64,000 nt of DNA from Acidobacteriota bacterium (lineage in GTDB: Bacteria > Acidobacteriota > UBA6911 > RPQK01 > JAJDTT01). Position numbers and translations under genes: made by a program. Numbering within the stretch: position 1 is the first letter of the stretch; every line of letters begins with the position of its first letter. Below, piece after piece: positions 1 through 64,000 of this stretch. The notes beneath the pieces are model-generated. The model was given only the letters and a program-made list of their open reading frames with translations. It was not told the DNA's origin and did not search any database. The stretch covers positions 2,432,001-2,496,000 of the forward strand of contig OZ253580.1 of NCBI GenBank assembly GCA_965263035.1, given 5' to 3'.

Positions 1-4
1 GTCC

Positions 5-1363
5 CATAAGAGCTAACTAGATTAATATCCCAGAAAGTGGCTATCAACGTGATTGGACCTTCTCCGGGGAGGTTCTTCCAAGGACGCCGAGATTTCGCGC
101 CATTCGGCGAACATGCGTCTCAGGGAATACGCCGGTTCGATGGCTCGCGTGACTTGGTTCAATGCGAATTTGAAGTCACGCCACGGGCTGGGAGTCCTGT
201 CCGGTCGCGACGTCGTATCCCCAGGGGGAAATGGTCCGCGCATGGCGGACCACCTTTTCGACCAGCAGCGCCACCAGCAGCTTGCCGTACAACCAGGCCT
301 GGGCGCTTGCCTCATCGTGCTTCGGCAGGTGCCCGAGCTGGGCCAGGGACTTGAAGCGCTTGAAGACCAGTTCGACTTGCCAGCGCAGGCGGTACCACTC
401 CAGCACTTCGGCCGCTGGGAATTTCTCCGCTGGGTAGGTTGTGAAAACGATGACGAAGCGCGCGAACCGCAGGGTTTCGGGCTGGACCTGCTTGCCCTTG
501 CGCTGAGCCGTCCGACGGATCTTGGCATGCGCGACTTCGATGGCTTCGCCGGTCTTGCGCACCGCGCAGATCCGGCCCGCCACGGGTGGCCCGGACCGGG
601 CCACTGTGCGGACCCTCCAACTGCCGACCGGCCCCGGTCGCAGCAGCGTTTCCACGGCTGCGAGCAGGTCGAACGCTTGGCCGGCCTCGGTTTCCAGCAG
701 CAGCGATCCGGTGTTCACGCGCACCGTCACGGACCCTCCGCCAGCCGCGACGTGCTGAATCCCGACCGCAGTCGAGTAGCCGCGGTCGGCCAGCACGTAG
801 TCGCCCGGCCGGATCGGGAACTGCCTGAACGACTCGCTAGTGCCGCGCCCCTGCGTCGCGGTCAGCTTGAAGAAATCACAGCCGAGCGAAGGCAGGTTGA
901 CGCTGTAGTGAAGGCGCCACACCGACCCGGTCCGGCCGGGCTCGCGCACGGTCGTCGCATCGAACGCCCGCACTTGGAAGCCGGCGCTCTTCGACACCGC
1001 GATGCCATGCTCCCGGAACAGTTCCACGCAGAGGGCGTAGAGCCAGTCGCGGGATTTCCTCAGCCGCTTGAGCAGGGCCACGTCGGACAAATCGGCCAGG
1101 CTCGCTTGCCGAGCCCGCACCACGGTTTCGCGCAAGGAATGCCCGCAGCCGAGATGGATCAGCAGGGTACGCAGCAGGTTTTCCGGCGACTTGTCCTTGC
1201 GCAGTCCCTTCAGGGCTCCGGTCGAGGCCGCCAGATCCAGCCAATTGGCTGGGAAAAATGACACCAGCAAGTCCCAGTCCTCATTCGCAGCCGCATTTAC
1301 TACCGTTCCGCTCATGCCCTCACTATACAAGATAGCGGTCAGGCAATCAGATTAGCGCTTATG
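5..1363 (-). mobile_element. IS4-family (IS186/IS421-like) insertion sequence
   Basis: Terminal inverted repeats CATAAGAGCTAA (5-16) and TTAGCGCTTATG (1352-1363) resemble IS186 ends; encloses a DDE transposase; the right flank GGACGGCGTCC ends in GTCC, matching positions 1-4 (partial target duplication). Confidence 0.85.
176..1330 (-). CDS. IS4-family DDE transposase
   Basis: Motifs FDAT, LADRGY and the YREK signature YRLRWQVELVFKRFKS. Confidence 0.9.
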   Translation of the reverse strand: MYSEGMSGTVVNAAANEDWDLLVSFFPANWLDLAASTGALKGLRKDKSPENLLRTLLIHLGCGHSLRETVVRARQASLADLSDVALLKRLRKSRDWLYALCVELFREHGIAVSKSAGFQVRAFDATTVREPGRTGSVWRLHYSVNLPSLGCDFFKLTATQGRGTSESFRQFPIRPGDYVLADRGYSTAVGIQHVAAGGGSVTVRVNTGSLLLETEAGQAFDLLAAVETLLRPGPVGSWRVRTVARSGPPVAGRICAVRKTGEAIEVAHAKIRRTAQRKGKQVQPETLRFARFVIVFTTYPAEKFPAAEVLEWYRLRWQVELVFKRFKSLAQLGHLPKHDEASAQAWLYGKLLVALLVEKVVRHARTISPWGYDVATGQDSQPVA

Positions 1364-1502
1364 GGACGGCGTCCCCTCTACACTTGCCGCCTACCGAATC
1401 GCATAGCAACTACAGAAGAGCCGGCGGCAAGAAAGCCGCCTCTCCCAGTAGGCGACAAGAAAGTCGCCTCTCCCAGTGGGCGACTGGAAAGTCGCCCCTC
1501 CT
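1364..1502. repeat. Composite REP module (GGGG-N7-CCCC hairpin, linker and 3 REP hairpins)
   Basis: GGCGGCAAGAAAGCCGCC, GGCGACAAGAAAGTCGCC and GGCGACTGGAAAGTCGCC units; the same linker (CTCTACACTTGC...GAATCGCATAGCAAC) occurs at 15140-15200. Confidence 0.85.
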
Positions 1503-1512
1503 ATTTTCTTTC

Positions 1513-1542
1513 TTGACAACTCCGATCGGAATACTGAATAAT
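1513..1542 (+). promoter_or_regulatory. Candidate sigma-70 promoter with palindromic operator upstream of cysH
   Basis: TTGACA (1513-1518), palindrome TCCGATCGGA (1521-1530), AATAAT (1537-1542). Confidence 0.35.
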
Positions 1543-1568
1543 GCGCCGCGTCGTCGGAAGACACGGTC

Positions 1569-2297
1569 ATGGAGACACAGATTCAACCCAATGCCTCGCC
1601 CTTGCCGGCCCCGGCTGAAATGATGTCAGCCGAGGAACTGGTGGCTTGGGCGTTGGATCGGTGGCACCCCCGGATCGCCGTCTGCACCAGTTTTCAGGCG
1701 GAGGGGATGGTGATTCTGGATCTGTGCTGGCGCTATCGCAAGGACGTTCGGGTCATGACCATCGACACGGGACGGCTCCCGGCCGAAACCTACGAAATGA
1801 TGGATCGCATCCGGGATCACTATGGGATCCGGCCGGAGGTCTTCTTCCCTCATGCCGAGAGCGTGGAAACCATGGTGCAGGAATCCGGCGCGAACCTCTT
1901 TTACCGATCCCGGGAAGAGCGCAAGCGCTGTTGCCGCGTCCGAAAGGTGGAGCCATTGGCACGGATGCTTCAACCTCTGGATGCCTGGATGGTCGGCTTG
2001 AGGCGGGATCAGTCTTCGAGCCGCGCCGGCGTCTGCAAGCTGGAGACCGATTGGGAGCACGGCTCCAAGATCAAGCTGAGTCCGCTTGCGGATTGGACCC
2101 ACGATCAGGTCTGGAACTATATCCGACGAAACCGGGTTCCGTATCATCCTTTGTATGACCAGGGTTACGGAAGCATCGGCTGTGCCCCCTGCAGTCGTGC
2201 TCTTCGTCCCGGCGAGCACCCACGCGCCGGACGCTGGTGGTGGGAACAGGGAAGCGCCCGGGAATGCGGGATCCACTGTTTTCAGAAAACCGACTGA
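1569..2297 (+). CDS. cysH: APS/PAPS reductase (probably the Fe-S APS-reductase type)
   Basis: IDTG, CCRVRKVEPL, SIGCAPC, GRWWWE and ECGIH motifs; the CC plus CxxC cysteines mark the cluster-binding type. Confidence 0.92.
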   Translation: METQIQPNASPLPAPAEMMSAEELVAWALDRWHPRIAVCTSFQAEGMVILDLCWRYRKDVRVMTIDTGRLPAETYEMMDRIRDHYGIRPEVFFPHAESVETMVQESGANLFYRSREERKRCCRVRKVEPLARMLQPLDAWMVGLRRDQSSSRAGVCKLETDWEHGSKIKLSPLADWTHDQVWNYIRRNRVPYHPLYDQGYGSIGCAPCSRALRPGEHPRAGRWWWEQGSARECGIHCFQKTD

Positions 2298-2325
2298 TCG
2301 CTGAACCTCCATTCGGGAACCCTTC

Positions 2326-4086
2326 ATGAGCATCATGCCGCCCTCCCAGGCGCGGGCGCACGGCTCCAGCCCGAAGACCAGACTGATCTCCCCCTGGGGA
2401 GATCGACTCGTGGATCTTCTGGCCAGTCCTGAGGAATCCGAAGAACTCAGGGCTCGGGCGTCCTATCTCCCTTCCCTTCAGTTGTCCCGGCGGACTGCGC
2501 TGGACCTGGAGCTCATGGCATCCGGGGCCTTCTCCCCTCTGACCCGTTTCATGAACCGCGCCGACCACGAACGGGTGTTGGGGGAGATGCGGCTGGCGGC
2601 GGGCGCCCTCTTTCCCGTTCCCGTCGTACTTCCCGCCGCAGTCTCGCCGGAGATTCGGCTGGATACCGAGATCGCGCTCCGGGACTCCAGGAACGACTTG
2701 CTGGCGATCATGACGGTGGAGGAGATCTACGAGTGGGACGTCCGGGAGACGGCAAAGGGAGTGCTCGGCACTCTGGACATGCGGCACCCTCTGGTCGCCG
2801 AAATGCATGGCTGGGGCGAAGTCAACCTGTCAGGACGGCTCAAGGTGCTGCCCCCGCCCCGCCGGCCCGACTTTGCCGAGTTGCGACTGACGCCGAGTCA
2901 AACCCGTGCCCGCCTGCTGGAGATGAATTTTCCCGACGTGGTCGCCTTTCAGACCCGGAACCCTCTGCACCGGGCTCATGAGGAGCTGACTCGCCGGGCC
3001 ATGGAGGAGACCGGAGGCGCCTTGCTGCTGCATCCCGTCGTGGGCATGACCCGCCCCGGCGACGTGGACCACTACACTCGGGTCCGCACCTACAGGGTGC
3101 TGGCCCGCGACTACTACGACTCCCGCCGGGTGCTCCTGAGCCTGCTCCCCTTGGCCATGCGGATGGCCGGTCCCCGCGAGGCCCTTTGGCACGCTCTGAT
3201 TCGAAGAAACTACGGCGCCAACGCTCTGATCGTCGGCCGGGACCACGCCAGTCCGGGAACGGGACGGGGTGGCCTTCCTTTTTACGAACCATACGAGGCG
3301 CAGGAACTGGTGCGGCGTTTCAGCGGCGAGACGGGAGTGAGGATGATTCCCTTCCGGCAACTGGTCTATCTGCCGGACGAGGACCGATACGAGGAGGTCG
3401 GCCGCGGGCACCCCGCGACTCGGACAGCGTCCATCTCAGGATCCCAGGTTCGGGACGACTATCTGCGGAAGGGCCGCGACCTTCCCCACTGGTTCACACG
3501 TCCCGAGGTGGCGGACATTCTGGCCGAAGCTTACCCGCCGCGCCACCGCCAGGGAGTCTGTATCTGGCTCACCGGATTGAGTGGCTCCGGGAAGTCGACG
3601 ACGGCCCAGGTCCTCACCGTTCTCCTTCAGGAGCATGGGAGAAGGGTCACGGTTCTGGACGGCGACATGGTCCGGACCCATCTCTCCAAAGGACTGGGCT
3701 TCAGCAAGGAGGACCGGGACACCAACATTCTTCGCATCGGCTTCGTGGCAGCCGAGATCGTCCGGCATGGAGGCACGGTGATCTGCGCCGCCGTGAGTCC
3801 GTATCGGGAGACCCGGAATCAGGTCCGGTCCATGGTGGGAAGCGGCCATTTCGTGGAAGTGTTCGTGGACACTCCCCTGGAGGTCTGCGAGGAGCGGGAC
3901 GCCAAGGGCATGTACGCCAAGGCCCGGCGCGGAGAGATTCGCGGATTCACCGGCATCGACGACCCCTACGAGTCTCCCCGGGACCCTGAAATCACCCTGG
4001 ACACGGTGCGCCATTCACCTCAGTTGAATGCTCAGGCAATACTGGACCACTTGCGGCGGCGGGGCTACGTCCGACCGGCGGAATAG
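2326..4086 (+). CDS. sat: Bifunctional sulfate adenylyltransferase / adenylylsulfate kinase
   Basis: QTRNPLHRAH and GRDHA ATP-sulfurylase motifs; C-terminal APS kinase with GLSGSGKST and LDGD. Confidence 0.93.
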   Translation: MSIMPPSQARAHGSSPKTRLISPWGDRLVDLLASPEESEELRARASYLPSLQLSRRTALDLELMASGAFSPLTRFMNRADHERVLGEMRLAAGALFPVPVVLPAAVSPEIRLDTEIALRDSRNDLLAIMTVEEIYEWDVRETAKGVLGTLDMRHPLVAEMHGWGEVNLSGRLKVLPPPRRPDFAELRLTPSQTRARLLEMNFPDVVAFQTRNPLHRAHEELTRRAMEETGGALLLHPVVGMTRPGDVDHYTRVRTYRVLARDYYDSRRVLLSLLPLAMRMAGPREALWHALIRRNYGANALIVGRDHASPGTGRGGLPFYEPYEAQELVRRFSGETGVRMIPFRQLVYLPDEDRYEEVGRGHPATRTASISGSQVRDDYLRKGRDLPHWFTRPEVADILAEAYPPRHRQGVCIWLTGLSGSGKSTTAQVLTVLLQEHGRRVTVLDGDMVRTHLSKGLGFSKEDRDTNILRIGFVAAEIVRHGGTVICAAVSPYRETRNQVRSMVGSGHFVEVFVDTPLEVCEERDAKGMYAKARRGEIRGFTGIDDPYESPRDPEITLDTVRHSPQLNAQAILDHLRRRGYVRPAE

Positions 4087-4143
4087 GACCCGGAACCTGA
4101 CAAGGTCGGGGTGAACGATCCGGTCCGGCGTCCGGCAGGAATC

Positions 4144-4219
4144 TGGTGGAGGTAATCGGATTCGAACCGACGACCCCCTGCTTGCAAAGCAGGTGCTCTT
4201 CCAACTGAGCTATACCCCC
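4144..4219 (-). tRNA. tRNA-Ala(TGC)
   Basis: GGGGGTATAGCTCAG...TTGCAA...GGTTCGAATCC...TACCTCCACCA cloverleaf, 76 nt. Confidence 0.97.
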
Positions 4220-4402
4220 ACCCTGGACCGAGAAATCTATAGCGAAAATCGCCGGAGCAATTGGCTTGCGTCCCCGGCGATTCACCCTATGAGCGTCCAG
4301 TTTAGCAGCCCCGGACAACGTGCGTCTCGGTCCGGAGCGGCGACCCTTAGTCGTCGAACTCCGGTGAAGCCATGGGGGGGGAGGGCGACTGGGCGACGGG
4401 AA

Positions 4403-5044
4403 GTCGCGGTAGGGACGCCGGTTGCCCAGCGCCCCCCGCGCAGATCCGTGCGTGCCCGTTAAGGCACACGGCTCCTACCTCAGGTAATGACGGCAGGTCG
4501 CGACGCCCGCCGTATCCGACCCCCGCCTGTGTCACGGTAGCCCGGCTCTGAGTCCGGTCCGTACTTTGGTGAGCCGAATTCCCCTTGGTTCCACCCCTTC
4601 GCTCCACCGACTCCGCAGAGAGTTCCCCCTCCTTGTTCGCCCGCTTCATCACTACTATGGGTGAATCCGATTGCTTCCTCTCTCCCCTCATGGGTTACGG
4701 CTTTCCCCTTTCCCACAAGGCCCCGGCTTTCGCCGGGGAGAGAGTAAGCCCTCCCAGGTCCCGACACCAGATGTACGTACGTGCATGGGTTCTTTGACAC
4801 CGCAGAGCCCGGCTGCCCCTCACCCTGGCGGTCCAGCCGGTGTTGCCTTCGACCGCGACTACAGCCTCGGCACTTCCGATCAGGGAGCTTTCGATGCTCA
4901 ATAGCCTGCCCATACGCACCGCTACCGACGCTTCGCCGACACCCTCACGGGTGCCCACGCACGGCTCGCGGAGAAACGTGGATGGTTAGTCCTTCGTTTC
5001 AGCGGACTTTCACCGCCTATCTTGTGCCAGTTAGCCTGGCGCAC
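4403..5044 (-). mobile_element. ORF-less group II intron, family A (IIB-like), copy A1, inserted in a REP
   Basis: 5' GUGCG; D5 GAGCCGUGUGCCUUAACGGGCACGCACGGAUCU (AGC triad); D6 ending ...CCGCGAC; 642 nt with no RT ORF; flanks rejoin to GGGCGACGGGAA|AGCCGCCGCTCC. Confidence 0.9.
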
Positions 5045-5059
5045 AGCCGCCGCTCCAAG

Positions 5060-7042
5060 TCACCCAGAGACGGTGCGGGGCCGGGTGAAGGGTTCTTCCA
5101 GGTATTTGCTTGCCTCGGCCTGGGCTCCATTGTAATCGATCTTGCTGTTTGCGGCTTTTCGGTATTCCGACTTGGCCCGCTCCCGCTGTCCCAGAATGTC
5201 GTAGATCTTTCCCAGGTGGATGTGGATCCAGGTCTCGATCCAGGGAGGATTCAGGTTCCCGTTGAGCGACTCCCGGAAGGCGTTGGCCGAATTGGAGAAG
5301 CTGTGCTGCTGGAAGAACACCTCACCCAGCCGATAGCTGGCCATGGAGCTTCTGGGGTCCATCTCCTGGGCCTTCTCGAACTCCTGAATCGCCGCCACGA
5401 ACTCCGACTTTCGCTGGTAGTCCTCGCCCAGCGCGATGTGGACCAGGACTCGCATCCGGTCCGAATCGTTCAGGATCTTCCCGTTGGGATCCACTATCAC
5501 CCGGAGGGGCCGGTCCTTCATATCGAGCTTGAACGAGGTGGAGCGGCCCCCGATGACAAATTTGTCGTCCTTGGCTTCGCCCTTGGTCTCGATTCGCAGG
5601 TCGGCCGGCATGCGGAAGAGGTCGATGTCCTGCTGCACCTGCCCGCGGATCTGGAAGTTCCCGTCTCTCATCTTGTAGATGTTGTAGTCGATCTTGAACT
5701 CGGGGACTCCGACCGACTCGACCCACTGGACGAAAAACCAGCCGTAGTCTTCGCCGGTCTTCCGTTGGACGAAGCCGACGAAGTCCTGGGTGCCGGTCTC
5801 CTGGTTTTTCCGCTCCTGGTACCAGTCCTTGAAATATCCGTTGAAATCGTCGCGGCCGATGAGCTGACCCAACATGTAGAGCACCCAGGCCCCCTTGCTT
5901 CCGACGATGGATTCGTACTGGTCGGAGCCGGGTTTGAAGGTGATGCCCTCGGTGATGGGCGCCAGCTTCTGGTGCTTCATGGCTTCCACCGCCTCACGTG
6001 CCAACGCGGCACGAAAATCGTCGGCGTGGTTCATCTCCATGTAGCGGAGAGCGGCATAGGTACAGAAGCCTTCGCGGAGGAAGACGTCCCGATACCCCTT
6101 CAGGCGCGCCGAGTAGCCCCACCAATGACGGGCCAGCCGTTTCGCCAACTCCATCACCGGCATCCGCTTGGCCTCGAGCAGTCCGGATTCCAGCAATATC
6201 AGGCCGAACGACCCGGAGGTCTCCAATTCCACCTTGCCCACCGCAACCAGGTCCAGACTGGACAGCGGGCTGGGTCCGTACTCCTGGTTGAAGAATTCCA
6301 GAATCTTTCCGATCTCCTGGGCCCAGGGAGCCAAATCGTCCGTGAAGTCCTCCCTTACGTGGAAGCTGACCGGGACCGGACCCTCATTGAAGGTCTGACG
6401 GAGAAATTGGGAGACCACCACGGGGATCTCGGTCAGGGGAAAGTCACTCGACCAATTGAAGACTTCGGTGACGCCCTCGGTTCGGATCGACTCCAGGCGG
6501 CCGGGCGCTACAGCCGAGAATCCGAGGGGAACCCGGACCGACACCCTGGCCGTTGCCGAGTCCAAGGGAAGCAGGTGCTGCGGGAACCAGCGGCCTTCGG
6601 TCAGGAGCAGGGCTCCGTCGGGGGAGATCACGGCCTTCTCGGTACGAGCGACATTCAGGAAGGCGAATTCATCGCCTTCCAGATTCCCCTCGATCCGGAA
6701 GCTGAGCGTCACCTCGGCCCCCGGATTGAGGGACTTGGGACCCTGAACCCTCATATTCTTCTGGCTCAGGTCGTCGAATCGGGTCGAGTATCGGTTCCCG
6801 TCCTGGTCCGTAGTCTCCAGAATGCTGAGCTGGTTGTTGAAATCGAAGGGAATGCTGAGGATGTTCTCCAAGACCTTGAAGGTGACCCGGGCCGTCCCCT
6901 GCAAGAAACGCTCCTGGGGATCCACCTCTACCTCGATGTCGTAATGGCTCACATCCAACAGACGGGGGCCGGTGGGAACCGTCTCCGCCCAGGCCAGAGC
7001 ATTCCCCAGAACCAGAAGAAAAAACGCAGTCAGCACTTTCAT
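5060..7042 (-). CDS. Secreted M1-aminopeptidase-like protein with C-terminal TPRs (catalytic motif degenerate)
   Basis: Signal peptide MKVLTAFFLL; HYDIEVEVDP N-domain; KRLARHWWG in place of HExxH; LREGFCTY; TPR-like repeats at the C-terminus. Confidence 0.75.
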   Translation of the reverse strand: MKVLTAFFLLVLGNALAWAETVPTGPRLLDVSHYDIEVEVDPQERFLQGTARVTFKVLENILSIPFDFNNQLSILETTDQDGNRYSTRFDDLSQKNMRVQGPKSLNPGAEVTLSFRIEGNLEGDEFAFLNVARTEKAVISPDGALLLTEGRWFPQHLLPLDSATARVSVRVPLGFSAVAPGRLESIRTEGVTEVFNWSSDFPLTEIPVVVSQFLRQTFNEGPVPVSFHVREDFTDDLAPWAQEIGKILEFFNQEYGPSPLSSLDLVAVGKVELETSGSFGLILLESGLLEAKRMPVMELAKRLARHWWGYSARLKGYRDVFLREGFCTYAALRYMEMNHADDFRAALAREAVEAMKHQKLAPITEGITFKPGSDQYESIVGSKGAWVLYMLGQLIGRDDFNGYFKDWYQERKNQETGTQDFVGFVQRKTGEDYGWFFVQWVESVGVPEFKIDYNIYKMRDGNFQIRGQVQQDIDLFRMPADLRIETKGEAKDDKFVIGGRSTSFKLDMKDRPLRVIVDPNGKILNDSDRMRVLVHIALGEDYQRKSEFVAAIQEFEKAQEMDPRSSMASYRLGEVFFQQHSFSNSANAFRESLNGNLNPPWIETWIHIHLGKIYDILGQRERAKSEYRKAANSKIDYNGAQAEASKYLEEPFTRPRTVSG

Positions 7043-7046
7043 GGCA

Positions 7047-8201
7047 TCACTCCTGCAGATAACGGCGGACCTGCATCGCGGCTTCACGATACGCGTTCTG
7101 CCGGCCCAGACGGCCGGCGGCCTGTCCCAATTTCTTCCTGACGCTCGCCCTCTCCCCCTCGTCAGTGAGGAGCCGTATCAGATAGCGGCCGATGGTCCGT
7201 CCCCGGGCTTGCCACTGAATGAACTCGGGTACGATGCGTTCGCCCATGATCAGGTTGGTCAGAGAGTAGGTCCGGGTCCGGACCAGCAGACGGGCGAATA
7301 TCCATGTCGGCCACGACATCCGGTAGACCATGGCGAACGGAACGCGCAGCAACGTGGCTTCCAATGTAGAGGTTCCACTTTTGATTATGGCACAGTCGGT
7401 CCGGGGCAGGACTTGGGCCGTATCCTCCTCCCGAAACTCCAGGGGCAAGGGCTTGCCTCGACTTCCCAGCCAGCGCCGGTAGACTCTCTTCAACTCCTCG
7501 AGCGGGACGTCCGGAGCCTTGACCACCCAGAACCGGGCCTGGCAACGGCGGGAAGCGTATCGGGCCGCGTCCAGCAACCGCGGGAAGATTCGCCGCACTT
7601 CCTGGATCCGGCTGCCCGGCAACAAGGCCACCACCGGTTCCTCCCGGGGTCCGGAACCGCCACCGGGCGCCACTTCTCGAAGCCGCTCCAACGACGGATT
7701 CCCCACGTAGTGAGCGTTGACGCCCCGAGACCGAAAGTATTCCTGCTCGAAGGGGAAGACGGCCAACACGAGGTCCACGTCCCTCCGAATCTGGCTGACG
7801 CGCGAAGAGCGCCAAGCCCAGACCTGGGGTGCAATGAAGTATACGACCGTCACACCCGCCTGTTTCAAGCGGCGGGCCAGCCTCAGATTGAAGTCGGGGA
7901 AATCGACCAGGATGGCGAGTCGGGTCCGGCGCAACCGGACCTCCCGGAGAATGTTCCGATACAGCTTCCAATAGCTGCAGAGATTCCCAGCCGCCTCCCA
8001 GGGGCCGATGGCGGCAAGTCTGGAAACGTCCTCCAGCAGGTCGACGCCTGCCTGGGACATCTTTTGGCTTCCGCTGCCGAACCACTGGATTCGGACCCCG
8101 GGGCAGAGCCGGTCGACTTCCCGGACCAGGGCCGCGGCGTGCTGTTCGCCGGAGGTTTCTCCGGCTACCACCAGAACGGAGACTCTTGGAATCACATCCA
8201 T
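7047..8201 (-). CDS. lpxB: Lipid-A-disaccharide synthase
   Basis: VAGETSG, VDFPDFN, APQVWAWR, LLPGSR and SGTSTLE motifs. Confidence 0.93.
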   Translation of the reverse strand: MDVIPRVSVLVVAGETSGEQHAAALVREVDRLCPGVRIQWFGSGSQKMSQAGVDLLEDVSRLAAIGPWEAAGNLCSYWKLYRNILREVRLRRTRLAILVDFPDFNLRLARRLKQAGVTVVYFIAPQVWAWRSSRVSQIRRDVDLVLAVFPFEQEYFRSRGVNAHYVGNPSLERLREVAPGGGSGPREEPVVALLPGSRIQEVRRIFPRLLDAARYASRRCQARFWVVKAPDVPLEELKRVYRRWLGSRGKPLPLEFREEDTAQVLPRTDCAIIKSGTSTLEATLLRVPFAMVYRMSWPTWIFARLLVRTRTYSLTNLIMGERIVPEFIQWQARGRTIGRYLIRLLTDEGERASVRKKLGQAAGRLGRQNAYREAAMQVRRYLQE

Positions 8202-8295
8202 TGGACTGGACGGGGCGCCGGAAGTTTCATGCGGCTGCGATGTTTCGCGGAAGGTCATATCGGCCTGCAGCGAAAGTCGGTGACCGGTGGTCCCG

Positions 8296-8347
8296 GTCGG
8301 CGGTTGGAAACCACCGTTCCTGTCCAGCGATTGGAAATCGCCGCTCC
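8296..8347. repeat. Two REP hairpins (TGGAAA loop type)
   Basis: GGCGGTTGGAAACCACCGTTCC and GCGATTGGAAATCGCCGCTCC directly after the mnmA stop. Confidence 0.7.
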
Positions 8348-8350
8348 GCG

Positions 8351-9490
8351 CTACCGGATCCGCTCCCGAATCCAGCCTCCGCCCAGGACCCGGTCACCCT
8401 GGTAGAAGACCGTTGCCTGACCGGGGGAGACCGACATCTGAGGAGCGTCGAAGACGACACGCGCCACTCCTCGTCCGTTCTCGCCTGCCGCCGTCCCGCA
8501 GCTGATCTCCGCGGGGGCCTCGGCGTGCCGGGAACGGATCTTGACCGAGGCCCGGACCGGGCGCCGGGGCGTCCGTCCCGAGATCCAATGGACACGCTCG
8601 GCCACCAGACCCGTGCTGAACAGCTCCTCCTTGTAACCGACGATCACGGCGTTCCTCCCCCGGTCCAGACGCAGGACGTACAGAGGCCGTGGATGCGAGA
8701 TGCCCAAGCCCCGCCTCTGTCCCACCGTGAATCGAAACAGTCCCCGGTGAGTCCCCACCCTCGAACCATCCCCCATGAGCACCGGCCCGGGACGCTGCTG
8801 CTCCTGCAGGACCGGCAGAAAACTCTGATCCACCTCTTTGGCCTGCCGGCGAATGAAGTCCGTGTAGTTGCCGCCGGAGACGAAACAGATTTCCTGGCTC
8901 TCCGGTTTGTCGGCCGTGATCAATCCGTTGGCGCGGGCAAGGTCCCGAACCGCCGCCTTGGGATACTCCCCCACGGGAAAGAGCGTCCGGGCCAATTGAT
9001 CCTGGTTGAGCTCAAAAAGAAAATAGGACTGGTCTTTGTCCGGGTCCCGGGCCTTCAGGAGCACGTGGCCGTCATCCTGGTCGTGATCCACCCGAACGTA
9101 GTGACCGGTGGCCACCCGCTGGAGACCGATCTGCCGGGCGAATTCCATCAACCGGTCGAACTTGACGAAGGTATTGCAGAGCACGCAGGGAGACGGAGTC
9201 CTGCCCTCCAGGTACTCTCCGATGAAGGTCCGGATGACCCTTTCCCGAAAGACCTTTTCCATGTTGACGACGTAAAACGGCAGCGACAACCGTTCGGCCA
9301 CCCGGCGCGCGTCGTAGGCGTCGTCCAGCGAGCAGCAACGGCCGGACCGGACCGCCGTTCCCTGCGGGTCCTTGCGGTGGTCCCACAGCCGCATGGTGCA
9401 ACCCACGATGTCGTAGCCCGCGTCCTTGAGCAGGACCGCGGCGGCAGAGCTGTCCACACCGCCGCTCATGGCCAGAAGAACTCGCTCCAT
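8351..9490 (-). CDS. mnmA: tRNA 2-thiouridine(34) synthase
   Basis: AMSGGVDSS, TPSPCVLCN, ATGHY, KDQSYFL, SQEICF and TVGQRRGL motifs. Confidence 0.96.
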   Translation of the reverse strand: MERVLLAMSGGVDSSAAAVLLKDAGYDIVGCTMRLWDHRKDPQGTAVRSGRCCSLDDAYDARRVAERLSLPFYVVNMEKVFRERVIRTFIGEYLEGRTPSPCVLCNTFVKFDRLMEFARQIGLQRVATGHYVRVDHDQDDGHVLLKARDPDKDQSYFLFELNQDQLARTLFPVGEYPKAAVRDLARANGLITADKPESQEICFVSGGNYTDFIRRQAKEVDQSFLPVLQEQQRPGPVLMGDGSRVGTHRGLFRFTVGQRRGLGISHPRPLYVLRLDRGRNAVIVGYKEELFSTGLVAERVHWISGRTPRRPVRASVKIRSRHAEAPAEISCGTAAGENGRGVARVVFDAPQMSVSPGQATVFYQGDRVLGGGWIRERIR

Positions 9491-9637
9491 GGTTGCCGAT
9501 CACTCCCTTCTTGGTTCCGATCCACGACTTGGCAGCCCGGGACAAGAACCGGCGACCACAAGGGCCGCCCTTGTCGCTTCCGTTTGCCCTTTGGTTCCCG
9601 GAGCGGACCCAATCCGGATTCTACCGGGGACGATCGA

Positions 9638-10426
9638 CTAAGACCAAAGGAACCCGCGCGATATGATCTCGATCTGCGAGTGGTTCACCGGCACGTCGTA
9701 AGGCTCGATGTTCTCGACGTGGGGCCGAAACCCGACCCGGATTCGACCGAAGCGATACCGCAGGTCGGCGCGAAACGACTCGACCATCTCATGGAGATCG
9801 CGGTCCGTGACGGCGCCGGATGCGCTTTTCCGGACCGTGGGTTCGTCGTCCTGCAGGGGCAGCCGATCCCACTCCTGAGCCAAATCGGAGAACAAGCTCC
9901 GCACGGTCGCCAGCCGGCGGTCCCGATGGGTATCCATCGACTTCTCCTCGGCCACCATCTTCATCATCACCGCTTTCAGCTCGATGACCCGGCGCAGGAA
10001 GACATCCCGCAACTCTTCCCGCTGCAGGACTCGCTCCCGGACCTCTCTCCGATGGCAACGCTGGATAAATTCCTCCCGACTCTCGTTGGGCCTTGAGTAG
10101 AGGTCCAACTCAATATTCTTCCAGATCCGGGACCGATAGCGACGGATCGAGTGATGGATGATCATGCTGTCGGCGAAATCGGGCCAATCCAATTCTCTTG
10201 GGGGATCGAACTCCTCGACCTCGTCCGGATTCACGGGAGTGACCATGTCCGGCGTCCAGTTGAGATCGGCGTCGTCCAACCATTCACCGCAGAAACAGTC
10301 CGAACTGGAGGCCCGGAAATTGGACCTCACGTCCTGGACATCCTGCCGGACCAAGAAAAACAGTGAGGGAGTGGAGACCGCACTCCCGCCAAGTCGTCGA
10401 TAGTGTTTCAAGATGGGTGCCAGCAA
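9638..10426 (-). CDS. Hypothetical protein (start uncertain); resembles the C-terminal region of HerA/DUF87-like ATPases
   Basis: Long ORF co-oriented with mnmA; segment LDLYSRPNESREEFIQRC...RER is recalled from such C-termini (not verified). Confidence 0.5.
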   Translation of the reverse strand: MLAPILKHYRRLGGSAVSTPSLFFLVRQDVQDVRSNFRASSSDCFCGEWLDDADLNWTPDMVTPVNPDEVEEFDPPRELDWPDFADSMIIHHSIRRYRSRIWKNIELDLYSRPNESREEFIQRCHRREVRERVLQREELRDVFLRRVIELKAVMMKMVAEEKSMDTHRDRRLATVRSLFSDLAQEWDRLPLQDDEPTVRKSASGAVTDRDLHEMVESFRADLRYRFGRIRVGFRPHVENIEPYDVPVNHSQIEIISRGFLWS

Positions 10427-10528
10427 CCGCGAATTATAGCACGGGGGTGGACGAGGAAAGAGGAAAGAGACAAGGAGAGAAGAGGGGGGGCGCCTGCTCC
10501 CGGCCAGGGGCCTCGACCGGGCAGAAAC

Positions 10529-10637
10529 TGTCCGAATGATAGACATTCGGTGTCCACTATTTTTACACCTTGTATCTCATTGATATATTTGGACTTTCCT
10601 TGATTTGGGCCGTGATGGGCTGTCAAACTGGTTGACG
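10529..10637. promoter_or_regulatory. Candidate enhancer boxes (TGTC-N9-GACA-like) for a sigma-54 activator
   Basis: Three boxes at 10529-10545, 10551-10567 and 10621-10637, with AT-rich DNA between them and the sigma-54 promoter. Confidence 0.5.
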
Positions 10638-10691
10638 GTCCCAATTTTGGAAGCTCGCCGTAACATCAAGCAATACAACGGTTTTCGTAGT

Positions 10692-10707
10692 TGGCACGGG
10701 TCTTGCT
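10692..10707 (+). promoter_or_regulatory. Sigma-54 (-24/-12) promoter
   Basis: TGGCACG-GGTC-TTGCT matches the TGGCACG-N4-TTGC consensus, 27 nt before the ECF start. Confidence 0.8.
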
Positions 10708-10734
10708 ACAAGAATGCCTCAGAAGGAGGTGTTC

Positions 10735-11307
10735 ATGAGAGCTTGCGCTGCGAAACCGACATCTTGGGAAGGACGGCTGATCTTGGGAGTCCGCGACGGG
10801 GACGAGGGAGCCTTCAGGGAACTCTTCAGGCGCTACCAGGGCAACATCTATGGAACTGCTCTCCGAATCCTCAAGGAGGAGCAGGCTGCCTGGGACGCTC
10901 TGCAGGAAACCTTCGTCAACATTCACAGAGCGTGCCACAAGTTTCGGGGTGACTCCAAGCTGGGCACCTGGATCAACAGAATCACCATCAACGTCTGCCT
11001 GGAGATGCTCCGACGGAACCGGAAGCTTCGCCGCAACTTGGACGGGGACGTTTCGGAATGGGTCCAATTGGAGGACGCTTCCCAGCGGACCCCTTTTGAA
11101 GAACTCCGGCGCACGGAGATCAGGACACGAGTCCGGGCTGCCATTTCGGCCCTCAACGAACGCCACCGCAAGGTGGTCTGGCTGCACGACCTGGAAGGCT
11201 TCACCATCCGCGAAATCGCCGAATCCCTGAAAGTCGCCGAAGGCACGATCAAATCGCGCCTGTTCTACGGCCGGCGCCAACTGCGGCAACGCCTCGAGGC
11301 GGCCTGA
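10735..11307 (+). CDS. ECF RNA polymerase sigma factor (sigma-70 family group 4)
   Basis: AGGAGG RBS; region 2 DALQETF...TWINRITIN; region 4 EIAESLKVAEGTIKSRL. Confidence 0.92.
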   Translation: MRACAAKPTSWEGRLILGVRDGDEGAFRELFRRYQGNIYGTALRILKEEQAAWDALQETFVNIHRACHKFRGDSKLGTWINRITINVCLEMLRRNRKLRRNLDGDVSEWVQLEDASQRTPFEELRRTEIRTRVRAAISALNERHRKVVWLHDLEGFTIREIAESLKVAEGTIKSRLFYGRRQLRQRLEAA

Positions 11308-11395
11308 GCCCCGGCCGCAAAATGCCGCCGCGGCCTCCTCCCCCCGGCCGCGGCGGCTGGGAGGGCGGCTATTCAATGGGCGTCTCCAGACTGTA

Positions 11396-11451
11396 TAGGG
11401 GGGACTCCGTCCCCTTACCCCCCTAATCGGCGACAAGAAAGTCGCCGCTCC
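11396..11451. repeat. Composite REP module
   Basis: GGGGACTCCGTCCCC hairpin plus GGCGACAAGAAAGTCGCCGCTCC abutting the TAA of the response regulator. Confidence 0.8.
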
Positions 11452-12867
11452 TTACCTGGCGGCTCGGTACCGTTTGAGCTTCGAGATAATCGTCTGACGG
11501 CTCACCTGGAGCGCTTCAGCGGCCCGGCTCCGGTTATTGTCATGGACGCGGAGGGCCTCCAGGATGAGCTCGCGTTCCAGTTGCGCCAACCGCTGCTTCA
11601 AGGAACTGTGGTCGGGCCCCGATTCGGGTGGAAAGGAGATCCTCCCCGACAGCGCCGAGGGTGAAATGGGGCGGCCCGGGTCGGCAAGAATGACCAGCCG
11701 CTCCACTTCGTTCTCCAATTCCCGGACATTGCCGGGCCAGGAATAGCCGCGGAGCACTTCCAGTGTCGTTGGATCGAAACGACAGGCGAACTTGTTCAGC
11801 CGTCTGCAGGAACGCTCCAGAAAGAACTGGGCCAGCTCGTCCACGTCCTCCGGCCGGATCCTGAGGGGAGGCACCATGACGGTGAACACGTTGAGGCGGA
11901 AGAAGAGATCCTGCCGAAAGCGGCCTTCGGCGACCTCCCGGGTCAGGTCCCGGTTCGTGGACGCGACCACGCGGACGTCGACCTTCTTGGGAGCTTCCGC
12001 ACCCACCGGAAAGATCTCGCTCTCCTGAAGCGCCCGGAGCAGCTTCACCTGAAGGTCCAGCGGCGCCTCTCCCACCTCGTCCAAAAAAATAGTGCCGCCA
12101 TCGGCCAGTTCGAAGTACCCCTTCTTCTCCCCCGTCGCACCGGTGAAGGCTCCCTTCTTGTGACCGAAAAACGCGCTCTCCACCAGGTCGGCCGGGACGG
12201 CGCCGCAGTTGACCGGCACGAAGGCCTCCTCCGCTCTGGGGCTCCCATCATGGACGTATCGGGCCAGAAGCTCCTTTCCGGTTCCGGTCTCCCCCTGGAG
12301 AAAGACCGTAGAACCGGTGGGGGCCACCCGGTCCAGCAAACGAAGCAGCGCCCTGATGGCTCGGCTGCGGTAAACGAGCCTTGGTTTGGAGTCTTCCAAG
12401 AACTGCTTTTCCTCTCGCAGCTTCAGGTTCTCCGCCTCGAGACGGCTGTTGATCCGGTGGAGCTCCCTTCCGAGACGCTCCTGCTCCCGCTTCAACTCCC
12501 AGCGGCCCAACTCCTGTTTCACCACTTTCCGCAGAGAGTGGGGATCCCAGGGTTTGGTGATGTAACGATGGACGTGCCCCTGATTGATGGCGTCCATCAG
12601 GTCCTCGGACTCGGTGTAGCCGGTGAGGATGATCCGGACCGTGTGGGGCCGGATCTGCAGCGAACGATGCAGCAGTTCCACACCACTCATGGCCGGCATC
12701 CGTTGATCGGTGATGACGGCCGAGACCCCCCTCCGGCGCAGCAAGTCCAAAGCCTCCCGGGCGGAGGAGGCCTCCAGCACCTCGTAATCGTTGATGAAGG
12801 TGCGGCGCAGCTTCTGAAGATTGCCCGCCTCGTCGTCGACCACCAGCAGTGAGTGCCTGTCATTCAT
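11452..12867 (-). CDS. Sigma-54-dependent response regulator (NtrC family)
   Basis: Receiver domain (VVDD, TDQRMP), GETGTGKE, GAFTGA, WPGNVRELEN and Fis-type HTH. Confidence 0.95.
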   Translation of the reverse strand: MNDRHSLLVVDDEAGNLQKLRRTFINDYEVLEASSAREALDLLRRRGVSAVITDQRMPAMSGVELLHRSLQIRPHTVRIILTGYTESEDLMDAINQGHVHRYITKPWDPHSLRKVVKQELGRWELKREQERLGRELHRINSRLEAENLKLREEKQFLEDSKPRLVYRSRAIRALLRLLDRVAPTGSTVFLQGETGTGKELLARYVHDGSPRAEEAFVPVNCGAVPADLVESAFFGHKKGAFTGATGEKKGYFELADGGTIFLDEVGEAPLDLQVKLLRALQESEIFPVGAEAPKKVDVRVVASTNRDLTREVAEGRFRQDLFFRLNVFTVMVPPLRIRPEDVDELAQFFLERSCRRLNKFACRFDPTTLEVLRGYSWPGNVRELENEVERLVILADPGRPISPSALSGRISFPPESGPDHSSLKQRLAQLERELILEALRVHDNNRSRAAEALQVSRQTIISKLKRYRAAR

Positions 12868-14981
12868 GATTTCAGGGGCAGCCGGACGCAGAAACGGGTG
12901 CCGCGTCCCACTTCGCTCTCCACTTCGATGGACCCTTGGTGCTGCTGCACGATCCCATAGCTGATACTCAGGCCCAGTCCCGTGCCCTGACCCACGGCCT
13001 TGGTGGTAAAGAAGGGCTCGAAGACCTTCCCCAGATGTTCCTTCCCGATCCCGGAACCATCGTCCTCGATCTCGATCACCGCCTCTCCGTTATCCGTCGA
13101 AGTCCGGATCCGAATCTCACCACGATCGGGAATGGCCTGACAAGCATTGGAGAGGACGTTCATGAAGACCTGGCTCATGCGCCCCGGGTGGCATTCCACC
13201 GGGGGCACGTCGCCATAGTCCTTCTGAATTCGGATCCGGTCGCGGTATTCGTTGTGCAGCAGGTTCAACGCCAGATCCAAAGGCTCCTGGATCGGAACCC
13301 GCTGCGTCTTGTCCACGTCCATCCTGGAGAAGGTCCTCAGGTCTCCGATGATGGCGTGGATTCGCTCGGCCCCCTCGTCGAAGTTGTCCATCAGGCGGTC
13401 GAGATCCTCGATGACGAAGTCGTAGTTGATGCGCCGCCGCAAGGAATCGAGCCTCTCTCGATCCTCGGGCTTGAGGCCGGAATGGCTATCGTAGAAGTGG
13501 ATCACCTCTTCCAACTTCTGAACGTACTGGCGCAGGAAGTCGGTGTTGCCGTAGATGAAGTTGAGGGGATTCTTGATCTCGTGGGCGATGCCGGCGACCA
13601 GTTGGCCCAGCGACGCCATCTTTTCGCTCTGGACCAGTTGTACCTGGGTGTCCTTGAGTTCCTGATACGCCTTCCGAACTTCCCGGCCGGTCCGCTCCAG
13701 CTCGCTGGTCCTCTTCTTGACCTTCTCTTCCAGGCTTCGATTGAGCTCGATCAGGGCCTGGCTCCGATCCTGAAGCGACTGGGCCATTTCATTGAAGGTC
13801 ACGGCCAACTCGCCGATCTCGTCCCGGGAGGCCACCTGCACCCGCTGGTCCAGCTCGCCGCCGGCCAGCACGCGGGCGCCCCGGGTGAGCCGCTTGACCG
13901 GGATGGTGATGCCCCGCGCGATGGAGTAGGTCAGCAGCCCCACCAGCACGGCGGTCAGCGAGACGGCCCCCAGCAGCACCTGCTTGAGGTCCTGCACGGG
14001 GGCGAAGATGTCTTCGTCGTTGATGCCCACTCCGCAGATCCACTGAAAAAATTCATGATTCACCACCGCCAGACCGCTGATCTTGGAGGTGCCGGGAGGA
14101 TACTCGTAGTAGAAATGGGTGGTTCCGGCGACGATGGCATCCTGGAGGTCATCGAGGCCGTGGTCCTCCACCAGACGCGAGCCGTAGTTGTCCACCAGGG
14201 GGACTCTCCCCCCTCCCGAACCGGGCCGATTCCTCCGGTATTTGTGCCCGATGACGGTATTCACGTCCTTTCCGAAGAGAAAGGCGTATCCGGAGGTCAG
14301 GGAGCGCTGCTCCAGGTCCTCTTCGATCTTGTCCAGGAACGCCTGGACATACTCCCAGTTCATGTAGGCCAGAACCCCTCCCACCACCGCCCCCGTCCCG
14401 GACATGAAGGGGGCCGCGAATCCGATGGATCTCTGGCGGGCGATATCGTCGTCCTGATAGGAATAGAGTTGCCGAATCAGGGGCGAGGCGTGCCAGTCCA
14501 GGTAGCCGAAACGCCCTTGACGGACCTCCTCCAGCCAACTGCCGTCCCCGGTGTAGGAAAGGAGGCTCTGCCCCTGCAGGCGCGCGAGCCGTTCCGGGTC
14601 CAGGCTCACTCCCACGGCGTTCCGGTCGATGCTGCTGGTGGAGAGCACACGGCCCTCCACATCGAACAGCACCAGCAGGTCGTAGACCTCGTGCACCACC
14701 ACCAACTGGTTCAGCAGCAGCGTGGGAGGATCGACTCGCCGGATCAGATAGTCTCCCAGTTCCCGGTGGAGGGTCATGGAGACCGTCTCCTCCTTCTTCT
14801 CCAGGATCGAAAGCCGGATGTTGTCGGCGATGTCCTGGGCGACCTGCTCCAGATAGAGGACGATCCGGTCCTGGGTGATGCGCTCTTTGGCCTGGTGGTA
14901 GGCGAAGGCACAGATGGCGGCCAACGGGATCACCGCCAAGGGGAGAATGAAGAGGACCAGTTTGTGCCGAAGGCTTCTCAC
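12864..14981 (-). CDS. Membrane sensor histidine kinase (Cache/HAMP)
   Basis: Two TM segments, HAMP (DEIGELA), H-box AGIAHEIKNPL, N/G boxes GTGLGLSI; overlaps the regulator start. Confidence 0.93.
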   Translation of the reverse strand: MRSLRHKLVLFILPLAVIPLAAICAFAYHQAKERITQDRIVLYLEQVAQDIADNIRLSILEKKEETVSMTLHRELGDYLIRRVDPPTLLLNQLVVVHEVYDLLVLFDVEGRVLSTSSIDRNAVGVSLDPERLARLQGQSLLSYTGDGSWLEEVRQGRFGYLDWHASPLIRQLYSYQDDDIARQRSIGFAAPFMSGTGAVVGGVLAYMNWEYVQAFLDKIEEDLEQRSLTSGYAFLFGKDVNTVIGHKYRRNRPGSGGGRVPLVDNYGSRLVEDHGLDDLQDAIVAGTTHFYYEYPPGTSKISGLAVVNHEFFQWICGVGINDEDIFAPVQDLKQVLLGAVSLTAVLVGLLTYSIARGITIPVKRLTRGARVLAGGELDQRVQVASRDEIGELAVTFNEMAQSLQDRSQALIELNRSLEEKVKKRTSELERTGREVRKAYQELKDTQVQLVQSEKMASLGQLVAGIAHEIKNPLNFIYGNTDFLRQYVQKLEEVIHFYDSHSGLKPEDRERLDSLRRRINYDFVIEDLDRLMDNFDEGAERIHAIIGDLRTFSRMDVDKTQRVPIQEPLDLALNLLHNEYRDRIRIQKDYGDVPPVECHPGRMSQVFMNVLSNACQAIPDRGEIRIRTSTDNGEAVIEIEDDGSGIGKEHLGKVFEPFFTTKAVGQGTGLGLSISYGIVQQHQGSIEVESEVGRGTRFCVRLPLKS

Positions 14982-15059
14982 GGCGTTCCCTTCAATGTCC
15001 AGTTTATAGACAGTTCAGTGACAAATTCTACAACATTCGGTCTCTGTGTCAACGGACCG

Positions 15060-15240
15060 GTGGGAGCGCGACTTTCTTGTCGCCCACTGGGAGAGCCGGC
15101 TTTCTTGTCGCCCATTGGGAGAGGCGGTTTTCTTGCCGCCTCCTCTTCTTTGTTGCTATGCGATTCTGTAGGCAGCAAGTGTAGAGTGGGGGACTCCGTC
15201 CCCCCTGCCCCCCTGGTCGGCGACAAGAAAGTCGCCGCTC
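15060..15240. repeat. Composite REP module (3 reverse units, linker, GGGG-N7-CCCC hairpin and 1 forward unit)
   Basis: GGGAGCGCGACTTTCTTGTCGCC-type units; last unit GGCGACAAGAAAGTCGCCGCTC precedes intron B1. Confidence 0.85.
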
Positions 15241-15870
15241 GTGCGCCCGACATGGGCTGTATCTAAGGGATGAAAGATCCCAAGGGAGGTGATGGGACCA
15301 ACCCTAGCCGAACCGCAAGGCGTAGCCGCGAGGTGAAGCTGAAGGAAGCGGAAGGCAAACCCACGACCGCAGGAACACGAACCGGCAGCGAGGCCGGGTG
15401 CGGGCGGTGAGCTGGCGAGCAACAGCGAAACCCGAACCCCATCCAGACGTACCAGGTAGAGCCGGGCGGCCCGGGGGGAAAGATGCAGCACCTTACTCGG
15501 GGAGATCTCAAGGGTGAGAGCCTTTGAGAAGTCAGCAGAGGTCATAGTAGCGAAGAAGCCGGATAATGCCGGTGGAGCGAAGGACCGAAGGAGTCGGACG
15601 GGCCCTATGGTGGACTCGTCAGCGGGATCGCAACTACCTCCGGAAACGGGGCGGGGGGAGGCCCCTCGGACCCGGCACGGAAGGCCCAAGGGTGGAACCC
15701 GTCAAGCCGGAAGGGCGGAGATCAAGTCCCAGCGGCGGCGAAAACCGGAAAGAAAGGCCCTTTACGAGGCTCGAAAGAGCCTCGAGTGACTCCAACCGCC
15801 GGATACTGAAAACGGTACGTCCGGTGGTGTGGGAGGGTGCAGGGGCGCAATCCCCTGCACTCGACCCGAT
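15241..15870 (+). mobile_element. ORF-less group IIC intron, family B, copy B1
   Basis: 5' GUGCGCCCGACAUGGG; IIC-like D1-D3 (UGAAGGAAGCGGAAGGCAAAC, AAGUCAGCAGAGGUCAUAGUA); short D5 AACCGCCGGAUACUGAAAACGGUACGUCCGGUGGUG (CGC triad); 3' end CCCGAU; 630 nt, no RT. Confidence 0.92.
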
Positions 15871-15874
15871 CCGT

Positions 15875-16987
15875 TCAGGCGGGTCGGAAGGTCTCGGATC
15901 GAACGGTGATCCGATCGATCCACTCCAGGTCTGGTTCGTAACCGATCCCGGGGTCCGTGGAAGGAGTGATGGTCCCGTCCGAGTCGACTTCGATGGGAGG
16001 ACGAGCCGTGTCCCGATGGAAATAGCGGCGGCTGGCCGAGACGTCTCCGGGGAGAGTGAAGTTCTCCAGAGTGGAGAGAGCCACATTGTGGGCGCGTCCG
16101 ATGCCGGTCTCCAACATCCCTCCGCACCAGACCGGAACGCCTCGGGCCTGGCAGACGTCGTGGACCGCCTTGGCCTCGGTGTGTCCCCCCACACGCCCCA
16201 TCTTGATGTTGACGATGCGGCAGGCTCCCACGGCGATGGCATGGTCCGCGTCCCGCCGGTGGCGAATCGATTCGTCCAGACAGATGGGGGTCCGGAGCCG
16301 GGCCTGGAGCTCGACGTGCCGGAAGACGTCGTCGTACTCCAGGGGCTGCTCCATCATCAGCAGGTTGAACTGGTCCAGTTCCGCCAAGTGGTCGAAGTCG
16401 GCCAAGCCGTAGGCGGAGTTGGCGTCCACCATGAGCGAGATCGTGGGAAAGCGCTGGCGGACGGCGGCCACGATGTCGAGGTCCCAACCCGGCTTGATCT
16501 TGATCTTGATCCGCTGGTATCCCGCCTCCATCTCCTCCTCGATCTTGCGCAGGAGAATGTGGGGGTGATCCTGGATGCCGATGGAGACGCCGCAGGGGAT
16601 CCGGCGATGGCGTCCCCCCAGAAGCTTCCACAGGGGCACTCCCGCCGCCTTGGCCTGGAGATCCCAGAGCGCCGCCTCCAGACCGGCCTTGGCCATGGGA
16701 TGCCCCCGCACCGATCGGACCCAGCCCGGAAACTCGTCCGCCCGGCTGAAGCGGACATCCAGCATCCGAGGGACCAGGAACCGGCTCAGGACCGGCCAGA
16801 CGGTGTCCACCGTCTCATAGCTGAATCCTGGCGCATCGTCGGCGACACACTCACCCCAGCCGGAGAGCCCGTCCGCCCGGACTTCCGCCAATAGGACCCG
16901 GCGGCCGTAGACCCGGCCGAAGCTGGTCTCGAAGAAATGGACGAGAGGAAGGCTGATTTCGCGAACGACAACCCGCTCCAGCTTCAC
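15875..16987 (-). CDS. menC: o-succinylbenzoate synthase / N-acylamino acid racemase (enolase superfamily)
   Basis: FETSFG, RIKIKIKPG, VDANSAY, EQPL, DESI and WCGGMLETGIGRA motifs. Confidence 0.88.
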   Translation of the reverse strand: MKLERVVVREISLPLVHFFETSFGRVYGRRVLLAEVRADGLSGWGECVADDAPGFSYETVDTVWPVLSRFLVPRMLDVRFSRADEFPGWVRSVRGHPMAKAGLEAALWDLQAKAAGVPLWKLLGGRHRRIPCGVSIGIQDHPHILLRKIEEEMEAGYQRIKIKIKPGWDLDIVAAVRQRFPTISLMVDANSAYGLADFDHLAELDQFNLLMMEQPLEYDDVFRHVELQARLRTPICLDESIRHRRDADHAIAVGACRIVNIKMGRVGGHTEAKAVHDVCQARGVPVWCGGMLETGIGRAHNVALSTLENFTLPGDVSASRRYFHRDTARPPIEVDSDGTITPSTDPGIGYEPDLEWIDRITVRSETFRPA

Positions 16988-18603
16988 TCTTTCCGCTTTC
17001 CTCTTTTCTGCTCACTCTCTCCTCTCCTCCCCCATCCCCCTCCCCCGGGGGTCTCGATCCGGATGGCCTGCCCGGCCGTGAGCTGAAGAGACACCTTGCC
17101 GGCGAGGTTTCTACGACGGCCCCGGTCCACCAGGTAGTTCCGGCCCTTCTTCCCGGTCTCTCCTCCGTTGAGTCCGTAGGGAGGGTTGACCCGCCTCTCC
17201 GAGAGGATGGTGGTGGTGCAGTCGGTCAAGGCCTCCAGGGTCCGGACGATTCCATCCCCGCCTCGATACCTGCCCTTGGCGCCAGACCCGGATCTCAATC
17301 GGTACTCCCGAACCCGAAGCGGGAAATCGTACTCCAAGGCTTCGATGGGCGTGTTCAGGGAGTTGGTCATATGGGTGTGCACGCCGCTGTTTCCGTGGCC
17401 GGCCGGGCCGGCCCCCATGCCGCCTCCGATGGTCTCGTAGTAGGAAAAGGGCTTGCCCGTGCCGGGGTGGATCCCGCCGATCGAGATGTTGTTCATGGTG
17501 CCGCTGCTGGCGGCCGGGATCTGGTCGGGAAGGGCTTGGGCCAGGGCCCGGAGCAGGACGTCCACGATCCGCTGGGAGGTCTCCACGTTGCCGCCGGCCG
17601 TCGCCGCCGGAAACCGGGCGTCCACCACGCTTCCCTGCGGCGTGGAGACGCGGACCGAGCGCATCAGCCCGGCGCTGGCCGGAGCATAGTCCGGAGCCAG
17701 ACAGCGGAGAACGTAGTAGACGGCGGACCGGGTGACGGCGCGGACGGCGTTGAGGCAGCCGGGAATCTGGGGAGCCGACCCCGCAAAATCGATCTTCATG
17801 GAATCCCCCGAGACCCGGATGCTGACGCGAATCGGGACCGGCTCCGATCCCTCCTCGGGGCCGCCCTCATCCAACAGGTCCTCGGCCGTGTAGCGGCCGT
17901 CCGGGATCCGGCGAATGGTCTGGCGCATGATCTTCGCCGAATAGTCCTGCAGAGCCCGGCAGTACTCTTCGACCTCGGCTCTCCCGTTCTTTTCGACCAG
18001 CGCCCGCAGCCGCCTGTCGCCGACTCTCAGCGACCCCACCTGGGCGGCCAGATCCCCTTCCCGCTCGAGGGGTGTGCGGACGTTGCTGAGGAAGAGGCGG
18101 AGCAGGTCGACGTTCAATCGGCCCCGCCGGTAGAGCTTGGACGGCGGAATCCGGATTCCCTCCTGAAAGACATCCCGGCTCAGGGGCATGGAGCCGGGGG
18201 ACATTCCCCCCACGTCCGCGTGATGGGCGCGAACGGCCACATGGAAGACGGGGCGGACGAACTTGTCCGAAGGTTCGAACACGGGCGCCACCATGGTGAG
18301 ATCGGGCAGGTGGGTCCCCCCGGCGAAGGGGTCGTTGAGAATCACCACATCGCCCGGCCGCAACGGTTCGTGGTCGAGAGCCGCCTGGACCGACATGGGC
18401 ATGGAGCCCAGATGGACCGGCATATGGTCCCCCATGGCCACCAGTTGCGCCTTCGAGTCGAAGAGCGCGCAGGAATAGTCTCGACGCTCCCTGACGTTGG
18501 AAGAATAGGCGGTGCGGTGGAGCACCGTCCCCATCTCCTCGGGGACCGAGGTCAGAAGATGCCGGTAGACCTCAAGACGGACGGGATGGATACGTTTCGC
18601 CAC
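16984..18603 (-). CDS. Hydantoinase B / 5-oxoprolinase family protein
   Basis: SSNVRERRDYSCALFD, PVHLGSM, NDPFAGGTHLPD, HTHMTNS and ETPGGGGWG; the ORF-track extension to 19245 runs through repeats and ubiA. Confidence 0.9.
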   Translation of the reverse strand: MAKRIHPVRLEVYRHLLTSVPEEMGTVLHRTAYSSNVRERRDYSCALFDSKAQLVAMGDHMPVHLGSMPMSVQAALDHEPLRPGDVVILNDPFAGGTHLPDLTMVAPVFEPSDKFVRPVFHVAVRAHHADVGGMSPGSMPLSRDVFQEGIRIPPSKLYRRGRLNVDLLRLFLSNVRTPLEREGDLAAQVGSLRVGDRRLRALVEKNGRAEVEEYCRALQDYSAKIMRQTIRRIPDGRYTAEDLLDEGGPEEGSEPVPIRVSIRVSGDSMKIDFAGSAPQIPGCLNAVRAVTRSAVYYVLRCLAPDYAPASAGLMRSVRVSTPQGSVVDARFPAATAGGNVETSQRIVDVLLRALAQALPDQIPAASSGTMNNISIGGIHPGTGKPFSYYETIGGGMGAGPAGHGNSGVHTHMTNSLNTPIEALEYDFPLRVREYRLRSGSGAKGRYRGGDGIVRTLEALTDCTTTILSERRVNPPYGLNGGETGKKGRNYLVDRGRRRNLAGKVSLQLTAGQAIRIETPGGGGWGRRGESEQKRGKRKE

Positions 18604-18627
18604 GGCAGCAAAGATAGCAGAGAATGA

Positions 18628-18855
18628 GGAGCGGCGGTTTCCAGCCGCCGGACTCCCAAGGAAACAAGGGGGCGGGCGTGGAGCGGCGGTTTCCAGCCGC
18701 CGGACTCCCAAGGGAACAAGGGGGCCGGCGTGGAGCGGCGGTTTCCAGCCGCCGGACTCCCAAGGGAACGACGGGGCGGGCGTGGAGCGGCGAATAGAAG
18801 AGGGGGCGACTGGAAATCGCCCCTCCTTTGGGCGACAAGGATGTCGCCCCTCCGG
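18628..18855. repeat. Tandem 52-bp REP-containing repeat (3 full copies and 1 partial) plus 2 inverted REP units
   Basis: GGAGCGGCGGTTTCCAGCCGCCGGACTCCCAAGG... starting at 18628, 18680, 18732 and 18784 (partial). Confidence 0.9.
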
Positions 18856-18889
18856 AGTGGGAAACCGGCTGTTATAATCGCGCGCTCTC

Positions 18890-19744
18890 ATGCGACGACT
18901 GGTGCTTACGCTGCAGATGATCAAGTTCGAGCACACCGTCTTCGCCCTGCCCTTTGCTTTTCTGGGAGCCCTTCTGGCCCAGCGCGGGCTGCCCGGGGGC
19001 GAGACCTGTCTCTGGATCGTTGGAGCCATGGTGGGAGCGAGAAGCGCGGCCATGGCCTTCAATCGACTGGTGGACCGGCGCCAGGACCGGCTCAATCCCC
19101 GGACCGCCGGACGGGAGCTGCCACGGGGACTGCTGGAACCCGGTTTCGTCATCGGCTTCATTGTGGCGTCCGCGGGGCTCTTCTTCTTCTCGGCCTGGAG
19201 GTTGAATCCGCTCGCCCTGCTGCTGTCGCCGCCGGCCCTGGTCATCGTCCTGCTCTACAGCTATACGAAGAGGTTCACCTCGCTGTCCCACCTGTTCCTG
19301 GGCCTCTCCCTGGCCATCGCTCCGGTCGGGGGATGGGTGGCGGTGCGGGGTGAGCTGTCCGCAGGCCCATTCTACCTGGCGGCCGCCGTTCTGCTCTGGG
19401 TGGCCGGCTTCGACATCATCTATTCCTGCCAGGACGTGGACTTCGACCGCCGCCTGGGCCTGTACTCGATCCCGGGCCGCCTGGGAGTGGCCGCGGCCCT
19501 GAAGATCTCGCCGCTCCTCCACGCCGGGATGGTGGCCGTCCTGGGATACGCTTTTCACTCCTTCGATCTGGGCCTGTTGAGTTGGGCCAGTCTGATTCTG
19601 GTGACAGCCGCCCTGATCTACGAACATCGAATCGTCAGTCCTACCGACCTGAGCCGGGTCAACGCCGCGTTTTTTGCGGTCAACGGCGTTATCAGTCTAG
19701 GGCTGCTTCTGTTCGTAGGTCTGGATCTATGGCTGTTCCGGTAG
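18890..19744 (+). CDS. ubiA: UbiA-family polyprenyltransferase (MqnP-like)
   Basis: IKFEHTVFALPFA, AFNRLVDRRQDRLNPRT, YSYTKRFT and GFDIIYSCQD. Confidence 0.88.
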   Translation: MRRLVLTLQMIKFEHTVFALPFAFLGALLAQRGLPGGETCLWIVGAMVGARSAAMAFNRLVDRRQDRLNPRTAGRELPRGLLEPGFVIGFIVASAGLFFFSAWRLNPLALLLSPPALVIVLLYSYTKRFTSLSHLFLGLSLAIAPVGGWVAVRGELSAGPFYLAAAVLLWVAGFDIIYSCQDVDFDRRLGLYSIPGRLGVAAALKISPLLHAGMVAVLGYAFHSFDLGLLSWASLILVTAALIYEHRIVSPTDLSRVNAAFFAVNGVISLGLLLFVGLDLWLFR

Positions 19745-20994
19745 ACGAATCTCCGACCCTGGCCTTGGACCTCTCGACCCGGACCCGGCCGGGAGAAACT
19801 TCTCTCCCGCCGGATGGGCGGGAGCCTGTGGTCCGCATGGTGGACCTCATCGTCTTCGACGCCATCGGCAAGAGAGCCAGCGACATTCATCTGGAGACCT
19901 ACGACGGGGAGTTCCGGATCCGCTACCGGATCGACGGGGTCCTCTATCCGGTCGCCGCGCCGCCCCTGGCCCTTCGGGATGCCCTCATTTCCCGAGTCAA
20001 GATCCTGGGCGATCTGGACATCGGCGAACGGCGGCTTCCCCAGGACGGCCGAATCCGGATGAAGGTTCCGCAGTCCGGAGAGGACCGTGAGATCGATCTC
20101 CGCGTCTCCTCCCTCCCCACCATTTTCGGAGAAAAGCTGGCATTGAGGATCCTGGACCGGGAGCACCTCCCGCGGAGCCTGTCCGAACTCGGGCTGGAGG
20201 AGGTCTCCCTCGAGCGGCTGAGGAGAGCCCTGCGGAGATCCCATGGAATCGTGCTGGCCACCGGCCCCACCGGTAGCGGCAAGACCAGCACCCTCTACAC
20301 CTGCTTGTCCCGGCTCAACCACCCCGGAACGAACATCAATACCGTGGAGGACCCGGTGGAGTTCAACCTCTCGGGGATCAACCAGGTCCAGACCAAGGAC
20401 TCGGTGGGTCTGAGCTTCGCCACAGCACTCCGGGCTCTGCTGCGCCAAGACCCGGATGTCCTTATGGTGGGGGAGATCCGGGACCGGGAAACCGCGGAGA
20501 TCGCCATTCGCGCCGCCATCACCGGACACTTGGTGTTGAGCACCCTGCATACGAACGACGCCGCATCGACGGTGGGCCGGCTGCTGGACATGGGGATTCC
20601 TCCGTTCCTCATCGCCAGTTCGGTGAACCTGGTGTGTGCCCAACGGCTGGTGAGGAGGCTGTGCGGGGAATGCAAGGAGCCTAACCGGGCCCCGGTTCCG
20701 ATCCCGGAACCGGCCGGAACCGGGACCGACCCGATCCTCAAGATCTCCCGCTTCGACGCCCGGGGTTGCCCCGCCTGTCACGGCACGGGCTATCGAGGGA
20801 GGATCGGACTGTTCGAAACCATGGAGGTGACCGAGACCATCCAGCAACTGATCCTCCAGGGTGCCGACGACGCCAGGATCCGGAAACAGGCGGTCAGCGA
20901 GGGGATGGTCACCCTGCGGGGCAGCGGACTGGAGAAGATTCGTTCCGGCGTCAGCACCGTGGAGGAGGTGCTGAAGGCCACGCACCTCGCTTGA
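19729..20994 (+). CDS. pilB: Type IV pilus assembly ATPase, PilB/GspE-like (lacks the N-terminal domain)
   Basis: ASDIHLE, ERRLPQDGR, GPTGSGKT, LRQDPD, TGHLVLSTLHTN and CxxC tetracysteine motifs. Confidence 0.85.
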   Translation: MAVPVDESPTLALDLSTRTRPGETSLPPDGREPVVRMVDLIVFDAIGKRASDIHLETYDGEFRIRYRIDGVLYPVAAPPLALRDALISRVKILGDLDIGERRLPQDGRIRMKVPQSGEDREIDLRVSSLPTIFGEKLALRILDREHLPRSLSELGLEEVSLERLRRALRRSHGIVLATGPTGSGKTSTLYTCLSRLNHPGTNINTVEDPVEFNLSGINQVQTKDSVGLSFATALRALLRQDPDVLMVGEIRDRETAEIAIRAAITGHLVLSTLHTNDAASTVGRLLDMGIPPFLIASSVNLVCAQRLVRRLCGECKEPNRAPVPIPEPAGTGTDPILKISRFDARGCPACHGTGYRGRIGLFETMEVTETIQQLILQGADDARIRKQAVSEGMVTLRGSGLEKIRSGVSTVEEVLKATHLA

Positions 20995-21005
20995 CCCGGT
21001 GAGTA

Positions 21006-22094
21006 ATGGAGGTTGAACAGACGCGTCCCACGGGACAGATCCTGAAGCTGTTGCGGCTGGCCCACGACTCCGGCGCCAGCGACCTGCATCTCATTCCCGA
21101 TTCCGTACCCTGCCTGCGTGTCCACGGCCGGCTCGTGGCCGCGAACCATCTCCGGCTGAACCTGGAAGAGACTCGGCACTTGGCCTACGGCATCATGTCC
21201 GACCGGCAAAGGGCCCGCTACGAGCGTCTCCGGGAGATCGACTTCAGCTTCGAGGTGGAGGGCCTGTCCCGATTCCGCGCCAACGTCTTCACCCGCCGTG
21301 GAAAGACGGCGGCAGTCGTACGTCTCATCCCGCTTCAGGTCAAACGCCTGGAGGAGTTGGGACTGCCGGCGGTGGTGGATGGTCTGGCCGTCCGGCCCCG
21401 CGGCCTGGTCCTGGTCGCCGGCTCCTCGGGCAGCGGCAAGTCGACCACGCTGGCGGCTCTCATCGACCGGATCAATCGAACCCAGGCCAAACACATCATC
21501 ACCATCGAGGACCCCATCGAGTTCGTGCACCACAACCACATGAGCGTCGTCAGCCAGAGGGAGGTGCCGGGGGATTCCTCCTCGTTTGCGTCGGCGCTCC
21601 GCATGGCCCTGCGGCAGGACCCCGATGTGGTCCTGGTGGGGGAGATGAGGGATACCGAGACCATCGAGACCACTCTCCGGCTGGCGGAAACGGGGCATCT
21701 GACCCTTTCCACCCTCCACACCCGATCGGCCCCCGACACCATCGGGAGAATTCTGGACATGTTCCCTGGCGATCAGCAGGGCCGGATCCAGTCCCTTCTC
21801 TCCTCGGTCCTGGAGGGAATCGTCTGTCAGGCCCTGATCCCGTGCCGGAAGGAGCCGGGGCGGGTCGTGGCCGCGGAAGTCCTGATTCCCAACCCGGCCA
21901 TCCGGAACCTGATCCGCGAGCAAAAGCTCCACCAGATCCGCTCGGCCATGCAGACAGGCCAGGCCGGAAGCGGGATGTGCACCCTGAATCAGAGCCTGGC
22001 CAGGCTCTTCCTCGCCGGCCGGATCTCCTACGAGACCTGCCTGGAGGTCTCGCAGGACGCTGCCGACCTGCGGCGGTGCCTGGATCGGCCGTAG
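21006..22094 (+). CDS. pilT: Type IV pilus retraction ATPase
   Basis: GSSGSGKST, TIEDPIEF, ETGHL and the AIRNLIRE signature. Confidence 0.92.
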   Translation: MEVEQTRPTGQILKLLRLAHDSGASDLHLIPDSVPCLRVHGRLVAANHLRLNLEETRHLAYGIMSDRQRARYERLREIDFSFEVEGLSRFRANVFTRRGKTAAVVRLIPLQVKRLEELGLPAVVDGLAVRPRGLVLVAGSSGSGKSTTLAALIDRINRTQAKHIITIEDPIEFVHHNHMSVVSQREVPGDSSSFASALRMALRQDPDVVLVGEMRDTETIETTLRLAETGHLTLSTLHTRSAPDTIGRILDMFPGDQQGRIQSLLSSVLEGIVCQALIPCRKEPGRVVAAEVLIPNPAIRNLIREQKLHQIRSAMQTGQAGSGMCTLNQSLARLFLAGRISYETCLEVSQDAADLRRCLDRP

Positions 22095-22145
22095 GGCCGC
22101 CCCTCCGGTTCACTGTTTTCCAACCCCCAATCGTTACCAATATCA

Positions 22146-23246
22146 GTGGACACTCCGAACGAGCGGGAATGGCGTCCCCGCCGTATTGCTCAGGCTCGAA
22201 TCGGAAGGATCTCGACCCGGCAGCTGGCCCTGTTCACGCGGCAACTGTCGGTGATGCTGGGGGCGGGCGTCTCGCTGGTGTCGGCCCTGCAGAACCTGGC
22301 GCAACAGGAGGAGAACCGCGCCCTGGGCACCACCCTGCGCCAAGTCCGTTACGACGTGGAATCGGGGTCCACGCTGGCTGCGGCGCTGGAACGCCATCCC
22401 CGTGTCTTCGATCCCCTATTCGTCAACCTGGTCCGGGCGGGAGAGACGGGTGGATTTCTGGACACCGTGTTCAAGCGTCTCACCCGATTCTTGGAAAAGA
22501 GGCTCCAGTGGCGCAAGGCGGTGCTCTCGGCCTCTCTCTATCCGGCGGTCGTCATCATGACTTCGTTCATGGTCGTGGGCGTCATCCTGGTCTGGGTGAT
22601 TCCGGTCTTCGCATCCCTCTTCGCCAACCTGGACCTCCCCCTCCCATTGCCGACGCGGATGGTCATGGGAGCCAGCGGGTTCCTGAGCCGGTGGGGAGTG
22701 CCCCTGAGCCTGGGGGCGGGGACGGCGGCCCTGGCGGGTGGATTCTACTTTCGAACGGCCAAGGGGCGGAGGTGGGTGGATCGATTCATCCTGGCGGCCC
22801 CGCTGTTGGGCCCGGTGACGACCCAACTCCTGACGGCCCGTTTCGCACGGACCTTTTCCACCCTCCTTTCCAGCGGAGTCCCCATCCTGGAAGCCATGGA
22901 CCTGACGGCGCGGGCTCTGGGGAACGTGCGGTTTCAAGAAACGGTGCTGGCGCTCCGGAGTAAGGTCGAGTCGGGGAGCACCTTGGCGGAACCATTCCGG
23001 CACAGCGGCCTCTTTCCCCAGATGGCGTCGGAAATCATTCGGATCGGCGAGTTGACGGGCACGCTGGACGACATGCTTCTGAAACTGGCCGTCTACTACG
23101 AGGAGGAAGCGGACACCAGCATAAACCGGTTTCTGGCGCTCCTGGAACCCATGATGATGTTGGTTCTGGGTATCGTCGTCGGCGGCATGGTGCTTTCCAT
23201 GTATATGCCCATCTTCAGCCTCATGGGGCGGCTTTCCAGCTTCTGA
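22146..23246 (+). CDS. pilC: Type IV pilus platform protein, PilC/GspF
   Basis: FTRQLSVML, AGETGG, GELTGTLD and LLEP...MYMPIF. Confidence 0.9.
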   Translation: MDTPNEREWRPRRIAQARIGRISTRQLALFTRQLSVMLGAGVSLVSALQNLAQQEENRALGTTLRQVRYDVESGSTLAAALERHPRVFDPLFVNLVRAGETGGFLDTVFKRLTRFLEKRLQWRKAVLSASLYPAVVIMTSFMVVGVILVWVIPVFASLFANLDLPLPLPTRMVMGASGFLSRWGVPLSLGAGTAALAGGFYFRTAKGRRWVDRFILAAPLLGPVTTQLLTARFARTFSTLLSSGVPILEAMDLTARALGNVRFQETVLALRSKVESGSTLAEPFRHSGLFPQMASEIIRIGELTGTLDDMLLKLAVYYEEEADTSINRFLALLEPMMMLVLGIVVGGMVLSMYMPIFSLMGRLSSF

Positions 23247-23423
23247 GGAACCCGGAGCCGGAATCGGAAATTCTTCTCATGGATACGCGGGCGGGGACGT
23301 TTCATACTATGCAAGGACGAGACAGCAAGCGAGGATGAAATAATCATGCTCCAACGAACCAAGGTCTTTCCGGTGTCCGACTGCGGAGCCCGGATCCGAA
23401 AAGAGTCCGGCAGCTCTGCCTCG

Positions 23424-23909
23424 ATGCCCTCTCACTCTCCCCAGAACGGAGCTGCCGGATTCTCTCTGATCGAACTCATGATCGTGGTGGCCATCATCGG
23501 GATCATCTCCATTCTGGCGGTTCCCAATTTCATGCGTTCCCGGCTCTTCGCCAACGAAACTTCGGCCATCGCCTCGCTCCGGGTCACCGTCACGAGCGAG
23601 ATCACCTATGCCTCCACCGTGGGGAACGGATCCTTCGGTAGTACAGAGGACTTGTTGGACAACGGGCTGATCGATGCGGCGCTGGGGTCCGGCACCAAGG
23701 ACGGCTACAACCTGAGCCTGACGGCGGACGGAGCCAGTGGATTCACGGTCACCGCCGTTCCCGTCACGGCGGGCACCACCGGACAGCGGGGATTCTATGC
23801 CGATCAGACCGGGGTGATCCGGTACAGCGAGGACGGATCGGCGCCGACCGCGGCCAGTCCCGCATTGGGCACCGAGAGCGCGAAGGAAGAAGAAACGGAC
23901 GGAGATTAA
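23424..23909 (+). CDS. Type IV pilin / prepilin
   Basis: Class III signal G|FSLIELMIVVAIIGII; start uncertain (23346 or 23424). Confidence 0.88.
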   Translation: MPSHSPQNGAAGFSLIELMIVVAIIGIISILAVPNFMRSRLFANETSAIASLRVTVTSEITYASTVGNGSFGSTEDLLDNGLIDAALGSGTKDGYNLSLTADGASGFTVTAVPVTAGTTGQRGFYADQTGVIRYSEDGSAPTAASPALGTESAKEEETDGD

Positions 23910-23915
23910 GGATGG

Positions 23916-24545
23916 ATCGGGTCGAGTGCAGGGGATTGCGCCCCTGCACCCTCCCACACCACCGGACGTACCGTTTTCAGTATCCGGCGGTTGGAGTCAC
24001 TCGAGGCTCTTTCGAGCCTCGTAAAGGGCCTTTCTTTCCGGTTTTCGCCGCCGCTGGGACTTGATCTCCGCCCTTCCGGCTTGACGGGTTCCACCCTTGG
24101 GCCTTCCGTGCCGGGTCCGAGGGGCCTCCCCCCGCCCCGTTTCCGGAGGTAGTTGCGATCCCGCTGACGAGTCCACCATAGGGCCCGTCCGACTCCTTCG
24201 GTCCTTCGCTCCACCGGCATTATCCGGCTTCTTCGCTACTATGACCTCTGCTGACTTCTCAAAGGCTCTCACCCTTGAGATCTCCCCGAGTAAGGTGCTG
24301 CATCTTTCCCCCCGGGCCGCCCGGCTCTACCTGGTACGTCTGGATGGGGTTCGGGTTTCGCTGTTGCTCGCCAGCTCACCGCCCGCACCCGGCCTCGCTG
24401 CCGGTTCGTGTTCCTGCGGTCGTGGGTTTGCCTTCCGCTTCCTTCAGCTTCACCTCGCGGCTACGCCTTGCGGTTCGGCTAGGGTTGGTCCCATCACCTC
24501 CCTTGGGATCTTTCATCCCTTAGATACAGCCCATGTCGGGCGCAC
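23916..24545 (-). mobile_element. ORF-less group IIC intron, family B, copy B2
   Basis: Reverse complement appears identical to B1 (630 nt); 5' exon ends GGCGACAAGAAAGTCGCCGCTC. Confidence 0.92.
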
Positions 24546-24678
24546 GAGCGGCGACTTTCTTGTCGCCGACCAGGGGGGCAGGGGGGACGGAGTCCCCACT
24601 TTACACTTTCCGGCCTCTACACTTCCCGCCCACTGAATCGCCTAACAACACAAAAGAGCAGGCGGCAAGAAAGCCGCC
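24546..24678. repeat. Composite REP module between intron B2 and IS110-A
   Basis: REP unit, GGGGACGGAGTCCCC hairpin, linker and a REP unit interrupted by IS110-A. Confidence 0.85.
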
Positions 24679-24699
24679 TGTACCCTTCTCAAGTAGTCT

Positions 24700-24880
24700 T
24701 TAGGGAACTTCACCCATGGTGGGTGAAGAGGGCCAACCGGCCGGGAGCTACCATAAAGCCGCAGCGCTCTCAGAGCACCTGGAGGGGACTCGTGCCCCGG
24801 CCGGTAGCCGCGATGGAGAACCTGTGGGAAGTCAGTGTCCAAGAACACCAGTACAGGAACCGATCCGAATCGCGGCGGCC
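24700..24880 (+). ncRNA. Predicted bridge RNA of IS110-A (ends approximate)
   Basis: AAAGCCGC (24755-62) = left target; CTGGAGGGG (24779-87) = reverse complement of right target; GTGGGAAGTC (24824-33) = left donor; GTACAGG (24851-57) = reverse complement of right donor. Confidence 0.85.
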
Positions 24881-24911
24881 CGACGTCCATTTAATCACTA
24901 GGAGGTTCGGG

Positions 24912-26159
24912 ATGAAACCAAGTCAATGGTTTGTGGGGGTCGATTGGGCGTCCCAGGCGCACCAAGTCTGCGTCGTGGATGAGCGAGGCACCTGTCAGGG
25001 ACAGCGCAGCTTCCCGCACAGCGGTTCGGGCCTGGCCCAGATGGCCGACTGGATCCTGCAGCAGACGGGGACGAGAGCGGAGGCCGTCTCGGTGGCGATT
25101 GAAGTGCCGCACGGTCCGGTGGTGGAGTTTTTGATGGGGCGATGCTTTGTCGTGTATGCCATCAATCCGAAGCAGCTGGATCGATTCCGCGACCGCTTCT
25201 CGCCGGCAGGCGCCAAGGATGACCGCCGCGATGCCCGAGTGCTGGCCGACGCGATCCGAACCGACGGCCATCGCTGGCAACGGCTGGAACCGGTCGATTC
25301 TGAAATGATCCAGCTGCGCGAGTTCTCAAGACTGGGTGCGCAGTTGACCCGCGATCGGACCCGGCTTCTCAACCGCCTGCGCCAACAACTCTGGCGCTAC
25401 TATCCGCAGTTCCTACACCTGAGCAAGGATCTCGCCGAGCCCTGGGTGATGGAAGTGTGGAAGCTGGCCCCGACACCGGATGCGGCCCGGAAGCTGCGCC
25501 CGAGCCGGGTCGCCAAGGTGTTGAAAAAGCATCGGATCCGGCGTATCGACGCCCCAGAGGTCCTGCGTCGCTTGCGGGTACGCTCCCTCCCGGTCGCCCC
25601 GGGCACCACCCAGGCGGTGAGGGTCCACATCGAAAGTCTCGGTGAGCGCCTGGCCGTGGTGCGGAACCAACTCCGGGACATCTCTCGTGAGCTCGACCGT
25701 TTGATCCGGGCTTGGGAGAAGCGGTGCGAGTCGACGCCGGGGCCCCAAGGACCGTGCCGGGACGTGGCGATCCTCGCCTCCCTGCCCGGCGTCGGCCGAA
25801 TCGTCCTGGCCACCCTGCTCTCGGAAGCCTTCGATGCGATCCGGCGCCGAGATTACGCCGCTTTGCGATGTCTGTGCGGGGTGGCCCCCGTGACCCGGAG
25901 TTCCGGCAAATACACCCGTGTCGTGCGCCGCCAAGCCGTTCATCCTCGTCTGCGGGAAGCGGCCTATCATTGGTCGCGCGTGGCCACGCAACACGACCCC
26001 ATCAGCCGAGCCAAGTACGCTGCCCTGCGGGAGCGCGGCCACGGCCATGCCCGGGCCCTGCGGTCCGTTGCCGATCGCCTGCTGGCGGTGGCCTGCGCCA
26101 TGTTGCGAGACCAGACGGAATACGATGCGAATCATGCAAGACAGCGCCGGGCTGCTTGA
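24912..26159 (+). CDS. IS110-family transposase/recombinase (DEDD)
   Basis: VGVDWA, AIE, KDDRRDA, SLPGVG and GVAPVTRSSG motifs; GGAGG RBS. Confidence 0.93.
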   Translation: MKPSQWFVGVDWASQAHQVCVVDERGTCQGQRSFPHSGSGLAQMADWILQQTGTRAEAVSVAIEVPHGPVVEFLMGRCFVVYAINPKQLDRFRDRFSPAGAKDDRRDARVLADAIRTDGHRWQRLEPVDSEMIQLREFSRLGAQLTRDRTRLLNRLRQQLWRYYPQFLHLSKDLAEPWVMEVWKLAPTPDAARKLRPSRVAKVLKKHRIRRIDAPEVLRRLRVRSLPVAPGTTQAVRVHIESLGERLAVVRNQLRDISRELDRLIRAWEKRCESTPGPQGPCRDVAILASLPGVGRIVLATLLSEAFDAIRRRDYAALRCLCGVAPVTRSSGKYTRVVRRQAVHPRLREAAYHWSRVATQHDPISRAKYAALRERGHGHARALRSVADRLLAVACAMLRDQTEYDANHARQRRAA

Positions 26160-26405
26160 TCCGGATCTGGACCGAGGGACGTTGTAGGCTCCACCCCGGC
26201 GCGGTCGCACCAGAAGCTCAAGAGCGACATCCATCCGGGCGACCATGGACTGGACCCGGGGATCGCTTCAGGAGGTCAATGGGAACCACCGTGCCAGAGA
26301 GGACCCCCAGGGGGAGGCCCGGCGAAGGAAGCGTAGCGACCGCAACGGGGCCTCCCCCTGGGGGTCAAATCCCGCTTGACAAAGGGTGGGAAGTCCCCTC
26401 CAGCG

Positions 26406-30623
<4,218 letters not shown>

Positions 30624-30681
30624 GGCTTTCCTCCCAAACAGTGTCAGCGAACGCCTACGGGGACCCTCAGGCGTCCATCGG

Positions 30682-33600
30682 CTACGTCGCGGGAGCCTCC
30701 TCCGGCTCCGGCGCTTCGGTCACTATGGATTCCACGCCCTCCCGGCTCTCGGGCCGGCGGCGAAACCTCTTGCGGGGCTGCTCCACCAGCTCCACGTCCA
30801 GACCCAGGGACTGAAGTTCCCGAATCAGAACGTTGAACGATTCGGGAATTCCAGGAGTGTAGTTGGACTCACCCTTGACGATGGCCTCGTAGATCTTGGC
30901 CCGTCCATGGACGTCGTCCGACTTGGCGGTGAGAAGCTCCTGGAGAATGTGGGCCGCTCCGTAGCCTTCCAGGGCCCAGACCTCCATTTCGCCGAACCGC
31001 TGTCCTCCGAACTGGGCCTTGCCGCCCAGGGGCTGTTGAGTGATCAGACTGTAGGGGCCGATGGAACGGGCGTGGATCTTGTCGTCCACCAGGTGGCTCA
31101 GCTTGTTCATGTAGATGTAGCCGACCATCACCTTCTGGTCGAAGGGCTTGCCGGTCATTCCATCGTAGAGGAACGACTTGCCGTCTTCGGGGAGATTCGC
31201 CTTGCGAAGCTCGAACCGAATCTCCTCCTCCTTGGCCCCGTCGAATACGGGCGTGGCGTATTTCACCCCCAGCGATTTGGCCGCCCAACCCAGATGACTC
31301 TCGAGGATCTGCCCCACGTTCATCCGGGAGGGAACTCCCAACGGGTTCAGCAGAATCTCGACCGGAGTCCCATCGGGCAGATAGGGCATGTCCTCCTCGG
31401 GGGTGATGCGAGCGATGACTCCCTTGTTGCCGTGCCTTCCGGCCATCTTGTCGCCCACCGAGAGCTTCCGCTTCATGGCCACGTACACCTTCACCATTTT
31501 GATGACACCGGGCGCCAGTTCGTCCCCCTTCTCGATCCGGCCCAGCCGCTCCTCATGAAGGGAACGCAGGATCTTGATCTGCTTCTCCGTCTTCCGGAAC
31601 AGGCCGGAGAGTTCCTTCAGCAGCTTCGAATCGTCGGGAACCACCTCGGCCAGCTCGCGGTACGGGAGATGCTTCAACTGATCCCGCGAGACCTGGTCGC
31701 CCTTGCCGGCCACCACCTCTCCCTGAAGGTCGATGAGGTCTTCCGCCAGCGTGGCGCCGGACACCAGATCCGACATGGTCTTTGCGGCCTCTTCGCGGAT
31801 GATCCGGATCTCGTCTTCCCGGTCCTTGCCCAGGCGGGCTATCTCTTCAATCTCGATCTGCTGGCTCCTGAGATCCTTGGGCACGCCCTTGCGGGCGAAT
31901 ATCTTCACTCCGACCACCGTTCCTTCGATGCCCGGGGGGGCATAGAGGGACGCGTCCTTCACCTCGCCCGCCTTCTCGCCGAAGATGGCTCTCAAGAGCT
32001 TCTCCTCGGGCGTGAGCTGGGTCTCTCCCTTGGGAGTCACCTTCCCGACCATGATGTCGCCGGGCCGGATCTTGGCTCCGATACGGACGATCCCGCTCTC
32101 GTCCAAGTCCGCCAGGATCGACTCGCTCACGTTGGGAATGTCCCGAGTGATGTCCTCAGGACCCAATTTGGTGTCCCGGGACTCGATATCCAGCTCTTCG
32201 ATGTGGACGGAGGTGTAGATGTCCTCCTTGACCAGCCTCTCGCTGACCAGAATGGCGTCTTCGAAGTTGTAGCCCCGCCAGGGCATGAACGCCGCCAGGA
32301 CGTTTCGTCCCAGCGCCAGCTCCCCCTGGTCGGTGCAGGGTCCGTCCACCAGGATCTGACCCTTCCGGACCCGCTGTCCGATACGAACCAACGGCTTCTG
32401 GTTGATGCAGGTGTTCTGGTTGGACCGGGCGAACTTGACCAGCTTGTAGATGTCGACACCAGCTCCCCGGCTCTCATCCACGTCCTGGCTGGTGACCCGC
32501 ACGATGATTCGCTCGGCATCGACGCCGTCCACGATTCCGTCGCGCCGGCACAGGATGACGGCCCCCGAATCGCGGGCGGCGATGCGCTCCATACCGGTGC
32601 CCACGAGCGGCGCCTCGGCCCGAACCAAGGGGACCGCCTGCCGCTGCATGTTGGCGCCCATCAGGGCCCGGTTGGCATCGTCGTGCTCCAGAAAGGGGAC
32701 CAGGCTGGCCGCCACGCTGACCAACTGCTTGGGGCTGACGTCCACGTACTGGACCTCTTCCTTGGGAACGAAAACGAAGTTCCCCTCGTGGCGGGCGCTC
32801 ACCCGGTCCCGGATCAGCCGGCCCTGATCGTCCACCTCCACGTTGGCCTGCGCCGTGACGTGCTTGTCGCCTTGCCAGGCGGTGAGGTAGAAGGCGTACG
32901 GCTCGTACCGGACCGGCCGTTTCGCGCGGCCGCTCAACACCTTGTTGGTCTGCAGCACGTCCTCGTCCGGGTAGGCTTCGCCGATCTTGAACTCGCTGTC
33001 CCCCGAATCGCTGATCCGGACGTAGTCCACGATCCGGCTGTCCACGACCTTCCGGTAGGGGGACTCGATGAAGCCGAACTGGTCGATACGGGCGTAGCAG
33101 CTCAAGGAGGAGATCAGCCCGATGTTGGGCCCCTCCGGTGTTTCCACCGGACAGATCCGGCCGTAGTGGGACGGGTGGACGTCGCGCACCTCGAACCCCG
33201 CCCGCTCACGGCTGAGGCCGCCGGGGCCGAGGGCGGAGAGCCGCCGCTTGTGCGTGATCTCCGAAAGGGGGTTGGTCTGATCCATGAACTGGGAGAGCTG
33301 GCTGCTGCCGAAAAACTCCCGGATGGAGGCCGTCACCGGCTTGGCATTGATCAGGTCATGGGGCATGGCCGTGGTCATCTCCTGATGCACGGACATCTTT
33401 TCCTTGATGGCCCGCTCCATGCGCACCAGACCGATGCGGAACTGATTCTCCAGGAGCTCGCCCACGGCTCTGACCCGGCGGTTGCCCAGATGATCGATGT
33501 CGTCGGCAACTCCCAGGTTGTTCAGCAGCCTCATCAGGTAGTCGATGATCTGGCAGAAGTCGCTGGTGGAGAGGGTCCGCTCCTCGAGGGATATGTCCTG

Positions 33601-35031
33601 ACCCAGCTTGATGTTCAGCTTGAGGCGTCCCACACGCGAGAAGTCGTACCTTCTGCGATCCTGGAACATCCCCTTGAAGAGGGCCGTCGCCGTGTCCAGA
33701 GTGGGAGGGTCGCCGGGCCGCTGTTTCCGGTAGATCTCGATGAGGGCGTCGTCCCGGGTCTTGACCGCATCCTTCATGAGGGTCCCGGTCAATACCATCC
33801 CCACGTCGTCCGACTCCGGGTAGAAGACCACCAACTCCTCGATGCCCGCCTCGATGGCCCCGTTCACCGTACTCTCGGCGACGAAATTGTTGGATTCCAG
33901 CAGGATCTCACCCGTGCTGAGATCGACGACCTCCGCCGCCGCCTGGGCTCCCTTCAGATCGTCGATGCCGATCTCCACCTCATCCACGCCGGCCCGGAGC
34001 ATTCGCGTATAACTGGTCTGGCTGATCTTGCGTCCTGCCCTGACCAGATTGCGGTCCGAATTGGACGGGTCCGGGACGCCGTGGTTGGACCGGGTCCCGA
34101 TCAGCTTCTCATCCAGCTTCCGGAACAACCTGCCGTCCGATCCGACCCGGATCGTGGAGACGTGGTAGAAGGTTCGCAGGATGTCCTCGTCGGTCTCCAC
34201 GCCCAGGGCCCGCAAAAAAACGGTAGCCGGAAACTTCCGCTTCCGGTCGATCCTGACGTGGAGCTGGTTCTTGCCGTCGATCTCGAACTCCACCCAGGAG
34301 CCGCGGTAGGGGATGATCTTGGCCAGACAATTTTTCTTGGCGGGATTGTTTTCGAAGAAGACCCCGGGAGAGCGGTGCAGCTGGCTGACGATGACCCGCT
34401 CGGTCCCGTTGATGATGAAGAGCCCGTTCTCGGTCATCAGGGGGATGTCCCCGAAAAAGACCTCCTGCTCCTTGATGTCCCGAATCGTCCGGTCGTCGGT
34501 ATTCGGGTCCTTGTCCCAGACCACCAGCCGGATGGTGACGCGGAGCGGAACTGAATAGGTCATCCCCCGCTCCTTGCACTCGTCCAGGTTGTACTTGATG
34601 TTGAGCTGAACCGGATCGCCGCAGTCCTCGCAACGCTCCACCTCGTTGGGATTTCTGACGCCGCAACTGCGGCAGGTGATGTCGTCGACGCTGTACGGGT
34701 TCACCACCAGGGTCTCGCCGCAGCCGACGCAGGAACTCCGCAGATGCTTGATCCCGCTGAGCCGCCCACACTTGCACTCCCAGTTCCCGATGGAGTAGTC
34801 CACGAAGTCAAGCGAGGAAATGCCTCTGAAGTCGGCGATGGGAAATACCGAGCTGAAAACCGCCTGAAGGCCTATGTCCTCCCGCTCCGAGGGAAGCAGA
34901 TCCATCTGGAGAAATCGCTGATACGACTGCTTCTGGACCTCGAGCAGGTTGGGAATCGGGAAAACGGTCCTGATCTTGGAAAAATCGACACGATCTCCAT
35001 TGACACTCTCAACGAGTTCAGACATGCGCAT
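30682..35031 (-). CDS. rpoB: RNA polymerase beta subunit with Cys-rich N-terminal insert
   Basis: [21 protein letters not shown] and [14 protein letters not shown]. Confidence 0.99.
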
Positions 35032-35227
35032 AAACTCCCAGGTTGGTCCGACCGCGCCCAGTCAACGGGAAACTTCTCCCAATACCCAGTAGGCGCTACG
35101 AAAAATTCCGGGCAATGGAACATGCTCGCCCTGCCGGCGAGAGAGACGAGGGAATCGGGGCGCTTTTCCGGTCTCGGGGGAGACCCTTGACACGAGCCGT
35201 CGGTCCGCCCCCCCGACAGGCCCGCTT

Positions 35228-35605
35228 CTACTTGAGCTCGACGGTCGCGCCGGCGTCCTCGAAGAGCTTCTTGATCTTCTCGGCTTCTTCCTTCTCCACG
35301 GCTTCGCGAACCGCCTTGGGGGCACTCTCCACCAGGTCCTTGGCTTCCTTCAGTCCCAAAGTTGTGACCTGGCGGACCACCTTGATGACATTGATCTTCT
35401 TGGCTCCGTAGGAGGTGAGGACCACGTCGAATTCGGTCTGCTCCTCGACGGCCTCGGCTGCGGCCCCCGGGCCGGCCGCGGCGACGGGAGCCGCCATGGC
35501 GGCGCTGATCCCGAATTTCTCCTCCATGTCCTTGACGAGCTGATTGATCTCGAGGATTGACGCGTTGCCAATCCACTCCAGAATTTGTTCACTGGTAATG
35601 GACAT
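35228..35605 (-). CDS. rplL: 50S ribosomal protein L7/L12
   Basis: [10 protein letters not shown] and [11 protein letters not shown]. Confidence 0.98.
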
Positions 35606-35646
35606 TTCTCTTTACCTCCGATGAGGGACCTGACGGTCCTTTCCAA

Positions 35647-36168
35647 TTACGCTTCCTCTTTCTGCCCGACCACCTGTTTCAGCAGAAATCCCAACTCGGC
35701 AAGTGGGGACTGCAGGGTGCTGGCGAGGCGAGTCAGCGGAGCATTGAACAAAAAGGCAACCTTGGCCAGGAGCTCTTCCCGCGAGGGCATGTCGGCCAGT
35801 TCCGCCACCTGGTCGGCCAGCACGGTCTGCCCTGCAACCACTCCCGACTTGAATTTCATGCCCGGATGGGTATTGCCGAATTCCTTGAGGATCTTGGCCA
35901 GGGCGGTGGGATCCGAATCCGAAAAGGCCACCGCCGTGGGTCCTTGGAAGTCGTCGTTCAACTGGCTGACGGGGGTTTCTTCGGCGGCCCGGATGGCCAG
36001 GGTGTTCTTGACCACCGTGTAACCGTTGCCCGCTTCCCTGATCTGCCTCCGCAACACGGTCAGATCCGGAACGTTGACTTCCGAGAACGTCAACAGCAGA
36101 ACGGTCTGGTTCTGCCGGAAGGTTTGCCTGAGTGCCTCGATGATCTGTCTTTTTTCGTCCCGTGTCAC
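35647..36168 (-). CDS. rplJ: 50S ribosomal protein L10
   Basis: VVKNTL, GPTAVAF and PSREELLA; conserved gene position. Confidence 0.96.
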   Translation of the reverse strand: MTRDEKRQIIEALRQTFRQNQTVLLLTFSEVNVPDLTVLRRQIREAGNGYTVVKNTLAIRAAEETPVSQLNDDFQGPTAVAFSDSDPTALAKILKEFGNTHPGMKFKSGVVAGQTVLADQVAELADMPSREELLAKVAFLFNAPLTRLASTLQSPLAELGFLLKQVVGQKEEA

Positions 36169-36271
36169 TACGATCTGCCTCTTCTCTTCAGGCGGGGTCC
36201 CGCGGGGTCCGATCCGGGCCGCCGGTGCCGCCGGACAACCCGGTCCGGCGCCCGCAGCCTGGGGTTCGCCC

Positions 36272-36961
36272 CTACGTCACCTCCACACGGTTGGCGTCCA
36301 CCTTCACCCCGGGACTCATGGTGGACGATAGGTAGATGGTCCTGAGGTACCGTCCCTTGGCCGACGCCGGCCTGGCCCGAACCACCGCCGTGATCAGACT
36401 GTCGGCGTTGTTGACCAAGTGGTCGGCGGAGAATGAAATCTGCCCCAGGGGGGCATGGATGACGCCGTTCCGGTCCACCCGGAACTCCACCTTTCCGGCC
36501 TTGATCTCCCGCACGGCATGGCCCACGTCGAAAGTGACGGTGCCCGCCTTGGGATTGGGCATCATCCCGCGGGGACCCAGGATCCTTCCCAGTCTCCCCA
36601 CCAGCTTCATCATGTCGGGGGTCGCCACCATGGCATCGAAGCCGAGCCAACCCTTCTGGATGCGCTCCACGATCTCGTCGCCGCCCACATGATCGGCGCC
36701 CGCTTCCTCCGCCTCCCTCACCCTCTCTCCCGAGGCGACCACGCAGACGGTGAGGGCTTTGCCCAGACCGTGAGGCAACACGACCGTGCCCCGGACCATC
36801 TGGTCCGCGTGCCGGGGATCGACGCCGAGACGGAGTGCGATCTCCAAGGTCTCGTCGAAACTGGTGAACTTGATCCGCTGCAGGAGTTGAATCGCATCCT
36901 CCAGCGAGTATTCCCGGGGTTCGACCTTCTTCTTCGCTTCCAGGTATTTCTTTCCAGCCAT
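36272..36961 (-). CDS. rplA: 50S ribosomal protein L1
   Basis: [21 protein letters not shown] and [11 protein letters not shown]. Confidence 0.98.
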
Positions 36962-36977
36962 CCGGCAATGCTCCTGA

Positions 36978-37415
36978 CTACTGACTGACCTCTACTCCCA
37001 TGCTCCGGGCCGTTCCCAGGATGATCCGCTTGGCCGCCTCCATGTCGCCGGCGTTCAGATCGGGCATCTTGAGCTGGGCAATCTCTTCCACCTGCCCCAT
37101 GGTCACCTCGGCGACCTTGCTCTTGTTGGGCTCGGGCGAACCCTTGGCGATTCCGGCGGCGCGTTTCAACAGGACCGCGGCCGGCGGCGTCTTGGTGATG
37201 AAGCTGTAGCTCCGATCGTGGTACACCGTGATGACCACGGGAATGATCAACCCTTCGTCGGAGCTGGTCTTGGCGTTGAAGGCCTTGCAGAAATCCATGA
37301 TGTTGACGCCCTGCTGACCCAGGGCCGGCCCCACCGGGGGAGCCGGAGTCGCCTTGCCGGCCGGGATCTGGAGCTTGACCATTCCCATAACCCGCTTGCC
37401 TCTGACTTTGGCCAT
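36978..37415 (-). CDS. rplK: 50S ribosomal protein L11
   Basis: [27 protein letters not shown]. Confidence 0.98.
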
Positions 37416-37436
37416 TTTTTTCTCCTATTTTCTCAG

Positions 37437-37591
37437 GGAGCCCGGCGGTTGGAAACCGCCGCTCCCGGGCGGCGACAAGAAAGCCGCCGCTCCCATTCGG
37501 CGGCAAGAAAGCCGCCGCTCCCATGGAGCCCGGCGGCTGGAAACCGCCGCTCCCGGGGAGTCCGGCGGTTGGAAACCGCCGCTCCTGCTCC
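37437..37591. repeat. Array of five REP units between nusG and rplK
   Basis: Mixed GGCGGTTGGAAACCGCCGCTCC and GGCGRCAAGAAAGCCGCCGCTCC units in tandem. Confidence 0.9.
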
Positions 37592-38146
37592 TCACAGCTT
37601 CTCCACCTGTATGAACTCCAACTCCACCGGCGTCGGCCGCCCGAAGATGGTCACCATGACCTTCAATGTGCTTCGATCCACATTCACGTCGTCGACCTCG
37701 CCCGTGAAATTGGAGAACGGGCCATCGATGATCTTGACCAGGTCGTCCTTTTCGAACATGAACTTGGGCTTGGGCTTCTCGGCGGCCGTCGACACCCTCT
37801 GAACCACCTGGTTGACCTCTTCCTCGGTCAGGGGTGTGGGCTTGTTTCCCTGGCTGACGAAGCCGCTCACCTTGGGCGTGTTGCGGACCAGGTGCCAAGT
37901 TTCGTCGGTCAGTTCCATCTCCACCAGGATGTATCCGGGAAAAAAGAGTTTGGAAGTGACGACCTTCTTGCCGCCGCGCATCTCCACCACGTCCTCGGTG
38001 GGAATCAGGATCTGACCGATCATTTCCTGCAGACCGTAGGCCTGCACCCGGTTCATGAGCCCTTCGGCCACCTTCCGCTCGAAGCCGGAATAGGTGTGGA
38101 TGATGTACCACTTCTTACTGAGTACGGATTCGCCCGAGTCACCCAT
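37592..38146 (-). CDS. nusG: Transcription termination/antitermination factor
   Basis: WYIIHTYSGFE, FFPGYILVEM and KOW domain with IFGRPTPVELEF. Confidence 0.97.
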   Translation of the reverse strand: MGDSGESVLSKKWYIIHTYSGFERKVAEGLMNRVQAYGLQEMIGQILIPTEDVVEMRGGKKVVTSKLFFPGYILVEMELTDETWHLVRNTPKVSGFVSQGNKPTPLTEEEVNQVVQRVSTAAEKPKPKFMFEKDDLVKIIDGPFSNFTGEVDDVNVDRSTLKVMVTIFGRPTPVELEFIQVEKL

Positions 38147-38244
38147 GGCATCCTCCAACGGCGAACCCTCCTTCCCTCTGGTTGCGGAGACGGTCGTCCC
38201 GCTCCGCGGCATCCCCGACCTGACGCCGGGGAAAGCGATTCCAT

Positions 38245-38460
38245 TTACCGGAAAAACTCGAACACCCTGTCCACGAGATTGCTCAGAATCATGTCCACGA
38301 GGAAGAGATAGAACCCGAAGAAGAAGACACTGATCAACACCACGGTCGTGGTCCCGTAGACCTCGTTGCGGCCGGGCCAAGTGACCCTTCGCAACTCCTT
38401 CTTAACGTCATAGTAAAAGGTTTTCAACCTCGCCGGGGCAGTCGTGAGTTTTTCCAACAT
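38245..38460 (-). CDS. secE: Preprotein translocase subunit SecE
   Basis: ELRRVTWP followed by a TM helix; conserved position. Confidence 0.93.
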   Translation of the reverse strand: MLEKLTTAPARLKTFYYDVKKELRRVTWPGRNEVYGTTTVVLISVFFFGFYLFLVDMILSNLVDRVFEFFR

Positions 38461-38496
38461 GACGGTTCCGGACCACAGCCACGCAGGGTCCCAAAT

Positions 38497-38574
38497 TGGC
38501 AGGCCAGGAGGGAATCGAACCCCCAACATCCGGTTTTGGAGACCGGCGCTCTACCAACTTTGAGCTACTGGCCT
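38497..38574 (-). tRNA. tRNA-Trp(CCA)
   Basis: AGGCCAGTAGCTCAA...CTCCAAA...GGTTCGATTCC...CTGGCCTGCCA. Confidence 0.96.
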
Positions 38575-38586
38575 ATTGAATATCAT

Positions 38587-38736
38587 TTATCGCGCCTCGC
38601 GGTGTGCCACGTGGCGACGACACCAACTGCAATATTTTCTCAGCTCGAGCCGCACGCGCTGAGTCTTCCTGTTCTTGGTCGTACTATAGTTCTTCCTGTG
38701 GCAAGCGGTGCATCGGAGGGTGATGATATCGCGCAT
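38587..38736 (-). CDS. rpmG: 50S ribosomal protein L33 (zinc-binding type; absent from the ORF track)
   Basis: Manual translation MRDIITLRCTACHRKNYSTTKNRKTQRVRLELRKYCSWCRRHVAHREAR. Confidence 0.95.
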   Translation of the reverse strand: MRDIITLRCTACHRKNYSTTKNRKTQRVRLELRKYCSWCRRHVAHREAR

Positions 38737-38740
38737 CGGC

Positions 38741-39928
<1,188 letters not shown>

Positions 39929-39967
39929 GATGGAACTCCTGAATCAGCCTTGCCTGGTCAGTTGGAA

Positions 39968-40039
<72 letters not shown>

Positions 40040-40079
40040 ACATACCCGTCTCCCCGGTTTCTGTCCACGTGGCCACTGT

Positions 40080-40155
40080 TGGAGCGGGAGACGGGACTCG
40101 AACCCGCGACCGATAGCTTGGAAGGCTATTACTCTACCAACTGAGTTACTCCCGC
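40080..40155 (-). tRNA. tRNA-Gly(TCC)
   Basis: GCGGGAGTAACTCAG...CTTCCAA...CTCCCGCTCCA. Confidence 0.96.
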
Positions 40156-40218
40156 CCTCGACCGTATGCGAAAAATCGAGTCCGTTCTCTCTAGATCCCG
40201 GAAGGGCGGCTTCTGGTC

Positions 40219-40303
40219 TGGAGGGGGCAGGATTCGAACCTGCGTAGCCCCGAAGGGCGACGGGTTTACAGCCCGTTGCCTTTATCCACTCGACCACCCC
40301 TCC
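40219..40303 (-). tRNA. tRNA-Tyr(GTA)
   Basis: GGAGGGG...CTGTAAA...long variable arm...CCCCTCCA. Confidence 0.95.
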
Positions 40304-40512
40304 TCATTGCATTCGGGGAATTCCTGATCCCCATCCGCCCCGTGGTGTCGCTCCTGCCAGTGCACCCCACCTTCCTGCAAAGCAGTCCCATTGCCAGGGA
40401 GGATACGGGAAGTGCCAAATTATACGCACTTCGGGGACCATATTCAAACTGAAAAATGGACGAACTGAGGCCGCCATTCCCGGCACCCGAGGGTAACCTT
40501 GCTGCGAGGGCG

Positions 40513-40584
40513 AGCTGGCGAAGGGAATCGAACCCCCAACCTACTGATTACAAATCAGTTGCTCTACCCTTGAGCTACGCCAGC
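40513..40584 (-). tRNA. tRNA-Thr(TGT)
   Basis: GCTGGCGTAGCTCAA...TTTGTAA...CGCCAGCT; no encoded CCA. Confidence 0.94.
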
Positions 40585-40658
40585 TCACTGTAGAAGTGAC
40601 TAGCGGAGCACCCTATCAGCCCCTGGCATGCGGTGCAACCGAGTCGCTTTCGCTCGCC

Positions 40659-40774
40659 GAGGAAATGAGGAAAGAGGAAATAGGAAAGAGTGGAGAGCGT
40701 GCATTTGTCACTTGGGTGGAGATCTCCACACTTCTCTTTCCTCTTTTCTCCTTTCTCTTTTCTCTCTTTTCTCG
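40659..40774. repeat. Opposed heptameric purine / pyrimidine tracts
   Basis: GAGGAAA-like x4 (40659-40690) facing CTTTTCT-like x5-6 (40731-40774). Confidence 0.65.
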
Positions 40775-41820
40775 TCTTCGACGTCGCCGAAGGCCAGGCG
40801 GAAGGCGGAGATGCGGAAGCGGAACAGGTGGCGGCAGAATTCCAGGTCCCCGATCTTGCGGGCGGACCGGATCCGGCGGCGTTTGCGCAACATCCGGCCC
40901 GCTCCGGCCAGGGCGTCCCGGTAGGCCCGAACCTGGACCCGGAGCAGGAGCCACAAGGAGCCTCCCCGGCGGAAGTTGCCGGCGGGCCCCCGGCGGAGCA
41001 GAGCGGCACAGAAATTCCAGGCCAGACGATAGATGGAGAAGAAGGGGTTCAGGAGCAGCAGGGGGAGGGGGAAGTTCTTGAGCACCAGCCAGAGCCGGTT
41101 CCGCTCCACCCAGTAGATCTTCCGGGGAGAGTAGGGGCCCAGGGTCGAGGAGTGATGGTGGTGCACCACCGCCCCGGGCACATAGAGGCAACGCCAACCC
41201 AGCCAGCGGGCCCGAAGCCCCAGGTCGGCGTCCTCCGCGTAGGCGAAGAAGCTCTCGTCGAAGCCGCCGACCTCTTCCAGAACCTGCTTGCGGTACAGAG
41301 CGGCGCACCCGTCGGCCGCGAGGACCTCTTGAGTCGCGTCGTACTGGCCCCGGTCGCGTTCGCCGGTTCCCCGGCCCCGGTTCTGGCCGTCCGGAAAAAT
41401 GAGGTGCCCCGCCTTGTCAATGACGTCGGACCCGTGAAAGAGGATCTTGGAGGCGCACATGCCGACCTCCGCTGAGGCGCCGATCCCGGACAGCAGTCGT
41501 TCGACCCATTTTGGAGACGCCACGGCGTCGTTATTAAGCAGAGCCACCAGTTCGCCCCGGGCCTGGCGGACTCCCAGGTTGACGGCGGCGGCGAAACCTC
41601 GATTCTCAGGGAGAGACAGAAGACGCACCCCGCGGCCGGCAAAGGAGGCGACGACGTCCGTGCTGTGGTCCTGGGACCCGTTGTCGACCACGAGGATCTC
41701 CAGACGAGGCCAGGTCTGGTCCAGGAGGGATTGCAGGCAGGCGCGGAGCAACTCGGCTCGGCCGTAATTCACCACGACGACGGAAACAAGTTTCCTATTG
41801 CGGTCCGGAGAATCGGCCAA
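40708..41820 (-). CDS. GT2-family glycosyltransferase
   Basis: VVDNGSQD, NRGFAAAVN, LLNND and GGFDESFFAYAEDADL. Confidence 0.9.
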   Translation of the reverse strand: MADSPDRNRKLVSVVVVNYGRAELLRACLQSLLDQTWPRLEILVVDNGSQDHSTDVVASFAGRGVRLLSLPENRGFAAAVNLGVRQARGELVALLNNDAVASPKWVERLLSGIGASAEVGMCASKILFHGSDVIDKAGHLIFPDGQNRGRGTGERDRGQYDATQEVLAADGCAALYRKQVLEEVGGFDESFFAYAEDADLGLRARWLGWRCLYVPGAVVHHHHSSTLGPYSPRKIYWVERNRLWLVLKNFPLPLLLLNPFFSIYRLAWNFCAALLRRGPAGNFRRGGSLWLLLRVQVRAYRDALAGAGRMLRKRRRIRSARKIGDLEFCRHLFRFRISAFRLAFGDVEDEKREKRERRKEEREVWRSPPK

Positions 41821-41848
41821 CTGTCATCGACCCAGAATGCTAGCGGGC

Positions 41849-42292
41849 TCAGACAACCTTGCGTCCTTTTCCCACGAAGTGCTCGCGGAGCACGTCGACG
41901 TTGCCTTCGACCCGAGCGATGCGGTCGCCGAGCGATGCTTCGACCTTGGCGATGCGTTCCGTAAGGGATACTTCGACCTGAGCGATGCGTTCCCTAAGGG
42001 ACACCTCGACCTGAGCGATGCGTTCCGTAAGGGATACCTCGGCCTGAGCGATGCGCTCCCTAAGGGACACCTCGACCTGCCCAATTCGTTCCGTGAGCGA
42101 GACTTCGACCCGGACAATGCGGTCACGGTTTTTGCCGATTTCACGGGTGGCGTCACGCAGGTCCGAGCGAATGCCCGCCAATTGTACGTTGAGATCCCGG
42201 CGGCTGGCCCGGAATTGGGTGAGGATGAGGCCGGTGGCGGTCAGGATGAGGCCACCGAGCGAAACGATGATGATCGTGATTTCGAACGTCAT
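41849..42292 (-). CDS. Small membrane-anchored coiled-coil protein with 11-aa tandem repeats
   Basis: N-terminal TM; VEVSL(T/R)ERIAQ-like repeat x6 encoded by 33-bp DNA repeats (about 41920-42110). Confidence 0.75.
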   Translation of the reverse strand: MTFEITIIIVSLGGLILTATGLILTQFRASRRDLNVQLAGIRSDLRDATREIGKNRDRIVRVEVSLTERIGQVEVSLRERIAQAEVSLTERIAQVEVSLRERIAQVEVSLTERIAKVEASLGDRIARVEGNVDVLREHFVGKGRKVV

Positions 42293-42398
42293 TGAAACAC
42301 TCCCTGCAAGTCTACTCTCCCGGAGCCGAATTGGACAATTCCCGTTTTCGGTCAGTGCAATCCGCGTGCCAGGGGAAATGGGAGGTGGTCCCGACGTC

Positions 42399-43373
42399 CT
42401 ATTCGGCAGTCGCGAAGATCGTCACCGTGGCGCCCCGTCCCAGGGCCGCCTCCATTGCGGCCAGCGGCTGGGCCAGGATCAGCAGTCCGAAATAGACGGC
42501 CTCCTTCACCGAGAACCCAAGGGTCCGCGCCTTCTTCTTCTCCCGCAACAGGCGCACCTTCTGGGACATGGGGTCGAGGGCCGGAAAGAGGCTGGAGACC
42601 AGGCCGGCGGCGTTGTCGCGCAGGGAGAAGTGGCGGACCCGGCGAACCCGAAAGCCGGCGCGGCCGAGCAGTTCCACCAGTGCCCGCGCCGTGAAGTTGT
42701 GAATATGGCGGGGACAGTCCAGCCCGTACCACCGGGAGCCCAGGAGCGCCGCCTGGATGCTGTGGCTGTTGGGAACCTGGACCACCAGCCCGCCACCTTC
42801 GGTCAGGAGCCCACGAATTCGCCGCAGGTAGTGCAAGGGCCGGGGCAGATGCTCCAGGACGTGAAATAGCGTCAGTACGTGGAAGGTGGCGCCGCTTCGG
42901 ATCAGATCCCGCTCGTCTCCCACCACCACCCGGCCCGGCAGGATCTTCTCGGCCGCCTTTCCCGCTTCCGGGGAAGCCTCCAGTCCCTTCACCTGATACC
43001 CGGCCTCCTGAGCCAGCTTCAGGAAGCTGCCGCTACCGCAGCCGATGTCCAGGAGGCGGCGTCCGTTCCCCGGCGGGGCCACCGAGAGGACGAAGCGCAA
43101 ATGGTCGTGCCGGAGGACCCACTCCCGGTAAAGACCCTCCACGCCCCGGGGATCCCCTTCCGGGTCCCACCAGTAGCCGGGCGGGTAGAAGCCGGGGATC
43201 CGGTCCTCAACCTCAGCCGCCCGCTGGAAGCGGAGGCCGCAGCCGGGACAGTGGTAGAGGGGAAACGCCTCGCGGGCGACCTGGAAGAACCGGTCCTCCA
43301 GGCGGCGCCAGAATCGGCAACGGGGATACCGGCAGACGGGACAGGGCAGAAAGGCGTCCGGATCCACGCTCAT
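42399..43373 (-). CDS. Class I SAM-dependent methyltransferase with N-terminal zinc ribbon
   Basis: CPVC...CPGC, LLDIGCGSG, FHVLEHL and VQVPN. Confidence 0.88.
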   Translation of the reverse strand: MSVDPDAFLPCPVCRYPRCRFWRRLEDRFFQVAREAFPLYHCPGCGLRFQRAAEVEDRIPGFYPPGYWWDPEGDPRGVEGLYREWVLRHDHLRFVLSVAPPGNGRRLLDIGCGSGSFLKLAQEAGYQVKGLEASPEAGKAAEKILPGRVVVGDERDLIRSGATFHVLTLFHVLEHLPRPLHYLRRIRGLLTEGGGLVVQVPNSHSIQAALLGSRWYGLDCPRHIHNFTARALVELLGRAGFRVRRVRHFSLRDNAAGLVSSLFPALDPMSQKVRLLREKKKARTLGFSVKEAVYFGLLILAQPLAAMEAALGRGATVTIFATAE

Positions 43374-44044
43374 CCCCCGAGCCGTTTCCTGAAGAGGAAG
43401 ACCAGATTGCTCCAACCGTCTCTCCAGGGTCGGAGCTTCTTCTCTCCGGCACGGTTCGAGTAGTTGATGGGGATCTCCTTGAACCCGATCCGGGAGTGGC
43501 GCATGGCTTCGATCTTGATCTCCTCGGAGAAGGCCATCCCATCGCTGACGAGGTTCATGTTCTCCAACGCCTCCCGATAGAAGATCCACATCCCCGACTG
43601 GGAGTCCCGGACCCGGCGCAGGAACAGGACCGAGAGCGCCAGGCTCAGGCACTTGTTTCCGATGAAGCTCTTCCAGGACATGGCCTCGCGGTTCTGCATC
43701 GGAAACCGGGAGGCCGAGACGAAGCCCACGCCGGATCCGATGAGCGCTTCGATCAGATAGGAGAGGGAGTCGGCCGGGTAGGAGTGGTCCCCGTCCAGGG
43801 TCACGATGATGTCCCCCTGGGCGTGGAGCAGACCCGTCTTGTAGGCGCGGCCATACCCGCGCACGTCCTCCCGAATCACGCGGGCGCCCAAACGCGCGGC
43901 GATTTGCGCCGTGTCGTCGGTGGACCCGTTGTCCACCACGATGACCTCGTCCACGAACCGGGGGATCCGCTCCAGGACCATGCGGATCCCCTCCTCCTCA
44001 TTGAGGCAGGGGATGACGACGGTGATCTTGTGATCTCGATACAT
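43370..44044 (-). CDS. GT2 glycosyltransferase (polyprenol-phosphate glycosyltransferase, DPM1-like)
   Basis: VIPCLNEE, VDNGSTD, RGYG, LDGDHSY and DSQSG. Confidence 0.88.
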   Translation of the reverse strand: MYRDHKITVVIPCLNEEEGIRMVLERIPRFVDEVIVVDNGSTDDTAQIAARLGARVIREDVRGYGRAYKTGLLHAQGDIIVTLDGDHSYPADSLSYLIEALIGSGVGFVSASRFPMQNREAMSWKSFIGNKCLSLALSVLFLRRVRDSQSGMWIFYREALENMNLVSDGMAFSEEIKIEAMRHSRIGFKEIPINYSNRAGEKKLRPWRDGWSNLVFLFRKRLGG

Positions 44045-46331
44045 GGTCTTGAATGAGGTCCAGCAGGATCTTGATTCTGGGAACCAGGTTCGCCGGGGGT
44101 GACAACTCCAGGGCGCGCTTCAGGTGCTTCTCCGCTTCCGCCAGCTCTCCCCGGCGGCGGTGGAGAACTCCCAGATTGTAATGGGTCTCGGCGGCGGAAC
44201 GCAGGCCAATCGATTTCCGGTAGAGGCGGACGGCGCGGCCGCCGTCGCCCTGCTTGTCGTAACCTCGCGCCAACAGGTTCAGACTCTCCGGGTCGGCTTG
44301 GATCCGGACGGCCCGCTCCAGATACGGAATGGCCTCATCGTATTGCTCCAGATGGACGTAGCTGAGGCCCAGGTTGAGTAGTCCCGGCCGGCTGCCGGGA
44401 TAGGCCTCCACGAACTTCTCCAGCTGGACGACCGCCTGCCGGTAGAGGTCCTGGGCCCGCTCATCCAGCTCTCGCTTCCGCGCGAAACGGCCTTCCTTGA
44501 ACGCTTCGGCCCCTTGACCCTGGAGGTGGCGAGCCTGGTCCAGGAAGAGTCCACCGATCGACAGCCAGACCATGCGGACGGCCGGATTCTGGTTCCGGAG
44601 CTTGAGAGCCGCCCGAAACCAGCCCAACGCCTCTTGGCGCAGCGGCAGGACCTGCTCGAATTCACCCGTCTCGACGGCGACCTCGGCGGCCGTTTCATAG
44701 CAGTTCCCCAGGTTGGCCAGAGTCATGAAATTCGAGTCGTCTCTCTTCAGAGCCTCCTCCATCGCCTCGCGACACTTGTCCAGCAGCTTCGACGCCAGAT
44801 CGTATTGCTTCCGGGCTCGCGCCCGCTCGGCCAGCTGGACGTACAGGGCGCCCAGATTACTCCACTCCAGGGCCCGGCTGGAGTCGAGCTCCAAGGCTCT
44901 CCGAACGTGTTTCAGGGCCAAGTCCGGCTTCTTCCCCATGTAGGTGACCGCGAGATTGCTGTGGGCCCGGTAGGACCGGGGCGCCTGTTCCGCGGTCGCC
45001 CGCCACAGGGTCTCCACGTCGGCCCAGTCCCGATTGCGCCCCACGGTGCGCACCGAGAAGACGACCAGGACGATGGCCAGCACCCCGAGAGCCAGTTCCC
45101 GAAACCCTCTCTCCCGGGAGACGTGATCCACCGCCACCCCTCCCACAAGGCACGCCCCGATCAGAGGGACGTAGAGAAAGTGGTCGGCCGCCAACTCGTG
45201 AAAGGGCAGGATCTGGAGCACCGGCACCAATGCCGTCAGGAACCAGCCCATCCCCAGGGAGACCAGGGGCCGGGACGGGTAGATCCGGACGGCCACGGCG
45301 GCGAAGGCCGCCAGCAGAAGCACCGACAGCAGGGTCGACGCATCGGCGAACCCGGGAGAGAGGGCGAAGACGTCTCCCGTGTAGTCCGCAATCAACGGAT
45401 GGGGGAACAGCGCCAGGCGCAGGTAGTGTGAGAAGAGCTTGAAGCAGGTGCCGGCGTGGGCCGCGAGGCTCCCTCCCCAGAGCCCCTCCATGCGGCTGGC
45501 CGGACTCAGAAAGAGCGCATAGTAGAACGAGGCCGCAGCCAAGACGAAACCCAGGGCGTAGGCGAGCCGGGAGCGCAGGAGAGTCCGGAGGACGCGGACC
45601 GTCACCGGCTCCCGTCCCGGATCTCGGGAGCGGTCCGTCCGGCACAGGTCCAGAATCAGGAGCAGCACCGGAAGCACGATGACCAGTTCCTTGGCCAGGA
45701 CCCCCACCACCAGGCAGGCGAGGCAGAGCAGGAGATACCGGCGCCGGCCCGTGTCCCGATAGGAGAGGAACGACAGGCACCCCGCAAGAATGAAGAAGGC
45801 GGCCAGCAGGTCTTTCCGTCCCGAAACGTAGGCCACGGCGGCGGTCTGAACCGGGTGGGCGGCAAAAAGGAGGGCTCCCGCCATCGCCAGGGTCCGGCGG
45901 CCGGTGACGGCCCGGAAGAGCCAGTAGACCAGGAGCGAATTGAGGGCGTGCAAAAGCAGGTTGAAGAGGTGGTACCCCGTGGGGTCCAGACCGCCCACCC
46001 AGTAGTTCAGCGCGTAGGTGAGCGTGCGGACCGGCCGGTAGACCCGGTGGCTCAGGATCTCTCCCCAGCGCAGCTCCGTCACCGTCCGATTCTGCTGGAT
46101 CAGGGTGAGGTCGTCGTGGACGAACTCGTGGCCCAGCGTATTCCAGTAGAGCCCCAGGACGACGGCCACGAGGAGGCACGGGTAGAGCAGGTCCGGCCGC
46201 CAGAGACGGGATCCGAACCCCGGGGGCGATCTCCTGTCTTTCCTTCTCGCCGCCACGATCAGACTTCCCCTGCTTCCTTCGCTCCCAGCGACCGGGCCAT
46301 CTCCAGAATCCGGCCGGCCACCCGATCCCAA
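43998..46331 (-). CDS. Polytopic GT-C-like membrane protein with C-terminal TPRs (TMTC-like); start uncertain
   Basis: FVHDD, YRP, YHLFNLLLH, FAAHPVQ...VSGR, KE and FLYVP motifs followed by TPR-like helices. Confidence 0.8.
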   Translation of the reverse strand: MGSGGRPDSGDGPVAGSEGSRGSLIVAARRKDRRSPPGFGSRLWRPDLLYPCLLVAVVLGLYWNTLGHEFVHDDLTLIQQNRTVTELRWGEILSHRVYRPVRTLTYALNYWVGGLDPTGYHLFNLLLHALNSLLVYWLFRAVTGRRTLAMAGALLFAAHPVQTAAVAYVSGRKDLLAAFFILAGCLSFLSYRDTGRRRYLLLCLACLVVGVLAKELVIVLPVLLLILDLCRTDRSRDPGREPVTVRVLRTLLRSRLAYALGFVLAAASFYYALFLSPASRMEGLWGGSLAAHAGTCFKLFSHYLRLALFPHPLIADYTGDVFALSPGFADASTLLSVLLLAAFAAVAVRIYPSRPLVSLGMGWFLTALVPVLQILPFHELAADHFLYVPLIGACLVGGVAVDHVSRERGFRELALGVLAIVLVVFSVRTVGRNRDWADVETLWRATAEQAPRSYRAHSNLAVTYMGKKPDLALKHVRRALELDSSRALEWSNLGALYVQLAERARARKQYDLASKLLDKCREAMEEALKRDDSNFMTLANLGNCYETAAEVAVETGEFEQVLPLRQEALGWFRAALKLRNQNPAVRMVWLSIGGLFLDQARHLQGQGAEAFKEGRFARKRELDERAQDLYRQAVVQLEKFVEAYPGSRPGLLNLGLSYVHLEQYDEAIPYLERAVRIQADPESLNLLARGYDKQGDGGRAVRLYRKSIGLRSAAETHYNLGVLHRRRGELAEAEKHLKRALELSPPANLVPRIKILLDLIQDHVSRSQDHRRHPLPQ

Positions 46332-47401
46332 CCCAGCTTCCGGTTGAATTCCAGGATGTGAGGCTGGAACCGTGGTCGCAAATCCCGGCGAAAGTAATCG
46401 ATCAGGAGACTCGCCAGCCGTCGGGAATCTCCGGGTGGAAAGAGGAGCCCGGTCTTGCCGTCCAGCACCACCTCCGAGAGTCCACCCACGTCGCTGGCGA
46501 TGACCGGGACGCCGAACTGGTAGGCCAGGGGGACGATCCCGCTCTGGGTCGCGCTCCGGTAGGGAAGCGCCACCACGTGGGCGCGGCGGAAGAGGGCGGG
46601 CACCTCCCGGTTGGGCACATAGGCGCCGGTCCAGAAGACCTCGCCGTCGAGGCCGAGAGCCCGGACCCGTTCCTTCAGGGGACGGGGATCGGAATAGAAC
46701 TCCCCCGCCACCACCAGTTCCGCCTCCAGCTCCCGGCGAACCCGGGCGAAGGCTTCGATGAGGACGTCGAGCCCCTTGTAGGCCCGGATGTTTCCGAAAA
46801 AGAGGATGCAGGGCTTCTCACCCGGCCCGGGCGATTCGGAGTCCCAGCGCCGGTAGAAGGAGTAGGCCGGATGGCGGACCTTACGTACCGGAGCGTTCGG
46901 ACGGAGCTCCCGCACCTGCCGCGCCAGGTCCTCCGACTGGACCAGGAACCCGTCCACGCGGCGAAAGGCCATCCTCACCAGCATCGTCTCCAGAAGACGG
47001 CTCCCCATCCGCTCGTGGGGGAAGACGTTGTGGCACAGAAACAGGATCACCGGAGCCGCCCGCTTCCGGACGCGCCGGATCAGGTCGGCGTAGGCCGGAC
47101 TGAAGAAGGGGTGCCACCATTGGAAGACCAGCAGTTCGGGTCCCCAGGCGGCGACTCTCCGGGCCGTGGCGGCCCAGCTCCCGGGAGCGAGAGGGCGGAG
47201 GAGCCTCTCGGATGGCACCCGCCAGGCGCTGGTGCTCCGGTCCAATTCCGAGCTTCCGGGAAACAGCAGCCGGGGATAGAGCTTCCGGAAGGAATAGATG
47301 CGCACCTGGTGCCGCCGCTCCAGCTCGCCGTACAGGGATGCGTTGTACTGGGCGATTCCGCCGCGGAAGGGATGGGCGGGACCCAGGAGGGCGATCCTCA
47401 T
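46259..47401 (-). CDS. GT4-family glycosyltransferase
   Basis: GPAHPFRGGIAQY, FFGNIRAYKG, PYRSATQSG and SDVGGLSE. Confidence 0.9.
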   Translation of the reverse strand: MRIALLGPAHPFRGGIAQYNASLYGELERRHQVRIYSFRKLYPRLLFPGSSELDRSTSAWRVPSERLLRPLAPGSWAATARRVAAWGPELLVFQWWHPFFSPAYADLIRRVRKRAAPVILFLCHNVFPHERMGSRLLETMLVRMAFRRVDGFLVQSEDLARQVRELRPNAPVRKVRHPAYSFYRRWDSESPGPGEKPCILFFGNIRAYKGLDVLIEAFARVRRELEAELVVAGEFYSDPRPLKERVRALGLDGEVFWTGAYVPNREVPALFRRAHVVALPYRSATQSGIVPLAYQFGVPVIASDVGGLSEVVLDGKTGLLFPPGDSRRLASLLIDYFRRDLRPRFQPHILEFNRKLGWDRVAGRILEMARSLGAKEAGEV

Positions 47402-48372
47402 CCGGGCAGAGAGACCAGGGACTTGGAGCTGGCCTCCTCCGGTTCCACCACCCGGACTTCGCGCACCGAGTAGTCCCCTTCTCTGCGGGAGGAGTAGGCG
47501 ATCATCTCGGCCAGGAGCCCGAAGAAGATGAACTGGACGCCCATGATTAGGAACAGGATTCCCAGCATGAACAGGGGCCGGTCCTCGATCCAGCGACCCA
47601 GAAACCAGCCCACGGTGAGATATGCCTGGATGGAAAAGCCGGCCAGGAGCAGGACGACTCCCAGAATCCCGAAGACGTGCAGCGGCTTGCTGTTGTAGCG
47701 GGTCAACATGATCACCGTCAGGAGATCGAAGAATCCGCCCAGGAAGCGGCCGGCGCCGTACTTGCTGCGCCCGTGCGCGCGGGGAGCATGGTCCACCGGA
47801 ACCTCCCCGATCCGATAGCCGCGGTAGCTGGCCAGGACCGGAATGAACCGGTGCATCTCGCCGTAGACCTTCACCTCCCGGATCACCTCCCGGCGGTAGG
47901 CTTTGAGCCCGCAGTTGAGGTCGTGGAGCGGAACTCCCGTCAGGAGGGCGGTGACGAAGTTGAAGATTCGCGACGCGACGCGCTTGCGCCACGGGTCTTG
48001 GCGCTCGACCTTCCAGCCGGAGACCAGGTCGAACCCCTGCTCCAGTTGGGCCAACAGCTTGCCCACCTCCTGGGGAAGATCCTGAAGGTCCGCATCCATG
48101 GTGACGATGACCTCTCCCCGGGCATGCCGAAAACCGGCCGAAAGCGCCGCCGACTTGCCGAAGTTGCGGCGAAACCGAATGATCCGGATCCGGGAGTCCT
48201 GTTTCTGAAGGCGCTTCAGCGTGGAAAAGGAGCCGTCGGTGCTGCCGTCGTCGACGAAGATGATCTCCAAGCCGCCGGAATGCGAACTCAACTCCCGGAC
48301 GATGCCTTGGTAGAGTTCAGGGAGAGATTCCTCCTCGTTGAGGAGGGGAATCACCATGGAGATCAGTCTCAT
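47398..48372 (-). CDS. GT2 glycosyltransferase (ArnC/GtrB-like)
   Basis: VDDGSTD, RRNFGKSAAL, MDADLQD and GEMHRFIP; two C-terminal TM helices. Confidence 0.9.
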   Translation of the reverse strand: MRLISMVIPLLNEEESLPELYQGIVRELSSHSGGLEIIFVDDGSTDGSFSTLKRLQKQDSRIRIIRFRRNFGKSAALSAGFRHARGEVIVTMDADLQDLPQEVGKLLAQLEQGFDLVSGWKVERQDPWRKRVASRIFNFVTALLTGVPLHDLNCGLKAYRREVIREVKVYGEMHRFIPVLASYRGYRIGEVPVDHAPRAHGRSKYGAGRFLGGFFDLLTVIMLTRYNSKPLHVFGILGVVLLLAGFSIQAYLTVGWFLGRWIEDRPLFMLGILFLIMGVQFIFFGLLAEMIAYSSRREGDYSVREVRVVEPEEASSKSLVSLPG

Positions 48373-48403
48373 GGGCGGATATTCGGGGCCGATTCTAACA
48401 CAC

Positions 48404-48520
48404 CGATTGGGAACGGCGGCTTTCTTGCCGCCGATTGGGGGGGGTTAGGGGGGACGGTTAGTCCCCCCTCCTCTTCGTCTTCTTCAATCCGGAGGGGGCG
48501 ACAAGAAAGTCGCCCCTCCT
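48404..48520. repeat. Composite REP module, type 2
   Basis: Reverse REP, GGGGGGACGGTTAGTCCCCCC hairpin, CT-rich linker and forward REP. Confidence 0.85.
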
Positions 48521-48537
48521 AAAAGGGGACTTGATGC

Positions 48538-48571
48538 TTGTCATATGTAGTGTGTAGTATACAGTACACAC
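48538..48571 (+). promoter_or_regulatory. Candidate promoter and palindromic operator of the XRE regulator
   Basis: TTGTCA...TACAGT with inverted repeat GTGTGTA-N8-TACACAC (48550-48571) just before the ATG. Confidence 0.55.
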
Positions 48572-48575
48572 TCGA

Positions 48576-48959
48576 ATGAAGGACGATTCAAGTCGTCCCA
48601 GGGTCGACATGGCGTTTGGAGATTACATTCGAGAAGTTCGGGAGCGGCGACGGCGTGAGGACCGGACTTTCTCGTTAAGGCAAGTCGCAGGCCGCGTCGG
48701 AATCGAGCCGGCCTACCTGAGCAAGATCGAGCGGGGACAGACGCCGCCTCCTTCGGAGCGGACCATCCGCCGGCTCGCGAAGGAGCTGGACGAAGATGCG
48801 GACGTCCTGTTGGCGATGGGGGGGAAGGTTTCCAAGGACCTTCAGGAGATCGTGATGCTCCGTCCCAAGCTCTTCGCCGATCTGCTGCGTCAACTCCGGG
48901 AGGCACCAGATCACGCGGTGCTGCGGGTCGCGCGGGAGATCCGGGACGGGGATTGGTGA
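48576..48959 (+). CDS. XRE-family HTH transcriptional regulator
   Basis: SLRQVAGRVGIEPAYLSKIERG HTH. Confidence 0.9.
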   Translation: MKDDSSRPRVDMAFGDYIREVRERRRREDRTFSLRQVAGRVGIEPAYLSKIERGQTPPPSERTIRRLAKELDEDADVLLAMGGKVSKDLQEIVMLRPKLFADLLRQLREAPDHAVLRVAREIRDGDW

Positions 48960-49004
48960 AGGACAGTGTTGTGGGAACCTGAGGGAACAGGAGAGGAGGA
49001 AAAA

Positions 49005-50000
49005 ATGATTGAACTTCGGCACGATAGGTTGACTTTCAGCTTTCCGGAGGTCCATGAGGAGGCGGGGTGCTCGATTTCGTTTTCGAGGACCCTGCGCATT
49101 CCGGACGACGACCTTGAGTATCCCCTGCCCCCGGGCATGGGGGAGTTTCCGTTGCACCATGTGGATGACTATGGCGGCCGCCTGCCGAAGCTCTGGAGCG
49201 ATCACGGCGGCGTCTTCATGCCCATGTACCAGGCGGAGGCGCTCTGGATTTCCTTCGATGGCGCGTACCCCATGGCCGTCAAGGTGGCCGCCGGGAAGGT
49301 CGACGCCGTTACGGGACAACCTTTTGGGAATGGGCTGAACCGGCGGCCTCAGGACTACGTCGTGATCCCGGACCAGCCCTGGCTCGACGGCTTCTGCGTG
49401 CGGAAGGGCCTGATCCGTCAGTTCGTCGCCATGCCCCTCGGGCAGGGCTATACGGCCGAGGAGCAGTTGACCGGCGCCGCGGAGCACGGCGGCCTGCAGA
49501 TCGTCGTCTATCCGATGAAGGCGTCGCGGTACGAGAGACTGAGGGCCGCGCGGCGCGAACCCTACGAAGCTGGTGTCGTCTGTTGTCACATGGCGGATCC
49601 CTGCCAAATGAGTCTGGCGCCCGGCGGGATGATGCGCCAGGAGGTCTATTCCGACGACTACGGATTCTCCGCCTGGGAGCGGGACGTCCGCTCGCGATGC
49701 TTCGTCCACCTGCTCAACAGCGGGCAATACCGCACGGTGACCGGATTCGCGCCGCCGTATGAGCCGCCCACCGCCGCCGACTACACCGAGGCCGGGCTCC
49801 CCTGGTTCGAGTATTTCGACGCCGACCTCGAGGCGCTGGAGGGGGCGACTCGGCTTGACCGCCTCGACAGCGTGGGGGCCCGCAGAGTGAAGGAGAGGAC
49901 ACCGCCGCTGGACGGGGGCGAGAACGTGGAACCCACACCGGCACAGATCAAGCGGCTGCGCAAAAGCCAAGTGGTCCGGGACGGAAGCGCCGCCTGGTAG
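49005..50000 (+). CDS. Conserved hypothetical protein
   Basis: GGAGG RBS; conserved-looking blocks RTLRIPDD, PMYQAEALWI, QPWLDG and QFVAMPLG. Confidence 0.8.
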   Translation: MIELRHDRLTFSFPEVHEEAGCSISFSRTLRIPDDDLEYPLPPGMGEFPLHHVDDYGGRLPKLWSDHGGVFMPMYQAEALWISFDGAYPMAVKVAAGKVDAVTGQPFGNGLNRRPQDYVVIPDQPWLDGFCVRKGLIRQFVAMPLGQGYTAEEQLTGAAEHGGLQIVVYPMKASRYERLRAARREPYEAGVVCCHMADPCQMSLAPGGMMRQEVYSDDYGFSAWERDVRSRCFVHLLNSGQYRTVTGFAPPYEPPTAADYTEAGLPWFEYFDADLEALEGATRLDRLDSVGARRVKERTPPLDGGENVEPTPAQIKRLRKSQVVRDGSAAW

Positions 50001-50158
50001 GAGCGGCGGTTTTCTTGCCGCCGATTGGGGGGGGTAGGGGGGACGATTAGTCCCCCCTCCTCTTCGTCTTCTTCCTTCTCAATCCGGAGTGGGCGACAAG
50101 AAAGTCGCCCCTCCCAGCGGGCGGCAAGAAAGCCGCCCGTCCTAGCGGGCGACAAGAA
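49998..50158. repeat. Composite REP module, type 2, with extra units
   Basis: Starts within the TAG stop; the last unit GGGCGACAAGAA is split by intron A2. Confidence 0.85.
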
Positions 50159-50801
50159 GTCGCGGTAGGGACACCGGTTGCCCAGCGCCCCCCGCGCAGA
50201 TCCGTGCGTGCCCGTTAAGGCACACGGCTCCTACCTCAGGTAGTGACGGCAGGTCGCGACGCCCGCCGTATCCGACCCCCGCCTGTGTCACGGTCATCCG
50301 GCTCTGGGTCCGGTCCGTACTTTGGTGAGCCGAATTCCCCTTGGCTCCATCCCTTCGCTCCACGGACTCCGCAGAAAGTTCCCCCTCTTTGTTCGCCCGC
50401 TTCATCACTACTATGGATGTATCCGATTGCTTGCTCTTTCCCCTCATGGGTTACGGCTTTCTCCTTTCCCACGAGGCCCCGGCTCTCGCCGGGGAGAGAC
50501 CAAGCCCTCCCAGGTCCCGACACCAGATGTACGTACGTGCATGGGTTCTTTGACACCGCGGAGCCCGGCCGTCCCTCACCTTGGCGGTCCAGCCGGTGTT
50601 GCCTTCGACCGCGACTACAGCCTCGGCACTTCCGATCAAGGAGCTTTCGATGCTCAATAGCCTGCCCATACGCACCGCTACCGACGCTTCGCCGACGCCC
50701 TCACGGACGCCCACGCACGGCTCGCGGAGAAACGTGGATGGTTAGTCCTTTCGTTTCAGCGGACTTTCACCGCCTATCTTGTGCCAGTTAGCCTGGCGCA
50801 C
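50159..50801 (-). mobile_element. ORF-less group II intron, family A, copy A2
   Basis: Close paralog of A1; flanks rejoin to GGGCGACAAGAA|AGTTGCCCCTCC. Confidence 0.9.
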
Positions 50802-50812
50802 AGTTGCCCCTC

Positions 50813-51487
50813 CTATTCCTTCTCGAAAAGGAGAAACTCCCTTTCTCTCAATCCGGCTCTCCTTGGATTCTCGCGGATATATTCCAGGCACTTCAAAAAG
50901 TGCAGAGGGTGCCGGATCAACCGATCCCAATAGTCTTTCTGCCAGATCTTGGCGTATTTTCCGGTCTTCTGGTTGATCACATGAGCCGTAAATCCCTTCC
51001 AGGATCTGACGATGTCTCTGAGATGATGAGAGCCAAGAGGGCGAAACAGCACATGGACATGGTTGGGCATCACGACGAAGGCGGCCAGTTCGTAACGCCG
51101 GCCGTCGAAATGCCGCAGTGAGTCAGCCACGACTCGGGCCAAGGCCGGATCCTTCAGGAGGCAGAACCCGTTCCCTTGATCCAGCCAGTCCTCGATTCGT
51201 CGAGAGAATTGATTGACGTAGCGTTTCGCCGTCCGCGCATCCCAGGGTCTTGGATGGTGTTTCAACCAGAATCTTCGTTCTTCCCGCCACTGATCCAGTT
51301 TGGCGTGTGGAAGCGAATCTCCCAGCCGCCAAGTCACGAAGACGAAGTGTTCACGCTTGTGCCAATGGGGCAGGCGGTTGTACCAAACGTCAATGGTTCC
51401 AGACTGATCAAAAGAGGAGCCGAAGCTTTCCAGCCACCAATTCTTCGAATCGCATGCCACAAATTTCCTAACGATCCCCTCACCCAA
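50813..51487 (-). CDS. REP-associated tyrosine transposase (RAYT, IS200-like Y1 HUH)
   Basis: LPHW...FVTWRL N-terminus, VVMPNHVH (HUH), SWKGFTA, IWQKDYWDRLIR and YIRENP; REP arrays on both sides; start uncertain. Confidence 0.88.
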   Translation of the reverse strand: MGEGIVRKFVACDSKNWWLESFGSSFDQSGTIDVWYNRLPHWHKREHFVFVTWRLGDSLPHAKLDQWREERRFWLKHHPRPWDARTAKRYVNQFSRRIEDWLDQGNGFCLLKDPALARVVADSLRHFDGRRYELAAFVVMPNHVHVLFRPLGSHHLRDIVRSWKGFTAHVINQKTGKYAKIWQKDYWDRLIRHPLHFLKCLEYIRENPRRAGLREREFLLFEKE

Positions 51488-51927
51488 TCGACGATAGATT
51501 GGGAGTATCCATGTTGCAAGTGGTGGGTGCTAATCGGTGTTTCCATCCCGTGTCGTTAGTACGTGATCTGTCCGGTCCAAAGGGCACAGGGTTAGGAGGA
51601 GCGTTCTTCCGCCGGAGGTGAGGCGGAGATCGAGCTGGATCCAGCGGGCGCCGTGCAGGGGGCGATGAGTGGACCGATAACTGGATCGAGGGACCTGAGA
51701 TCGTCGACGTCAGTCCTCCGGGAGGTCCGGATACGCCCTGGGGAGCGTCGGGTCAAGCCTCCGGCTCCTCCGCTTCGCTGCGGCCCTTCGGGTGACCCGG
51801 CGCTCCCCAGGGCGTGAAGAGCTTTCATGGCCGTAAGCAAGCTTCCGGCCAGACTTGACCGGAAGTTCGACAGACGGCCATCAGGGGGTCCACACGCTCC
51901 CTTTCCTCACGGGGTCTCTCCGTGGCC

Positions 51928-52875
51928 TCAGAAGGTCGCTCGGGGCGCTACGGGCAACCAGGTGCGGTCCTGCCGGACGAGGGTGTTGGCCAGGACGATA
52001 AGCTTGCGCATGACGGCGACGAGGGCCACCTTGCCGGGCTTGCCGCGCTCGCTCAGCCTCCGGTACACCTCGGCCAAGTCGGGGTTCCAGCGCAGGGCGG
52101 CCACCGCCGGCATGTACAGGAGCCGTCGCGCCCGCGCCCGTCCGCCCCGGATGAAGGCCCGGCCCTGCCAAGCCCCCGACTCGCGCGGAACGGCGGCCAG
52201 CCCGGCCAGACTGGCGGCGGCCTTGCCGCTGAGGGCGCCCAGCTCGGGCATCTCGGCCAGCAGACCGGCGGCGGTGGTGGCCGCGATCCCGGGAATGGAG
52301 GTGAGGATCTCCAACTTGCGGGCCCGCGCCTCGTCGGCCGCAATCAGCGTCTGCAATTTGCGGTCGATGGCGCGCAGGTGGCGCTCGAACATGTTGATCT
52401 GGATCTGGTTCTGCTGTTTGAGCAGGGGTTCGCGGAGCTGTCGGCGGCGGTTGAGCGCGGCCGTGCGCTGGCGCATCAGCGCGTCCCGGGACGTCTGCAG
52501 ATCCTGGAGCCGGCGTTGCGTTTTGGACGGCACCTGGGTCCGGCGCGGCTCCAGCGTGGCGGCCAGCTGGGCCAGTTTCCGAGCGTCTACGGCGTCGGTC
52601 TTGGCGCGGCTCCCGGTCGCCTCGGCGAAGCGCCGCGCCTGCCAGGGGTTCACCTTCGCCAGCGGCAGCTTCGCTTTGGACAGCGCTTCCTCGAGGTCCC
52701 GGTGGTAGGGACCGGTGGCCTCGTACGCGATGCACTCGACCGGAGTTCCGATCCAATCAATCAGCGCCCGGAAGCCGGCCGGGTCATTGTCGAACTGGGC
52801 GGAATGGCCGTCGGCCAGCCGGTGCGCGTCCAGGTGCGCTTTCGAGATGTCGATGCCTACGGTATGCTGTTTCAT
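51928..52875 (-). CDS. IS110-family transposase/recombinase
   Basis: VGIDISK, YEATG, AKTDAVDA, SIPGI and PRESG motifs. Confidence 0.94.
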   Translation of the reverse strand: MKQHTVGIDISKAHLDAHRLADGHSAQFDNDPAGFRALIDWIGTPVECIAYEATGPYHRDLEEALSKAKLPLAKVNPWQARRFAEATGSRAKTDAVDARKLAQLAATLEPRRTQVPSKTQRRLQDLQTSRDALMRQRTAALNRRRQLREPLLKQQNQIQINMFERHLRAIDRKLQTLIAADEARARKLEILTSIPGIAATTAAGLLAEMPELGALSGKAAASLAGLAAVPRESGAWQGRAFIRGGRARARRLLYMPAVAALRWNPDLAEVYRRLSERGKPGKVALVAVMRKLIVLANTLVRQDRTWLPVAPRATF

Positions 52876-52879
52876 CTTT

Positions 52880-53040
52880 CCTGTCTCCTGTGCTTGTCAT
52901 TCGGGCCTTGATGCCCTCGTATCCATTCAGGACATCGGGAAAGACGGTGGCCGACCTCACTCCCATACGGTTCGTAACAGTCCGCGGCGGTACGGTCCAG
53001 CCACCGCCGTCCGGGTCGCTCATGAGCGACCCGGACGGCC
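52880..53040 (-). ncRNA. Predicted bridge RNA of IS110-B (ends approximate)
   Basis: 5' hairpin; guides ACCGCCGC (52984-91) and UGGGAG (52960-65) match the target; AUGGAUAC (52919-26) and GACAAG (52893-98) match the donor. Confidence 0.85.
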
Positions 53041-53055
53041 CCATTTAAACAGACA

Positions 53056-53175
53056 AGCGGCGGTTTTCTTGCCGCCGATTCGGGGGGTAGGGGGGACGAT
53101 TAGTCCCCCCCTCCTCTTCGTCTTCTTCCTTCTCGATCCGGAGTGGGCGACAAGAAAGTCGCCCCTCCCAGCGGG
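53056..53175. repeat. Composite REP module, type 2
   Basis: Nearly the same as 50001-50120. Confidence 0.85.
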
Positions 53176-53237
53176 CGGATTCTGTCCACCCCGTCCATTG
53201 GCCGGGTCGGGGTGAGTGGTGATCTGGCTCGGACATC

Positions 53238-53273
53238 TTGACATCACATAGGGGAGTCATCATGATGACTCCC
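53238..53273 (+). promoter_or_regulatory. vapBC promoter with perfect 22-bp palindromic operator
   Basis: TTGACA-N17-CATGAT; GGGAGTCATCATGATGACTCCC (53252-53273) abuts the ATG. Confidence 0.75.
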
Positions 53274-53534
53274 ATGCGGACGACGTTAACTATCGAACCG
53301 GATGTCGCCCAGGTCCTACGGCGAGAGATTCGGCGTTCCGACCGGAGTATGAAAGCCGTGGTGAACGATGCCTTGCGAATCGGTCTCGGGGCGCAGGGCA
53401 AAGCCCCGCGGACGTCTCGATACGAGGTGAATCCCCATGCCTTCGGCTTCAAGCCGGGTATTGACATCTATCGGCTCAATCAACTGGTCGACGAGTTGGA
53501 AGCGGAGGAACTGGGTCGAAATAGTCAACTGTGA
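53274..53534 (+). CDS. vapB: Antitoxin (VapB-like, RHH)
   Basis: MRTTLTIEPDV...VVNDALR; overlaps the PIN gene (GTGA). Confidence 0.8.
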   Translation: MRTTLTIEPDVAQVLRREIRRSDRSMKAVVNDALRIGLGAQGKAPRTSRYEVNPHAFGFKPGIDIYRLNQLVDELEAEELGRNSQL

Positions 53535-53959
53535 TCATTCCCGACGTCAACCTGCTGCTGCACGCCCACAATTCGGACTTTCCGCGACACCGGGAAGCGC
53601 GAGAATGGTGGGAATCCCTGATGAATGGGACCGTCAGCGTCGGACTCCCGTGGGCGTCTATCCTTGGTTTTATCCGCATCGCCACTCAACCGAGAATCCT
53701 CGAGAATCCCCTCGACGTGAGGGGCGCCCGCACTCGCGTCCGGTCTTGGCTCGATCGACCGCAGACAGTGATCATCCATCCGGGAAATCGCCATTCGGAT
53801 ATTCTATTCGATCTCCTCGAGGGGTCTGGTGGCGGCGGCAATTTGACGACCGATGCCCATCTCGCTGCCTTGGCAATCGAGCACCAAGCGGAACTCCACT
53901 CGAACGATGCCGACATGGCTCGATTTCCGGGTCTGCGATGGGTGAACCCACTCGCCTGA
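53531..53959 (+). CDS. vapC: PIN-domain toxin
   Basis: IPDVNLLL, GNLTTDAHLAALAIEH, SNDAD and WVNPL. Confidence 0.9.
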   Translation: MIIPDVNLLLHAHNSDFPRHREAREWWESLMNGTVSVGLPWASILGFIRIATQPRILENPLDVRGARTRVRSWLDRPQTVIIHPGNRHSDILFDLLEGSGGGGNLTTDAHLAALAIEHQAELHSNDADMARFPGLRWVNPLA

Positions 53960-53980
53960 CGTAACCGCCCGATCTGCCTG

Positions 53981-54086
53981 GCGCGGCGGTGTTCCAATCG
54001 CCGGACTCCCGTTGGCGTATTGGAAAGAAAGAATGGGGGACAGAAATGTCTGCACGCCCATGGGAGACAAGAATGTCCCCCCTCCC
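53981..54086. repeat. Degenerate REP units
   Basis: GCGGCGGTGTTCCAATCGCC, GGACAGAAATGTC and GGAGACAAGAATGTCCCCCCTCC. Confidence 0.55.
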
Positions 54087-54140
54087 GGGGGTGAACTATA
54101 ATGGGCCGGGACCCTGCCGGGGGCAGGATCCGCCGGGATC

Positions 54141-54926
54141 ATGTTGAGTTCGCTTCTTCGCCACAGGCACCTGATTCGTGAACTGGTGTCCCGGGACATC
54201 CGGAGCCGCTACGTGGGCTCCGTCGCCGGCCTGTTCTGGTCCATTCTGAATCCGGCTCTGCAACTGGCGCTCTACACGCTGGTCTTCTCACTCTTCCTGG
54301 GGCATCGGTTCGGCAGCGAGGGCTCCACCGGAGTCTTCGCGCTGAATCTCTTCGCCGCCCTGCTCCCCTGGATGGCCATTCAGGAAGGCGTCGTCCGCTC
54401 GGCCCGGACCTTCATCGAGAACGCCAACATCATCAAGAAGCAGCGATTCCCGCTGGAGGCGCTTCCCTTCAGCGTCCTGATCTCGGCCGTCGTGCACCAG
54501 TTGCTGGGGACGGCCGTCTTCCTGGTGGTGCTGGCGGTCACCCAACTGACCGACTTCCGGTTCCTGGTCCTGATCTTCCCCCTCTTCGCGATCCAGATCC
54601 TCATGACCTACGGGCTGGCCGCCATGGCTGCCTCCCTGAATGTCTTCTTCCGCGACGTGGCCCAGCTCCTGGGCGTTCTCTTCATGCTCTTCTTCTGGGT
54701 CACCCCCATCGTCTACCCCCGGAGCCGAGCCCCGGAACCCTACCAGTTCCTCCTCTTCCTGAACCCTCTGACCCACCTGGTGGAGGCCTACCGGTTCGCC
54801 TTCCTGGGAGCGCCGGAACCCTCTCCATGGGGGCTGCTCTACTGGGCAGCCGTGTCCGTCGGATTCTATCGACTGGGGCGTTACGTCCTGGACCGGACCC
54901 GGAACCAGTTGGTGGACCTGTTGTGA
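54141..54926 (+). CDS. wzm: ABC-2 polysaccharide export permease
   Basis: RYVGSVAGLFWSILNP, VFFRD, TPIVYP and LNPL. Confidence 0.88.
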   Translation: MLSSLLRHRHLIRELVSRDIRSRYVGSVAGLFWSILNPALQLALYTLVFSLFLGHRFGSEGSTGVFALNLFAALLPWMAIQEGVVRSARTFIENANIIKKQRFPLEALPFSVLISAVVHQLLGTAVFLVVLAVTQLTDFRFLVLIFPLFAIQILMTYGLAAMAASLNVFFRDVAQLLGVLFMLFFWVTPIVYPRSRAPEPYQFLLFLNPLTHLVEAYRFAFLGAPEPSPWGLLYWAAVSVGFYRLGRYVLDRTRNQLVDLL

Positions 54927-56110
54927 GACCCGCCGTCCGGGCCGTCTCCCTCTCCAAGTTCTACGGGATGCACTGGAGCCCCCGGGGCCTTCTCCGGCAG
55001 GTTATCACCGGAAAGGAGACGGCCCACCGGATCCGGGCCCTGGAGGGGGTCAGCTTCCGGGTCGAGGCGGGCCAGGCCCTGGGAGTGGTCGGCCGGAACG
55101 GTTCGGGAAAGACGACCCTGCTGAAGATGGTGTCGGGCGCCGCCCATCCCAGTTCGGGGCGAGTCGAGGTGGACGGACGGATCGGCGCCCTGCTGGACCT
55201 GGGAGCCGGTTTTCATCCCGAGTTCAGCGGCCGCGAGAACATCCGGTTCAGCGGAGCGCTCATGGGTCTGGAGCCGGACCGGGTCCGGAAAGCGGAGGAC
55301 CGGATCGTGGCCTTCAGCGAGCTGAGGGAATTCATCGACCAACCGATGAGGACCTATTCCGCCGGCATGTACGTCCGCTTGGGCTTCGCCGTCTCCACCG
55401 GATTCCATCCTTCCGTGCTGGTCATCGACGAGGCGCTGGCGGTGGGAGACCAGCCCTTCCAGAAAAAGTGCACGGACCGGATCCTGTCCATCAAGAAGAG
55501 GGGGGCCGCCATCGTGATCTGCTCCCACAACCTCTACCAGATCAAGACCCTTTGCGAGGAGGCGATCTGGCTCCGTGGGGGCCGGCCCCAATCCCAGGGA
55601 GATGCCGTCACGGTGGTGGAGGACTACGGCCGATATCTGGGGCAGGCGTCGTCTCCCCGCGACGGGGGCGCCGACGATGCCGGTTCCGATCCCTCTCTGA
55701 ACTGTAGAATCGAAAGCCTCCGGCTACAGAACGGTTCGGGGTCCGGATGCCAGAGCTTCAGGACCGGCGAGACCTTGCGACTGGAGATCGCCGCCGAGTT
55801 CGCGTCCGACTTCCGGGGACGGCCCAGCCTTCGGGTGGCGATCCGGAGAGACGACGGCCTCACCCTCCACGAAACCCGGACCCGCAGCATTGAAGAGCTG
55901 CAGTTTGTGGGCGGCGGCCGTTACCGGGGGCGGCTCACGTTGCGGGAGATTCCGCTCCTGGCGGGTGGGTATCGGGTTCTGGTTGCCGCGTGCTCTCATT
56001 CGGAGGAGCCGGAGCCGAGGAGCTGGAGGTCTGTTCCGTTCAGCGTGCGCTCCCGGGGACGGGAGTTGGGGGCGGTCCGGATGGAGCATCGTTGGAGCGG
56101 CGGTTTCTGA
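54923..56110 (+). CDS. wzt: Polysaccharide ABC transporter ATPase with Wzt C-domain
   Basis: GRNGSGKTT, YSAGMYVRLGF and DEALAVGD; GTG start overlaps the wzm stop. Confidence 0.88.
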   Translation: MRPAVRAVSLSKFYGMHWSPRGLLRQVITGKETAHRIRALEGVSFRVEAGQALGVVGRNGSGKTTLLKMVSGAAHPSSGRVEVDGRIGALLDLGAGFHPEFSGRENIRFSGALMGLEPDRVRKAEDRIVAFSELREFIDQPMRTYSAGMYVRLGFAVSTGFHPSVLVIDEALAVGDQPFQKKCTDRILSIKKRGAAIVICSHNLYQIKTLCEEAIWLRGGRPQSQGDAVTVVEDYGRYLGQASSPRDGGADDAGSDPSLNCRIESLRLQNGSGSGCQSFRTGETLRLEIAAEFASDFRGRPSLRVAIRRDDGLTLHETRTRSIEELQFVGGGRYRGRLTLREIPLLAGGYRVLVAACSHSEEPEPRSWRSVPFSVRSRGRELGAVRMEHRWSGGF

Positions 56111-56193
56111 CCGCCGGACTCCCCGGAGGGGCGGTTTCCAACCGCCCATTCTTCCGTTCCTCCGGGGAATGGGGGACAAGACTGTCCCCTCCT
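56095..56193. repeat. REP units overlapping the 3' end of wzt
   Basis: GGAGCGGCGGTTTCTGACCGCC contains the wzt TGA; GGAGGGGCGGTTTCCAACCGCC follows. Confidence 0.7.
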
Positions 56194-56373
56194 ATGCCCC
56201 TTCCTGTGAAGATTTCCGATGACCGATCGCACTTTTTCCGCAGTCGTCATAGTAGGTAACGAGCGTTGACAATCGATGACGGGCAACGGAAGAATGCTTC
56301 CTATGGCACGAAACCCCTTGATGGCAAGATGTAGGCGAATCCCGTCTCTCGCCATTAGGTGGAGACCAAGACC

Positions 56374-56703
56374 GTGAATGTTGATCTGATCAGGGTCTTG
56401 GTGGCAGTGGCGGCAGTGGGCGTCGGTCTTGGCGGACTGACGTTGGCCGGCGTGCGAGGGCTGGGTCGCGAAATGCGGGGCCTGCGGCAGGAGACGCGGG
56501 ACGAAATCCAAGGCTTGCGGCAGGAGATGCGGAAGGAAATCCAAGGCCTGCGGCGGGAGACGCGGCACGATATACGGGACATGCGCGGCCACATGGGACG
56601 AATCGATTCCCATATCGGCGAACTCCGGGAACGCATGGGGCACGTGGAAGGACTGTTGAAGGGGTTGCGCGACGCTTTCGTCCAGGGGATCACCCCCAGC
56701 TAG
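56374..56703 (+). CDS. Small membrane-anchored coiled-coil protein (paralog of 62323-62577)
   Basis: NVDLI-TM, 11-aa repeats GLRQE(T/M)R(D/K)EIQ, conserved tail RIDSHIGELRERMGHVEGLLKGLR. Confidence 0.75.
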   Translation: MNVDLIRVLVAVAAVGVGLGGLTLAGVRGLGREMRGLRQETRDEIQGLRQEMRKEIQGLRRETRHDIRDMRGHMGRIDSHIGELRERMGHVEGLLKGLRDAFVQGITPS

Positions 56704-56823
56704 GAGCCTGCGCCGCAGAAATTGATCTACTGCGAAAGCGGTAGAATCGGTCCATATTTCCTCGATTCCCCACTTTCTCGCTACGATCATTTCTACCGCG
56801 CAGACTCCCAGCTCGTAGTGGCG

Positions 56824-56949
56824 AGGAGGGGCGATTTCCAGTCGCCCATCCTTCCGCTCCCCCGTGGGCTCCTTCCCCCATGCTCTTCTGCTCTATTGAT
56901 ATTTGGGAGTGCGGCGACAAGAAAGCCGCCGTTCCCATCGGCGGCAAGA
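56824..56949. repeat. REP units
   Basis: GGAGGGGCGATTTCCAGTCGCC, GGCGACAAGAAAGCCGCCGTTCC and a half unit GGCGGCAAGA. Confidence 0.75.
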
Positions 56950-57581
56950 ATCGGGTCGAGTACAGGGGATTGCGCCCCCGCACCCTCCCACACCACCGGA
57001 CGTACCGTTTTCAGTATCCGGCGGTTGGAGTCACCCGAGGCTCTTTCGAGCCTCGTACAGGGCCTTTCTTTCCGGTTTCCGCCGCCGCTGAGACTTGATC
57101 TCCGCCCTTCCGGCTTGCCGGCCTCCACCCGTGGGCCTTCCATGCCGGGTCCGAGGAGGGTTCCCCTCGCCCCGCTGTCGGAGGTGGTTGCGATCCCGCT
57201 GACGAGTCCACCATAGGGCCAGTCCGACTCCTTCGGTCCTTCGCTCCACCGGCATTACCCGGCTTCTTCGCTACTACGACCTCTGCTGACTTCTCAAGGG
57301 CTCTCACCCTTGAGATCTCCCCGAGTAAGGTGCTGCATCTTTCCCCCCGGGCCGCCCGGCTCTACCTGATGCGTCTGGATGGGGTTCGGGTTTCGCTGTT
57401 GCTCGCCAGCTCACCGCCCGCACCCGGCCTCACTGCCGGTTCGTGTTCCTGCGATCGTGGGTTTGCCTTCCGCTTCCTTCAGCTTCGCCTCGCGGCTTCG
57501 CCTTGCGGTTCGGCTAGGGTTGATCCCATCACCTCCCTTGGGATCTTTCATCCCTTAGATACAGCCCATGTCCGGGCGTAC
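56950..57581 (-). mobile_element. ORF-less group IIC intron, family B, copy B3 (diverged)
   Basis: Paralog of B1/B2; 5' end GUACGCCCGGACAUGGG; 5' exon ends AAGAAAGTCGCCGCTC. Confidence 0.88.
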
Positions 57582-57740
57582 GAGCGGCGACTTTCTTATC
57601 GTCGATTAGGTGGAGGTGGAGGTGGAGTCCCACCTCTACACTTTCCGGCTAGAAGAGGAGGCGGCAAGAAAACCGCCTCTCCCAGCCGGCGACAAGAAAG
57701 TCGCCGCTCCCAGCCGGCGGCAAGAAAGCGGCTGCTCCTG
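57582..57740. repeat. Composite REP module
   Basis: Reverse unit, CTCTACACTTTCC linker and 3 forward AAGAAA-loop units. Confidence 0.8.
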
Positions 57741-57783
57741 TCGTGGAATCGGTCTTGGGGCCGTGATATCGTGCTGGCCAGTC

Positions 57784-59835
57784 ATGGGAGCCGGGAGGGG
57801 AAGTTCGGACGATTCTTCCGGCCTCCGGCGACACCGCGACCTCTACGATCACGACTATTTCCACGGCAAGACCAGCGGGTATCCTTCCGAGGGTTACGCT
57901 CGCGCGCATCCGGAATGGGGCCCCTGGTTGGAGCTGCTGGATGCGCTTCAGCCCAAGGGCCTGCTGCTGGAGTTGGGTTGCGCTTACGGGTATCTGACGG
58001 AGGCGGTCCGAGGCTCCGGCCGGCGGGCGGTGGGCCTGGACCTGAGCGACTACGCCCTCTCCCAGCACGTTCCGGCGCGCCCCTTCCTGGTGCAGGGTGA
58101 CGCCCAGGAACTGCCCTTCGCCAGCGGCTGCGCGCACGTCGTCACCCTGTTCGACCTGCTGGAGCACCTTCCGGACCCGCGCGCCTGCCTCCGGGAGGCG
58201 GTCCGGATCTTGCACCCGGACGGACTCATGGCAGGCGCCACTCCGGACCCTCTCCATTTCCGGCGGCCGGAGCCGACCCACTGCTTCGAGCGCCCCCCCT
58301 CCTTCTGGATCTCGGCCCTGGAGGAGCTGGACCTGGCCGTGACCTACCGCTTCTCCGTGACCCCCTACAACTTCCAGTTCCTGGCGGCGTTCAAGGGGTC
58401 CCCCACGGCGGCGCGGGCGGCGGCGTGGCGCCACGACTACTACGGCCCGGAACGGGATTTCGTCTCCGTCGACGGTCCCCTGGAGGCCCTGCCCCGCTGG
58501 GGCTGGTCGGCATTGGAGTCCGGCTCCCGGGGAATGCAGGGAAACTCCTCGGCCCTCTACCTCCTGAACCGGCTGGCCGGACCGGTCCGTTTCACGACCC
58601 GCTTCTCCGTCTCCTCCTCACCCGACTTCACCACCCTGCGGGTCCGGGCCGGCAGCTCCACGTTGGCCGAGATCCACCTCGACTCGGAGCGAAAGACCAC
58701 CCAGGTGGTGCTCCCCCCCGTCAGCGTGGCCAGCGGCGGGCACCATCTGATCTTCGAACCCTCCCCACTGGGTCCGCGGCTCCACATCCACGACGTGGAG
58801 ATCGACGCCGAGCCCTGTTCCCAGGAGGACCTGGTCCTGGGCCTTCCCTTCGACCTCTACCAGCGCTACCGCCTCGCGGCGCAGGTGGGTTCCGGACTGA
58901 CCCGGGGTCCCATCCTGGACGTGGGCGGCCTGCTGGGGGACCAGGACGGACACCTGGCCACCACGGCGGACTTTTTCTCCGAACTGGAAATGGACGCGCC
59001 CGTACAGGTCCGAACCACCGACCTGAGGCATTGCGACCATCCGGACCACGCTCCGGCCCCGGCCTGGGAGCAGCCCTTCGAAGACGCCTCCTTCGACCTG
59101 GTGCTGGCTCTGGACGTGCTGGAGCATCTGGAACCGGAGCGGCGGCCCGACCTGCTCTCGGAACTGGACCGAGTCGCCCGTTCCTTCATCCTGATCGGCG
59201 CCCCCTTCTCCACCCCGGCCGTGGAGCGGACCGAGGAGGAGCTGGCTCAGGGACTGCTGGACACCCGCCGTTTCCTGGAGGAGCACCGGACCCTGGGGCT
59301 GCCGTCTCTCGACCTGGTGGAGAGTCACTTCGGGGACCGGCCCGAGTATGAGGTCCACCGGTTCCCCAGCGGCTACCTGCCTCGCTGGCGGGCCATGCAG
59401 GTGCTGACGCAGCACTACTTCCAGTTGAACGACACCACCTCCATGACCGCCCTGAACCGTCTCTACAACCAGACCTGTTATGTTCCGGACTTGGCCGAAC
59501 CGTCCTACCGGACCCTTTTCCTGATCTCCAAGACACCCCTCTCTGAAGGCCAACGAAAGGCGTTGGCGGCGCTGCTCCCGGGGCCGGACTCGGATCCCGA
59601 GTCCCCCTGCGGCCTCTCGGAGATTGCCCGGCACTCCCAGTTCCCGAGTCTGCACCAGCGGCTCAGGGAGCTGCTGCAGGAACGGGACGAGGCTTGGCTG
59701 AACACGCGATTCCTCATCAACGAGCGGCAGAAGCTGATCCGGCTGCTGCGCCGCGAGATCCGGCGCCTGCGCACCGAGGTCCCCCTCTGGAAACTGGCGG
59801 TTCTCCGCCTCCGGGACAAACTGAGACGCCGCTGA
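57784..59835 (+). CDS. Tandem SAM-dependent methyltransferase protein with C-terminal coiled coil
   Basis: LELGCAYG/FDLLEHL and LDVGG/LDVLEHL domains. Confidence 0.8.
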   Translation: MGAGRGSSDDSSGLRRHRDLYDHDYFHGKTSGYPSEGYARAHPEWGPWLELLDALQPKGLLLELGCAYGYLTEAVRGSGRRAVGLDLSDYALSQHVPARPFLVQGDAQELPFASGCAHVVTLFDLLEHLPDPRACLREAVRILHPDGLMAGATPDPLHFRRPEPTHCFERPPSFWISALEELDLAVTYRFSVTPYNFQFLAAFKGSPTAARAAAWRHDYYGPERDFVSVDGPLEALPRWGWSALESGSRGMQGNSSALYLLNRLAGPVRFTTRFSVSSSPDFTTLRVRAGSSTLAEIHLDSERKTTQVVLPPVSVASGGHHLIFEPSPLGPRLHIHDVEIDAEPCSQEDLVLGLPFDLYQRYRLAAQVGSGLTRGPILDVGGLLGDQDGHLATTADFFSELEMDAPVQVRTTDLRHCDHPDHAPAPAWEQPFEDASFDLVLALDVLEHLEPERRPDLLSELDRVARSFILIGAPFSTPAVERTEEELAQGLLDTRRFLEEHRTLGLPSLDLVESHFGDRPEYEVHRFPSGYLPRWRAMQVLTQHYFQLNDTTSMTALNRLYNQTCYVPDLAEPSYRTLFLISKTPLSEGQRKALAALLPGPDSDPESPCGLSEIARHSQFPSLHQRLRELLQERDEAWLNTRFLINERQKLIRLLRREIRRLRTEVPLWKLAVLRLRDKLRRR

Positions 59836-60851
59836 TGGGACCGCATCTACCGTCCGAATCGATACCGTCCCGGGGAGAGGCCGGGCCGGACGAAACCGGC
59901 TCACCCATCCCCGCTTCCGTCGTCATCATCAACTACAACGGCCGCCCCTACCTGGAGGAACTGCTCGGTTCCCTGGAACTTCAGACCCGCCGGCCCCTGG
60001 AGACCCTGCTGGTGGACAACGCCTCCCGGGATGACAGTGTCGCCTACGTGCGGAGGGAGTTCCCCTGGGTCCGGATGCTCCCGCAGGAGCGGAACCTGGG
60101 CTTCTCCCGGGCCGCCAACCTGGCTGCCGACGCGGCCCGCGGGACCTGGCTGGCCCTGCTCAACACGGACCTCCGTCTGGAGCCGGAATGGCTGGCGGAG
60201 CTGGTGGCCGCCGCCGGGACGGACCCCTCCATCGCCGCCGTCTCCTCCAAGCTGAGGCTTTACGATCAGCCTCACCGGCTCAACGGGGTGGGGGGCTGCA
60301 TGAACCGGCTGGGCTACACCTGGGACCGGGGGATGGGGGAGGAGGACCGGGGCCAATACGACCAGAGCCGGGAAGTGCTGTTCGCCTGCGCCGGCGCCGC
60401 CCTGTTCCACCGGTCCCGCTTCCGGGAGGCGGGCGGATTCGATTCGCGCTTTTTCATGTACCACGAGGACGTGGACCTCTGTTGGCGGCTCTGGCTGCGG
60501 GGATTCCGGGTGGTCACGGCGCCCAGGGCGGTCGCCTACCATCACCTGAGCGCCTCCACCCGGGAGGACCGGGGCCTGCTCTGGCGGGAGATCCTGGGCG
60601 AGCGCCACAACCTGCGCACCCTGCTCAAGAACTACGAGTGCGCCAACCTGGCGCGAGCCCTCTGGGGACTCCTGACGCTGCGGCAGCCGGCGCGCCGCAA
60701 ATGGGCGCAGTTGGGAAACCTGGCGTGGAACCTGCGGCGGCTTCCCGAGACGCTGCGGCTGAGGCGCCGCATTCAGCGGGAGCGGCGGGTGCCGGACGCA
60801 CAACTGAAACGCCTTGTCGTACAATCGCGCCATGTCCCCATCCCCCGGTGA
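59835..60851 (+). CDS. GT2-family glycosyltransferase
   Basis: INYNG, VDNASRD, NLGF and GGFDSRFFMYHEDVDLCWR. Confidence 0.9.
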   Translation: MGPHLPSESIPSRGEAGPDETGSPIPASVVIINYNGRPYLEELLGSLELQTRRPLETLLVDNASRDDSVAYVRREFPWVRMLPQERNLGFSRAANLAADAARGTWLALLNTDLRLEPEWLAELVAAAGTDPSIAAVSSKLRLYDQPHRLNGVGGCMNRLGYTWDRGMGEEDRGQYDQSREVLFACAGAALFHRSRFREAGGFDSRFFMYHEDVDLCWRLWLRGFRVVTAPRAVAYHHLSASTREDRGLLWREILGERHNLRTLLKNYECANLARALWGLLTLRQPARRKWAQLGNLAWNLRRLPETLRLRRRIQRERRVPDAQLKRLVVQSRHVPIPR

Positions 60852-62154
60852 CGTCTCGGTCGTCACCGTCAACTGGAACGGGAAATCCCACCTGTCCACC
60901 CTGCTTCCGCCCCTGCTGGCGCTGGGTCCGGGAGAGGTCATCGTGGTGGACAACGGGAGCACCGACGGCTCCCAGGGGTTCCTCAGGAAGCGCTATCCCC
61001 AGGTCCGGCTCTTGGAGAACGGAGTCAACCGCGGCTTCGCTCAACCCTGCAACCTGGGCGTCGAAACGGCCCGGGGGGCGCATGTCGCCTTCATCAACAA
61101 CGACATGCGCCCCGAACCGGACTGGCTGACCGCCGCCCTGGGGAAGTTGGACGCCCAGACCCCCTGCGTCGCCTCCCGGATCCTGGACTGGGAGGGGCGG
61201 CGGATCGACTACAACGGATCGTCCCTCCACTACCTGGGCTACGGGTTGCAGGAGGATCTGGGCTTGCCCGTCGAGGAGGCGCCGCGCCGGGACCAGGTCC
61301 TGTTTCCGTGCGGCGGAGCCATGCTGGTGGACCGGACGGTCTTCCTGGAAGTGGGAGGGTTCGACGCCGATTTCTTCGCCCTTTTCGAGGACGTGGACCT
61401 GGGTTGGCGGCTCTGGCTGGCCGGTCATCGGGTGGTCATGGCCCCGGATTCGGTGGTGCGCCACCGGGGTCATGCCACCTTGGAGACCCAAGCGCCGGAG
61501 AAGACCCGGTATCTGATGCACCGGAACGCCCTGCTGACCATCTTCAAGAACTACGACGAGGAGAACTTCCGCAAGATCGTGCCCTTGGCCCTCGTCCTCT
61601 CGGTGAAGCGGGCGGTGCACTTCTCGGGAGTCCGCAAGGAGAGCTTCTACCTCTGGTCCGAGACCCGTCACAAGCTGGACGAAGGAGACGAGACCGCACG
61701 GTCGCAGTTGCTGGACTCGTTGAACCACCTGGTGGCCGTGGACGACGTGCTCCAGGCTCTGCCCCGGTTGGTGGAGAAACGCCGCCGGGTGCAGGCGCTT
61801 CGCCGGCGGAGCGACCGGGAGATCATGGAACTGTTCGGAGACCCCCTGCGCCGGATCGTGGAGGACCCGGTCTACGTCAAGGAGGAACTGGAGCTGCTGG
61901 AAGCGCTGGATCTGGGGTCGTTGCTGGATCCAGGCCCCAGCGCGACGTCCCTGGATTCCCTGCCGGGGGCCCTGCGGGAAAAGATCCGGTCATTGGAGAA
62001 GGAGTTGAATGCACTCCGGTGGTTGGGGTCTCAAGCCACTCTCCACCCGCCCGACCCGCCGGGGCTGGCCTCACGGTTCTTCCGCACTGCCCGCCGGGAG
62101 GGCCTGAAAGTCGCGTGTCTCCGGGCGTTCGACTACGTCAATCGAGCGGTGTGA
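60832..62154 (+). CDS. GT2-family glycosyltransferase
   Basis: VNWNG, VDNGSTD, FINND and GGFDADFFALFEDVDLGWR. Confidence 0.9.
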   Translation: MSPSPGDVSVVTVNWNGKSHLSTLLPPLLALGPGEVIVVDNGSTDGSQGFLRKRYPQVRLLENGVNRGFAQPCNLGVETARGAHVAFINNDMRPEPDWLTAALGKLDAQTPCVASRILDWEGRRIDYNGSSLHYLGYGLQEDLGLPVEEAPRRDQVLFPCGGAMLVDRTVFLEVGGFDADFFALFEDVDLGWRLWLAGHRVVMAPDSVVRHRGHATLETQAPEKTRYLMHRNALLTIFKNYDEENFRKIVPLALVLSVKRAVHFSGVRKESFYLWSETRHKLDEGDETARSQLLDSLNHLVAVDDVLQALPRLVEKRRRVQALRRRSDREIMELFGDPLRRIVEDPVYVKEELELLEALDLGSLLDPGPSATSLDSLPGALREKIRSLEKELNALRWLGSQATLHPPDPPGLASRFFRTARREGLKVACLRAFDYVNRAV

Positions 62155-62159
62155 AGGGT

Positions 62160-62325
62160 AGGAGAAGCGGCGGCATCGTTGCCGCCGGATAGGAGCGGCG
62201 GCTTTCTTGCCGCCGATTAGGGGGGGTTAGGGGGGACGGTTAGTCCCCCCTCCTCTTCGTCTGTCCGGAGCAGGCGACAAGAAAGTCGCCTGTCCCAGTG
62301 GGCGACAAGAAAGTCGCCCCTCCTA
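62160..62325. repeat. Composite REP module, type 2, between convergent genes
   Basis: 2 reverse and 2 forward units around a GGGGGGACGGTTAGTCCCCCC hairpin. Confidence 0.85.
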
Positions 62326-62577
62326 GTCGGACACGGTCGGCCGGACGAAGACTTCTCGCAATCCCTTCAGCAATCCTTCGACGTGCCCCATGCGTTCCCG
62401 GAGTTCGCCGATATGGGAGTCGATCCGCCCCATGTGGTTGCGCATGTCCCGTATTTCCTGGCGCATGTCCCGCATTTCGTGCCGAACCCCTCGCCAACTG
62501 GCTAACATCAGACCGGCCAAGCCGACTCCCACCGCCACCACGGCTATCAAGACGCTGATCAGGTCAACATTCATCAT
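62323..62577 (-). CDS. Small membrane-anchored coiled-coil protein (paralog of 56374-56703)
   Basis: MNVDLI-TM...RIDSHIGELRERMGHVEGLLKGLR. Confidence 0.75.
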   Translation of the reverse strand: MMNVDLISVLIAVVAVGVGLAGLMLASWRGVRHEMRDMRQEIRDMRNHMGRIDSHIGELRERMGHVEGLLKGLREVFVRPTVSD

Positions 62578-62772
62578 CTGATCTCCGTTGAAGTCCCGAA
62601 TGGGGCGCCTCCGGATCCCGGCGAACAGGAACAGCCTACGTTTTGCGATGAATCCGGTCTATACGAAGCATTCTTCCGTTGGCCGGCGGCGATTGTCAAC
62701 GTTCAATACATATAACGACGGCCGCGAAGAATAGATGATCGATCCTTGAAAAACGTGTCCATCAAACTCGAG

Positions 62773-64000
62773 AGTATCCATGTTGCAAGTGGTGGGTGCT
62801 AATCGGTGTTTCCATCCCGTGTCGTTAGTACGTGATCTGGCCGGTCCAAAGGGCACAGGGTTAGGAGGAGCGTTCTTCCGCCGGAGGTGAGGCGGAGATC
62901 GAGCTGGATCCAGCGGGCGCCGTGCAGGGGGCGATGAGTGGACGGATCAACTGGATCGAGGGACCTGAGATCGTCGACGTCAGTCCTCCGGGAGGTCCGG
63001 ATACGCCCTGAAGAGCTTTCATGGCCGTAAGCAAGCTTCCGGCCAGACCTGACCGGAAGTTCGACAGACGGCCATCAGGGGGTCCACACGCTCCCTTTCC
63101 TCACGGGGTCTCTCCGTGGCCTCAGAAGGTCGCTCGGGGCGCTACGGGCAACCAGGTGCGGTCCTGCCGGACGAGGGTGTTGGCCAGGACGATGAGCTTG
63201 CGCATGACGGCGACGAGGGCCACCTTGCCGGGCTTGCCGCGCTCGCTCAGCCTCCGGTACACCTCGGCCAAGTCGGGGTTCCAGCGCAGGGCGGCCACCG
63301 CCGGCATGTACAGGAGCCGTCGCCCCCGCGCCCGTCCGCTCCGGATGAAGGCCCGGCCCTGCCAAGCCCCCGACTCGCGCGGAACGGCCGCCAGCCCGGC
63401 CAGACTGGCGGCGGCCTTGCCGCTGAGGGCGCCCAGCTCGGGCATCTCGGCCAGCAGACCGGCGGCGGTGGTGGCCGCGATCCCGGGAATGGAGGTGAGG
63501 ATCTCCAGCTTGCGGGCCCGCGCCTCGTCGGCCGCAATCAGCTGCTGCATTTTGCGGTCGATGGCGCGCAGGTGGCGCTCGAACACGTTGATCTGGGTCT
63601 GGTTCTGCTGTTTGAGCAAGGGTTCGCGGAGCTGTTGGCGGCGGTTGAGCAGGGCCGTGCGCTGGCGGATCAGCGCGTCCCGGGCCGTCTGCAGTTCCTG
63701 GAGCCGGCGTTGCGTTTTGGACGGGGCCGGGGTCCGGCGCGGATCCAGGCTGGCGGCCATCTGGGCCAGTTTCCGAGCGTCTACGGCGTCGATCTTGGCA
63801 CGGCTCCCGGTCGCCCGGGCGAAACACCGGGCCTGCCAGGGGTTCACCTTGGCCAACGGCAGCTTCGCTTTGGACAGCGCTTCCTCGAGGTCCCGGTGGT
63901 AGGGGCCGGTGGCCTCGTACGCGACGCACTCGTCCGGAGTTCCGATCCAATCGATCAGCGCCCGGAAGCCGGCCGGGTCATTGTCGAACTGGGCGGAATG
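62773..64000 (-). mobile_element. IS110-family element B, copy 2 (left end outside the window)
   Basis: Right end AGTATCCATGTTGCAAG... matches 51504 onward. Confidence 0.9.
63122..64000 (-). CDS. IS110-family transposase (5' part outside the window)
   Basis: Close paralog of 51928-52875; AKIDAVDA, SIPGI and PRESG. Confidence 0.9.
   Translation of the reverse strand, partial: HSAQFDNDPAGFRALIDWIGTPDECVAYEATGPYHRDLEEALSKAKLPLAKVNPWQARCFARATGSRAKIDAVDARKLAQMAASLDPRRTPAPSKTQRRLQELQTARDALIRQRTALLNRRQQLREPLLKQQNQTQINVFERHLRAIDRKMQQLIAADEARARKLEILTSIPGIAATTAAGLLAEMPELGALSGKAAASLAGLAAVPRESGAWQGRAFIRSGRARGRRLLYMPAVAALRWNPDLAEVYRRLSERGKPGKVALVAVMRKLIVLANTLVRQDRTWLPVAPRATF

Follow-up and report, generated by a model that had tools for sequence, protein, structure and literature searches.

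IS110-B is an element of the IS110 family, of the IS110 type (bridge RNA in the left end), which very probably moves by bridge-RNA-guided recombination and which is inserted directly 3' of a REP-like hairpin. Its target-loop guides, ACCGCCGC and UAUGGGAG, match the target ACCGCCG-CT-CCCA, and a second, dissimilar element, IS110-A, uses the same REP with a core only a few base pairs away. Both were found in one window, the stretch of 64,000 nucleotides that was analysed. The junctions, hairpin, stem, guides and 315-aa ORF listed for IS110-B in the initial annotation are all present in the sequence, and the interval given there (51497-53070) contains the element together with 7 nt of right-side and 13 nt of left-side flank, the element proper being 51504-53057. 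Its parts, from the 5' side, are as follows.

53058..53077, minus strand: REP hairpin directly 5' of IS110-B (5' arm CGGCGG at 53072-53077, loop, 3' arm CCGCCG at 53058-53063)
53058..53064, minus strand: left target half ACCGCCG, including the REP 3' arm
51504..53057, minus strand: IS110-B element, 1554 bp with both CT cores included
53056..53057, minus strand: CT core, left junction
53043..53048, minus strand: TTAAAT, candidate -10 box, left end
53006..53040, minus strand: 5' stem-loop of the leader, 15-bp stem (predicted fold)
52945..53006, minus strand: predicted target-binding module, outer stem CGGUGGC/GCCACCG at 53000-53006 and 52945-52951, with an inner hairpin
52984-52991, minus strand: LTG ACCGCCGC, in the target module, covarying with the flanks
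52960-52967, minus strand: RTG UAUGGGAG, in the target module, covarying with the flanks
52876..52944, minus strand: predicted donor-binding module with an inner hairpin, its 3' strand overlapping the ribosome-binding region
52919-52926, minus strand: LDG AUGGAUAC, in the donor module, matching the element's own end
52893-52898, minus strand: RDG GACAAG, in the donor module, matching the element's own end
51928..52875, minus strand: recombinase gene, 315 aa (ORF listing, Pfam, homologue alignment, PDB sequence matches)
51737..51812, minus strand: palindromic insert of 76 bp in the long right end, present in 9/12 complete copies and lacking in 3/12
51514..51519, minus strand: TTGCAA, candidate -35 box, right end, 17 nt from TTAAAT in the joined ends
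51504..51505, minus strand: CT core, right junction
51497..51503, minus strand: right target half CCCAATC; the RTG reverse complement CTCCCAUA matches CT+CCCA

The genome contains 13 left and 13 right ends, from which these boundaries were drawn; together they make up 12 complete copies with 96-100% identity. Ten of the 12 retain the full ORF, the other two having a premature stop or an altered start. The dinucleotide CT is the sole sequence common to both junctions in all 12 complete copies, in keeping with the IS110 type, whose junctions share a 2-bp core and which lacks terminal inverted repeats: here the left junction reads ...AAAACCGCCG-CT-TGTCTG, with the left target half at 53058-53064, and the right one ...CATGGATA-CT-CCCAATC, with the right half at 51497-51503. 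The right end extends over 424 nt, and two RNA-library runs contain a contig joint, 51736->51813, which skips the palindromic insert.

The preferred target of IS110-B covers the 3' arm and the first bases of the spacer of an abundant repeat, CGGCGG-loop-CCGCCG-CT-CC, which has properties expected of a REP. It is a short GC-rich palindrome in more than 100 copies (228 under a strict census, 399 under a looser one) and forms arrays that are visible in the flanks, and, as REPs are linked to a RAYT (Y1) transposase, a Y1_Tnp gene directly adjoins this IS110-B copy. It is presumably a harmless multi-copy landing site. IS110-A lies on the other strand of the window, with these parts.

24677..26396, plus strand: IS110-A element, CC core at both ends
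24755-24762, plus strand: IS110-A LTG AAAGCCGC
24781-24787, plus strand: IS110-A RTG GGAGGGG
24826-24833, plus strand: IS110-A LDG GGGAAGUC
24851-24857, plus strand: IS110-A RDG GUACAGG
24912-26159, plus strand: IS110-A ORF

The two recombinases are indeed deeply divergent, as had been proposed: pairwise and PDB comparisons give 25-30% identity over local segments only (E 6e-6), and the guides differ. A tblastn search with the IS110-B protein (E 1e-3) retrieved B copies only, and IS110-A was located by Pfam models. The IS110-A core CC is formed by the two bases that end the REP 3' arm (AAAGCCG-CC-CCTCC), and the IS110-B core CT starts 3 bp beyond it (ACCGCCG-CT-CC). An alternative parse of IS110-A, with insertion at TGT-CC-CAATG as deduced from empty sites, was dropped because AAAGCCGC and GGAGGGG fit AAAGCCG-CC-CCTCC and covary with a second target; IS110-A possesses guides of two kinds, each suited to a different hairpin repeat, AAUGUCCC going with AATGTC-CC. 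The proposal that both elements target the same REP at adjacent positions is supported, with the qualifications that A and B favour distinct sub-variants of this repeat, so that there is no one site suiting the two elements, and that three of the 13 B copies reside in another insertion sequence. Similarly, the opposite direction of insertion reported for them is true of the two copies in the window; relative to the repeat, both have the same orientation, with the hairpin 5' of the left end, and each is found on both strands genome-wide. Besides these two elements, the REP also receives a family of group II introns, whose insertion point is 2 bp further on, right after GCCGCTC.

Had the two elements converged independently on one repeat, as the initial annotation suggested? 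The sharing may instead express a family-wide preference for REP hairpins, each lineage tracking the commonest repeat of its host, an explanation that we find possible but rather unlikely. IS110 elements have long been known to target REPs, the account in PMC1525189 placing ISPpu9 and ISPpu10 at the same REP position, and the two guide variants of IS110-A go in the same direction. On the other hand, relatives of IS110-B target many unrelated sequences, so the REP1 specificity was acquired within each lineage, and tracking of host repeats refines convergence rather than opposing it. Independent convergence is a supported reading, although such convergence of IS110 elements on one REP was already documented.

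The IS110-B leader, of about 170 nt, comprises a 5' hairpin and two internal-loop modules. As a single sequence it folds with z = -5.97, none of 200 shuffles folding equally well, and the RNAalifold consensus of 49 leaders contains 26 pairs, with compensatory changes at 15. Three of 51 unique leader segments, L004, L027 and L028, were omitted from alignment A2. Comparison with Rfam 15 gave no matching family for the leader, whether at E <= 1 (50000-54500) or at the gathering score over the whole window, and the leader thus has no curated model behind it.

Guides and landing sites change together within the genome. Each copy's own LTG is matched 7/7 at 12 of the 13 left junctions and 6/7 at the remaining one. 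The ten copies with LTG ACCGCCGC occupy ACCGCCG-CT sites (GCCGCCG-CT for one of them), whereas all three copies with ACCGACGC occupy ACCGACG-CT within another insertion sequence, a DDE-transposase element, where they lie in the 5' untranslated region. In this sub-lineage each of the two target guides carries a single-base difference, C to A in the left one. On the right side CT-CC is found at 12 of 13 junctions. The lack of a ACCGCCGCTCCCA-like consensus among genome-wide insertion sites would have refuted the initial annotation, and these counts do not refute it. The right guide is followed less closely: six complete copies with RTG UAUGGGAG are at CT-CCC (four) or CT-CCT (two), a copy with ..AAAAGGAG lies at CT-CCTCTTC with a 6/7 non-core match, and two complete copies with ..AAAAGCAG, at CT-CC and CT-CT, have the first non-core base mismatched. 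Altogether three or four target-loop variants exist among the 13 copies, and left-half pairing is strict while right-half pairing is loose. Of the two core bases, the LTG pairs with the first only, the base after ACCGCCGC being G and not U; the donor loop likewise has a G after AUGGAUAC.

The same relationship was seen in a set of 80 related loci, 74 of which could be parsed, yielding 47 distinct target loops (in L004, L025, L027, L030, L043 and L073 the patterns used recognised neither a donor anchor nor a closing stem). The longest match of the left flank to the loop averages 6.59 nt over 37 loops, against 4.03 +/- 0.19 for permuted pairs (maximum 4.68 in 1000), and the RTG matches 3.93 of 6 non-core bases over 42 loops, against 1.78 +/- 0.18. 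As for the donor guides, the LDG is identical to the right end at 67 of 72 loci, where it takes two states (AUGG in 54, ACGG in 13), and the RDG is identical to the left end at 65 of 66, with three states; three loci scored as differing in LDG (ATGGCTAC) are probably wrong right-end calls. The arrangement is more than chance: besides the z value of the leader, the matches of guides to target and to donor are found again, and covary, in the 13 copies and in relatives.

These data bear on a rival scheme, in which the REP hairpin is recognised by protein-DNA contacts alone, the leader is a 5' UTR regulating translation and the target matches are incidental. The overlap of the donor module with the ribosome-binding region means that the leader could also regulate translation, and a GC-rich stem-loop contributes its 3' arm as the left target half, such a target stem-loop being reported as an extra specificity determinant for ISPpu10 in bioRxiv 10.64898/2026.03.19.712850. 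Yet guide and flank change together within one genome (ACCGCCGC/ACCGCCG versus ACCGACGC/ACCGACG) and over the 47 distinct loops of relatives, far above permuted controls, and recombinases about 94% identical occupy different target sequences; we thus consider contacts by the protein alone very improbable.

If the flanking halves are a split target, the uninterrupted allele at the IS110-B locus would read ...ACCGCCGCTCCCAATC... That they belong instead to IS110-B, as terminal repeats or carried sequence, is hardly credible: several copies have similar left flanks over more than 13 nt, but the flanks diverge past the repeat, uninterrupted ACCGCCGCTCC sites are plentiful (91, versus about 12 expected from base composition), three copies lie in a different context, the DDE-transposase element, where uninterrupted sites exist too, and the breaks in contigs of public runs fall at 51501-51503 and 53056, the CT cores of IS110-B.

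The assignment to the bridge recombinases, already made in the initial annotation, is supported by the protein as well as by the covarying two-loop leader and by guides that covary with flanks and ends. Its 315 residues contain the Pfam domains DEDD_Tnp_IS110 (RuvC-like; PF01548; 8.9e-23, 81 bits) and Transposase_20 (PF02371; 9.4e-19, 68 bits). Compared by sequence, the best match among solved structures is the ISCro4 transposase (PDB 9t56; E 1.4e-35), followed by IS621 (E 2.5e-32), both over residues 3-299. Residues D9, E52, D94, D97 and S233 are invariant across 20 aligned homologues and, by analogy, would include the catalytic ones.

A candidate sigma-70-type promoter would be rebuilt across the joined ends. 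The computed right-end/left-end joint contains TTG[AC][AC]A-17-T[AT]AA[AT]T in all 12 complete copies, and the TTGCAA-17-TTAAAT spacing first noticed at this locus is confirmed. In contigs of four public runs (X1, X15, X17 and X18) the joint, which would represent the circle, was absent; contigs drop rare forms and show neither starts nor levels, and this result does not count against circles. Over the leader bins 52908-53041, summed contig word depth is 1280-2218 in X15 and 1353-1736 in X17, two RNA-library runs of one study, versus 45-293 in most ORF bins; such depth is no basis for ranking the parts of a gene, and this is a weak hint of abundant leader RNA. Depth is flat in X18 (about 11), and X1, whose kind is not on record, gives 600-981 versus 264-1066. 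Contig ends near 53035-53037 were rejected as a transcription start: the same ends occur in a run not recorded as RNA, and the copies differ there.

By analogy with IS621 and its relatives, excision would join the right end of IS110-B to its left end via the CT core, placing TTGCAA 17 nt from TTAAAT, and the promoter so rebuilt would drive transcription of the leader. The first loop of this RNA would pair with the target, ACCGCCGC reading in the same sense as the left half together with the first core base and UAUGGGAG being the reverse complement of CT+CCCA; the second would pair with the joined ends of the element via AUGGAUAC and GACAAG. The DEDD/Ser recombinase would then exchange strands at the CT core.

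IS621, as described in the account of PMC11208160, has a CT core, a left-end guide RNA with target and donor loops, a promoter rebuilt at the joined ends and a REP-derived natural target. IS110-B resembles it by the same two Pfam domains, full-length similarity, the CT core, left-end guides with the left one in top-strand sense and the right one complementary, the donor loop, the candidate promoter across the joined ends and the REP target. It departs from IS621 by its distant sequence, its Acidobacteriota-type host and its long right end with the palindromic insert. The left guides also differ: those of IS110-B pair over 7 nt plus the first core base only, whereas the same account gives a nine-base LTG and a four-base RTG for IS621, with pairing to both core bases strongly preferred, a point that counts against the bridge-RNA reading of IS110-B. 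According to PMC1525189, ISPpu9 and ISPpu10 of Pseudomonas putida KT2440 are dissimilar IS110 elements that both insert specifically into one REP, and a 2-bp direct repeat accompanies each of them. IS110-A and IS110-B are likewise two dissimilar elements on one REP in one genome, but, unlike ISPpu9 and ISPpu10, which share an identical insertion point, their cores are 3 bp apart, CC versus CT, on different sub-variants. The IS110-B site, CGGCGG-loop-CCGCCG then CT, is also similar to the 'dual-match' target of ISPpu10, for which the bioRxiv text cited above describes a left target half formed by the 3' arm of a GC-rich stem-loop 5' of the core. Two dissimilar IS110 elements on one REP have been published, nothing here is categorically new, and the IS110-B clade may already be listed in the supplementary tables of PMC11208160.

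What the copies offer is a compact, natural set of data on the rules of bridge RNAs within one genome, in which the landing site switches where the guide differs by a single base. Across genomes labelled Acidobacteriota, Gemmatimonadota and Proteobacteria, the clade has retained the donor AUGGAUA-CU-UGUC and the small 315-aa enzyme, a combination that may interest collectors of bridge recombinases. We give about even chances to a broader reading, in which one REP hairpin is the landing pad for three unrelated RNA-guided elements within 6 bp (IS110-A at GCCG-CC, IS110-B at CCGCCG-CT, the group II intron after GCCGCTC) and the IS110-B target loop is diversifying, a natural bridge-RNA reprogramming in progress, possibly with one IS interfering with another. 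That two IS110 elements and a group II intron crowd onto a single REP lends support to the notion of REP hairpins as safe harbours for mobile DNA.

The element IS110-B, an IS110-family insertion sequence on the minus strand, is bordered by a left junction (...CGGCGGCAAGAAAACCGCCG-CT-TGTCTGTTTAAATGG...) and a right junction (...CACTTGCAACATGGATA-CT-CCCAATC...). It spans 51504-53057, because CT alone is common to both junctions; the interval proposed by the initial annotation contained the element together with 7 nt of right-side flank and 13 nt of left-side flank. All motifs described there are present, each at its place, and what had been observed is confirmed. Features considered here are as follows.

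Features of the window (window coordinates unless marked as genome)
51504-53057, minus strand: IS110-B, 1554 bp, both cores (the 2 bp found at both junctions) counted
51928-52875, minus strand: IS110-B recombinase ORF, 948 nt, 315 aa
about 62772-64000, minus strand: second IS110-B copy, short form truncated by the window end, target-loop variant with right target guide ..AAAAGCAG
50813-51487, minus strand: Y1_Tnp (RAYT-like) gene, directly adjoining the IS110-B right end
24677-26396, plus strand: IS110-A, the comparison element, 415-aa protein
24201-24545 (minus), 15322-15585 (plus) and 57236-57499 (minus): REP-associated group II intron copies, 24 genome-wide
genome 1125869, 3696978 and 654685, outside the window: three IS110-B copies with guide ACCGACGC, in the 5' untranslated region of a DDE-transposase insertion sequence and oriented as its gene

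The ORF matches DEDD_Tnp_IS110 (8.9e-23) and Transposase_20 (9.4e-19) in Pfam, and the protein aligns over its full length with IS621 (2.5e-32) and ISCro4 (1.4e-35). IS110-B is a well documented member of the known bridge-RNA class of IS110 elements. Most of it was recovered in contigs of public runs, of which two carry the label sponge metagenome, and such contigs end at 51501-51503 and 53056, consistent with its boundaries. The right end carries a 76-bp palindromic insert (51737-51812, minus strand), present in nine of the 12 complete copies and missing from three. Sequences related to this insert are found elsewhere in the genome, and the short form without it also occurs in public-run contigs.

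The leader, a non-coding left-end RNA upstream of the ORF, covers 167 nt from TTAAAT to the start codon. Its predicted fold (-85.8 kcal/mol) was equalled by none of 200 shuffles (mean -61.9 +/- 4.0, z = -5.97). It comprises a 5' hairpin with a 15-bp stem, a module closed by CGGUGGC/GCCACCG in which a small inner hairpin lies between ACCGCCGC and UAUGGGAG, and a second module carrying AUGGAUAC and GACAAG. Aligned with 48 distinct relatives, the window leader retains this two-module layout, with 26 consensus pairs, 15 of which display compensatory changes; no family of Rfam 15 matched it. In two RNA-library runs the summed contig depth was higher across the leader, at most a weak hint of abundant leader RNA. 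When right and left ends are joined by script, TTG[AC][AC]A lies 17 nt from T[AT]AA[AT]T in all 12 complete copies, which bears out the joint initially noticed. This is a candidate promoter that would be reconstituted across the joined ends, as in the IS110 circles of the available text of PMC11208160. The circle joint was not seen in contigs of public runs, from which rare forms drop out.

IS110-B targets an abundant hairpin repeat, whose consensus is ..TC GGCG[AG]C AAGAAA G[TC]CGCC GCTCC.. and which is present in 228 strict or 399 looser copies, frequently in arrays; ACCGCCGCTCC is found 91 times, where base composition predicts about 12. The adjoining Y1_Tnp gene, one of only two in the genome, supports REP as a name for this repeat. 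The other Y1_Tnp gene (genome 3478135-3478365) is flanked by GGGGACA...TGTCCCC-type hairpins.

BLAST and end-signature searches of the single 6.198-Mb contig yielded 13 left and 13 right ends, corresponding to 12 complete copies (314-315-aa ORF kept in 10), a further copy with no right end, and a solo right end; their identity is 96-100%. The ACCGCCGCTCCCA-like consensus on which the initial annotation depended was not refuted by these insertion sites: left junctions are ACCGCCG-CT (nine), GCCGCCG-CT (one) and ACCGACG-CT (three), and right junctions CT-CCC (seven), CT-CCT (five) and CT-CTC (one). The second window copy is flanked by AAAACCGCCG-CT on the left and CT-CTCGAGT on the right.

Several target-loop versions exist among the 13 copies. 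Those with guide ACCGCCGC occupy (A/G)CCGCCG-CT sites, and the three with ACCGACGC occupy ACCGACG-CT; each left guide matches its own left junction at 7/7 positions in 12 of the 13 copies and at 6/7 in one. In the three ACCGACGC copies, the right guide GUUUGGGAG (reverse complement CTCCCAAAC) agrees with CT-CCC.AA. CT-CCTCTTC is the site of the copy with ..AAAAGGAG, and two complete copies with ..AAAAGCAG mismatch at the first non-core base. A genome-collection scan extended this to 80 related loci (51-92% protein identity), mostly titled as Acidobacteriota, Vicinamibacterales, Longimicrobiales and proteobacterial assemblies, of which 74 could be parsed, giving 47 distinct target loops. Left flank and loop share a mean longest exact match of 6.59 nt (37 loops), against 4.03 +/- 0.19 for permuted pairings (maximum 4.68 in 1000), and of the 6 bases outside the core, right guides match 3.93 on average (42 loops; permuted 1.78 +/- 0.18). 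The left donor guide agrees with the right end in 67/72 loci (two states) and the right donor guide with the left end in 65/66 (three states). The anatomy of IS110-B and the covariation of its guides are demonstrated here. Such covariation with targets and element ends is the pattern described for IS621 in the available text of PMC11208160; compared with that description, both left guides of IS110-B pair with the first core base only (..C then G), and its right half seems to need just two or three bases past the core.

Pfam-model searches of the genome revealed a second IS110 group, of four copies, represented by IS110-A. As initially claimed, the two recombinases are divergent, with 25-30% identity in local segments only (E 6e-6) and different guides; the IS110-A protein matches IS621 weakly (8.8e-8), in its C-terminal part. 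IS110-A carries target guides AAAGCCGC and GGAGGGG at its left end, for the target AAAGCCG-CC-CCTCC; the same left end holds GGGAAGUC and GUACAGG, which correspond to the ends of the element itself. Two copies 85% identical to it carry AAUGUCCC and sit at AATGTC-CC within a different hairpin repeat, GGGGACAAGAATGTCCCC, so that two guide variants track two repeats. The adjacent position on one REP holds, the IS110-A core being the last two bases of the 3' arm and the IS110-B CT lying 3 bp on, but the preferred sub-variants differ (spacer CCTCC for IS110-A; arm ACCGCC plus GCTCC for IS110-B). The proposed interpretation is supported with qualifications: opposite direction applies to the two window copies alone, and relative to the repeat the hairpin is 5' of both left ends. 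Relatives of IS110-B have many unrelated target sequences and the nearest outgroup (L001, 92%) carries ACCGCCGC; REP specificity therefore looks to have been acquired within each lineage. Two dissimilar IS110 elements on one REP, ISPpu9 and ISPpu10, have already been described; in the accessible text of PMC1525189 they share the same position, whereas the cores here are 3 bp apart. For ISPpu10, the available text of bioRxiv 10.64898/2026.03.19.712850 gives the 3' arm of the target stem-loop as the left target half.

The ACCGACGC sub-lineage is nested inside another insertion sequence, which encodes a DDE transposase (DUF772, DDE_Tnp_1 and DDE_Tnp_1_6); the start codon of this gene lies about 45 nt downstream of the nested copies. 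The solo right end (genome 4205150) has the same context, and uninterrupted copies of the site read ACCGACG-CT (two) or ACCGAAG-CT (four). The REP is also shared with a group II intron family, whose 24 copies always begin (GTGCGCC...) directly after a hairpin plus GCTC, 2 bp past the IS110-B core on the repeat; the hairpin has the GGCG[AG]C-loop-G[TC]CGCC form in 19. To the left of IS110-A lies a repeat of roughly 280 bp, made up of the 5' part of this intron and REP sequence. In placement alone the family resembles IIC introns, which lie downstream of inverted repeats according to the accessible part of PMC1702495. A second intron family (Rfam group-II-D1D4-6) occurs at 50159-50801 and 4788-5010, both minus strand; the first of these has its 5' end near 50.8 kb, about 11 nt past the RAYT-like stop codon, and may lack an ORF, with only ~640 nt from that end to the domain V/VI match. 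Rfam also detects five clustered tRNA genes (38500-40584, minus) and one more (4147-4219, minus).

By homology, the most likely cycle would begin with excision of IS110-B as a circle, which would form the promoter and allow leader transcription; the two leader loops would then pair with target and donor, and the DEDD/Ser enzyme would exchange strands at CT. The most useful aspects of this system are the covariation of guides and targets within one genome and the crowding of IS110-A, IS110-B and the group II intron family onto a single REP.
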